NCBI GenBank assembly: GCA_964016885.1
Contig: OZ024754.1
Coordinates: forward strand, 43,896,001 to 43,960,000
Length of the DNA stretch: 64,000 nt
DNA from: Eledone cirrhosa
Lineage: Eukaryota
Direction of reading: 5' to 3'
Under the pieces are notes generated by a model. That model saw nothing but the letters and a program-made list of their open reading frames with translations, made no database searches and was not told where the DNA came from. The stretch's first letter is position 1. The number at the start of each line of letters is the position of its first letter. A program made the position numbers and the translations under genes. This document shows, piece by piece, positions 1 to 64,000 of the stretch.

Positions 1-171
1 TGTGTATGTTCTGGCTATGATAACGGAGACATTAAATTATTTGACCTGAAAACAATGTCCTTGCGATGGGAAACCAACATTAAGAACGGGGTATGTCTGC
101 ATAATTTTATTTTTATATATATTAATTGTACAGAAACATATGTAAATAAGCTGTAGGCCTCTGGCCCATCT

Positions 172-895
172 CAAATAAAGGTACTTATGTTGTACCTCTT
201 CCTGATAGCTGAGATATAGGTACTTATGTTGTACCTCATCCTGATAGCTGGGATATAGGTACTTATGCTGTACCTCATCCTGATAGCTGAGATATAGGTA
301 CTTTTGTTGTACCTCATCCTGATAGCTGGGATATAGGTACTTTTGTTGTACCTCATCCTGATAGCTGGGATATAGGTACTTATGTTGTACCTCATCCTGA
401 TAGCTGAGATATAGGTACTTATGTTGTACCTCATCCTGATAGCTGAGATATAGGTACTTTTGTTGTACCTCATCCTGATAGCTGGGATATAGGTACTTAT
501 GTTGTACCTCATCCTGATAGCTGGGATATAGGTACTTTTGTTGTACCTCATCCTGATAGCTGAGATATAGGTACTTATGTTGTACCTCATCCTGATAGCT
601 GAGATATAGGTACTTTTGTTGTACCTCATCCTGATAGCTGGGATATAGGTACTTATGTTGTACCTCATCCTGATAGCTGGGATATAGGTACTTATGTTGT
701 ACCTCATCCTGAAAGCTGGGGTATAGGTACTTATGTTGTACCTCATCCTGAAAGCTGGGATATAGGTACTTGTACTTCACCCTGACAGCTGGGATATAGG
801 TACTTGTACTTCACCCTGACAGCTGGGATATAGGTACTTGTACTTCACCCTGACAGCTGGAATATAGGTACTTGTACTTCACCCTGACAGCTGTA
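172..895. repeat. 39-bp minisatellite (ending in 33-bp variants) in WDR92 intron
   Basis: Unit GTACTTATGTTGTACCTCATCCTGATAGCTGGGATATAG; explains ORFs 37-780 and 171-746. Confidence 0.95.
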
Positions 896-1274
896 TAAAC
901 TAAGGACTATGGAATAGAAAGAACCACATACAGACAGTGAAACAATTGCAGCGGGATTGAATGGACAGGCTAATACATATTTAGTTTGTTTCTTCAGAAG
1001 AAAATATAAAGTGGAACTAAAGTTGAGGGGGTGATTAAACTGTGGAGGCCAATAGTTTGAAAAGTCTACATTATCAGAGATCTCATTATTACAATAGGTA
1101 CACCATATCTCTGATAATGTAGACCTTTATTTTCAATAATTGTTAAACTGTTAATACTACAGTAGTGTCAATATATACATTTAATCTGATCTGATAATAT
1201 TGTAAAACTCTGTTAGGGGACATATAATGACCCCTTAAACTCTAAAATCTGTTATTTCTGTGTTTATTTAACAG

Positions 1275-2333
1275 GTGTGTTCTCTGGAGTTTGATAGAAA
1301 AGACATCAACATGAACAAACTTGTTGCTACAACTCTTGAATCAAAGTTTCATGTTTATGATATGAGAACCCAACACACAACCAAGGGTTTTGCATCGGTG
1401 ACAGAAAAAGTAAGATTCAAACAAATATCACCTTTCATTATATTCCACAACCTGTCAAATCTTATTGTTTATTATTCCAGCTTGTATATTGTGGCACAAG
1501 CACAGTATATTATCCTGACACAAGCACTATGGATGTTGTGATATGTTGTGATATTGTGACACAACTGATGATGATGATGTGTACAATATTTTAACTCCTG
1601 TTTTTTTCTTTTAATTTCTCAATTGTACAGGCTGCTCATAAATCTACAATTTGGTCAGTACGCCATCTTCCCCAGAATCGAGATGTTTTTATGACAATGG
1701 GCGGCAATGGTTCTGTAAATCTTTGGAAATAGTAAGTAAAATTATTTCTCTATATTTTATATTCAATATCCTTTGAAATTAAGACTTTTTTAAAAAGTTT
1801 AATTTATTCAGCCTTTAGATAATTTTAGGGAGAGCAGAGAAAATGTTTTATCATATTTGTTTATGCTCACCTTCTGAGGTCCCCAACAACCTCAGTCCAA
1901 TGAATGAAACCTCTAATTGAATAAGGAGAAAGAAGTATCTTGCGGAAGGCCACACATTGTTCCTTTCCTTGACATCAATATGAATGGCCAGTTTAAACAG
2001 AAAGAGGTGAGAGAATCCTGGCCGGTTTAAATGTTAAACAATGATGATTCTTTTCAAAATATTTTCCTTAGTTTCTACTACAGTCTTTATTATTCTAATA
2101 AGTTATTACTGTTGTTTTTCTTCAGTGACTACCCTACAAAACGCGTTACTAAAGATCCTGATGGAAAAGATATGGGTGTTACTGGTAAAATGGATTTATT
2201 GCAGAATATAACTATTTCTACACAACCTATAGTGACTTTGGACTGGAATACTGATAAAGCTGGCCTCTGTGTTTGTGCATCTTTTGACCAAACTGTTCGT
2301 GTCCTTATTGTTACCAAGTTAAACAGACTCTAA
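1275..2333 (+). CDS. WDR92: WD repeat protein 92 / dynein axonemal assembly factor 10, last three coding exons (5' part outside window)
   Basis: GT-AG exons 1275-1409, 1631-1731, 2126-2333 splice in frame: [34 protein letters not shown]...[24 protein letters not shown]...[44 protein letters not shown]. This matches the recognisable WDR92 C-terminus. Confidence 0.95.
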
Positions 2334-3036
2334 ATTTTACTAAAATATTTTTTATTCCTATTTTAAATAATAAAAGTTTTTTAATTTATTTTTTTTTTAA
2401 ATAATTATTAAAGGTGATGGATCTGTTAAAATCAGATAAAATGCATTGTGGTATTTAGTTACAGCCCTTTATATTCTGAGTTCAAATCCTACAGAGGTCA
2501 ACTTCCGTCGTTTCTGAGGTTGATAAAATAAAGTACCAGTCAAATATTGGGGGTCTATATAATCAATTTTCTTCTACCCCTTAAATCTCAGAAATAAATA
2601 CCAGTGAGATACTGGTTCGATTGAATCAACTAACCTCTCCCAAAACTGTGGTTTCGATCCCATTACTGAAACTTTAAAAGGGTAGTGACCCTTCTGAAGT
2701 TTATTAAAGTATCCGGGGTCAATATAATCAAAATATCTTATATCCATTTTTCCATGCTTGCAAGAGTGGGATGAGTCTTTTCAAGCATCTCTCCATCATC
2801 TTCTCTGTCAGCTTCAGCCATTTGTGAGCAGTTCTCACCAGATCTTCCTTGGTCTTCTACTGCCTTTACCCATCATCATCATCATCATCCATGACATGTC
2901 GATACCAACATAACCTTCTCTCTTACACACACATATATATATATTCAAATGATTAATATGAACTGTTTATTAATTCTAATCCAAAATAATAATTAGAAAA
3001 TAAAAATAAAAAGGGAGAGAGTTAGTCCAGGTTCCA

Positions 3037-6000
3037 TTATCTCATTAATTTGGGTTTCTTTTCTGGAGGAATTTTGGTTCCTGAAGAATTCTGTTTGTCA
3101 TCAGTTTTATCAATTCGATTTTCCACTTTCACTTCTGATCTTTCATCTGAAAAAGCCAAGTAATTGTTATTCAATAATTTCCGCTGCCACAAGCAAAGTA
3201 AAACAACCTACTTAGCAACCCTGTCTATCTGAATTAATTTCCCCCATAAACCTCACACTGTCAACCCCACAAGCAAATCAAACCCCAGTACTACATTTTC
3301 CTGATCACAGGTTGGTATTAGGAAGGGCATACAGCTGTAAAATACCCAGCCAAATTTACAGTCCTCGCTGAAGCAAAGAGCAACATGCCAGACTTGCCTC
3401 CTGGCATGGCCAACCTCTTAACCCAACAAGCATGGAAGGATGGACACTAAACGGCAATGATGATGATGTTAGGAACTTACCTTAAATCATGAATGGTATA
3501 TAATGGTAAGTTTTATTTGCTAAGGGATCATTGAAGAAGAAGATATTTTTCAAGAAATTACCTTTTTGATCTGGCTGTGCAGGAGCTGCAAATCTAGGAG
3601 GGAACTTTTTACCAAGTTCAGAAAGTAAGAGATCAACCCGTTGCCGTTGAAATACCGAACTTGGTTCCTCTTTTTTCTTTGTTTCTTTTACTTTGTTTTT
3701 TTCTACAAAAGGAACTAAGAAAGTCATTTAGTAAGTTTACAGAAGGAACAAAATATTGGTTGGTCTTAATTAAAAATTGTTAATATTTAATTTCTATGGA
3801 TTACAACTGAGTTAATAATATTGTGTAAGTTATTGATAGAGATCAATTGATGAGAAAATAATATTGTGTAGGCTATTGATAGAGATCAATAATATTGTGT
3901 AAGTTACCTGTATCTTCTTTATCTTTGAATTCCCACCAATATCCTTTTGATGGATGATACCGAGCATAACTGAGGGCTGCAAAATATGTGGGAAAGATAT
4001 TGGTTATATGTGGGAAAAATATCTGTAATATGTGGAAAATATATCGGTTACATGTGGGATAGATATCAGTTATATGTGGGAAAGATATCAGTTATATGTG
4101 GGAAAGATATCTGTTACATGTGGATGTGGTATCTATTGATGGTTGCTGTTTACAATTAAGATACCTACAATGAGGCTTTTGTAGATTAATCATAAAGTCT
4201 CACCTTCTGTAAAAGCTGACTGCAAACTGTGAACAGTGTTTAACTGGAAGAGAAAGAGAGAAGACCCAGTTATTAGGAACACATGTGGGTTACGTTTATA
4301 CAAGAGGGAGGGTGGAGAAGGAGAGAGATAAGATTGAAATCAACAGTTTTGAGAAATAAATGTGATATTAACCCTTTAGTATTTAAACTGGTTGTATCTA
4401 GCCAGAATTCTCTCACCTCTTTCTATTCAAACCAGCCATAACTGGCTGCTCATACTTATATTAAGGTATGGTTTTCAAAATATATACTATCAAAATCTCG
4501 TAGATTCGATATTATGTGAGAAAATACAATAGTAAATATAGAGTAATGTAAATGCTAAAGGGTTAAATGATAGTATGTATGTATTATGATGTGAAAGGGG
4601 AAAAATAAATACTAATTACCATTCTAGAATTGACCACTGAACCTAAATCTGGTGCCTGGTAAACAATACCAGCACTGATGTAATAGTCAGCAAGAGGTGT
4701 AACTGGAAAGAGAAAGATTTAAAAGATTTGGAATATATAAAGAACAAAACAAAATGGCACCATGATTTTTGGTAATAAGGTTACACAAAAGACCCTTCTC
4801 AAACAAGGAAATCACAGCAATATGTAGATGAGAAATTAATCTTGGGTTGGGGAGTGGCAATGTTGTTTATGTATGACAAAGAATATTTTGATGAGATATT
4901 TACCTTGGGTTGGAGAGTGCCGATGTTGTTTACGTATGACATAGAGTATAGGTTCCTGGACATGGAGAAGCTCATATTCCAAGCCAGTCATTGAGCTGGA
5001 ACGACAAAATTACAGAAATTTCACCAGACGAAGACTTACAGAATCAAAGAAATGAAAATGATAAATAAAATCTACCAAAGAACAACAATATAAATTGAGA
5101 AGATGACACGATAAACAACAGTGTCATATTGTGGTACAAACATGATATATAACTGGTAATCAGTCACATATTGTGGTACAAACATGATATATAACTGGTA
5201 GTCAGTCACATATTGTGGTACAAACATGATATATAACAGGTACAGTAGTCTCATACTGTGGTATAAACATGATATAACTTTTTTTTTATTGACCACAAAT
5301 GGGTTTTGAACTCAGAGCACCAAAACAAATACTACAGAGGTTGATGAAGGAAGGTATTTCTGTGTGAACAAACTTTGTGAAGTATTGGCTAGTTATAGAG
5401 ACAGCCAGAGGTTTTCACTGAAAATAAACATAAAAAGGTAAACAAGAAAAACACTTCACCCCCAAACCAATACAGAAATAGATGAACATAACACCTGTCT
5501 ATGACGAGGATCGAAGTTAGAACTTACCTTAATTGCTCAGGGTTTAAGTGCTGCATTTTCACATTCTCGTTGTTGCATGTTCGATCATAGAAGGGGTTGG
5601 TTCGTTCAGAAAAATAATCCAACACATTGGAGGAATTTAACAATGGAATCCATGCACTGTTTTGCCAGGAGATTCCAAGAGATTCTGAGAAAATAGGAAA
5701 AGTAGAACATCAGTCACTTTTATGGACCTGTAACACCTGATGACTAATATTCTATGGGCTTTTAACACCTGATCACTAATACCCCATGGACCTGTAACAC
5801 CTGGAGTTATAGGGGAACTGAAATAATGTAGGCCATATTTTGGGCATTTTAAACCTGGTAAAGACCATCCCTTCTCCAGGTCTGAACACAGTTAATTTCT
5901 TCCATAGAAGGAGAAAGAGAGTGTGTGTGATAGAGAGGGAGTGAGGAAGAGGGTGTGTGATAGAGGGAGCGAGTGAGGAAGAGGGTGTGTTTGTACATTT

Positions 6001-6308
6001 ATATATATCTCCAAATCTTTAAAATATATATACACAATATATTTCCAATGGTTCTGGCTTCTAATCCTACATTTGTCCCTGTAAATAGTTATTTCTCCAA
6101 AGTTACTCATACAATCCTGTGTCGTATGTAAATAAATACTGAATATTTTATGTAATTATATCCTAGAAATAAATCATTAAAATATCCTTTTTTATCTTTA
6201 ATCAGTTCCACGAGTCAATAATCAACATAAACTATAGGGTTTCTCTTATGCAAGCCATAAATCTATCAAAACACAAATTTCCCCAGTTTATATGATTGTT
6301 CATATAAT

Positions 6309-6343
<35 letters not shown>

Positions 6344-9300
6344 CGATATTAAACAAATGGAAATTACATTTATAAAACCATATTTATTTCATTATATATA
6401 TTTCAGGGATATCATATTAAAAATATGGTATGCCCTCTTCAGATAAAATACAATATATAGACAGCTTTATAAATAAATTTGACATACCTTAGAGTTCACA
6501 ACTTCCATTTAAAAGTTGTTACGGTAGTGAAAATGTTAAGGACGGTTATAAAGAAAGACGGAGAGAAAAAAAGGAAAAAGAAAAAGGAGAAAAGAAAAAG
6601 AAAGAGCGGAAGGTGAAGAAGATGAAGAAATGTATGTAAAGAGAAAATCACCAAATGAGAGATCTATGAGGGAAGGGGGTACTGTAATTATTCATTTGTT
6701 TATTTATTTATTTAGTGTTAAGGATACGGGGAGAAATAAAAACAAAATAAAGAGAGGTAGATCGAGTAATATCTATTATACGAGGTAGGGGAGGGGTGAT
6801 ATACAGGAGATAGAGTTAAAACAGCCGATATAAGAGTAGAAGGGAGGAGGAGAGGAGATATACTTAGAAACAAAAATGATAGTTTTAAAATATTATGCTT
6901 CATCAGTCTATCAATTCCTATGAATTATACTGTAACCATCAATATTCATGAATGAGACACATATCAATAATGTGTGAAAAAATAGTGACTATATGTTTAG
7001 TTTAAAAAAGAATATCTCCTCTGCGCAGAGGTCACATGTCTCAGAGGAGGAATTAAAAGGAATCCCTCTTGAGACTATATTCCAAACCGTCGAATATCCA
7101 ACGTTATCATGTTTAAGTTGCCAGAGTAAGCCTGATAGTGATGTTGAAGATTTTTTGTTTGGATCTGTGAAAGAATTCTTGTGATTATTATAGCAAAGTT
7201 TAAATTGTGTCGAGGTGGAACCAACATAATTAAAAGAATTTAATTCTTTTAATTATGTTGGTTCCACCTCGACACAATTTAAACTTTGCTATAATAATCA
7301 CAAGAATTCTTTCACAGATCCAAACAAAAAATCTTCAACATCACTATCAGGCTTACTCTGGCAACTTAAACATGATAACGTTGGATATTCGACGGTTTGG
7401 AATATAGTCTCAAGAGGGATTCCTTTTAATTCCTCCTCTGCGCAGAGGAGATATTCTTTATATTAAAATCTAAAAATTCCCTTAATTTACGGACCAATTT
7501 ATTCAGTTGCTGCAGACATAGATTGAACTCAACTTTTAAATATAAATATAAGTTTAAAATGTAATATATTTACTTAAGACTTTTAATTATTTTAGAAAAC
7601 TTGGCGATAAATCTTTCGATTCCTTCAATTCTTTAAACCTTCTTCATGAATATATAATTAATAATTGTTTCTACTATTGGCACAAGGCCAGAAAATTACC
7701 CAGTACATTACTGGTACTTTATTTTATCGACCCCGTAAGGATGAATATATAATTAATAATGTAATTAAACTACCTTAAAACGGTGATGATCCAAATCTAT
7801 TGAATAACATTTTTATGCTAGATAAACTTCTAGAATAAATATAAGAGCATCTGTAGAACAACCGAGCATCCTAAAGTTTTTTTTTAATGATTTCTGCTAA
7901 ATAAGTTTGGTGAATAATTTTGGTTTTGTTTGCTTTTGACTCTGATTGCTTCTAATAAACTTGGCAGTATTGTCAAATAAATTGGAGGGATTGATTGATA
8001 TGCTGGGCACACTGTGTTTTTATTACGGCCCTAGATATTCTGGGGAGGAAAATATTCTTGGCGTTTTTAATATTTTTAATATATTGATATCTGTTCTATT
8101 CTATGTTTGTACGATATTCATGTAAGAAAGGGCAAGAATATTATTATTATTAATAATGTATATTTTATGTATATATATATGTATGTACACTTATGTGTAT
8201 GGTAAAATCTTTTTTAACGCAATGAAGAGTTCCATGTGAAATAAAAATTTACAGAGCTGATCATGTAAACTCACATGTGTCTATAATGTCAGTTTGAGAT
8301 AACCTTCTCTTTTTCTTTCTCTTTTCTCTTTTTTCATGAAAATACATATATACCTATGTATTCCAGTATTTTTTTTAAGGTTTTATCTCAGATTTTGATT
8401 ATAAACCTATGAATTTTTTAAACTAAACATATAGTCACTATTTTTTCACACATTATTGATATGTGTCTCATTCATGAATATTGATGGTTACAGTATAATT
8501 CATAGGAATTGATAGACTGATGAAACATAATATTTTAAAACTATCATTTTTGTTTCTAAGTATATCTCCTCTCCTCCTCCCTTCTACTCTTATATCAGCT
8601 GTTTTAACTCTATCTCCTGTATATCACCCCTCCCCTATCTCCCCCACCTCGTATAATAGATATTACTCGATCTACCTCTCTTTATTTTGTTTTTATTTCT
8701 CCCCGTATCCTTAACACTAAATAAATAAATAAACAAATGAATAATTACAGTACCCCCTTCCCTCATAGATCTCTCATTTGGTGATTTTCTCTTTACATAC
8801 ATTTCTTCATCTTCTTCACCTTCCGCTCTTTCTTTTTCTTTTTCCTTTTTTTCTCTCCGTCTTTCTTTCTAACCGTCCTTAACATTTTCACTACCGTAAC
8901 AACTTTTTAAATGGAAGTTGTGAACTCTAAGGTATGTCAAATTTATTTATAAAGCTGTCTATATATTGTATTTTATCTGAAGAGGGCATACCATATTTTT
9001 AATATGATATCCCTGAAATATATATAATGAAATAAATATGGTTTTATAAATGTAATTTCCATTTGTTTAATATCGTAAAATACTCCAAAATCTGTTGAGT
9101 GCTTTTATATCAGTTATAAAATATTTACTCGTTGTAACCCAACATTTTAAATAAAACTTTTGCATATATATATATATGTATGTATATATATACATACATA
9201 TATATATACATATATACACAGGGTGTCCCCAAAAATGTATACACACTTTGATTACCCGTACAGGTAATATTTATTAGAATGCTGTTGATGTGTGTATACA

Positions 9301-9918
9301 TTTTTTGGGGGACATCCTGTATATATGATTTATCAATCCTGGACTCCCAAACTAAAATACATTCTAAGTTATTGCTGGTACTAATACAGTGTAATCTAAG
9401 AATGACAGACATATATATATATAATATAGGAATAGGCTACGTAGCCGGTTCCGGCAAAATAGACAAACATGTCTTTTAAGATTATTTTACCGGTAAACCC
9501 TAAAGGCACGCAACTCTAGCCTCATATATATATTGTCACACAAGAATGTCAGTTATGACCAACATTAGAGTTGGTGTTATTTAACGATGGTTTAAACCGG
9601 TTTTATTTCTTTTATATCGAGGTGGAGAATGTGATGTTGTGATGTTCATCATAGAGTTATTTTTATTATTGTCTTAAGTGAAATAATTTAAATTGATAAT
9701 TTGAGAATATTAATGTAAATATTTCCGGCGTGTTTACATTTGTTTCTTAAATATAAATATAAATATTTTAGGTTCATAGATTAACGTTTACTAAATGGCG
9801 AGGATTATAAATAAAAATATTGTTGATACACTGAGAGATAAATGGAAATTAAAGCAGTTAGCAGCGAATTATATATTTTTATAGAATAAAATATAAAACA
9901 CGAACCTTTCTCAGCCAT
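3037..9918 (-). CDS. MED6: Mediator of RNA polymerase II transcription subunit 6 (8 coding exons)
   Basis: Exons (minus) 9906-9918, 5528-5684, 4904-4995, 4620-4702, 4204-4243, 3908-3976, 3562-3702, 3037-3146, all GT-AG with consistent phases. Translation: [44 protein letters not shown]...[11 protein letters not shown]...[24 protein letters not shown]...[10 protein letters not shown]...[13 protein letters not shown]...[10 protein letters not shown]. The 13-nt first exon was chosen on phase compatibility and is less certain. Confidence 0.95.
4369..4566. mobile_element. piggyBac-like MITE (TTAA|CCCTTTAG...CTAAAGGG|TTAA), multicopy family
   Basis: Terminal inverted repeats with TTAA flanks. Other copies at ~15147-15358, 25776-25977, 27885-28027, 30869-31085, 37351-37845, 44899-45113, 46185-46412, 50221-50430, 51668-51877 and 63326-63410. 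Confidence 0.8.
6385..6450 (-). ncRNA. Candidate minimal type-I hammerhead ribozyme (sense within MED6 pre-mRNA)
   Basis: Exact reverse complement of 8969-9034: stem I UAUUUUAU/AUGAAAUA, core CUGAAGA, long stem II, GAAA, short palindromic stem III, AUA cleavage triplet. Confidence 0.55.
8969..9034 (+). ncRNA. Candidate minimal type-I hammerhead ribozyme
   Basis: TATTTTAT-CTGAAGA-GGGCATACCATATT-TTT-AATATGATATCCCT-GAAA-TATAT-ATA^-ATGAAATA. All core nucleotides are present; stem I has 8 pairs including one G-U. Confidence 0.55.
9219..9319. mobile_element. Tc1/mariner-type MITE (~100 bp)
   Basis: TIR CAGGGTGTCCCCAAAAATGTATACACA / TGTGTATACATTTTTTTGGGGGACATCCTG followed by TA. Confidence 0.75.
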
Positions 9919-10365
9919 TCTTTCGTCTTTCTTCGGGACATACGGTAGAAGTCGGCACTGAATATAATTAATTGGTTATTTCTAGTTTTATTTTATTTTA
10001 TTAAAAAATTACATTTTATTCCGTAATTTAAACAACTTTAATAGAATAATTTATATTTGTTCATATCGATATTCTTATTAAAATATTAATTTTTTTATTG
10101 GGAGCATAAATGTTGTTCTAATTTGTTAATATTACTTGTTTTATTGTATTTAATTGAATGTATATAATAATAAATTACTTTTAAAATTAAACAAAATATT
10201 TCAATAATGAAAATATAAAAGAATGTAGCTTATTATTTAATTCTATTAAAAGTTATAAAAATAATATTTTAACTGCGGGATTGTAATTTCTCTGTTCAAC
10301 TTCCGGCGTTAATCTTCCTACATTTTTTGTTTTGTTCTGAAATTGTTTCAGAAGAGGATTTAAAG
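9919..10365. promoter_or_regulatory. Putative bidirectional promoter MED6/ERH
   Basis: Divergent inferred start codons about 450 bp apart; ETS-like ACTTCCGG near 10299-10306 and DRE-like TATCGATA at 10064-10071. Confidence 0.65.
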
Positions 10366-13300
10366 ATGGTTTGTTCATTTCCTTCATAACTCGATTTACA
10401 AAATATTTATTTTATTACATTATCTTACCAAATCTATCAACTAATTTATTATTTAAACCTCATCAAATTGTTAAAATAATTCTCTCTCTCTCTCAACATT
10501 TACTTCTAATGAAACAATGGTGTTTTTTTACAGGATTTACTTTTAACGATTATTTTCGTCCTGATTATAGTCGGGACGTTTAAATTTATGTATGAATCCA
10601 AGAAATGAAACCTAATAACGACCCATTAACCTAGTTTCTGCCCTCCTCACCATTATTCTCTCCATTCTCTCCACCATAAGATACTCTACACTTGGTTCCC
10701 TGTCCAACATTAACCATTTATTTCATCTTCACACACCATTATAGGACTTTCTTAATTAATAATTAATAATCAACAACAATATATTTATCGAGGTTTTTTT
10801 TTTAAATTTCTTATAATGAAATTAAACCCCAGCAAAAGAAGCAACGTGACTTGGTAGTTTATGTTCTCTCCAATATATTAAACAATTACTAGTTATAGTT
10901 TGTTGTCAATAACTAATATTTAAGTATCTAATATGTATTTCGGTTCTTCAATATCGTAGAAATATAGATGATAATTCTTTCGATTAAAGAAAATAAAGTT
11001 TGTGATACTAGAGAACCTGCGAAGTCGTTCAACCATCCAATTAGGGGTATCAACTGATATACCATGTAACATTACAGGGTTTAAAACTACGGAATTTGGG
11101 AAAGTTGGGCCTTAGATATATTCTGGTTTAAAATACAAAAAAAAGACGATGTGTTTCATCATAAATATCTGCTCAGTGATAAACAAGAGTGAGGTTTGTA
11201 TCTCGTATTGATTTCACCATCAGGAGGTGGGCTCTTGTGAAACTAAAAGTCTTTGATTCCCAGTCGAAGTTTACTTTTACCTACGATGTTAATTCATGTA
11301 TAAAACAAAGTTTAAAATAACACCACAACAGGAAGTGCTGACGTTTCTTTCTAATGATTTTTTTTTTTTAGACAAACTAATACACAAGTAATGGAGGTGC
11401 GTGGTCTAGTGGTAAGGTTGTTGGGTGTGGAGGTGTGTGGTCTAGTGGTAAAGGTGTTGGAGGTGCGTGGTGTGTGGTCTAGTGGTAAGGTTGTTGGAGG
11501 TGCGTGGTCTAGTGGTAAGGTTGTTGGATGTAGAGGTGTGTGGTCTAGTGGTAAGGTTGTTGGATGTGGAGGTGTGTGGTCTAGTGGTAAGGTTGTTGGA
11601 TGTGGAGGTGTGTGGTCTAGTGGTAAGGGTGTTGGATGTGGAGGTGTGTGGTCTAGTGGTAAGGTTGTTGGAGGTGTGTGGTCTAGTGGTAAGGTTGTTG
11701 GATGTGGAGGTGTGTATGGTCTAGTGGTAAGGTTGTTGGATGTGGAGGTGTGTGGTCTAGTGGTAAGGTTGTTGGATGTGGAGGTGTGTGTGGTCTAGTG
11801 GTAAGGTTGTTGGATGTGGAGGTGTGTGGTCTAGTGGTAAGGTTGTTGGATGTGGAGGTGTGTGGTCTAGTGGTAAGGGTGTTGGATGTGGAGGTGTGTG
11901 GTCTAGTGGTAAGGTTGTTGGATGTGGAGGTGTGTGTGGTCTAGTGGTAAGGTTGTTGGATGTGGAGGTGTGTGTGGTCTAGTGGTAAGGTTGTTGGATG
12001 TGGAGGTGTGTGGTCTAGTGGTAAGGTTGTTGGATGTGGAGGTGTGTGGTCTAGTGGTAAGGTTGTTGGACTTACTATCATAATGTCTTCGGTTCCATTC
12101 CTGAGTTGTGTTCTTGAACAAAACACTTCATTTCATGTTGCTCCAGTATACTCAGTTGAAAATGAGTACCAGTAATAGCTGGGGAGTTGACTCTGAGATG
12201 GACTGGCGTCCTGTCCATGGAGGTTGGGGAGAGTCTTGTACTCTCAGTCACTGCTTCATGCCACGGAGGCAGACTTTAATTTAAATTTTGCTACGGATAA
12301 TAGCGGGACTAAGACACTGGAATAACCACGCACCCTTGCAGGCAATAATAATATTTTATAAAACACTTAATTGTCATTAATTTCATTACAAAGGAAAATA
12401 ATAATAAAAGAAAGTTAATTAATCGTTGGAATTAGTAATCAACTTCCCGCTGTTTAATTGGGAAACTTAATACTTATTTAGTAGTTTTAATTTTCAGTAA
12501 TTTAACTTCCATTTGTAGAAACTTCATTAGAAACTAACGACTCTTGTTTTATTTTTCTTGTTCCTGGCATTAATTAAATTAATACTTAACTTTAATATTT
12601 CGAGCTAATGACAGATCTTCTATATTGTTACTGAAATTGTGAGAAATAACAGCCAAATCCCCCTCAGATTATACATATGCAACCACATACATGGAATGCA
12701 TTGGATGTGTTTTATCACGGCACCAACACTAGGGATATTGTTATGTCCTGTCAACCTTTTTCCTAACAGCAACCACTTTACAGAGTGTACTGGGTGTGTT
12801 TTATGGCACCAACACTAGGGATATTGTCATGTCCTGTCAACCTTTTTCCTAACAGCAACCACTTTACAGAGTGTACTGGTTGTGTTTTATCACGGCACCA
12901 ACACTAGGGATATTGTTATGTCCTGTCAACCTTTTTCCTAACAGCAACCACTTTACAGAGTGTACTGGGTGTGTTTTATGGCACCAACACTAAGGATATT
13001 GTCATGTCCTGTCAACCTTTTTCCTAACAGCAACCACTTTACAGAGTGTACTGGGTGTATTTTATGCTGGCACCAACACTAGGGAGGTTGTAAGATTATT
13101 GACAGACCTTATGTATGCTGTTACCTGTTGAATGTCAGCCGTTAGAACTGACAAATCGCGGTGTAAGGAAGGGGGACTTTCATTAAACCTGAATCACAGG
13201 CGTATTTTCACAGTACATTACATCCATACTATAACATTATTGTTACAATACATTATATTACATCCATATAACATTATATTACATCCATACTATAACATTA

Positions 13301-16081
13301 TATTACATCCATACTATAACATTATATAATATCCACACTATAAGATCATTGTTACAATAACAATAGATTACATCCATACTATAACATTATATTATCCATA
13401 CTGTAACATTATATTATCTATACTATAATATTATATTATCTATACTATAATATTATATTATCTATACTATAATATTATATTATCTATACTATAATAATAT
13501 AATATTATAGTATAGATAATATAATATTATAGTATAGATAATATAATATCTATACTATAACATTATATTATCTATACTGTAATATTATATTATCCATACT
13601 ATAATATTATATTATCCATACTATAACATTATATTATCCATACTGCAACATTATATTATCCATACTATAACATTATATTATCTATACTTGTATCTTTTGT
13701 TACAGTTCAGTAAGTCAATTAATAATTGTTCCCGTAGTAACTGCTCTCTGAACATTTACAAATAGTTGCTACTTGACTAAATCATTCTGTTTTAGTTTGT
13801 ATGTTGGGCAGCAATTAAATTACAGACTTTCTTAAATAGTTTTGTTTATGGGAAGTATAGCATTTGCATACCTTCTCTATATCCCAGTCAAGACTTCTTA
13901 CTTCATGTCTAACACTCTTCTAATTAGCTAAATGAGAGTGAAGTAAAGGGTATAGACTCCTCTTTGTTAACAAAGTCGATGGGATTTGAACCTAGAAAGT
14001 TCATCTCCGAGGCACAAGTCTGGGCAAGGCTGTTTGTGGAAGACCAGCAGTCACCCATGTATACCAGTCTCCCCTCTCCATGCCACCAATGTTGTCCAAG
14101 GGAAAGGTAATGGCCGATACAGCTTGACACCAGTTTTGCCTCAACTCATTTCTTCAGCTGAGTAAACTAGATTCCTTACAGTTTTTTGGTCCCTGAAAAG
14201 TGTCACGGGCTGCCTTTCTAACTCTGACTAAATGACTAAAATGAACGTTCTATTGACATGTATATATGTATGTGTGGTCCCGTAACTCCTGATAAAGTCG
14301 TAGGGGCGTCGTATTGACATACAATGTTTCTTGGGCATTTTAAGCCTGGTGGAGCCCATCGCTCTCCAGGCCTGAATACACTCTATATAACTTTTGTATC
14401 TCTACCACACGCTATATAACTTTTGTATCTCTATCACACTCTATATAACTTTTGTTTCTCTCTCTACCACACTATATATAACTATTGTATCTCTACCACA
14501 CTATATATAACTATTGTATCTCTACCACACCATATATAACTATTGTATCTCTCTCTGTCTCTCTAGTCTCACACCATTATGTTAATCCAACCAAATCCTA
14601 AACCAGAAACTCGAACTTATTCTGATTATGAATCTCTGACTGACTGCCTTGAAGGTTTGTACATTGTAATATCTTTTCTGTTTGTCTCTTTACATCGCCA
14701 TTATCAACCCTGTCCATCTAGAGTTGGTCTTCATCCTTTTTGAGTAGATGAAGTAACTACCAGTAATATACTGGTGTTGGACTTTTATTTATATTAACAT
14801 GAAAAAAGAATATCAGTTCAAATGCATCTTGGCTTTGCGTGAAGTTTTCTTTCTATGTTAACTTTTGATTATTTGCCTGAAATAACCCCGGTGCATTACT
14901 GGTACTTTATTTTATCGACCATGTAAGGATGAGGGACAAAGTTAATCTCGGCGGGATTTGAACTTAGACCGAAAAGGGTCATAACTCTGTGCTGCAAAGC
15001 ATGGCGTCCGACGCTCTACCGATACTGCCAATCCACCAAATAATATCAGCTCTGTAGGGAACCTTTTAAAGCCATTTCATTGTTAGATCATCCCTAGATG
15101 ATCTCTGCTATTAACTGACAATATTAACATTTACTTCATCTTGTTATCCCTTTAGCATTCACATTACTCTATATATACTATTGTATTTTCATGGTAAAGG
15201 CTTTACCTCGCATAATTATCTCACATAATATCGAATCTATGAGATTTTGAAAGTATTTATTTTGAGAACAATACCTTAACAGTTTGAGTGACCAGTTACA
15301 GCCAGTTTCAACAGAGGGAGGGAGAGAATTCTGGCTGGTTTGAACACTAAAGGGTTAACCCGGCCAAAATTTTAACATTGTTTTCTTCTTCCTTCATCTC
15401 AGAAGAGTGATCAAATCTATTGTTTGTTTTTAGGAATATGTAAAATCTATGAAGAACACTTGAAGAGGATGAATCCAGCTTGTCCTTCCATCACATATGA
15501 TATTAGTCAGTTGTTTGATTTTATCGATGAACTAACTGATCTCTCATGTCTTGTGTAAGTAATTCTCTCTCATTTTACTTTTAATTTATATATCATCATC
15601 ATTTAACGTCCATCTTCCACGCTAGCATGGGTTAGACGGTTTTGTTCTATTTGATGCAGGAATGGTCAGGAGACCATGTCTCGCTCATACGGAAGTGTCT
15701 CTGGCAGATTTTTTACAGCTAGATGCCCTTCCTAACACCAACCACCTTTACAGTGTGGACTGGGAACCTTTTTACTGTGTCTGACGCGACCACCTTACAG
15801 TGTGGACTGTTGTGATGGCGACACAACAAAAAGTAGGATGCATTGCTGTCAAGGTTTTCATCAATAATGAATCTTTTAAAAAATTGTGAATATTATTTTA
15901 TTCAATTAAAAATAAAGCTGTAAAAAAACAAATTCTTTTTTTTACAAAACCTAAAAAAAATGTTTTTTTTACCCCCCCTAACAGATTCCAAAAATCTACT
16001 GGGACCTATGTTCCACACAACAAAGAGTGGATGAAGGAAAAGATCTATATAATGTTGCGGAAACAAGCTGGATCAGGTTAA
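10366..16081 (+). CDS. ERH: Enhancer of rudimentary homolog (102 aa)
   Basis: ATG-only first coding exon 10366-10368 (ATG|GTTTGT, inferred), then exons 14567-14654, 15434-15554, 15985-16081: [102 protein letters not shown]. Confidence 0.95.
11391..12230 (+). mobile_element. tRNA-derived SINE whose 5' head is amplified into a ~34-bp minisatellite (~20 units)
   Basis: Unit GGAGGTGTGTGGTCTAGTGGTAAGGTTGTTGGATGT carries A-box TGGTCTAGTGG. It is followed by a SINE body (TTCTTGAACAAAACACTT...GCTCCAGT...GAGTACCAG) homologous to 42147-42290. Confidence 0.75.
12700..13085. repeat. ~90-93-bp tandem repeat (x4) derived from a dispersed SINE-like segment
   Basis: Unit contains CCTAACAGCAACCACTTTACAGAGTGTACTGGGTG, the reverse complement of the CACTCTGTAAAGTGGTTGGTGTTAGGAAGG motif seen at ~41415 and ~42365. 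Confidence 0.8.
13225..13690. repeat. AT-rich ~22-bp minisatellite with an internal inverted block
   Basis: Unit TATACTATAATATTATATTATC; reversed units at ~13500-13548. Confidence 0.85.
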
Positions 16082-18386
16082 AGGAAGCAGGGAACAAGCA
16101 TTAACTCTCTTCATTTTTATTTCATCATTTTTCTGGGGGTTTTTTTCTTTCTTTTTCCAAATGAAACTTTCTTCTGCAGTTAAGTTAATTATTTAATATT
16201 TAGATAACCTAACCTTTGACACATTGACCATTATTTCATATTCTAGCCATGTCATATTTTTATGGTAATTAACATCTCGCATATCATGTTGAATCATGGC
16301 TTTGATTGTATTTATGAAAGTCAGGCCTTATGTGAAAATAAAACTTTGATATTGACAGATATTGGCCCATTTTTGGAATTAAATTACAAATAATTATTTT
16401 TAATAAGACTAAAATATATTGCTATGGAGAAGTTATCCAGCAGAAATCTCAGCAATGTGTGGGCAAATATCTTTAATATTGTTCTAAAGTATCAATCAGT
16501 TTGTGGATTTTTTTTAACATCCATCTGGAAATATTTTGTAAACAGCCTGTTCCCCATCTTCTACATTTCATGTTTACATGACGATGGATGATTATTTTGG
16601 ATTTAAAGAAAACTCATGTTTCAAAAATACCTGAATAAAAAATATTTCTAAAATATTGTGATTTTATTTTTTTGTAATATTTTTCACTTAACACACAACA
16701 GAAACTGTCATCGTTTAACATCGATTTCCCCCCCCCCCCCCACGGGTCAGACGAGTTATCCCGAGGTAACCATGGCCTCATTTCTAGAGCTGGATGCTCT
16801 TCCAAGTGCCAACTAGTACTTTTTTTTTTTTTTTATCAACCTCGGAAGGGTAAAAGTTGACTTCGGTGTCCCAAAAAGTTTGAGAACCTCTGTTCTAACA
16901 TCCCCAATTTGCTCCCATTTAGAGACACAACAAGATGAACTCTTAAAACACTTTATTTATGATTTACAAACAAAGTCAACTTTATTATAACAGAAAACAG
17001 CAGAACATTTCTAGACCAGTGGATGAAATGATTTTTTTTATGTAATTCTTAACAATTTTAAATTTGGGAAAAGAAATGAGTTAGAACAATATATAATTAA
17101 TTGCAGAGCATTTTTGCTTTTTCTAATTTCATCAAATATAATTTATGTTAACAAGAAAGACAAACCAGGGAAAATAACAACTTACAGATCAGATTGGTAA
17201 CTAATAGCATGGCTAATAGAGTACCCTTATGTTCTTTAGAGGGTGAGGTATTGACATATCATATGGTACCCTCATTATGTTCTTTAGAAAACAATCGTTG
17301 CTACAAAGATTTCCTAGAACTTCAGAAAAGAAATTCCTGCAAATTTTGATGGATATTTTGTTTACAAAACACACAAAAGTATTGAAATTCAGATTGGGAA
17401 GTAGTATCTTCTCTAGAAGTATAGGGCACACAATGAGGTGGAGGTATATTCTTTAAGTAGTAACTTCTCTAGAAGAATATGGGCACATATTGTGGAGATC
17501 TGTTACTTAAGTAGCACCTTAAGAAATATAGAGCACACATGTGGAAGTCTGTTCCTCTGGAGAAGTGTTGTGGTGAACACTCCTTTGGGATTAAAGAAAT
17601 GGACTCGGCAATCTATTATAAATAAGCAACGTGTTTCGTTGTCTGGAGTCTTGCTTGAAAGTCTCATGTTTTGTAGTCGGAAGTTAAGCTGGAGATAAAA
17701 TTGTTAGTACCCCTGCATCGTAGAAAATATAACCAGTCCAAAGGGTTATAAAAGGTGGAGAATTGGGAGAGTTGTTAGAACATCAGACAGAATGAGATGT
17801 GGTCTTTGTACCAGCATCCTGAGTTTAAGCACCATCAAAGTCAACTTTGCCTTTCATTCTTCCTCTATCTCTTTCTCACTTTCTCTGGAAAAATTTGGCT
17901 GTGTTCAGACCTGGAGAGGGGTGGGTTCTGCCAGGTTTAAAATGCCCCAACATGCCGCATGTCGTCACTAATAGTATCATGAAATATTAAATAAGCTCTA
18001 GCAATAAATACAAAGGAAGTAGAATTTATTCAGTCTTTTACTGCTGTTAATTAACAGACTAACGATGCTAGGGTGTTGCATTCAAGTCTTTTAATCAACT
18101 AGAATGTTTTTCTATACGCTGCTGTGTGTGTGTATGTGCATATGCATACACACTTACAAAAATACACTCAGACTCACACACTGCATAGTTTTTTCACCAT
18201 CCCCTTCCTGTTACACACATATTCAGCAGAGGTAAAGAGAGGGGAGTAGTATGAGGTAGTCAAACTACTCTTTACATGTGACAGAATCGCAGAAATTTAT
18301 ATATGTATTATATCTACGCCACTATTTCAGTCTGGTACTTAACATTTTTATAACCAAAGATCAATAAATTAAGTTACCAATTCTTA

Positions 18387-18859
18387 CTGTATATACTCGA
18401 ATATAAGTCGACCCCCGCCACCCTATTTTATGTCTGAAAAATAGGTGAAAATCCAAACCCCCTTTTATAAACCAAGACAGCTAATCAACATTGTTTAGAT
18501 CAGGGGATCACCAACCTTTTGGACCTCACAGACCACTAATATGAATTGTTTTAAAAAGATAAATACATTTGTAAAATAATGATCAGAGAACTTCCATTTT
18601 ATTAATAGGAAATTCACCTATTTTATAACACCCCTAAACATTTTTTAGGGGTGTTATAAAATATCTTAACTGAATATTATTTTTGTTTTATTATTAATAA
18701 AACATAAAATTTGCAAATAATGTCCAAAATTTCCTTGCGGTCCCCCGGTTAGCAACTGCTGGTTTAGATGGTGTATATAAGCCAACCTCCCATTTTACCA
18801 TCGATTTTTTTTGGAGGGGAGGGTCACATATTCCTTGGTTTATATTCGAGTATATATAG
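18387..18859. mobile_element. Tc1/pogo-like non-autonomous DNA transposon
   Basis: TIR CTGTATATACTCGAATATAA / TTATATTCGAGTATATATAG with TA target duplications at 18385-18386 and 18860-18861. Confidence 0.8.
18501..18761. mobile_element. hAT (Charlie-like) MITE nested in the pogo-like element
   Basis: Termini CAGGGG...CTGCTG; perfect 8-bp TSD GTTTAGAT at 18493-18500 and 18762-18769. Confidence 0.8.
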
Positions 18860-19038
18860 TAAGTAATTTTTCACCCCATTTTTACATATTTTAACTTCTT
18901 TACTGAAGTGAATATAAAATCCATAAACAGATATAAGAAAACAAATGACAATGTTCCTGAGAGCTTGCTAGAGTCTTCACTCTAGATAACAGAAGGCCAT
19001 ACTGGTGGTAGTTTACTTGCAGTTGTTGTTGTCGTTTG

Positions 19039-22000
19039 TTATCTGCCGAGGTTTGGGAATTTCAAATGAACAGTTTTACACAGAATTTGTAGGATACGGA
19101 GCTTGGGCCATGAATGCTGTTGCAATAAAGATGAAAAGTTAGGTTTTAGAAAGCTGAAACTATCGAAGGTTATTATAAATAGTAAAATGATAAGAATTGT
19201 TACCTCTCAGTCCTAATTGGTTGATCACAGCTTTAGTTAATCTCTCTACTACATGTGTGTATGGTCTTGTAACAATTGATGGAGTATTTTTTAATCTGGC
19301 AGAGCTCATACCCTCTCAAGGTCTGAACAAAGCTGATCTACAACTTAATACCCACAACAGATGTAGACTTTATGATGTCACAACTTAATACCCACAACAG
19401 ATATAGACTTTATGATGTCACTACAACTTAATACCAACAGATGTAGACTTTATGATGTCCCTACAACTCAATACCAACAGATGTAGACTTTATGATGTCC
19501 CTACAACTTAATATCAACAGATGTAGACTTTATGATGTCTCTACAACTTAATACCAACAGATGTAGACTTTATGATGTCCCTACAACTTAATACCAACAG
19601 ATGTAGACTTTATGATATCACTACAACTTAATACCCACAACAGATATAGACTTTATGATGTCACTACAACTTAATAGCAACAGATGTAGACTTTATGATG
19701 CCCCTACAACTTAATACCAACAGATGTAGACTTTATGATGTCCCTACAACTTAATATCAACAGATGTAGACTTTATGATGTCTCTACAACTTAATACCAA
19801 CAGATGTAGACTTTATGATGTCCCTACAACTTAATACCAACAGATGTAGACTTTATGATGTCCCTACAACTTAATACCAACAGATGTAGACTTTATGATG
19901 TCCCTACAACTTAATACCAACAGATGTAGACTTTATGATGTCCCTACAACTTAATACCAACAGATGTAGACTTTATGATGTCACTACAACCTAATCCCCA
20001 ACCGAGAACAGAACATTGTGCTATGTATTCTGGGAGTTTACTTACTGTGAACAGGGGCAGTATCCCGCTCCAGACCTTGTTTGGTTTCTGAAGTAACAGG
20101 GCTAAGTAAAAGATAATGTGATGCTGGAAAAGAAATCAAGTGAAAATTAATTAAAAACTAATTTAATTGATGACAATGAAACATGTAATTAAAATATAGC
20201 AACTCATCAGCAAAACCTAAAATATTTCTACTTTTATGATGGTGATGCTGGTGGTGGTGTTGATGTTGGTGATGGTGGTGCTGATGATGGTGGTGGTGAT
20301 GATGATGGTGGTGATGATGGTGGTGGTAGTGATGATGGTGGTGGTGGTGGTGGTGATGATGATGATGGTGGTGATGGTGGCGGTGAAGACAGTGATAGTG
20401 AATGTTGTAAAGAAAAATAAGAAACTTTTTTTTTTAAATAAGTGCCAAAGAATGGACTTACCATTTGGACCCCTTCAAGAATAACAATGTCTTTGATGTG
20501 AGTCATATCAATAAACTTAGTGGTGCAGTGGCCAAACAGGAACTTAGTCTCAATCTGGACCCCAATGGCGGTAAGAAACAGGACAGACTCTGTAATGTGT
20601 GTTGAAACATGTAGAAAGACAGAGAAGAGACAGTTTTTGGTTAATACATATTAGTAATTGTTTCTACTTTAGGCACAAGGCCAGCAATTACCCCAGTGTA
20701 TTACTGGTACTTTATTTTATCGACCCCTTAATACATAATAATTGTCTACTGTTGGCACAAGGCCAGCAATTACCCCAGTGTATTACTGGTACTTTATTTT
20801 ATCGACCCCTTAATACATAATAATTGTCTACTGTTGGCACAAGGCCAACAATTACCCCAGTGCATTACTGGTACTTTATTTTATCGACCCCTTAATACAT
20901 AATAATTGTCTACTGTTGGCACAAGGCCAGCAATTACCCCAGTGCATTACTGGTACTTTATTTTATCGACCCCTTAATACATAATAATTGTCTACTGTTG
21001 GCACAAGGCCAACAATTACCCCAGTGCATTACTGGTACTTCATTTTATCAATTCTGTAAGGATGAAAGGCAAAGCTAACCTCGGTGGGATTTGAACACAG
21101 AACGTAAAGGGTCATAACTCTATGCTGAAAAACATGGCGTCCGACGCTCTACCGATTACTGCCAATCCACCGCCCGTTAATACAGGTAACATGACACAGT
21201 AGTTATTATATTTAACAATACATGTTACTTGATAAAGTTATGATAAAAATGATTTCATATTAAAACCGATGTTCGATGTTCAAATGTATTTAATGAGAGA
21301 AATTGATTGATGCTGTCACCTGTCAGAACCTTACGGTAGAGTTTGACAACAAAAACAGCCAGGAGTATAATGAAGAATATGTATAAACTACTGTCATCCT
21401 GTAAAGATAGAAAATATTACATTAGAATACATTAACATATAAATATATATACACTTATACATACCACTACATGTGCACATATAAATATATATACACTTAT
21501 ACATACCACTACATGTGCACACATAAATATATATATATTTATACATACCACTACATGTGCACACATAAATATATATACACTTATACATACCACTACATGT
21601 GCACATATAAATATATATACACTTATACATACCACTACATGTGCACACATAAATATATATACATTTATACATACCACTACATGTGCACACATAAATATAT
21701 ATACATTTATACATACCACTACATGTGCACACATAAATATATATATATTTATACATACCACTACATGTGCACACATAAATATATATATATTTATACATAC
21801 CACTACATGTGCACACATAAATATATATACATTTATACATACCACTACATGTGCACACATAAATATATATATATTTATACATACCACTACATGTGCACAC
21901 ATAAATATATATACATTTATACATACCACTACATGTGCACACATAAATATATATATATTTATACATACCACTACATGTGCACACATAAATATATATACAT

Positions 22001-22737
22001 TTATACATACCACTACATGTGCACACACAAATATATATACACTTATACATACCACTACAGTAACACATAAATACACTCACACACAGATATCACTACATGT
22101 ATAAATATACACACACATACATAGATATGACTACATGTGTATACATAAATATATATACACACACACACACACATACATACATAGATATGACTACATGTGT
22201 ATACATAAATATACACACACACACACACACATACATAGATATGACTACACGTGTATACATAAATATATACACACAGAAGAGTCTATTCCAAATGAATTCC
22301 ATTGCCAAAGATCTCCAGTAGGATCTGACCAGATTCCAGACCGGAAAACTGGTTGTACATAATAAATACGAACTCATTCCTAATAAAACTTCCATAAATA
22401 AACACAATAAGGTAGATGTACAAGAGGAAAATACCTACCCAAGTGTGTTAGCAGACACCAAGGTAGGTTATAGAAGTGAAAGCCATTAACAGCAGATGAT
22501 GGAAATACGATTATTAATGTTTCACTTTCACAAAGAAACGATAGGAGGTGACGTTCCAATAATTTCGATATTATCATTAAATTGTTTGGTTACGAAAAGT
22601 GAAAATATTAAACTATAATACTCTAGTAGTTGGTGAGAGTGTTGAACAGGTATGTAGAGAGGGTGGTGGAACTGTCAGTGACCAGGTCGCAAGCAGAGCA
22701 ACGAAATGTTTAACACCATAAAATGTGATATATCATA

Positions 22738-22777
<40 letters not shown>

Positions 22778-23894
22778 ATAGCAGTTTTTGTGCGTGTTTA
22801 ATGGCTAAAATGACACACCTACGATGTAATTGTAAAGGGGAAAATAGATAGAAAGACAGGTATCGGAGAAGGTGGTGGTGTGAAGTAGAGGTGAAGATAT
22901 GAGAAGCTGGGAGGGGTGTAGAAGATAGTTTAATCTATAATCTAAGGAGAGAGAGGGGGGTTCTTTTTAATAAAAACGACAGAAATATAAGGAACTACAT
23001 ACAGGACCTCAAACAAGAAACAGTTGACCCACCCTCAGTCAACATTTTTTAGTCATGGTTGGAGAAGGGGTGGACCAACCACCCGCTCAAGTTTAACCAT
23101 CGCTTCTCGTATTGATACCTATCTGGGAGGTATCGATACCAAGTGATGTTTGATACTCAGAAGAGAATCGTCTCTACCTTGGTATGAGTCTAATTACGAT
23201 TACCGGATACCAAATGACCATACTTAAGATATATAGAGATGTTATGCATATGTGTAGATGTATATATATAAATCTATGTTGTATGCATATATATATGTAT
23301 ATATATATATATATATAATGTTGTGTGCATATATATATATATAATGTTGTGTGCATATATATATATATATATGTCTGTTAGGTGTGTCTATAGTGATGCG
23401 TGTGTGTGTGTATAGATATGTCTGTTGGGTGTGTATATACAGATAGATGTGTATATAATGATGTATATGTATATATATGCGTGTGTCTGTTAGGTGCGTA
23501 TAGTGATGTGTGTATATATATATATATATATAGATAGATGTGTATATATGTGTTAGATGTGTATAGATGGGAATTGATACTCATCTGGGAGGCATCGATA
23601 CCAAGTGGTGTTCGATACCCAGAAGAGGAACGTTTCTACCTTGGTATGAGTTTAATTACCCAAATGACCACACTTAAGATTTATGCACATATTATTTAAG
23701 AAATTGTTAGAAAAGAAACAGAACATTTTATATAAACTTACCCATTCAGAAAGATTGACTAAATAAGCAGCAACTGTTAAAAAGGGTGTTGAATAAATCA
23801 TTCTAAATAGATGTATCTGTGGGTGTTCGATAATAAATTCACTGCCTTGTTTACCGTAATCTTTGTGGGTGAACCGTACTGCATGTCTAATCAT
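19039..23894 (-). CDS. PIGH: Phosphatidylinositol N-acetylglucosaminyltransferase subunit H (GPI biosynthesis), ~171 aa
   Basis: Exons 23742-23894, 21320-21398, 20462-20589, 20046-20123, 19039-19116 splice in frame. Two hydrophobic segments are followed by ESVLFLTAIGVQIETKFLFGHCTTKFIDMTHIKDIVILEGVQMHHIIFYLALLL...ILPLFTHSWPKLRIL, matching the PIG-H domain pattern. Confidence 0.88.
19339..19995. repeat. 41-bp minisatellite in PIGH intron
   Basis: Unit CTACAACTTAATACCAACAGATGTAGACTTTATGATGTCC. Confidence 0.95.
20655..21175 (-). mobile_element. tRNA-derived Nin/Deu-domain-like SINE with its 3' part tandemly repeated (~82 bp x5)
   Basis: Minus strand: GGGCGGTGGATTGGCAG (A box)...GTTCAAATCCC (B box)...GCCTTTCATCCTTAC...GATAAAATAAAGTACCAG...GGCCTTGTGCC. 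Many other copies, e.g. 14885-15040, 37620-37750, 37920-38150, 41835-42022, 49715-49868, 53565-53860, 56440-56570, 61335-61490. Confidence 0.85.
21436..22280. repeat. 42-bp minisatellite in PIGH intron 1
   Basis: Unit ACATACCACTACATGTGCACACATAAATATATATACATTTAT; explains three spurious Cys/Tyr-rich ORFs. Confidence 0.95.
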
Positions 23895-24404
23895 CGTGAC
23901 AAACTTTCACAAAATAACAGGTGCTCACTCAATAAATTATTGCTTTTTTTTACTGAAGAAAGAAATTAACAATAAATACCAACAGTTTCTGATTGTAGTA
24001 GATTTTCACAGCTATTAGTGACGTAAAACACAGTTATTAGAGTTAATTAAAATTTTGTAGTTAAAGTGGTTCCTATGGACGCCCTCACAGGAATAATAGC
24101 GAATACCATAAGTAGCCATGTTATTTCTGCCTGTGACGGAAATATCCGATGAAAGCCGAACTAAATTTACTTTTTTTTAAATATATTTTAAACTTAATAA
24201 CTTTTAGAAAAACATTTAATTATTATAAATATATAATTAGGTATAAATTGATTGGTTTCTAAAGAAAATTATTGAAATTCGAAAAAACAAGTTACAAAGT
24301 GAAAATAATCTGCGCAAGTGACGTTTGCGCAGATTCGCGCGAACTTCTACTCCCGCCAAATTGAATGTTATTCTGTCAAGTTTCGATACTTTTTTTAGTT
24401 CATA
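23895..24404. promoter_or_regulatory. Putative bidirectional promoter PIGH/PCLAF with E2F site
   Basis: Divergent ATGs 510 bp apart; TCCCGCCAAA (reverse complement TTTGGCGGGA, E2F consensus) at 24351-24360; palindrome TTCGCGCGAA at 24334-24343. Confidence 0.7.
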
Positions 24405-27400
24405 ATGGTACGAACACGTGCTGATGGATGTGCTTCCGTAAGGAAAGGTAAGCAAATTGTTCAAATATTTACTAATGACTAAACTAAATTATTTCATGAG
24501 CAAATATGAGATCGTTTTAGCGGTTTTCTTACTTTTCCACGAGTTTTTCCCTGTATAACTTTACACGCCATCGTCTACGTCGGATAGTCATCTTTGAATT
24601 ACTGTCTTTGTAACTGTTATAGAGCAAACACTTGATAAACGTCCCCTTAAATAGAGCAAACACATGTTAGATGTCCCTTTATAGAGCAGGCTCATAAATG
24701 TCCCTTATATAGCAGACATGTCCCTTTATAGAGCAGCCGCCTTATGAAAGTCCCCTTTTATAGAGTAGACAGTTTAAATGTCCCCTGTAGTCATGGAATA
24801 TTTATATATTGCAACTTCTGGAGAATAAGAACTGATTTCTTAGGTGTGAAAAATAACTTTTCCCCCTAAGTTTGACAATCACCTTCACTCATATATCACA
24901 TTTAAAATGTGTCCTTATATAGAGTATTCGTGTGTTAAATGTCCCTTATATTCGAGGTTGATAAAAACAAAAATACCAGTTAACTACTGCGTCCGAGATA
25001 TTATGGACAATACAGGGACCCAAGATATTATGGACAATTCAGGGGCTGAGATATTATGGTTTAGTATAGGGACCCAAGATATCGATTGACATACAGAGAT
25101 GAGTTGGAAGTGATATCAAAACCGATGAGTGTAGAATCAGCTGATGTATACAGACGACATGGTACTACTCACCAGGGGACCCCTGACATTCACAAGATAC
25201 GGTTGACGTATAAAAATCATACATGCTATCTTAATTCAGTGTTCATGACTAAACTTAACTTTGGGTAATCTTGGCTAATGAGCAAAAGAATACAAACAGT
25301 CAAAATGGGGTTCCTGTGAAGGGTCTTTGGAATAATTGTTTCTACTTTTGGCACAAGGCCAACAATTATCCAGTGTATTACTGGTACTTTATTTTATCGA
25401 CCCCGTAGGATGAAAGGCAAAGTTGAAAGGCCTTTAGCTTAATGTTTGTGGATATTTAAATTAAAAATATGCCATATTGTATGTTAAATTTTCATCGCTG
25501 ATTTTAATTTACTTTTCAGCTGTTGCTGCGCGGGCACCTCGCAAAAGTCTTGGTCCTTGTACCAGCTCAGAACCTTCCTCTCCGAGTACATCAAGTGAGT
25601 TAATAGTTTTTGTTTTTAACCCAACTCTACTGCGATAGTGGCCAGTATTTCGGATATTCAAGTTAACCCAAGCACCAGAAACCAGCCCTGGCCCTATCAT
25701 ACAAAACTTTGTATATATATCTAAAAAAAACCACCCATCATAATTTTATGTAAGAACTTTTATGTACTAAATACCAAACCTTTTAGTATTTAAACTGGCC
25801 ATATTCGGCCAGAATTCTCTTACCTCTTTCTGTTGAAACTGGCTCCTCATACTGATGTTAAGTTATTGTTCTCAAAATAAATATCAGAATCTTGTAAATT
25901 TGATATTATGTGAGGTAAAGCCTTTACCACTAAAATACAACAGTAAATATAGAGTAATGTAAATGCTAAAGGGTTAATAATGGGAAACTTAGTTATCTTA
26001 CTAAATCCCTCAAAATAGGTACAAAATTATTTTCATTAGATACATGCTGACCTCTTCTAATGAAGCGAAAACAAATTTTCAAAGATGTTGCTTTAATAAC
26101 TTGAACACCCAACGATTGTACAAATTTAAGTCAGAACTATAGGGTGATTGTTTGATCATCACCACTCTTCTTCTCTGGAAAAATCTTTTGTGGATTGAGC
26201 AGTTCGATGTATTATAAACTCACAAGAATGACAGCAAAATCATTATGTATAGGCCTGTGACAAAATACAGCATTCATACAGAAAATCACACGTGTACAAC
26301 AAAGTTCAAATTCCAACAAATATTAACTACATTTACTGCTATATATGGCACACAGCCTACTGTTCTAGACTTTATTGCCATGCCATATTGTGTCTGTTTT
26401 ATAGCAGTTTAATATTTTACCTGACACTTCATAAATCAATATACTTTGCTAGAATTGGAATAGTGTTGTTGCTGTTGTTAGATTAAATTTGATGTTACAT
26501 TGTAAAAGTTCTTCTATTTTTTCCTCCCTCAGAAGACAAATATGCTGGAGGAAACCCTGTCTGCTCGCGGCCAACTCCAGAATGGCAGAGGAATATCACA
26601 AATTTTTTCAAGACGAATGGCAGCAATAACAAAAGCACTGAATGTGGCAGCACTAGTCAGACTATTGAAGATCAAACAGTTTCAGAGAGTAGGTGAGTAT
26701 TTTTTGAATTACTTATTTGTTAAGTTAAACATGGAACAAACTACCTGCATCAGTTGTTAGCTGTCGGGACACTGCATCCTTTAAAACCTCCATGGAACAA
26801 ACTACCTTCATCAGTTGTTAGCTGTCGAGACACTGCATCCTTTAAAACCTCCATGGAACAAACTACCTGCATCAGTTATTAGCTGTCGAGACACTGCATC
26901 CTTTAAAACCTCCATGGAACAAACTACCTGCATCAGTTGTTAGCTGTTGAGACACTGCATCCTTTAAAACCTCCATGGAACAAACTACCTTCATCAGTTG
27001 TTAGCTGTCGTGACACTGCATCCTTTAAAACCTTCATGGAACAAACTACCTGCATCAGTTGTTAGCTGTCGTGACACTGCATCCTTTAAAACCTCCATGG
27101 AACAAACTACCTTCATCAGTTGTTAGCTGCCGAGACACTGCATCCTTTAAAACCTCCATGGAACAAACTACCTGCATCAGTTGTTAACTGCCGAGACACT
27201 GCATCCTTTAAAACCTCCATGGAACAAACTACCTGCATCAGTTGTTAGCTGTCGTGACACTGCATCCTTTAAAACCTCCATGGAACAAACAACCTGCATC
27301 AGTTGTTAGCTGTCGTGACACTGCATCCTTTAAAACCTCCATGGAACAAACAACCTGTATCAGTTGTAGCTGTTGACACTGCATCTTTTAAAACCTCCAT

Positions 27401-28120
27401 GCTTCCTGAAATTTGCCAACACTAAACCTGATATTCCCCCGCCATACACACTCATACACTGTTTACTTATGAGCAGGACATGGTGATGATTTCCCAATGC
27501 CTCATAAATCAAACCAGTTTTGTTTATACTTCTAGATTCACACTTAAATTTTCTAAAAAGACAATAACAGGTGTGGAAAGGTCCTTTGGTGTAGTGGTTA
27601 AACACACTCACTTGGCATGCAAGAGATATGTGGTTCAGTTCACCACAAGTAAACTATATTGCTGAGCTATTTCACATTTTAACTCTTAACAACCTGCACC
27701 ACATAAGACATTCTTGGAAAGTACAAAATAGCACAGAGGCTGCACCATCACCAGTCTGTTTTTCTATGCTTGCATTAAAAAATTAAACTCTTTACTACAA
27801 TACAGCACATTTTCACAATCTGTCCATTAGTAATAATACTATAAACATTTTAATTAACAACCCTGTTTTTAGATTCTTCTTGTTTAACCCTTTAGCATTT
27901 ACATTACTCTATATTTTCCTGGTAAAGGTTTTATCTCACATAATATTGAATCTATGAGAATTTGAGAACAATACCTTAACATCAGTATAAATGGTCAGTT
28001 ACAGCTGATTTAAATGCTAAAGGGTTAATTACTTCCGAATGTTGAGTAAACTATATTTTGTTCCAGTTAAAATTTGTTTAAAATATTTTCAGAGATTCTG
28101 TATTGCATCATAGCCGATAA
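24405..28120 (+). CDS. PCLAF: PCNA clamp-associated factor (PAF15/KIAA0101)
   Basis: Exons 24405-24447, 25520-25594, 26533-26692: MVRTRADGCASVRKAVAARAPRKSLG...KDKYAGGNPVCSRPTPEWQRNITNFF, with PIP box QRNITNFF. The terminal exon 28093-28120 is a phase-compatible guess. Confidence 0.9.
26730..27400. repeat. 61-bp minisatellite (~11 copies) in PCLAF intron
   Basis: Unit CATGGAACAAACTACCTGCATCAGTTGTTAGCTGTCGAGACACTGCATCCTTTAAAACCTC. Confidence 0.95.
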
Positions 28121-29039
28121 ATGAAACATCATTTTCTTTATATAGTTCATCAAATTAAGCCGTATATATTTTTTACTTAATTACTACAGAATGTTAAGAA
28201 TAAACTATATTTTGTGTATAGCTAATAAATGAAATATTATTTCTTTATATAGTTCATCAAATTAATCCGTTGTAAGAAGAGGAAGCAATTTACCATTACC
28301 ACTGCAACATTTTATGGAATTCATTGTGATAACTAGTTCTGCACAGCTTACTGGAGTTTTCAGGAAAAAGAACTCAGTAACAAATCACTCTTAAAATCAT
28401 CTTTCATTGTATATTTCACCATTTTTCTCACATAATTTGATAATAATAATAAAATGAATTTCTTTTGCAATGTTTTTGTATTCGTTTTACTCAGTCTTTC
28501 ATTAAAGCCCACATTTTTGTTTTGTGAGCGAAACAAACTTACACAAACATTATTAAATTCAATGTGTGCTATATATATATATAGAAAGAGTCAGGACCCC
28601 GATGGCTGAGCTCCAGTCGTTTCGATAGCCAGATCCGAACTCTACTACCCTAAGTATTGCATTATGGTCCACCTGGTATCTTACTGCGCTCTCTTTGTTA
28701 TATATATATTAATACTAACTAGAATACTGTAAAGTGGTCGTGTTGGTGCCACGAAAAAAGGCAACCAGTCAACACTGTAAATGTGGTTGGTGTTAGGAAG
28801 GATATCCTGTAGAAACCAGATGTTTGTTTGCAAACCAATACAGTTGTGAGCGAGATGTGGTCACTTGGCCTGTCTCACTGATATAAGCATGGAAAATAGA
28901 CAGATGGTGATGAAATACATTGAGTGAAATTGGGTAAACAGACTGTTTGAAGCCCATTAGATAGACTGTACCTCATATTATAGTTGTACACAACTATGGA
29001 ATACTCAGCCACTTGCACATTAATTAAACAGGTGCATAT

Positions 29040-29217
29040 TTAACCCTTTTGACATCCACCAATTTTAAAGGGTTCCTAATTGAATTAAAATCTTCCAACA
29101 TAGTTTATCTAAGAACCCTATCTTGATAACAAAATAATAAATTATAGTAAATCCCTCGAAGTTCTCAATTGATTGAAATAGTGTATTTCATTAGAAATAT
29201 GGTAACAAAAGGGTTAA
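29040..29217. mobile_element. Second piggyBac-like MITE family
   Basis: TTAACCCTTTTG...CAAAAGGGTTAA termini. Confidence 0.65.
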
Positions 29218-31265
29218 AATGTGATTTTGCTGCTACTTCTAGCAGGATGATCAGCCAGTTTGTGACTCACTCATTGGTTCATAAGATATTTTGTGGTATT
29301 TTTCCATGAGCTTGGCTGGTTTTGCTTGGGTATCCAGCTGGATCAATTGGAGAAGGTTGCTTCTGATAGGACCTACTGGAAGATGTGCCTGAGGACTCTG
29401 CCCTAATGACGCTCACAGGAATAAGTGGACAAAGAAGCTCTTGTGTTCTTCACTTCTAGTTCTTAGGAATGTGAAAAAGAATGGAATAAATAACAGAAAA
29501 AAATGACAATTGTGCAATACAACTTTATTGCAACAAAATGTGTTGTAAGGTTTCCTTTTTGAATAACCCTAATGGATTTCATTTAAACACTTCAATATAT
29601 TAAATGAAATTTAAAAAAAAAAATCAGGATATTGATAGTTTTTTTTTAATGTCTCAATCTCCATTCAAACTTAATAATAATAATAATGAGGATGATTTCT
29701 AATTGACACAAGGCGAGAGCAATTTTGGGAGAAGGGGATGCCAAGAATATTGACCCCCACCTCCAGTACTTGACAGGTACTTTGTTTTATCAACCCTGGA
29801 AAGATGAAAGTTGAACTCTGAACGTAAAGAGCCAATCCACCACCCTAATAATAATAATAATGCAAACTGGAATAAATCTGAAGAGACTGGGTCACCATTG
29901 TTCATTCACTCCTCCGCCAGAAGTTACATAACCCAGGTACTTCATTCACTCCCCCAACAGAAGTTGCATAACCCAGGTATATTCAACATGAAAGCAAAGT
30001 CTTTCAACACAAAACACTTTTATAAAGCAGTTTTTCTGAAGTTTTATAAAGTAGTCTTATAAATTAGTCTTTCTGAACAGTTTCATAAAGTAGTCTTTCT
30101 AAACAGTTTTTATAAAGTAGTTTTGATGCACAGTAGATATGTCACAACAAGGTGACCCAGCTGAAATTCTGCACAAGACAAGGCTAACAGCTGTGATTAA
30201 TGACATAAACATATGTTATATTGTTTGTTATGGCAAATGTGGAAATGTTCATATAATTTTTCTAACAATCTACAACTCTTATTTTTACTTTCACTAAATT
30301 CCTTTTCCTCATTTCAAAAACAAATAATTTAAACAAAGCAGTTGACTTAAGAAGCATTGGAAATTTTTGAAATATTTATGTCCTAACGCAAATGACCAAT
30401 GTAATAGTTGAAAAAAATAAATATTTTCTCAACTTTTATTATAGTCATTTGTGTTAGGACACACACATTTCAAATATGCCGTAATTTACTAGTTTTAATT
30501 ACTAAATAAAATTTAAAATCTTATTCTTTTCACATTAACAACAAAATTTTAAATTTCACCAAATTTTTCAAATTTTGAACGACACTTGTTTATTGACAAA
30601 TAAATATAGTATGCTTATGGGTATAAAAATATTAATGTTAGTATGTGTGTAAAAGTATCCCACCTTTGAATTATAGATGTGTTAACAAAGCTTTTTCCAA
30701 GTCAAAAACAAATTAGCTACAATCAATCTAAGGAGATTAATAAACTGCACCAACCCTTTTGATATCACACTGCCTGAAATTACTCTCGTTTTACAATGCA
30801 AGACTATATACTTACCTAAAAACCTATCGTAATTGTATGTAACAACCTTTTATCTTTGAAACACTGGCTTAACCCTTTAGCATTTAAATTGGCCATATCC
30901 AGCCAGAATTATCTCACTGCTTTCTGTTCAAACCAGCTGTGACTGGCCACTCATATTGATGTTAAGGTATTGTTCTCAAAATAAATAACATCAAAATTTC
31001 ATAGATTTTGATGTTATGTGAGGTGAAGAGTTTACCGTGAAAATATAATAGTAAATATAAAGTAATGTGAATGCTAAAGGGTTAATAAAGAGAGAGTTCA
31101 TTATTTTAATATATCTCTCCTAATACTTGAATTTTTTCAAAATTATTTGAAAACCATGGGCAGTGTTTTCTCATTAGAAATAGTTAACAAAACCCCCAAA
31201 AAAGAAAAAAAATGTAAGAAAGAAAAAAAACAACTAAAAACAAAAGTAAACAAAAAGATAAACAA

Positions 31266-31640
31266 TGTACGCTTCAGTGACTGGAACTCCAAAAAAGGTG
31301 ATGTTCGCTTCAGTGACTGGAACTCCAAATAAGGTGATGTACGCTTCAGTGACTGGAACTCCAAATAAGGTGATGTACGCTTCAGTGACTGGAACTCCAA
31401 ATAAGGTCATGGCAGCTTCAGTGACTGGAACTCCAATTAAGGTGATGTACGCTTCAGTGACTGGAACTCCAAATAAGGTCATGGCAGCTTCAGTGACTGG
31501 AACTCCAAATAAGGTCATGGCAGCTTCAGTGACTGGAACTCCAAATAAGGTCATGGCAGCTTCAGTGACTGGAACCCCAAATGAGGTATGTATGCTTCAG
31601 TGACTGGAACCCCAAATAAGGTCATGTATGGTTCAGTGAC
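31266..31640. repeat. 39-bp minisatellite
   Basis: Unit GCTTCAGTGACTGGAACTCCAAATAAGGTGATGTAC and variants. Confidence 0.93.
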
Positions 31641-32105
31641 TGAAACTTTAGAAAGACAAGGAGAGACGATAAAAGCTGGAGATGGGAAGTGTTGGATAAC
31701 ACAGCAGTTATATTTGAGAGAAGAGTCAGATAATTGTTTCTACTTTTGGCACAAGGCCAGCAATTACCCAGTGTATTACTGGTACTTTATTTTATCGACC
31801 CCATAAGGATGAAAGGCAAAGTTAACCTCGGCGGGATTTGAACGAGAGTCAGATAACGTACGTAATTTAGGCCTGTCATACCATGATAGTGTCTATAGAA
31901 GATTTAGTTACATACAAACTGGGACATTCTTTATAATTATGTTCATTTATGTAACAATGTATTTATATATATATATGTGTGTGTGTATATATCTACCACA
32001 AGAATTACAGGTCACACTGCCAATTCTCGCTGCAACCATTCTACCTAGGATACAGTCAGTTCCACCACAACCAGGTGAACTCCAATATATATATATATAT
32101 ATATC

Positions 32106-32350
32106 TTTAACATTACACCAAAACACATTAAAACAGAAGCAGACCCCATAAACTTCAAGACGTCTTTGGACAAATTCCTTCAAGAAATCCAGGATAAACC
32201 TCCGACACCCGGATATGTTGCCATAAACACTAACTCTCTACTTGAGTGGGCCATGGTGTCCAAATTCTGATTAGAAAGACTTTGCCGCCAGGTGGTGCTA
32301 TTAAGTTAGACATGGCCCTGGGCCAATACTGGCCGAAACCAAACAAAGTT
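32106..32350 (+). mobile_element. 5'-truncated CR1/L2-like LINE 3' end
   Basis: Translates FNITPKHIKTEADPINFKTSLDKFLQEIQDKPPTPGYVAINTNSLLEW..., resembling the C-terminal FKxxLDKFL..PD.P..PGY motif of such ORF2 proteins; followed by a short 3' UTR. Confidence 0.6.
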
Positions 32351-33118
32351 ATCAAAGTTATATTTTATATATGTATGTGAAAAATAGAGAGACACACATG
32401 GACGCATACATGTACACACACACACACTACAATCATCATGTGTTTTTTATACTCCATTATTTTCCTCCCATGCTTGCAAGGGTTGGTCAAGATATTTTGT
32501 GGCATGTTTTCTATGGCCGGATGCCCTTCCTGATGCCAACCCTGAACTATTCTATATACTGCTGTTAACTTTTGTCAAACTGCTTCACTGTGAAATATAA
32601 TTCAGGAAGATATATATGTCAACACACATACATATATATATATATTTATATGTGTGTATATATTTTATACATGATATACATTTGTTTATATATATATATA
32701 TAAATACTTTTATGTGTGTATATATTTTATATATGATATACATTTATGTTTATATATATATATATATATATAATGTATATGTGTGTGTGTCAGTATGTGT
32801 GTGTGTGTATATATATGTATGTATGCATTTGTCATTGTATCGTCTGTGCATTTTCACCACATCTACACTACAAACATTGAGACATGGGTTTTTACATGAA
32901 GACACAGACCCCCACACACAGGATTTGTATGTGTGTGTGTAGCTCTGTGTGTGTGTGTCTGTGTGTGAGCTGACATACACACAGAAATAATTAGAACCTT
33001 ATCTGGATCAGTTTAGGCAGCTGAAAATGTTAAATGGTCCCCAGAGGTTGAGATAGGATAGAAATAGATAGTTTAGTTGCTTAGATCAATGGAATAAATG
33101 TATGAGTGTGTGTGTATA

Positions 33119-33149
<31 letters not shown>

Positions 33150-33205
33150 TCATTTTTCATTTCATTTTTCATTTTACGTCCGCTTTTTCCTTGCTTGCAA
33201 GGGTG

Positions 33206-33263
<58 letters not shown>

Positions 33264-33571
33264 GTATATGTACATATATATATATATAAACACACATATA
33301 ATACGTATATATCTATTCATGAGAAATTTTTAGTAGTAAATCATGTTGGTTTTCTTAACCTGCATGTATGTTAAATTATGTCTAATTTCTGTAATAGTAT
33401 GGTGAATATATTTCTGTAATAGTATGGTGAAAGAAACAAGTGACATATGTTGCTAAACCGTAGTTCTGTCAGTGAGACAATGGCACAAACCTACGACCTG
33501 ACTAACTAAAGAAAACTGTGATTCTAAACGGTTCTGTTATCCTCGTTTATTTCCCAGTCATTTACATATAA

Positions 33572-33789
33572 ACGAGGGGTTTCTGAAAAGCTCCTGGCTT
33601 GATCACTGCTACAGAGCCCTTGTTGGAGGCCCAGCCTTCTGAGTCCTTTTTACAGGGCTTAAAAAAACTGAAGAGCTGCTGCAATAAATGTCTGAAACTG
33701 AGAGGAGAATATGTTGAATAAAATCATAATTAACTGCTCTCCTGTATTTTCTTTTACCTTAAACCAGGAACTTTTCAGCACCCCCTCGT
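33572..33789 (+). mobile_element. Internally deleted mariner element
   Basis: TIRs ACGAGGGGTTTCTGAAAAGCTCCTGGCTT / AAACCAGGAACTTTTCAGCACCCCCTCGT; internal remnant FLQGLKKLKSCCNKCLKLRGEYVE* resembles a mariner transposase C-terminus. Confidence 0.75.
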
Positions 33790-34036
33790 GTGTGTGTGTA
33801 TGTATATCATATATATGTGTGTGTGTGTGTGTGTGAGTGTATATATATATATATATATAAATGTTTTTATCTATTCGGTTTCTTACAACATAGCTATGAT
33901 GTTTCAGCAGAGAAGCTCAACAAACAACCACCTCGCTTTGCTGAAACATGATAGCTATGTTGTAAGATACTGAATGTATAAAATTATATTTACTCTAATA
34001 TCAATGTTGTGTTCTGCCTCCCTTGTGGAATACCAA

Positions 34037-35000
<964 letters not shown>

Positions 35001-35429
35001 AACATACACATAAGTAGACATACATAACATATGTATATATATTTTATATAGAAATGACTTCTACAGGACTAGAACTGTCCCATTTGTATGAAACCACCAG
35101 GAATCTCTTGATGATTACATACAAATGAAACAGTTCTAGTCCTGTAGAAGTTATTTCTATATGAAATAAAGATGCTTATACTCAACCAACACAAATGAGT
35201 ACCTTTTATAACTGGTCATTTCCCAACCCCCATCGGGAACCCACCTTTAATAATGATATATATAGACATATACATATATATATAGATGTGTGTGTGTTGT
35301 GTGTGTGTGCACGTGTGTGTATAGATAAACACAGACACAACTTGGTGAAGATGTAGATTTGATATAAATAATGGTTTTTGCTACAATACAACCCAATTCA
35401 AAATGTCTTCCTCGGCCGAATCTCAAGTT

Positions 35430-38400
35430 TTACTCCATCTTCGATATTTCAAACTTTGTTGTCATAATCTCTTCATCAGAGTCGATTAAGCTAGGAAGGG
35501 CCCTGCAAAAGATGGATTAAACGTTTTAGGGATGGTAACATTCACCTGTTAATACAACAACAACTACTACAGTTCTAACAACTACTACAGTTCTAACAAC
35601 TACTACTATAGCTCAAATTACTACTACTACTACTACTACTACTGGAGCTTCAACTACTGCTGCTGCTAATAATTATTTCTACTTTTGGCACAAGGCCAGC
35701 AATTACTCCAGTGCATTACTGGTACTTTATTTTATTGACCCCGTAAGGATACAAGGCAAAGTTAACCTCGGTGGGATTTGAACTCAAACAGTAGATAACA
35801 ATACCAACATATGGTATACTATACTAAACCAGATTTCTACAGAATCGTTTCTTTTCTACTAAGCTATATAATATATTTTATTAAAAACTTGTCTACTTAC
35901 TTATCAGCCACAGAAGTAGGGATGTTATCTTCCACCCATTTAAGATCATCTTCCTAACGAGGAAAAAAAACATCGCAAATGACAGGTGAATATTGTTGCA
36001 AAAGATAGATTAAATATATCACAGATAAATAGTGTTACTAATATATCACAGATGACTCTGGTATATACAAACACTTATAATATATTACTATAGTTAATAT
36101 ACATAGTTAATATACAAACACATATAACACACATGGTCTATTACTCTAGTAGGTACCACATGGTCTATTACTATAGTAGGTACCACATGGTCTATTACTA
36201 TAGTAGGTACCACATGGTCTATTACTATAGTAGGTACCACATGGTCTATTACTATAGTAGATACCACATGGTACATTACTATAGTAGATATCACATGGTA
36301 CATTACTATAGTAGGTACCACATGGTCTATTACTATAGTAGGTACCACATGGTCTATTACTATAGTAGATATCACATGGTCTATTACTATAGTAGATATC
36401 ACATGGTACATTACTATAGTAGATATCACATGGTATATTACTATAGTAGATATCACATGGTATATTACTATAGTAGATATTACATGGTATATTACTATAG
36501 TAGATATCACATGGTATATTACTATAGTAGATATCACATGGTATATTACTATAGTAGATATCACATGGTATATTACTATAGTTGATATTTGAAAGACTTA
36601 CTGCTTTGTTTTTGGAATCTTTCTGTTTTGGAGATCCATTTGAAAGAGGTTTAGCACCTCTCATCTTCATACCATCTGTAAAGGACAGAATTGAGAGAAT
36701 TTAGCAGAAAGGCATATGGTAAATAAAACATCAAGGATGAAATGAAAGGGTTAATGACATAGGCAGTGTCTTTCATTAGAAATATGGAAATGAAAGGGTT
36801 AAAGACATAGACAGTGTCTTTCATTAGAAATATGGAAATGAAAGGGTTAATGACATAGACAGTGTCTTTCATTAGAAATATGTAATGAAAGGGTTAAAGA
36901 CATAGACAGTGTCTTTCATTAGAAATATGGTAATGAAAGGGTTAATGACATTGTATGTTAAGTTAAGGACAAATAAAACATAGACAAGCAACCCTGGGAG
37001 TAAGACAGCATCAACTAAGATGACTTTTCCTCACCACACTTGTTTAATCTAGGGAAAAACCGTCATATGATATGGGCTGTGGCCCTTCATTTTTGACAAC
37101 AAATACAGAAAGACAAAATAGAGAAGGTGATACTCACCAAAAGCATCATTCATAACAGCATCATCATCATCTTCATCATCAGTATCAAGTAATGCAGAAA
37201 AGGCATACCTGGAATATATAAGACAATCATATATTTAAGATGTTGACATTATTTGGAACCAGTGACTGGTTTGTGAGTGGCATACCTCATTCCCTTAACT
37301 CCTGTTGGAGTTGTAAGGATGCCTTTGATATAAGATGTTTCTTGGATATCTTAACCCTTTACTATTTACATCACTCTATATATACTATTGTATTTTCTCA
37401 GTAAAGGCTTTACCTCACATAATATCTCACATAACATCTACATTACTCTATATATACTATTGTATTTTCTCAGTAAAGGCTTTACCTCACATAATATGTC
37501 ACACAACATTTACATTACTCTATATATACTATTATATTTTTATGGTAAAGGCTTTACCTTACATAATTATCTCCCATAATATCGAATCTATGAGATTTTG
37601 ATATTATTTATTTTGAGAACGGCCCTTTATGATCTGAGTTCAAATCCCGCCGAGGTTAACTTTGCCTTTCATCCTTTATGGTGTCAATAAAATAAATTAC
37701 CAGTAATACACTGGGTAATTGCTGGCCTTGTGCCAAAAGTATAAACAATTATTTATTTTGAGAACAATACCTTATGGCCGGTTTGAACAGAAAGAGGTGA
37801 GAGAATTCTGGCCAGATTCGGCCGGTTTTAATATTAAAGGCTTAAACTTGGTTTCTATTCATTTTTCTTACCATCCCCGATAGAAGGGTTTCGGGGAATT
37901 TGAATATTTACATATTGTTGGAATAATGGTTTCTGATTTAGACACAAGACCAACAATTTGGGGGGGGGGGGGGAGGAAAGTCGTTTAAATCGACCCCAGT
38001 GCATTACTAGTACTTTATTTTTATCGACCCCGTAAGGATGAAAAGCAAAGCTAACGTCGGCGAGATTTGAACTCAGACCGTAAAGAGCTGTAACTCTATG
38101 CTGTAAAGCATGGCATCTGCCGCTCTACCGATACGGCCAATCTACTGCCCTTATATTGCCGGAATAATGGATGAGGGTGAAAAATACAAACCTTTGGTTA
38201 TTTGCTGAGGGTCTCCACAAAACCATGATAACCAAGAGCAGTACTGAAAACAGGAGGTGCCAAAAAGCATCATCTACCCACAATTCTCGCCAATCCTTTA
38301 AAATAAGTAAAAAAAAAAAAAAATATATATATATATATCATCATCATCATCATCGATTAACGTCTATCTTCCACACTAGCATGGGTTAGACGGGTCCCAT

Positions 38401-41400
38401 TTAGAGGCAAGTTGGGTGAGGTGACCGTGTCTTGCTCATATAGGGGCGTTTCTGGTTGGTTTTCTAACGCCAACCACCTTGACAGTGTGTGCTGGGTGCT
38501 TTTTGTCATGTCTTTTACACATATAACTTACAACAATAACAAATTTCTTGTTCAGATTCTTATAAAGTCCCCTTGCTGGTATTTCTTGAGAAGCTGATAA
38601 AGGAACTGATATCTGGAGAAGACTGGAGGAAGTTAGAACACTTCTCCAGCAATTCCCTCCTGAAGAGATCTGAAACATAGGTTAGTCATTGACCGAACTG
38701 TAGGGGTTTCTTTACCCTGGAGGGAGGGGATAAACATAGGTTAGTCATTGACCGAACTGTAGGGGTTTCTTTACCCTGGAGGGAGGGGATAAACATAGGT
38801 TAGTCATTGACCGAACTGTAGGGGTTTCTTTACCCTGGAGGGAGGGGATAAACATAGGTTAGTCATTGACCGAACTGTAGGGGTTTCTTTACCCTGGAGG
38901 GAGGGGATAAACATAGGTTAGTCATTGACCGAACTGTAGGGGTTTCTTTACCCTGGAGGGAGGAGGGGATAGAATAGAGTGAGGCAGGAAGGTGATAAGT
39001 GTGATGTCATGGGTAGGAGAGGTTGACAGTATCATTTCAGGTGTAGTGGGGATGTGGGGGATCAAAGAGGTGATGGAGGAGGAGTAGGGGATAGGTAATG
39101 GAGGGGAGTGGGGTGCATGAGAAATGGCAATTCCATGAGTTGCATCCATTGAAATTTCTTTAACCTTTAATTACAGATCTGCTGAGTGAGGGTAAATAAC
39201 AACAACATCACCAACAAAAACATTAGCAGCAGCAAAAATAACAACATCAACAACAACAACAACAACCTTGACTAAAGATATAATGAAAGTATTATTTGAA
39301 AGGCACTTACTGTGAGGCAGAACTTGAGTTTGTGCTGAGATATAGACCACGCCATGTAAGATATGGATGCTGTAAGAAATAGAGTGAAATATCATCACAG
39401 TTTCTACTGATGGCATCTTATACAGTGTCTCATATCATTACAGTTGACATATATCCTTACAGTGTCTCCTATCAAGTGTTAAAGACATAGTTACTTTCAT
39501 TAGAAATATGGTGATGAAAGAGTTAATGACATAGACAGTGTCTTTCATTAGAAATATGTTAATGAAAGAGTTAATGACACAGTGTCTTTCATTAGAAATA
39601 TGGTAATGAAAGAGTTAATGACATAGACAGTGTCTTTCATTAGAAATATGTTAATGAAAGGGTTAATGACATAGACAGTGTCTTTCATTAGAAATATGTT
39701 AATGAAAGAGTTAATGACATAGACAGTGTCTTTCATTAGAAATATGGTAATGAAAGAGTTAATGACATAGACAGTGTCTTTCATTAGAAATATGTTAATG
39801 AAAGGCTTAAAGACATAGACAGTGTCTTTCATTAGAAATATGGTAATGAAAGAGTTAATGACATAGACAGTGTCTTTCATTAGAAATATGTTAATGAAAG
39901 GGTTAATGACATAGACAGTGTCTTTCATTAGAAATATGTTAATGAAAGAGTTAATGACATAGACAGTGTCTTTCATTAGAAATATGGTAATGAAAGAGTT
40001 AATGACATAGACAGTGTCTTTCATTAGAAATATGTTAATGAAAGAGTTAATGACATAGACAGTGTCTTTCATTAGAAATATGTTAATGAAAGGGTTAATG
40101 ACATAGACAGTGTCTTTCATTAGAAATATGTTAATGAAAGGGTTAATGACATAGACAGTGTCTTTCATTAGAAATATGTTAATGAAAGGGTTAATGACAC
40201 AGACAGTGTCTTTCATTAGAAATATGTTAATGAAAGGGTTAATGACATAGACAGTGTCTTTCATTAGAAATATGGTAATGAAAGGGTTAATGACATAGAC
40301 AGTGTCTTTCATGAGAAATATGGTAATGGAAGGGTTAATGACATAGACAGTGTCTTTCATTAGAAATATGTTAATGAAAGGGTTAATGACATAGACAGTG
40401 TCTTTCATGAGAAATATGGTAATGGAAGGGTTAATGACATAGACAGTGTCTTTCATTAGAAATATGTTAATGAAAGGGTTAATGACATAGACAGTGTCTT
40501 TCATGAGAAATATGGTAATGGAAGGGTTAATGACATAGACAGTGTCTTTCATTAGAAATATGTTAATGAAAGGGTTAATGACATAGACAGTGTCTTTCAT
40601 GAGAAATATGGTAATGGAAGGGTTAAAGAGCAAACTGAAGTCTTTACTTACCCAAAACTGCAAATATAAGTGTATTGGTGAAATGTCGATAAAGTGAAAG
40701 TTTCACTATGTTTCTTCGTAGTCGCAGTGTTCTGGTGGTTTGTACAAGGCCAGAGAAAATGTGCCAATGTTAAGAAAAAATATCTTTTCTTCTTTTAGTA
40801 TCTCATAATTTAACACATCATACCATGAGAGGCAAATTATCAACTTATTGTAAAGTTGATGGCAAATTGGCAAATTAACATGTTGCCAATATACCAAAAC
40901 TTTAAGTTATCTATACATGGAGAGGAGAGAGCTACTAGTTAATTACAGGATGAGGAAGTTAGTAGATTGGGTCAGTATCATTGTATTAAAGTGCCATTAT
41001 ATAGGATGGAACTAAAGTTAGAACCATGCTAGGTAGGATACCAATTTCGCAGCATTCACTGCCTTCCTAGTCAGGCTGAGACAGCACAATGAATGTCCAA
41101 GTGTCAATAAGTGGTAGCACTGGTGACACAAAAATACACTCAGTCCAATCTGTCAAGTAGTAGTGCTGGTGTCACAATCAAATACACCAAGCCAACATTG
41201 TAAAATGGTTGAGTTGGTGTCATGATAAAATACACCCAAACCACTCTATTAAGTGGTAGTGGTAGTGTCATGATAAAACACACAAGGTTAATTCTGTGAA
41301 ATGGGTGGTTTTACAAAGAAAGGCCTCCAGACATAGAAATCATGCTCCCAATACACTCTGTAAAGTGATTAGCATTAGGAAAGGCAACCAGCCAAAGAAG

Positions 41401-44400
41401 CCATACTCCTAATACACTCTGTAAAGTAGTTGGTGTTAGGAAGGGCATCCAGCCATAAAAACCATGCCAAAACTTAACATATGAGCAAGGCATAGTCACC
41501 TGTTTTGACTAACCTCAGTACTTGACAACCTATCAAACTCATGCAAGCATGGACAAGAGATATTAAACAATGATGATGACGATGATGATATTTCATGCTT
41601 TAAAGTAAATCAACAAAACAAAAGAGATTTCCAAATTAGTTTGCTTCTGATAAAGGATATCCACCAGCAAATAGCAGCATCAACAACAGCTAAAGGAACA
41701 TTGGCTAACATCAGTTCTTTTGACTGGTCACTTTTGGACTGTGATGGCAAAAATAGGAAGCAAAAATACGAAAGATAATTTTTTTAAAATTTGAAGTGTA
41801 CATATAACTAGAAAAGTACCCGGTCTTGCCCAGGAAATAATTGTTTCTACTTTAGGCACAAGGCCAGCAATTACCCAGTGCATTACTGGTACTTTATTTT
41901 ATCGACCCCGTAAGGATGAAAGGCAAAGTCAACCTCGGGGGGATTTGAACTCAGACCGTAAAGGGACGTAACTCTGGTGGAAAGCATGGCGTCCGACTCT
42001 CTACCGATACTGCCAATCCACCGAGGAAATAATGCAGTGAATATAGTTTATATAGCGTCATTTAGAGCATATGATGTGTGGTTACATGTGTGCATCTATG
42101 TATGCATGTGTGTATGTATATATATATATAACTATATATATATAGTGGAGGCACATGGCTTAGTGGTTAGAGCATTGGCCTTGCAATCGAAAGGTTGTGA
42201 GTTCAATTCTCAGACCGGGTGATGTGTTGTTTCCTTGAGCAAGACACTTTATTTCACATTGCTCCAGTTTACTCAGCTGTAGAAATGAGATGATAGGGAC
42301 TGGGGTTCATATCATTCCACTGCAAAGTGGTCGTGGAGGTGCCACAGCAAAAAAGCACCCACCACTCACTGTAAATGAGGTTGGTGTTAGGAAGGGTATC
42401 CAGCTGTAGAAATCAAGCCAGAATCAGTTCCCATCCCACCCTTGCAAGCAGGGAAAAGCGGACGTAAAATGATGATGATATATAACTAGACACCACATGT
42501 GTACAGTTACATGGATTTATATGCAACTAGATAGCTATCCGTTATTGCCCAGGAAATAATACAATGAATAGAGTTTATATAGTGTCATACAGATCAATAT
42601 ATAGAATATGAACATCAATAAATTAAGATTTATTTTGCTGCCTTTATGTCACCAAATACCCACAAGATATTTTGTCTGACAATCAATTCTACTGTCCACC
42701 TACAATATATATATTTTCTCCTCATTCTTTAATTAATTTTCAAAACAATTTTGAATGTAAATAACTCACCTTTAAAGCTCTTAAGCAACTTTCAATAGAT
42801 GCCAAAATGAAATACAGCATACCAACACAGAGAACTTTATGGAAGGTGAGTCCAAGTCGAGGTCTAAAGGTAGAAACAAAATGAGAAATAAACAATCCTT
42901 ATAAAAATAAATGATTGCTTATGTCAAGTTAAGTTCATTGGATAGAGAATAGAAAAACAGGGCAACAAATTTCAGAGGGATGCATACATGTTACGAGTTC
43001 TCTCGTCTGTGGCACTGGAATGCCTACATGTTAAGACGAGTTATCTCGTCTGTGGCACTGGAATGCCTACATGTTAAGACGAGTTATCTCGTCTGTGGCA
43101 CTGGAATGCCTACATGTTAAGACGAGTTATCTCGTCTGTGGCACTGAAGAGGTTAATATCAAAAATAAAACATGAACAATATGATCTGCTAGAAAGAAAT
43201 ACAGAGTACTTACTTGACAATACCAAAGCCAAGACTAACAATAACCACTAACATACGAGCCAACATCCGCTTGAAACATGAAACCAACTCAGCAAAAATC
43301 ACTGCTCCTCGAACTGTAAATGAAACACATTGGAAATATACTTCAGTGAATTTTCAGTTTTGCTTTACAGCATTCTCTCTCTCTCTCTCTCTCTCTTACT
43401 GTTTAGTTGTCTCTCTCACTCTCTCTCTTTCAGGATTTAGTTGTCATTCCTCTCTCTCCTTCTCTGGAAGAAATTGGTTACATTCAAAACTGGAATCCAT
43501 TTGTTACTAGGTTTGCTATACCAGTGCTAACTTGGGATTAAACACCAACTCTATATAACATTCGCTCTGATTGATCGACAACATCTCAGACCTCATTCGT
43601 TAGCCAACTGGGGTGGACCTCGTCAAATCAGACCAAGGAAACAATGTTTCCATTGGTTTTTCCATTGCTGATACTATTATACTGGTCGCAACTCCTTGGC
43701 AGAAGGAGCAACGTGAAATAAAATGTTTTGCTCAAGGACAGAACACATCGCCCGGTCCAAGAATTAAACTTGTAACCTCATGATTGAGAATCCAACACTC
43801 TAACCACTAAGCCATGCATCTTCACCCCATATAACATAATAGAAAGAATAAGAAAATAGCAGCTCACCAGATACTCCAGTGCTGCTAATACTCTGGTACT
43901 CTGCATAGAAAACTGCCTTCTCAAGCATTCCTGAATTTTGAAAGGGTAAAAAGAAAAATATTATTACTATTATTGTTGTTGTTATCATTATTGCTATTAT
44001 TATTATTAAAACTGAGGGTCACACATAGTTCAAAACTGTGGCTCAGGGGAATATCACAGCTCAAAACTGTGGCTCAAAGCTGTGATTCGAGAAGGAGTAG
44101 GGGGTCACATATAGTTCAAAACTGTGGCTCAGGAGGATATCATAGCTCAAAGCTGTGGCTCAGGGGGGAATATCACAGCTTAAAACTGTGGTTCAGGGGG
44201 ATATCACAGTTCAAAACCTTAAATATTTACCTAGTAAAATAACAGCTCCAATCCAGAATTGTATACGAAGCAAGTCCCTCCAGTTGCAGGCCAACAGAAG
44301 TAACCATACTATACCATAGAAGATATATAGCAGCCCCATGATGCCAAAGAACTGAAATGATAGACGATTAAAACATTGAAATTACTGAATGAAAGCTCTA

Positions 44401-47400
44401 ATAACTATAGACTACAGGTCAAATTGAGAGGTCATAAAAGAGCTTATAACAAGAACAATGTGGAATTTTATAAATTTAAAAAACAAGGAAACTTACCAAC
44501 AAAAGGGGCCACTCATTTGCGGATAAATATCCATGTTTCCCCATCATTCGGATTGTAACTGGAAATATAACATAACCTGGTCAATATCTCTACATTTGGC
44601 TATCTGCCCTGATAACATTATATTAATTCTTAACATCCTGTACCACATGAAACCACTTTAGCAAGATATTTTCGAAAAGTATAAAACAAGACTACGACTG
44701 CATTATATTAAAAATTAAAGTCTTTACTTAAGTTAATTTACATAGCATTACAACATCTGTCCACTAGTAAAGATACTATAAACATTTGAATTAACAACCT
44801 TGTTTTTAGATATTTTCTCCTAAATCATTACAGGATGTTAAGAATTAAACTGATGATGTTGATGAAAATATAATTTTAAAAATATTAATATACAATATTT
44901 AACCCTTTACCATTTACATTACTCTATATTTACTATTGTATTTTCATGGTAAAGGCTTTATTTCATATACTATCGAATCTATGAGATGTTGATATTATTT
45001 ATTTTGAGAACAGTACCTTAACATCAGTATGAGTGGCCAGTTACAGCCAGTTTAAACAGAAAGAGGTGAGAAAAATCTGGCCGGATTTGGCTGGTTTAAA
45101 TGCTAAAGGATTAAAGTTTAGGAATAAATAAAACGTAATAAAGAGGAAGAAAAGTTATTTAAGACATACTGTCGGCTGTGAATGGTTTGTTGTAAGAATC
45201 GATGTCTAAGAAGAAAGCATACGGTCCATCATGCCAAGTCGATGCCACAAAAGAATGCTTTTCTTTCTGAAATATATAAACAAAACAAAACAAAACAGAA
45301 TTATACCATCAGCTTCATAACCTAACAGGTAGGAGACCCAAGGGTAGACCCTGAGCAAGATGGTTGGATAACATCCATGAGCTGGGCTGGTCACGCTTAG
45401 GAACCCAGCCAGATCAGTTGAAGATGGTTGCTTCTGACAGGACTCGCTTGAAGGAGTGTTTGAGGACTCTGCCTCCATGACCCACTCAGGAATAAGTCGG
45501 TGAAGAAGCAGCAGCTTCATAATCCTGGTTGGTTTCGCTTAAGGATCCAGTCAGATCATTTGGAGAAGGTTGCTTCTGATAGGACTTTCTGGAAAGCATA
45601 TCTGAGGAATCTGGTCCCACAATACTCTTAAAAAATAACTAGCTCCATTAATTATATGTAATTGCAGACAAAAATATTTTATTTTAATACTCATGTTTCT
45701 GAATTTAGCAAACATCACACTATTGATGAAGGTTTACATGTGGAGTTACACCTGTTTAATACCTACATGTAGAGCTAAATAACAGTTACACCTGTTTAAT
45801 ACCTACATGTGATGTTAAATAACAACAGTAACACCTGTTTAATACTCACCTCTCTCATTGCACCTGTAGCATCTGTGCTGTTCGTTAACCTTTTTTTCAC
45901 GGATCGTCTAGCTCGTTCAGATTTTAATAACTCCATTAAACTTCCCGTTACATTCTAATTAGAAAAGAAAAAAACATGACATCATCATCATCTACTGTCC
46001 ACTTCCCTGCTAAATTTCAAACACATCACCATCATCATCATCTACTGTCTACTTTCTCTGCTAAATTTCAAGTAAACTTGTATAGTGAAAAGAAACCACA
46101 GAAAGATATCAAGTTTGGGATAACTTGAAACAATAACTTTATCTATGATATTATCATTACCATTTAATGTGATGCTTGCATGGGTTAACTCTTTAGCATT
46201 TAAACCGGCCATATCCTGCCAGGATTCTCTCACCTCTTTCTCTTCAAACTGGTTGTAGCTGGCCACTGATACTAATGTTAAGGTATTGTTCTCAAAATAA
46301 ATAATATCAAAATCTCATAGATTCAATGTTATGTGAGATATTATGTGAGGTAAAGCCTTTAGCATGAAAATATAATAGTATATATAGAGTAATGTAAATG
46401 GTAAACGGTTAAACAAACTGTCACAGTTTGATATTATCACCATTAAATGTCATGTTAGCATGGGTTAAACAATCTGTCGCACTAGGATATTAATACAGGT
46501 AAAATTCCATTATAATTAAATTTTCTTTAATCCCTGAGGTAATAACAAACTCTTCATTTGTTTCAGTCAATCTCATTATAAAGAATTTTTCATTACAACA
46601 AATTTTTTTTTATACCCCATGAATTAATTTCATCATAACAGAATTTCACTGTATCACCATTTGGTGTCATGCTTGCATGGATTAAACAACCTGTCATGCT
46701 ATGAGGCTAACAATGTCAGGTGACTACATATTGCTTTGATATATACTTATAAAAATACATGTTACCGTATATGGAAGGTTGATGAATGTGGAGAAATAGA
46801 AGAGAGGCTACTGCCAGACGGAACAGCTATTGAAACAGACAACTGTAGGGTGAAAGAAGCAACCAGGGAGGTTACTCAACAGATGGAACAGCTATTGAAA
46901 CGGACAGCTGTAGGGTGAAAGAAGCAACCAGGGAGGTTACTCAACAGATGGAACAGCTATTGAAACAGACATCTGTAGGGTAAAAGAAGCAACCAAGGAG
47001 GTTACTCAACAGATGGAACAGCTATTGAAACGGACAGCTGTAGGGTGAAAGAAGCAACCAAGGAGGTTACTCAACAGATGGAACAGCTATTGAAACGGAC
47101 AGCTGTAGGATGAAAGAAGCAACCAGGGAGGTTACTCAACAGATGGAACAGCTATTGAAACAGACAGCTGTAGGGTGAAAGAAGCAACCAGGGAGGCTAC
47201 TGCCAGACGGAACAGCTATTGAAACAGACATCTGTAGGGTGAAAGAAGCAACCAGGGAGGTTACTCAACAGATGGAACAGCTATTGAAACAGACATCTGT
47301 AGGGTGAAAGAAGCAACCAGGGAGGTTACTCAACAGATGGAACAGCTATTGAAACAGACATCTGTAGGGTGAAAGAAGCAACCAGGGAGGTTACTCAACA

Positions 47401-50400
47401 GATGGAACAGCTATTGAAACAGACATCTGTAGGGTGAAAGAAGCAACCAGGGAGGTTACTCAACAGATGGAACAGCTATTGAAACAGACATCTGTAGGGT
47501 GAAAGAAGCAACCAGGGAGGTTACTCAACAGATGGAACAGCTATTGAAACAGACATCTGTAGGGTGAAAGAAGCAACCAGGGAGGTTATTCAACAGATGG
47601 AACAGCTATTGAAACAGACATCTGTAGGGTGAAAGAAGCAACCAGGGAGGTTACTCAACAGATGGAACAGCTATTGAAACAGACATCTGTAGGGTGAAAG
47701 AAGCAACCAGGGAGGTTACTCAACAGATGGAACAGCTATTGAAACAGACAACTGTAGGGTGAAAGAAGCAACCAGGGAGGTTACTCAACAGATGGAACAG
47801 CTATTGAAACAGACATCTGTAGGGTGAAAGAAGCAACCAGGGAGGTTACTCAACAGATGGAACAGCTATTGAAACAGACAACTGTAGGGTGAAAGAAGCA
47901 ACCAGGGAGGTTACTCAACAGATGGAACAGCTATTGAAACAGACATCTGTAGGGTGAAAGAAGCAACCAGGGAGGTTACTCAACAGATGGAACAGCTATT
48001 GAAACAGACATCTGTAGGGTGAAAGAAGCAACCAAGGAGGTTACTCAACAGATGGAACAGCTATTGAAACAGACATCTGTAGGATGAAAGAAGCAACCAA
48101 GGAGGTTACTCAACAGATGGAACAGCTATTGAAACAGACAACTGTAGGGTGAAAGAAGCAACCAAGGAGGTTACTCAACAGATGGAACAGCTATTGAAAC
48201 AGACATCTGTAGGATGAAAGAAGCAACCAGGGAGGTTACTCAACAGATGGAACAGCTATTGAAACAGACATCTGTAGGGTGAAAGAAGCAACCAGGGAGG
48301 TTACTCAACAGATGGAACAGCTATTGAAACAGACATCTGTAGGGTGAAAGAAGCAACCAGGGAGGTTACTCAACAGATGGAACAGCTATTGAAACAGACA
48401 TCTGTAGGGTGAAAGAAGCAACCAGGGAGATTACTCAACAGATGGAACAGCTATTGAAACAGACATCTGTAGGGTGAAAGAAGCAACCAGGGAGATTACT
48501 CAACAGATGGAACAGCTATTGAAACAGACATCTGTAGGGTGAAAGAAGCAACCAGGGAGATTACTCAACAGATGGAACAGCTATTGAAACAGACATCTGT
48601 AGGGTGAAAGAAGCAACCAGGGAGATTACTCAACAGATGGAACAGCTATTGAAACAGACAACTGTAGGGTGAAAGAAGCAAGCGGAGCAAGGACATGACA
48701 GGGTGGTTTCAGGTAGTTTGGTAATGAAAAGGTTAAATATAAATATAAGTTTGTATGGTCCCGTAACTCCTGATAGAGTCATAGGTAATGTATCAGTACG
48801 GCGTCCCTACAACTCCACAGTTAAGGGAACCATGTTTATCCATCATCACAACATAACATAGATATCATTTAACAAATTGTCAAATCTTACCTCCTTACTA
48901 ATGTCTGATACTTCATAATCAACAGTGTTCCATTTCTGAAAAAAAAACAAGCAAAACATTGGAATGAAGAGGTAGCCATATTTTTATAGATATACATCTA
49001 TACCAAATAAAGGCTAAAAGAACCCTACAATCATGTTAAGGACATGACCCCTTCCCTAGTGTTGGTGACCTACATGATAAACGTACCCACTATACTCTGC
49101 AAAGTGGTTGGTGATAGAAAGCTTACCAAATAAAGGGTTGGGAGGACCCGTCAGTTGTGTCAAAGACATGACAACCTCTCCTGTGCAGTCACTAGAATGT
49201 GGGACCATACATAAGTGAGACACAGGTCCCTGGCCTGTCTGGGAGATCAGTGGCCTCCACTTCAGTACTGACTTCGTCTATGTAGACCTGTCCAACCTTT
49301 GCTAGCAGGAAAAGCAGATGTTAAAACAATGAAGCTAATATATATAACAGGTTTACAGCTATCTGAATCAACTAAACTATAAATTTTATATTAATGAGCC
49401 AATGAGGAAGGAGTGGTTTCAGGTAGTTTAATAAAGAAAGGGTTAAATATAAACACTTTAAAACATGTAGTTTCCTTATCATAGAACATGGGGTGGTTTC
49501 AGGTAGTTTGGTAATGTAAGGGTTAAATATAAATATGTATGTATGGTCCCATAACTCCTGATAGAGTCGCAGGAGCGCCGTATTGACATATGGCATTTCT
49601 TTGGTATTTTAAGCCTAGCAGAACCCCTCCCTCTCCAGGCCTAAGTACAGCAGATGTCTTCCAGAGAAAGATAGAAAGTGAGAGTGAGGAAATGAAAAAG
49701 AGATATAGAGGAGGAATCAACCCCAGTATTAGACTGGTACTTTTTTTTATCAACTTCAAAAGGATGAAAGGCAAAGTTGACCTCAGCTGGATTTGACCTC
49801 AGAGAGCAAGAACGAATACCATAAATCATTCTATCCGATGTTCTAACAACTCTGCCAATTCGCTGCCTATAAATATAAATATAAACACTTTAAAACATGT
49901 AGTTTTCTTATCATAGAACCAGGTGTGGTTTCAGGTAGTTTGGGAATGAAAAGGTTATTTAAATAAACTTAATTCTTACAGGCAAAAACATCAGACTTTG
50001 GCATTTCACGTCAGCTTTGTTGTAAGACACTTCAATCTTAGACTGACTGATACCAGCATTGAGAGAGTAGAACAGATAATCCCCTTGACCCTGAAAGAAA
50101 ACAAATAATTAGAAATAACAATTTGATGTTCTAGTATAATTTATTCATGACTAAAGGATAGTTAAATATATATTCTTATTTAACAATATCTATTCTAGAT
50201 CACAATATACAGTAGAAGATTTAACTCTAGTATTTACATTATTCTATATTTACTATATTTGCACAGTAAAGGCTTTACCTCACATAATATCGAATCTATG
50301 AGATTTTGATGATATTTATTTTGAGAAAAATACCTTAACATCAGTATGAGCAGCCAGTCACAGCCAGTTTGAGCAGGAAGAGGTGAGAGAATTTTGGTTG

Positions 50401-52359
50401 GATATGGTCAGTTTAAATGGTAAAGGATTAAGATAAATTTAATTAGAACCTTTAACTGAAAAGACCTACATAGCATTGCTGTAGAAAGATTCCTTTGTAG
50501 CCAGAATCCCAGGAGTTCATATTTTTTTGACAAAGAGACAAAAATCTCTGAAATGCATAAAATAATACAAAAACAAGGCCGAGGAATTACTAGATTATCC
50601 CTAATTAAGACATATATACCATTGCTATAGTAAGATTACTCTGTAGCCAGAATCTTAGGAGTCAATATTTTTTGATGAGGAGACCAAAATCCAGCTCCTG
50701 CAATGCCAGCTTCAACGTTCAGTAATCAGAAGGGAGGAGGTGTAAAAGCCTAACTTGCTATCTTCAATTAAGTATTCGTGCCAACCCTTACCTATGGTAA
50801 TCTTGGGTAATGACTGAAAGAATACGATCGCGAATACAAACAGCTGGAGGAGTGTTTGAGGACTCTTCCCCCATGACTGGAAGATGAGGAGACCAAAATT
50901 TCCGAAATGCATGAAACAAAACAAAAAATAAAATGCAAGCCTAGGAATTACTCACCAGATTATCTCCAATTAAAGCAAGTTCATTAGCACAGGGAAAATA
51001 CTGCAAAACCCAGTAAATGGTAAGTTTGACATCCTCATTGGTCCCTGGCTGACAGGAAACTGGGAGAATAAAAGGGACACAAGACAAATTAAATATCAGT
51101 TTTACATTAAAAATGATACGATTCAGTTAAATGTTTTGACAAAACAAAACTACTCATGTGCTGTTACCGTTGTCCCCCGGGAATCAATTTCTTTCTTTTA
51201 AGACATTCATGGTGATTCAAGTAAGATTTAGCTGCTATTTTTAGCAGGCCCAGTGATCACATATAAAATAAATCTCAGTAACACATTAATGAGAAAACAG
51301 CTCATTAAACAAGTAAATAATGTATTAATTACATTTCCTTGTTGATGGATCACAAGTTAAGATTAACAGTATTTTGTTATAATTTGTTCAGTGTAGAAAT
51401 GGACTGGGTTAGTGTGTAAAGTAAAGACCAACACAGTAGGTTAGTGTGTAAAGTAAAGACCAACACAGTAGATTAGTGTGTAAAGTAAAGACCATCACTT
51501 ACTTTTGACATATATTTTAGTTTGGTTGTATGTTGTCTTTACAAATGAGAATTTTGAATTGCTCTGCAAAAGAAAAGAACAATTGATATAGTTTTAACAG
51601 AATACCATACCATGGTGGAGACATTTAAACAGTAATTAGTAAACAGCTTTTATATAACACAGGTGTCTTAACCCTTTACCATTCACATTATATAAACTAT
51701 TATATGTTCATGCTAAACACTTTATTTCACATAATTATCTCACATAATATCGAATTCTTGAGCTTTTGATATTATTTATTTTGAGAACAATACCCTAACA
51801 TCAGCATGAGTGGCCAGTTATGGCTGATTTGAACAGAAAGAGGTGAGAGAATTCTGGTCGGATATGGCCAGTTTAAATATATTTTTTTTCAGGTAGCATA
51901 TGTTAAAATACCTTCTTAATTCTCAAAATCCTATATCATTCACCAAAATTTCCAATCACCCACCATTTTCGTCTACTTCTACCCATACCACTACTACCAC
52001 CACCACCACTACTAATACCACCACTATTGCTACTACTACTAATACCACCACCACCACGATATACAAGTTCATACTAGATTGTATATACAGGTTCGTAGTA
52101 GATTATACATAAATGTCCTACTAGATAAGTGGTAGTAGATTTAGAAGTGTATTAGTTATGGTTCTGCAATATTGTTAACAAGTTTTGACAGTGGTCAGAT
52201 ATGTAGTTGTTATTTCAATGTCCTGATTAGGTCATCGCTTCAAAACCAGTGGTCAGAGATCAACTTTTCCTTTCATCCTTCCAAGGTTGATAAAATAAAA
52301 TACCAGTTATCTACTGATATCAATATAAATGACTTTTCCCTTCCCACAAATTGCTGGCC

Positions 52360-52443
<84 letters not shown>

Positions 52444-54987
52444 TGCTATAAAAACTACCAAAGCTTCATAAAAAACAGTATTTATTTCCAATTCCATTGA
52501 ATGGAACAAACGAGAGTTAAATTTCAGCCAGTATTTTAAGTACAGTACCTGTTCTCCAAAACCAGGTAGGTACAATACCTGGTCCCTACAACCAGGTAGG
52601 TACAATATCTGTTCCCCACAACCAGGTAAACTGAGGTATATAGAATTGTTCTTAGAAACACAATAAAACACCTGCTGCAGGTATAAGCTCTTCTAAGTCT
52701 TAATGTCATTTCAACCTACACAGAGCTAAATATTAACCCTTTCATTACCATATTTCTAATGAAAGACACTGTCTATGTCTTTAACCCTTTCATTACCATA
52801 TTTCTAATGAAAGACACTGTCTATGTCTTTAAGCCTTTCATTACCATATTTCTAATGAAAGACACTGTCTGTCTTTAACCCTTTCATTACCATATTTCTA
52901 ATGAAAGACACTGTCTATGTCTTTAACCCTTTCATTACCATATTTCTAATGAAAGACACTGTCTGTCTTTAACCCTTTCATTACCATATATCTAATGAAA
53001 GACACTGTCTATGTCATTAACCCTTTCATTACCATATTTCTAATGAAAGACACTATCTATGTCTTTAACCCTTTCATTACCATATTTCTAATGAAAGACA
53101 CTGTCTATGTCATTAACCCTTTCATTACCATATTTCTAATGAAAGACACTGTCTGTCTTTAACCCTTTCATTACCATATTTCTAATGAAAGACACTGTCT
53201 GTCTTTAACCCTTTCATTACCATAGAAAATAGCCCCTATGGCAAGCAAAGAAATTGTGCAACTGCCCAGCACTGTATATTTACCTATGGAGACCTAACAA
53301 TTTATATAAATGGTTTCATGATCCAACCACCAGTGTTCTCACCCTTGATAATCAAAGACAGATCATACATCTGAAGGAGTTTCTTTTTTCACTCTCCAAC
53401 GAGGCTTATTTGACTTTAATATGCTTGCCATACGTAGTTACGCCACTGTATGCACCCCAGTACTTGACTGGTACTGTTTCATCCACCCCAGAATACAGAA
53501 AGGTAAAGATGACTCCTGCATGATTTGAACTCAGAATCTAAAGAGACAGAACCGAATGCTACAATAATAATGGTTTATGATTTAGGCACAAGACCTACAA
53601 CATTGGGAGAGGGGGAAAAGTAGATTAGATCGACCCCAGTGTATTACTGACGTTAACCGAAACGCTGACGTTAACCGAAACGCTGACGCTGATGTAGATG
53701 TAAATACTTTAGCTTCTACTGAGGGTCGCCGTCAAGGCTAACAAACTGAAATAACCGATAGAGTAGAATACCGCGTGGCAAATAGCCGAAATAAGGATGA
53801 AAGGCAAAGAAAGCTAACCTCGGTGGGATTTGAACTCAGAACGTAAAGGGCCATAACTCTCCCCTCCCCAGATTAAACAACGGCGAAGTTGAAAAAAGGC
53901 GGAATTTCAATTCAGAATTAAAGACACGTAACTGAATACTAAACAATAACATTTTATATGTGTACTGACGAAAACCGGATATAATATATTGTATGTATCA
54001 TATGTCACATACAATGGTTTGTAATTATTTCTACTATTGGTACAAGGCCAGCAATTTGGCGGGGATTGGAAAGTCGATTAAATCGACCCCAGTGCATTAC
54101 TGATACTTTATTTATCGTCCCCCAGTGCATTACTGCTACTTTATTGATCGACCTCCGTAAGGATGAAAGGCAAAGCTAACCTCGGAGTTCAAATCCTGCC
54201 GAGGTTAACCTTGCCTTTCACCATTACGGAGTCGATAAAATAATAATGTACCAGTAATGCACTGGGGTGATTGCTGGCCTTGTGCCAAACGTATAAACAA
54301 CTATAATACATTGTATATGACATAATCTGAAAGTTATGGAATCACTAAGTGATAACCACAGTAAGGTTCTCAATACATTAGTAGAGTATATACAAAGTTT
54401 AATATAAAAATGGATTCTACAGGACTAGAACTGTTTCATTCCTGATGATTTCCTTCGAATGAAACAGTTCTAGTCCAGTAGAATCCATTTCTATATTAAA
54501 TCTTATATATATATATATATAAATCAGGAAAGAAGAGTGACACGGTTTGCTATATATATATATATATATATATTAAAATAACAGATTAAAGTTTAAGCAA
54601 AGAGTAGCTGCTTTCACCCTAAGATCCCATTAAGGGTGAAAGCAGTGATATTTTGCTTAAACTTTAATCTGTTATCTTAATAAATATTTGCTCTAGGGTT
54701 CTTATATATTTGATATATATTTATCTTTATCGAGCCCTCTTTGGATTTTAGTCTTCACATTTATCCACATAAGTGGAAGGGATATTTAATTTGTTGGAAA
54801 TTCAACAAATATAAATGACTACCCAAGGAATATTCAACTGATAGGGTATGTTTTCCTTGGTTATGTCAACATCTATAAAACACTCTTTGTATTTTATCTG
54901 ATGAAAGCGTACCAAAGTTTTTGGTACCCTTGAAATATATATAGAATAAATATGGTTTTATAAATATAGTTTCCATTTATTTAATAT

Positions 54988-55056
<69 letters not shown>

Positions 55057-55325
55057 AAACTATATAAACACATGCATTCGGAATAGTCGGTATAAGAATC
55101 GTAGTTTCCGTCAATGCTATATAATTAAGAATCTATTAGTAGTTAATGAGAGAGGGGGGGGGGTAGAACATTTACCTATATATAGCCGTTTACTCACTAA
55201 TTAAAAAAAAAGAAATATGGTAGACCGTGTCAACAGTTCCAGGTCACAATAAACACCACATTTCTCTCTAGTATGTTGTTCCACACTTCTTTGTGTATTT
55301 CCTTTCTATACGAATAACACTATGT

Positions 55326-55361
<36 letters not shown>

Positions 55362-55946
55362 GCTGCCAACTCGTTTTCGAGTACGGCCACTACTTTATAT
55401 CCATGTAGGAGAACCCCTACCGATGCGCTGAACGAGTGTGAATTTTTAGTCCAGCCAACGACTTGAAAACTCTGGTACAAACACTACACTTGTGACAATT
55501 ACTGACACATAGTGCTGGGCCCATGGTACCATGTGACGACAAGTGCAGAGAGATCTCCAGATATAAAGCAATGCCTGTGCCGTGAAGCTTTTATAGTGAG
55601 CAAAGGCACTGCACAAAGCCAGTCCCACTCTCTTAACCAAGATGATATTTACCAAAAAGAAGAACAAGTCAACATCATTGGATACCATCAGGGTTGCAGG
55701 TGTTATATCAGAGTTTTCCTTCTCCTAGAATTCTGCCTTGACAAAGGCTAAGGGGTCATCTCTCCCAGTGATTTTGGATGGCCATTGACTCTTAAGAGCT
55801 CCTTTGCCCTTTGACAGGTTTTGTTTTTAGCTAGTCCTGCAGGATGTCCAAAGTCACCCTCCTCACCAAGAAACCTTGGTGGGGTTGCCAGTTTAGTCGC
55901 CAACGACCCGACCATGATATATATATATATGTATACATACATACAT

Positions 55947-55987
<41 letters not shown>

Positions 55988-56176
55988 CACACACACATAT
56001 ATACACATACATGTGTATATGTATGTATATATATATATATATATATTCTACTGTTGACGTTAGGAAGTGCATCCAGGCCAGAAACAGTCCTATACGAGCG
56101 AGCCACGAGCATCTGATGGGACAAACATGTCTAACCCATGCTCATGGAAAATAGACGTTAAACGATGATGAAGATG

Positions 56177-56208
<32 letters not shown>

Positions 56209-57057
56209 CAAGGGCGGTGGAGCAAATTTGGTCTATTTAGTTTTTGTGATTAGTTTAACTCTTTGCACTCTACAAATGCGCAGAAACCGTAGATATGCGA
56301 TAAACATGACATGTACATAAATTGTAGCACATATATAATTAGATGCGAGTTTTTGGTGGTCTGGGGAGAACATATATAATTATTGGGTGGTGGGGGCATG
56401 GCTCCCCTGCCCCCTCCCCAGTTCCACCGCCCTTCATATAGTAATAATTGTTTCTACTTTTGGCACAAGGCCAGCAATTATCCCAGTGTATTACTGGTAC
56501 TTTATTGTATCGCCCCCGTAAGGATGAAAGGCAAAGTTAACCTCGGCGGGATTTGAATTCAGTCCGTAAATAATAATAGTAGTTATGGTAGTTATAATAA
56601 TAATAGTAAATAGTAGTTATAGTAGTAGAGTAAAAAATGTGGTCGGAAGAGGCCCACACACTCAATCATAAAACACATAATGGGCGCTGGAGTTTCCCTT
56701 TAATAATAATTATGGTAAACCAACACAGTGGCACCATGGCCGCAACTGGTAGCTAATTCAGATGCAATTCTTGTAATAATAAAATACTTTCCCCAATACA
56801 CCGAGACAACACCTTAAATCTTTAAATACTATTTTGGGTTCGTCAAAGATGAGGCCCGTGTAGATAATGTAAACTGACAGTAAATTATATGGCTTCTACA
56901 AGACTAGAACTGTTTCATTCGGGAGAAATCATCTGATGATTTCTCCCGAATGAAACAGTTCTAGTCCCGTAGAAGCCATTTCTATATTAAGTATTTATAC
57001 TCTGCTATGTATTGAGTACCTTACTTACTGTGGTTACCTCCGATTCAACCCGAGATA

Positions 57058-57118
<61 letters not shown>

Positions 57119-57297
57119 ATGGATGCAGTAAAAACCAGTTAGACCATTTCTCACAAGAGTACTCGATACTTGGGGGTCTTGAGGTAGTAGGGTGGGTAAT
57201 ACGAAAAATTCGGCACCCCGGCGGCAGAGCCCCAGCAGTTTCAACAGCTAGATCCGAACGTTGAAAGGGCAGGAGCTCAGCCGTCAGTGTCACGAAT

Positions 57298-57341
<44 letters not shown>

Positions 57342-58204
57342 GAAGCTTCACTACACACAATCCACTTTACTTGTATTTAATGTTCTACAGGCGGAAGAAG
57401 GTGTGATAAATATCTTTTAGATAATGACAAACAAAATCAACATGGACAGACACGATATCCTACAAGTCCATCAGATTTTTAAATAAAATCATTTACTTAG
57501 GTTGTTTAGAAAATAATGGTCAAGTTAAGAAAGAATTACATTTTATATCACACTTAATATATCATAGGTTATATTATTGGCTGAGTTATCAAGTGAGGTT
57601 ATTGAATTGATGACCATCGAACAGTTCGGAAATAGACTCGATATGTATTGACTTTGAAGAGCTTTCTAATAATGGAATATAGTTGATATAAAATAACCAA
57701 TATTTACAGATATGAGGCTTCGTAACCGTAAAATATAAATAATATTTCAGGTGGACAAAAGGGTGTGACATGTGAGTAAGCCATTAGAGTTATGAAAACC
57801 TACTGAGCTTTGTCTCATAACAAACATACAAAATACTGGTAGGCTGTAAGAGATATTTACAGGTATATATACTATCATTTCATATTTACACACTGAACGT
57901 TTGTGTGTGTATATATAAAATATTTATATATACATATATTATGTAAAATTGACATAAAGTTAACTCATTAAAGGTGAGATAGGGAAAACGTTAGTTGATT
58001 ACTTGAGAGTGAAGAGAGAGCGTCGCCCTTAGCTAGAGACCAATGTAAACAACTAACTAATATTAACTAATATATACTGATAAATATATTTACTTGTGTG
58101 GCTTTGAAGACTTTGATCCCTTGTTCTGGTAAACATGTTGTAAGATGAAGAAAGCAAATAAAGAAGAAAACATAAATGCTATAAAAACTGTTCATAGCTG
58201 ACAT
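35430..58204 (-). CDS. TMEM87A: Transmembrane protein 87 (TMEM87A/B-like, GOST family 7TM), 20 exons, ~564 aa
   Basis: Exons 58094-58204, 51503-51563, 50956-51059, 49980-50090, 48891-48935, 45850-45954, 45170-45266, 44497-44558, 44231-44351, 43868-43930, 43214-43313, 42770-42863, 41661-41738, 40652-40760, 39311-39369, 38192-38295, 37138-37208, 36602-36675, 35901-35953, 35430-35502 give one frame with a signal peptide. Motifs include [110 protein letters not shown] and [17 protein letters not shown]. Confidence 0.95.
36130..36582. repeat. 30-bp minisatellite
   Basis: Unit CACATGGTCTATTACTATAGTAGGTAC and variants. Confidence 0.93.
38671..38965. repeat. 60-bp tandem repeat (~5 copies)
   Basis: Unit AAACATAGGTTAGTCATTGACCGAACTGTAGGGGTTTCTTTACCCTGGAGGGAGGGGAT. 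Confidence 0.93.
39480..40626. repeat. 48-bp satellite (TTAA-CCCTTT type); same family at 36738-36950 and, inverted, at 52733-53222
   Basis: Unit GAAAGGGTTAATGACATAGACAGTGTCTTTCATTAGAAATATGTTAAT. Confidence 0.93.
40761..41660 (-). other. U12-type (minor spliceosome) AT-AC intron of TMEM87
   Basis: 5' end |ATATCCTTTA, branch site TTTCTTAAC about 10 nt from a terminal AC|. Splicing joins ...AAICWW|IFSGLVQTT... in frame. Confidence 0.93.
42147..42290 (+). mobile_element. tRNA-derived SINE, second family
   Basis: A box TGGCTTAGTGG, B box GAGTTCAATTC, then CCTTGAGCAAGACACTT; antisense copy at ~43700-43825. Confidence 0.8.
45320..45620 (+). mobile_element. RTE/Expander-like LINE 3' fragment (others at ~29305-29430 and 50715-50880)
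   Basis: Translates [37 protein letters not shown]; 50740-50850 gives VFVPTLTYG...[12 protein letters not shown]. Both resemble RTE ORF C-terminal motifs. Confidence 0.75.
46805..48680. repeat. ~60-bp minisatellite (~30 copies) in TMEM87 intron
   Basis: Unit GGAACAGCTATTGAAACAGACATCTGTAGGGTGAAAGAAGCAACCAGGGAGGTTACTCAACAGAT. Confidence 0.97.
54890..54950 (+). ncRNA. Diverged hammerhead-like copy of the 8969-9034 motif (probably inactivated)
   Basis: TATTTTAT-CTGATGA-AAGCGTACCAAA-GTT-TTTGGTACCCTT-GAAA-TATATATA-GAATAAA. The flank is homologous to 9035-9075; a 3-nt deletion shifts stem I. Confidence 0.4.
55680..55915 (-). mobile_element. Possible RTE-like retrotransposon 5' region embedded in (TA)n
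   Basis: Minus strand contains CTAGGAGAAGGAAAACTCTGA, a motif I recall from RTE 5' UTRs; no ORF support. Confidence 0.35.
56210..56434. mobile_element. MITE with 12-bp TIR (PIF/Harbinger-like)
   Basis: AAGGGCGGTGGA ... TCCACCGCCCTT with subterminal GGGGGCATGGCTCCCCTGCCCCC. Confidence 0.6.
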
Positions 58205-58639
58205 GGTTTGAGAAACAACGTCAAACCATGATGTAGTCTCGTAGTAAATATAATTCTAGTCCAACACTAACAACGTGTCAGTAACAATAAAATAGAAAAA
58301 CAACACAACCAACCATAAAAAATATATATTTATTACAATATAAATATATGAAAATTTTAATTACTACTATAATATTTAATATCACAATATTTAACAAGAT
58401 ATCATGTTAATTCTAGGATATCTAGTCATGATTTGGTGCGGAGTTAATAATCAATGTCGACTGGTTTACAATCGATCGGCTGCTTACGTGATCAGTTATT
58501 ACTGGCAAAATATTGCTTCTATTATTGAGTATTTACTCGACTACAGTTTCTTTTCAACCATATTTCAATTTTCGTTTGTTTCTGTCTGGTTTGTAAATAT
58601 TTATAAAACGGGGGAAAGTAACCCTCGAGTTTATCAAAG
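58205..58639. promoter_or_regulatory. Putative bidirectional promoter TMEM87/ERLEC1
   Basis: Divergent ATGs 435 bp apart; locally CpG-enriched relative to flanks. Confidence 0.65.
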
Positions 58640-61600
58640 ATGAGTTTCCTCTGTGAAACATTTGTTTTCCTCCTTCTTTCGTTTGTGATGTGTATTCTAG
58701 CCAACTTCAGCCCCTTTATGGACAATGAACTATTTCTTATTAACTGGGCTGGGCCTATGCCCCTAGAAAAGGTAAGTAAATTCATCTAAGACTCTCTTAC
58801 ATTTGTCAGTTTGTCACTTGATTCTTCGTTGATAAAATTCTAAACACAATTAAATCTCATCTAAGCACATCATGGCCATATATACTGCTATAAGGTACTT
58901 AGAGGCTTTCATTTAATTTATATATGTATTTTACTAGGTTCTATCACTAAGATATATAAGTGAAACTAAATGAGATGTTGTAGCGTTCATTCCTTTTCCC
59001 AGATCATTATCAGAGGAAGATCAAATAAATGTTTGTGAGAATCGAAACTTTGCTGTCGACTGAGCTTAATATAAAATACTTTCAACGATTTCTACTATAA
59101 ATTATGTTAAATACTATTAAATATAGTTTATTCTGCGATCATTAAATCTTAGAATTACCTCAGAAAATACCATATTTTGGGTTGCAAGAAATTCCAGGGT
59201 TTTGTTGTGTTAAGTAAATATGATCTTAATTTGGAAGTTTTTAAATCTTTCTTTGTTTTTATAAATAATTCCCAGTTAGATTTCTCTGAAGTATATAACG
59301 GGAGAATATCAATACAAATTACACTTGATAAATAATTAGAAGTTCAGAAATTTAATTTATAAGTAAATATTCTGAGATATTCTGTTTTCTGCCGAGGAAT
59401 AGATGAAATAGTTCGATAAGATAATTAGTAGATTATATAAAATGTATTGGAATAATAATTACTTATCACTTATCATAGACTTTTAACGTTTGTTAGAAAT
59501 AAATCGTTTGTGTTTTTATGGTTATTTTAATCAGCTCTGGCGAGTTATTGTTTGGTCATTTTCAGGTGTGTCACAGCTTTAGTCTATTTAAGATTTGATA
59601 AGAAGACACTTCCCAGCAGAATTTATTACAGATAACATTCCCATAAAGCATAGAAGTATTATGTTATAGAGAAAATTAAACTATACTCTCAGCTGTGTCA
59701 AATGGTCTTGATACTCTAATAAGCATTGTTACAAGTATTTGTTACTTTATTGTCACATATTTTCTTTGCAGGTTGACTTTCCAACTTCACGTTTTGTAAC
59801 AGTCATGACGAACAATAAAGAAAAATATCATTGTATTCTGCCAGAAGAAAGACTTAATGAAAACAGTGTTGGTATTCTATTATACTTCTATATACACCGC
59901 ACCTATATACACCACATCTATATACTCCACATCTATCTACACCACATCTTTATATACCACATCTACCTACACCACATCTATATATACCACATCTATCTAC
60001 ACCACATCTATCTATACCACATCTATCTACACCACATCTATCTATACCACATCTATCTACACCACATCTATATATACCACATCTATCTACACCACATCTA
60101 TCTATACCACATCTATCTACACCACATCTATCTATACCACATCTATCTACACCACATCTATCTATACCACATCTATCTACACCACATCTATATATACCAC
60201 ATCTACCTACACCACATCTATATATACCACATCTATCTACACCACATCTATCTATACCACATCTATCTACACCACATCTATCTATACCACATCTATCTAC
60301 ACCACATCTATCTATACCACATCTATCTACACCACATCTATATATACCACATCTACCTACACCACATCTATATATACCACATCTATCTACACCACATCTA
60401 TCTATACCACATCTATCTACACCACATCTATCTATACCACATCTATCTACACCACATCTATCTATACCACATCTATCTACACCACATCTATCTATACCAC
60501 ATCTATCTACACCACATCTATATATACCACATCTATCTACACCACATCTATATATACCACATCTATCTACACCACATCTATCTATACCACATCTATCTAC
60601 ACCACATCTATATATACCACATCTATATACTCCACATCTATCTACACCACATCTATCTACACCACATCTATCTACACCACATCTATCTACACCACATCTA
60701 TATATACCACATCTATCTACATCTTCTTGTGACACTAAACTCTGCCAGTTACAGACAGTGCATTAACATGTGATATCTCTCTCCACAAAGTTAAATCACC
60801 AGCAGCAGAGTTTAAAGAGCAAAGATCAAGTCCAGTCCATGAATTACATTGTCAAGCCATCATCTTGGCTGCCAGCCTCTGCTTCTCTCACCAGCCAACC
60901 TTCCTTCCAGACATAACCTACTCACACCACTTCTATCTACATTATTCAATGTGCCTTTCATGTTTTAAAGATGATAAAGTGTTATTTAAGAGAGGTTTGG
61001 CTGCAGTTTCTAGTAAGTCAAGCCAATATGTAGAGGACTCCTCATAGACTTGTAAACATTGTGAACCCATTCGTTAACATCTTAATTTAATTTCTACCAG
61101 GGTTTTTGATTCAGGCAATGTCTATTTTGTTTTCTCAGATTTCCGAAAAAGACCAAATGCAAGAATCATCAAGTGAAATCATGCAACGACTGTTTGATAA
61201 AAAAATATGTTCATATCGGGTAATTTGACAGCAATTTTTCATGTTATAAAACTTGTGGTGAGAGAAAATATTTTTAAATATTTTATTTATAAAGCAAAAA
61301 GAAACCAATTTAACAATTATCATTGTTGAGTTTCAGGCTGGTGGATTGGCAGAATCGGTAGAGTGTTGGACAAAATGCTTTGCAGTATTTAGTTACGGCC
61401 CTTTACGTTTTGTGTTCAAATCCCACAGAGGTTAGCTTTGCATTTTATCAATAAAATAAAGCACCAGTAAGCACTGGGGTCAATTTAATCACATGTAATA
61501 TGGTGGTGATGACTGTGATGATGATGATGATTGCCCTCCACAACAGTAGGAATTCTTTAAGTGCTCTACTTTACTCATTAATTTCCTGTACATCAACACA

Positions 61601-63709
61601 TCTTTTTATTACTAATTAACTTTATAATTCTTCCTAGATTGAAAGTTTTTGGACCTATGAACTTTGTCACGGCAAATACATGAGGCAGTACCATGAAAGC
61701 AAAGATTTAGGCAAGGTAAGTCAACTTTTCTGTAGGATATCCCACCTTTCTGCTCTTAACCCTTTAGCATTCACATTACTCTGCATTTACTATTGTATTT
61801 TCGTTATTATTATTATCAGTCACCAATTTTCACTAATCCTGTCTATATACAATCTACCATTGTTACAGAAACGCCAAATACAGGAATATTTCCTTGGTTA
61901 CAATAAAGGATCAAATTTAGAAAGGTCTGGAGGTATGTCTTGTTTTGTTTCTTTCTATCATTACAATTGTCATTGAGGTCATTACCATTCTGTAGATGTC
62001 ATAATTAGTGCTGTGGATTAACAGTATTCAATCCTACAACTTTGAAACTCTGAGCCTGAGCTTTATTTATGGTCATAGCAAAACTGTCTCTAAAAGGGAA
62101 CTGAAGTCTTGAGAATTTGAATGGCAGTTAGGTAGAGGAAGGGATTATAATTTATTAGTATTTATTGAAATATAAGGAAATTAAGTTATCTAACTTTGAA
62201 AGTTGTTTTTCTTTATTTTGAATAATTTATATTGTGTGTCTTAAAATATAAATATACAAACATACATATAAATACACAAACATATAAATATACAAACATA
62301 CATATAGATATACATACATATAAATATACAAACATACATATAAATATACAAACATACATATAGATATACATACATATAAATATACAAACATACATATAGA
62401 TATACATACATACAAATATACAAACATACATATAGACATACATACATGGTATACCATGGAAAGCCATTAACTAACGTAATTACTAACCCTTTTATCCACT
62501 CAATCAATTATTGATCTGACAGTCCTAACTCTTTTATCTGCAGCTTCCAAAGTTACTGCATCATCAATTGGAAATCCACCAGTAAGTATTGCTATACAAT
62601 GTATCTCGTTATATTTGGGGAGGGTCATATTGTTATAAAATGGCAGAAATATATATTAAAACACACTCACCATTTCTGGCAATATTATAACAACATGGAC
62701 CTCCTCAAATATAACAATATTTGTTTCAACACACAATTTCATATCAAAAACCTTGCAAAACAAATTCATCGCCGTCACAATAATGTATCTTATTTCCTTT
62801 TGATAGAATGTTTTACAGTAATTGTTCCAGTCTTTGCACTCTAAGTTTAAATCTCACCAAGGTCAACTTTGCCTTTAATCCTTTCGAGGTTAATAAAAAA
62901 ATGTTTAAGTATTGATATACATGATAAACTCTCTCATTTTCTTTTGATGGGTCTTACACTTCTAATATAACTCTTAACTGCATTGCCTTTATATGACAAT
63001 GGCTGTATGTAGTCTTATTTTCTGTCTACTCCTTTATTTATTTATATTCATACATACACACGGTGGTGAATTGACAGTCATGAGAACATTCAATAGAATT
63101 CATTACAATATTCATACTGGTTCTCTGCATTCTGAATTCAAATCTTGGCAAGGTTAACTTTGTCTTTATATCTTTTCGAGGATGATAAAAAACAGTACCA
63201 GCTCAGTACTGAGATTGAGGTTTTCTCTATATCTTCTTTTTTGTACTTCCTCTCTCATACTTTCTTTCTCCTTTGTTGGAAGAAATCGACTGTGTTCAGA
63301 CCTGGAGATGGTATCTCTGCCATACTTAACCCTTTAGCATTTAAACCGGCCATATCTGGCCATAATTCTCTCACCTCTTTCTGTTCAAACCGACCATAAC
63401 CAGCCACTCATACTTTGCCATGGATAAAGCTGAGGCTGTATATATTTTAACTGTCCATTGATATTTCCCCAAACTGTCTTCATTTCAGGTACACACACGA
63501 AAAGTTGATGGTCTTGACTTACCTTACTTTCAAGTAAATATAACAGACGGAACCGTTTGTGATTTGACTGGAGGATCAAGACAAGCTGCCATTCTGTATG
63601 TCTGTCAACCAGAAGGCCGAGGAGAAATCTTTGAAATGAAAGAAGTATCTACATGTGAATATGAGATTATTGTACTTACATCAGTTCTCTGCAGCCACCC
63701 AGATTTTAA
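58640..63709 (+). CDS. ERLEC1: Endoplasmic reticulum lectin 1 (XTP3-B), 5' exons; gene continues beyond window
   Basis: Exons 58640-58771, 59772-59867, 61139-61219, 61638-61715, 61869-61932, 62544-62581, 63489-63709. Signal peptide, [66 protein letters not shown]...[22 protein letters not shown] (MRH/PRKCSH domain). Confidence 0.93.
59890..60720. repeat. 15-bp minisatellite in ERLEC1 intron 2
   Basis: Unit ACACCACATCTATCT / ATACCACATCTATCT; source of the His/Tyr and TTSIY ORFs. Confidence 0.97.
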
Positions 63710-64000
63710 GTAAGTCTCTTATTTCTCAACCCAAACTATTTGTAAGTCTAGGTCAGTGATTCCCAGCATGGAGCACACATCCCACAGGGAAAACAATTTG
63801 AATATTTAAGGGAGCTATTTGAAAATGATGTTAATGAGAACAAATCTCAGGTTTTACTTTATTACTTTTACACCAAGGCAACTTTGGTACACATTACTGT
63901 CAGAAACCCGTCTTATCTCCTCCACATGTTATTGTATATCTGGCACCACCTATATGGTACACATTACTGTCAGAAATTCCTGTCTCACCTCCTCATATGT

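Follow-up and report, generated by a model that had tools for sequence, protein, structure and literature searches.

Penelope-like elements (PLEs) of the Hydra clade, which have a C-terminal endonuclease (EN+), are the closest described relatives of the element studied here (Craig et al. 2021, PMC8557442; e.g. Hydra-1_Obim and Penelope-13_HM). As far as they are described there, these elements have in common with ours a single ORF coding for a reverse transcriptase (RT) plus, at the C terminus, an endonuclease of GIY-YIG type, with DKT, CxCX5C, and CxxC and CxH around E and N, as well as (TA)n targets and a 3' type-I hammerhead with a palindromic helix III and mostly a non-G-C pair at 10.1-11.1. 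For Penelope-13_HM the same source lists an inverted 5'-truncated copy with a hammerhead on each strand, G-U first pair included, and Hydra-1_Obim is a separate family from ours, with a different hammerhead and a protein that shares the motifs but, by eye, differs widely. The minimal, palindromic PLE hammerheads described by Cervera and de la Pena (2014, PMC4209133) are likewise of type I, with a long helix II, a short palindromic helix III, a presumed dimeric form and low activity, and the same report already noted opposite-strand hammerhead pairs ~100-700 bp apart in Schistosoma; metazoan PLE hammerheads are reported to cleave poorly and as dimers only (PMC4209133; PMC6765202). The Poseidon PLE of Anolis carolinensis (Frangieh et al. 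2024, PMC11167929) belongs to a different clade, and its account describes two features that recur here, two RT start sites that define a tail and AT-rich targets, together with the extension of both target strands, which offers a model for a foldback with one tail; its hammerhead overlaps the start of the ORF, whereas ours ends ~180 nt before the ATG of tandem copies. Retrozymes (PMC7229834, PMC4918200) are also hammerhead-bearing retroelements, but they are described as non-autonomous and non-coding and the family here encodes an RT and an endonuclease (RT-EN). Published accounts have not settled what PLE hammerheads do (PMC8557442, PMC11167929).

The DNA analysed, referred to as the window, is a 64-kb stretch in which MED6 lies on the minus strand, with PF04934 matching two exons and further exons at about 4700-3500. 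We infer from the reading phase that MED6 intron 1 spans 9905-5685, a 13-nt ATG exon splicing in phase to 5684, and the intron would then contain a foldback insertion with one hammerhead motif on each strand, the minus-strand copy being in sense with MED6 as an earlier note on this DNA had said. The features are as follows:

5528..5684, minus strand: MED6 exon 2 (PF04934, E 1.8e-9)
6312..6341: (TA)15 target tract on the left
6344..7009, minus strand: the element's 3' end in inverted orientation, adjoining the inverted endonuclease piece and without a tail
6385..6450, minus strand: identical hammerhead motif of the inverted copy, MED6-sense, predicted cut after 6393 on the minus strand
7007..7240, minus strand: inverted endonuclease piece, residues 627-707 (translation, tblastn)
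7236..7564, plus strand: C-terminal GIY-YIG-type endonuclease part, residues 627-740 of P0002 (tblastn, frames)
7242..9163, plus strand: 5'-truncated Hydra-clade PLE copy, matched by blastn to the full-length copies L062, L064 and L066, with endonuclease remnant, a 3' UTR of ~1.4 kb, hammerhead, the last 41 nt and a tail
7666..7740, plus strand: high-copy repeat fragment inside the 3' UTR, which we take to be SINE-like, between 20-nt direct repeats (7646-7665 and 7741-7760)
8969..9034, plus strand: type-I hammerhead motif at the 3' end of the element, predicted cut after 9026
9076..9163, plus strand: one-sided tail of 88 nt, which in tandem copies runs on ~49 nt to the ORF ATG
9164..9216: (TA)n-rich target tract on the right
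9906..9918, minus strand: likely MED6 coding exon 1, 13 nt (ATG 9918, GT donor 9905; placed by phase)

We read the two motifs, with a probability of about 0.88, as the hammerhead that an autonomous Hydra-clade PLE, young and high in copy number, carries at its 3' end; they are duplicated here through insertion of a truncated together with an inverted copy and are predicted to be inactive passengers at this locus.

Direct sequence comparison showed the 66-mer at 8969-9034 (+) to be the exact reverse complement of 6385-6450, and because the two motifs are located in duplicated arms they count as one piece of evidence and not two. Stem I of the plus-strand motif (8969-8976/9027-9034) has 8 pairs, one of them U-G, and is followed by CUGAAGA (8977-8983), a stem II of 14 positions (8984-8997/9001-9014) with G-U as its first pair and two mismatches (C8987xC9011 and C8991xA9007), GAA (9015-9017), a palindrome (9018-9025) and A9026 as H17. 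The core positions C3-A6, G8, A9, G12-A14, A15.1-U16.1 and H17 are all present, which reproduces the mirror-image pair with a full core of the earlier note and confirms that the motif has all listed hammerhead elements, self-cleavage being a prediction. That note had also placed the ribozymes as caps at both ends of the insertion, which is incorrect, as 41 nt lie 3' of each motif and the plus copy has the 88-nt tail beyond.

The plus-strand copy has an endonuclease remnant that is 90-94% identical to P0002 over residues 627-731 (tblastn) and is frameshifted by a 16-nt deletion near 7440, with a stop codon at 7562-7564. Both strands carry such a remnant, and the inverted piece at 7007..7240 forms with 7242-7440 a perfect 199-bp hairpin centred on 7241. 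The inverted copy runs from 7240 to 6344 with a ~950-nt deletion (the equivalent of 7460-8413 is missing), and the inverted arms, 6344-7009 and 8414-9075, differ by 3 substitutions across 652 aligned bases, which suggests that the insertion is very young. The internal deletion junction of the foldback occurs once in the genome, compared to 34 occurrences of a 38-mer from the arm, and the foldback structure has therefore not spread as a unit. Judged from its sequence, the foldback is a one-off insertion between (TA)n tracts, composed of a truncated copy of an autonomous element and an inverted, internally deleted copy. The 16 nt absent from the plus copy at 7440 lie between short direct repeats and are kept in the inverted copy (7026-7041), suggesting that the inverted arm was not copied from the plus copy as it now stands. 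Contigs of two runs (kind unrecorded) that cover 7461-11350, one arm only, have a high summed depth over the motif and also show a form without the SINE-like insert; they are uninformative on cleavage or splicing.

A genome search with the endonuclease of the central hairpin gave 47,245 candidates, 150 of which were scored, with 91-100% identity among the matches listed, and ten regions chosen for long frames out of these 150 were fetched, all ten containing frames of 656-771 codons. P0002 is a 740-aa single frame in which an RT (YRDD) and, C-terminally, an endonuclease of GIY-YIG type (IIY...YVG...R...H...E...N) were identified by motif; it has RWR in its N-terminal part at the aligned place of RWK (present in 8 of 12 aligned homologs), CxCX5C in the linker, CDLC before E and CRH after N, and by eye no CCHH was seen in it. 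SDKT (DKG modified to DKT) is found in all 10 long frames. There were 37 homologs of P0002 at 30-40% identity, the named ones from Argonauta and Elysia; the Argonauta homologs, along with a SINE motif, point to a cephalopod as the probable host. Pfam gave no matches for P0001 or P0002 and a PDB sequence search nothing for P0002, and one of five P0002 homologs scanned had a sub-threshold GIY-YIG match in Pfam (E 0.043), so that the identity of RT and EN rests on motifs and on by-eye likeness to published Hydra proteins. In 5 of the 10 regions the ORF has a hammerhead on either side of it, both on one strand, giving a unit length of 3820-3924 nt (~3.85 kb) in these five tandem copies and bearing out the association with Penelope RT/GIY-YIG ORFs that the earlier note had proposed to look for. 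The position of the hammerhead near the 3' end of the element and the (TA)n tracts adjoining both ends of the insertion are as in the Hydra definition. Shared ORF variants are concentrated at third codon positions (135, 40 and 27 at positions 3, 1 and 2, with singletons at 136, 73 and 85), which suggests that the source copies are under purifying selection. By its motifs the family is assigned to the Hydra clade of PLEs, and it is autonomous and recently active.

The exact 50-nt ribozyme variant of the locus has 413 matches in the genome and the A10.1 form 1,863, and two patterns with the core left free, which take in the wider family, have 3,561 and 12,145; reversed-pattern controls gave 0 matches for all four. 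Among the first 100 listed of the 12,145 matches, 68 lay in outward-facing pairs, 10 had a same-strand neighbour, 2 were convergent and 28 were solo (the classes overlap, and partners missing the pattern go unseen), and the two-strand pair is the family's commonest insertion form. The spacing of paired motifs ranged from 132 to 4,945 nt, and the 88-nt tail was at one end only in 29 of 38 pairs examined, at both ends in 2 and unclassified in 7. PLE-type features found in the family are 5' truncation, partial tandems (pLTR), the inverted 5'-truncated copy and the one-sided tail. One ribozyme per strand, as the earlier note had it, is present at the locus, but this arrangement is a by-product of a common inverted-copy insertion of the kind listed for Penelope-13_HM.

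In full-length tandems, two same-strand hammerheads ~3.85 kb apart could pair their AUAUAUAU palindromes to form a double hammerhead, which, by analogy with other PLEs, would cut the tandem transcript to unit length, probably weakly or with the help of the element's protein. A dimer of the motif is predicted to form intermolecular stems I and III (MFE -26.2 kcal/mol) but with a slipped stem II, and a weak and likely dimer-dependent type-I hammerhead of a PLE, with a palindromic helix III, is what the earlier note had expected. For the foldback, both nicked strands of the (TA)n target probably prime reverse transcription, as the biochemistry of Poseidon suggests, and two fixed RT start sites, at 9163 and 9075, would produce ends that face outward, just one of them tailed; a possible alternative route is that a single cDNA was copied by snap-back. 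From the cut site it is a further 49 and 137 nt to the ends of the insertion, and the template would therefore have been uncut or circular RNA.

Variants common to 4 or more of the 100 sampled copies (19 anchor columns left out) occurred at none of 11 core columns, at 28 of 50 columns in the upstream flank and at 3 of 38 in the downstream flank (Fisher p 0.012 for core against pooled flanks, indicative only as the copies are related). Within the motif they were found at N7 (G 42, T 30, A 28), in loop 2, at the stem II mismatch at 8991, at the stem I pair 8975-9028 (G-U 84, G-C 14, A-U 2) and at 10.1/11.1. When 12 motifs of the family and its sister families were aligned, these being related and hand-picked from pairing-based scan matches and so subject to selection bias, two-sided changes were seen at 7 of 19 pairs, including the helix III palindrome, which changes from AUAUAUAU to AUGCGCAU. 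Covariation cells numbered 26 compared to 9.6 in shuffles (reached by 0 of 500), though the pair count was reached by 32 of 500 shuffles and the pair-type count by 497. In the sister families the stems have changed while the core is retained and helix III is still palindromic. It is likely, from these alignments, that the motif is under selection, with a core that is invariant across subfamilies and stems that covary. The core exceeded the upstream flank in conservation, as the earlier note had predicted along with the covariation, but not the downstream flank, which is about as conserved as the core, and part of the constraint may therefore serve RT recognition and not catalysis. At the fourth position of stem II (8987 x 9011) two mismatched pyrimidines face each other in 12 of 12 aligned motifs and in 100 of 100 copies, a count partly set by the search as 9011 lies within its anchor; the kept mismatch is possibly a tertiary or protein contact.

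The 10.1-11.1 pair was A-U in 50 of the 100 copies, A-C in 33, A-A in 9, G-U in 6 and U-U in 2, and in none was it G-C. By our own count on the published Hydra table, 18 of 25 families are also without G-C at this place (14 U-U, 3 G-U or extra G, 1 U-C; PMC8557442), and the G-U pair of the locus is therefore not a sign of decay; PMC544870 gave no data on substitutions at 10.1-11.1. The earlier note had drawn low activity from this G-U pair, and low activity is plausible, not through departure from a family G-C pair but through a slip of register. In nearest-neighbour predictions, which ignore the non-canonical pairs of the core, the G at 10.1 of this subfamily shifts stem II so that the catalytic A9 is paired with U11.1 (probability 0.95 as a monomer, 0.70 as a dimer), two A-U copies stay in the hammerhead register at 0.5-0.75 when monomeric, and A-C and A-A copies occupy the active register at 0-0.24. 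Given this low occupancy, and A-C or A-A in 42 of 100 copies, the ribozyme could be barely functional family-wide.

A chance likeness to a hammerhead in AT-rich repeat DNA might be suspected since an Rfam scan of 5500-10000, a check that the earlier note had put forward, returned 42 matches at E<=10, none of them to a hammerhead family (only hairpin-driven miRNA models, every one below its gathering score), and since the folding z-score of the motif is unremarkable (-0.98) and the MFE fold of the monomer differs from the hammerhead fold. A type-I descriptor, written only after the motif had been seen, nevertheless matched twice in the 64-kb window, at the two known motifs, and not at all in 30 block-wise dinucleotide shuffles; together with the covariation, the invariant core and a position that is the hammerhead site of all published Hydra elements, this leaves chance hardly any probability. 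The note's own reading, a non-autonomous Penelope- or retrozyme-like unit, and with it a MITE or foldback DNA element that has a ribozyme on either arm and moves as one unit, would fit the long inverted arms, the lack of an intact ORF in the window and the TA-rich flanks, but is extremely unlikely, as what lies inside is the 3' end of a PLE with coding capacity, the junction occurs nowhere else in the genome, the spacing of paired motifs varies and the tail is one-sided. A retrozyme is ruled against by the endonuclease remnant, the autonomous RT-EN family and the unique junction, and a MITE or foldback DNA transposon is largely refuted by the absence of symmetric fixed termini or uniform copies.

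It is possible, though on balance doubtful, that the motif, although by descent a true PLE hammerhead, no longer cleaves and persists as a structured RNA signal that RT needs to bind or initiate. In 44 of 100 copies 10.1 and 11.1 form no pair, A9 is predicted to be buried in the G10.1 subfamily, which yet has its 413 identical copies, and the conserved downstream flank points the same way; in Anolis Poseidon, moreover, the account of the work reports cleavage only with protein, hammerhead mutants that leave insertion in vitro unaffected and no RNA-seq ends at the cut site (PMC11167929). Against a motif kept only as a signal, the 11 catalytic positions have no shared variants while N7 takes three letters, and sister families keep the core and the palindromic helix III despite their changed stems. 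The thermodynamic models that predict a buried A9 also ignore the sheared pairs G12-A9 and A13-G8. The earlier note had further suggested that the minus-strand copy could cleave the MED6 pre-mRNA, with the complementary arm as a mask. Its core is intact and in sense in the inferred intron, and helicases or editing could perhaps open the duplex, but cleavage to any meaningful degree, with the arm acting as a switch, is very unlikely: the antisense arm is transcribed ~2.5 kb before the motif and would zip it up, the descriptor scan of the 64-kb window found one motif per strand and no same-strand partner for a cis dimer, and the register is predicted to be slipped. The masking itself agrees with the predicted folds, as in the MFE structure of 6300-9200 the opposite arm pairs with every one of the 66 bases of the motif, whichever strand is folded, and the 66-bp duplex has -99.5 kcal/mol compared to -9.8 for a local fold of the motif. 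The insertion is also one of thousands, very young and without sign of locus-specific selection. Long intronic dsRNA is a more probable consequence than cleavage, and our preferred reading of an inactive passenger copy of the PLE hammerhead is kept.

When set beside the published systems this is a new family, while its clade, ribozyme kind and arrangement were already known. No description of it was found in searches of papers, though it may be catalogued in Repbase or Dfam and closer motifs may sit in the supplements of PMC4209133 or PMC11167929. It differs from the Hydra elements as published in having RWR for RWK, a unit of ~3.85 kb compared to generally <3 kb (a descriptive figure), a 1.4-kb 3' UTR, a stem II of 14 positions compared to 3-7 and >12,000 hammerhead matches, and both its unit length and its 88-nt tail exceed the published Hydra and PLE values, the tail being compared with a usual 30-40 nt in the Poseidon comparison (PMC11167929). 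For the hammerheads of PMC4209133, G10.1-C11.1 is described as highly conserved and an extra base as confined to the 5' side, whereas here 10.1 and 11.1 both vary freely, and our motif also stands apart from them by the pyrimidine mismatch that all 12 aligned motifs keep at the fourth position of stem II. More tentatively, it might be a massively amplified, still active Hydra family with a distinct hammerhead subtype (free 10.1-11.1, long mismatched helix II) whose subfamilies range from competent to misfolded. If so, a subfamily predicted to be unable to fold the core, with >400 identical copies, would be a natural test of whether PLEs need cleavage to transpose, and foldbacks would provide host introns with long, near-perfect dsRNA hairpins by the thousand, and ADAR with a large pool of substrates. 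ORF singletons have A>G at 2.25 and T>C at 2.09 per kb (p 0.75), thus with no ADAR footprint in the copies and no sign of edited RNA having been retrotransposed. Subfamilies differ at the core-adjacent pair (A-U, A-C, A-A, G-U) and each is amplified, so that activity can be compared with copy success, and the rule of one tail per pair gives genomic support, in a second clade, for RT initiation at two sites. The locus itself is ordinary, one among thousands of foldback insertions, and sequence searches of Rfam, Pfam and PDB all miss an element with >12,000 matches in its genome.

Several further repeats were seen beside these copies. The SINE-like fragment of 7666-7740 is also inside or beside the L062, L065, L066 and L069 copies, at differing positions, and in the window it makes up an 82-nt tandem array at 20663-21049; its presence in element copies is possibly due to capture by template switching. 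Neighbouring ORFs include a second Hydra-type family with 41% identity to P0002 (L067, 7155-9500, minus strand) and non-LTR retrotransposons (L061, 749-3606, and L070, 1660-4281, both minus strand). Of 20 loci with a sister motif of the L013 type, one (L152) has it ~1.4 kb downstream of an 85%-identical endonuclease end and another (L159) next to an inverted ORF of 76% identity, and the tandem pair at L169 had no Hydra ORF between its motifs. A DNA search with the AUGCGCAU sister motif, of a kind that passes over very common words, yielded no candidates. Several unrelated type-I motifs, whose palindromes differ and which have U-U, U-A or G-U at 10.1-11.1, are found a few kb or less from these insertions (L003:2732, L005:952/869, L018:2871, L069:8170, L087:1718, L106:703 and L146:742), which suggests nesting of many PLE families within shared (TA)n tracts. 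In the window, a small high-copy MITE-like element with 38-nt inverted ends (9209-9327) adjoins the right (TA)n tract, and a relic 3' end of a sister family at 54890-55020 (+), which ends in (TA)n, carries a hammerhead-like motif of its own with an intact core and a broken 3' strand of stem I.
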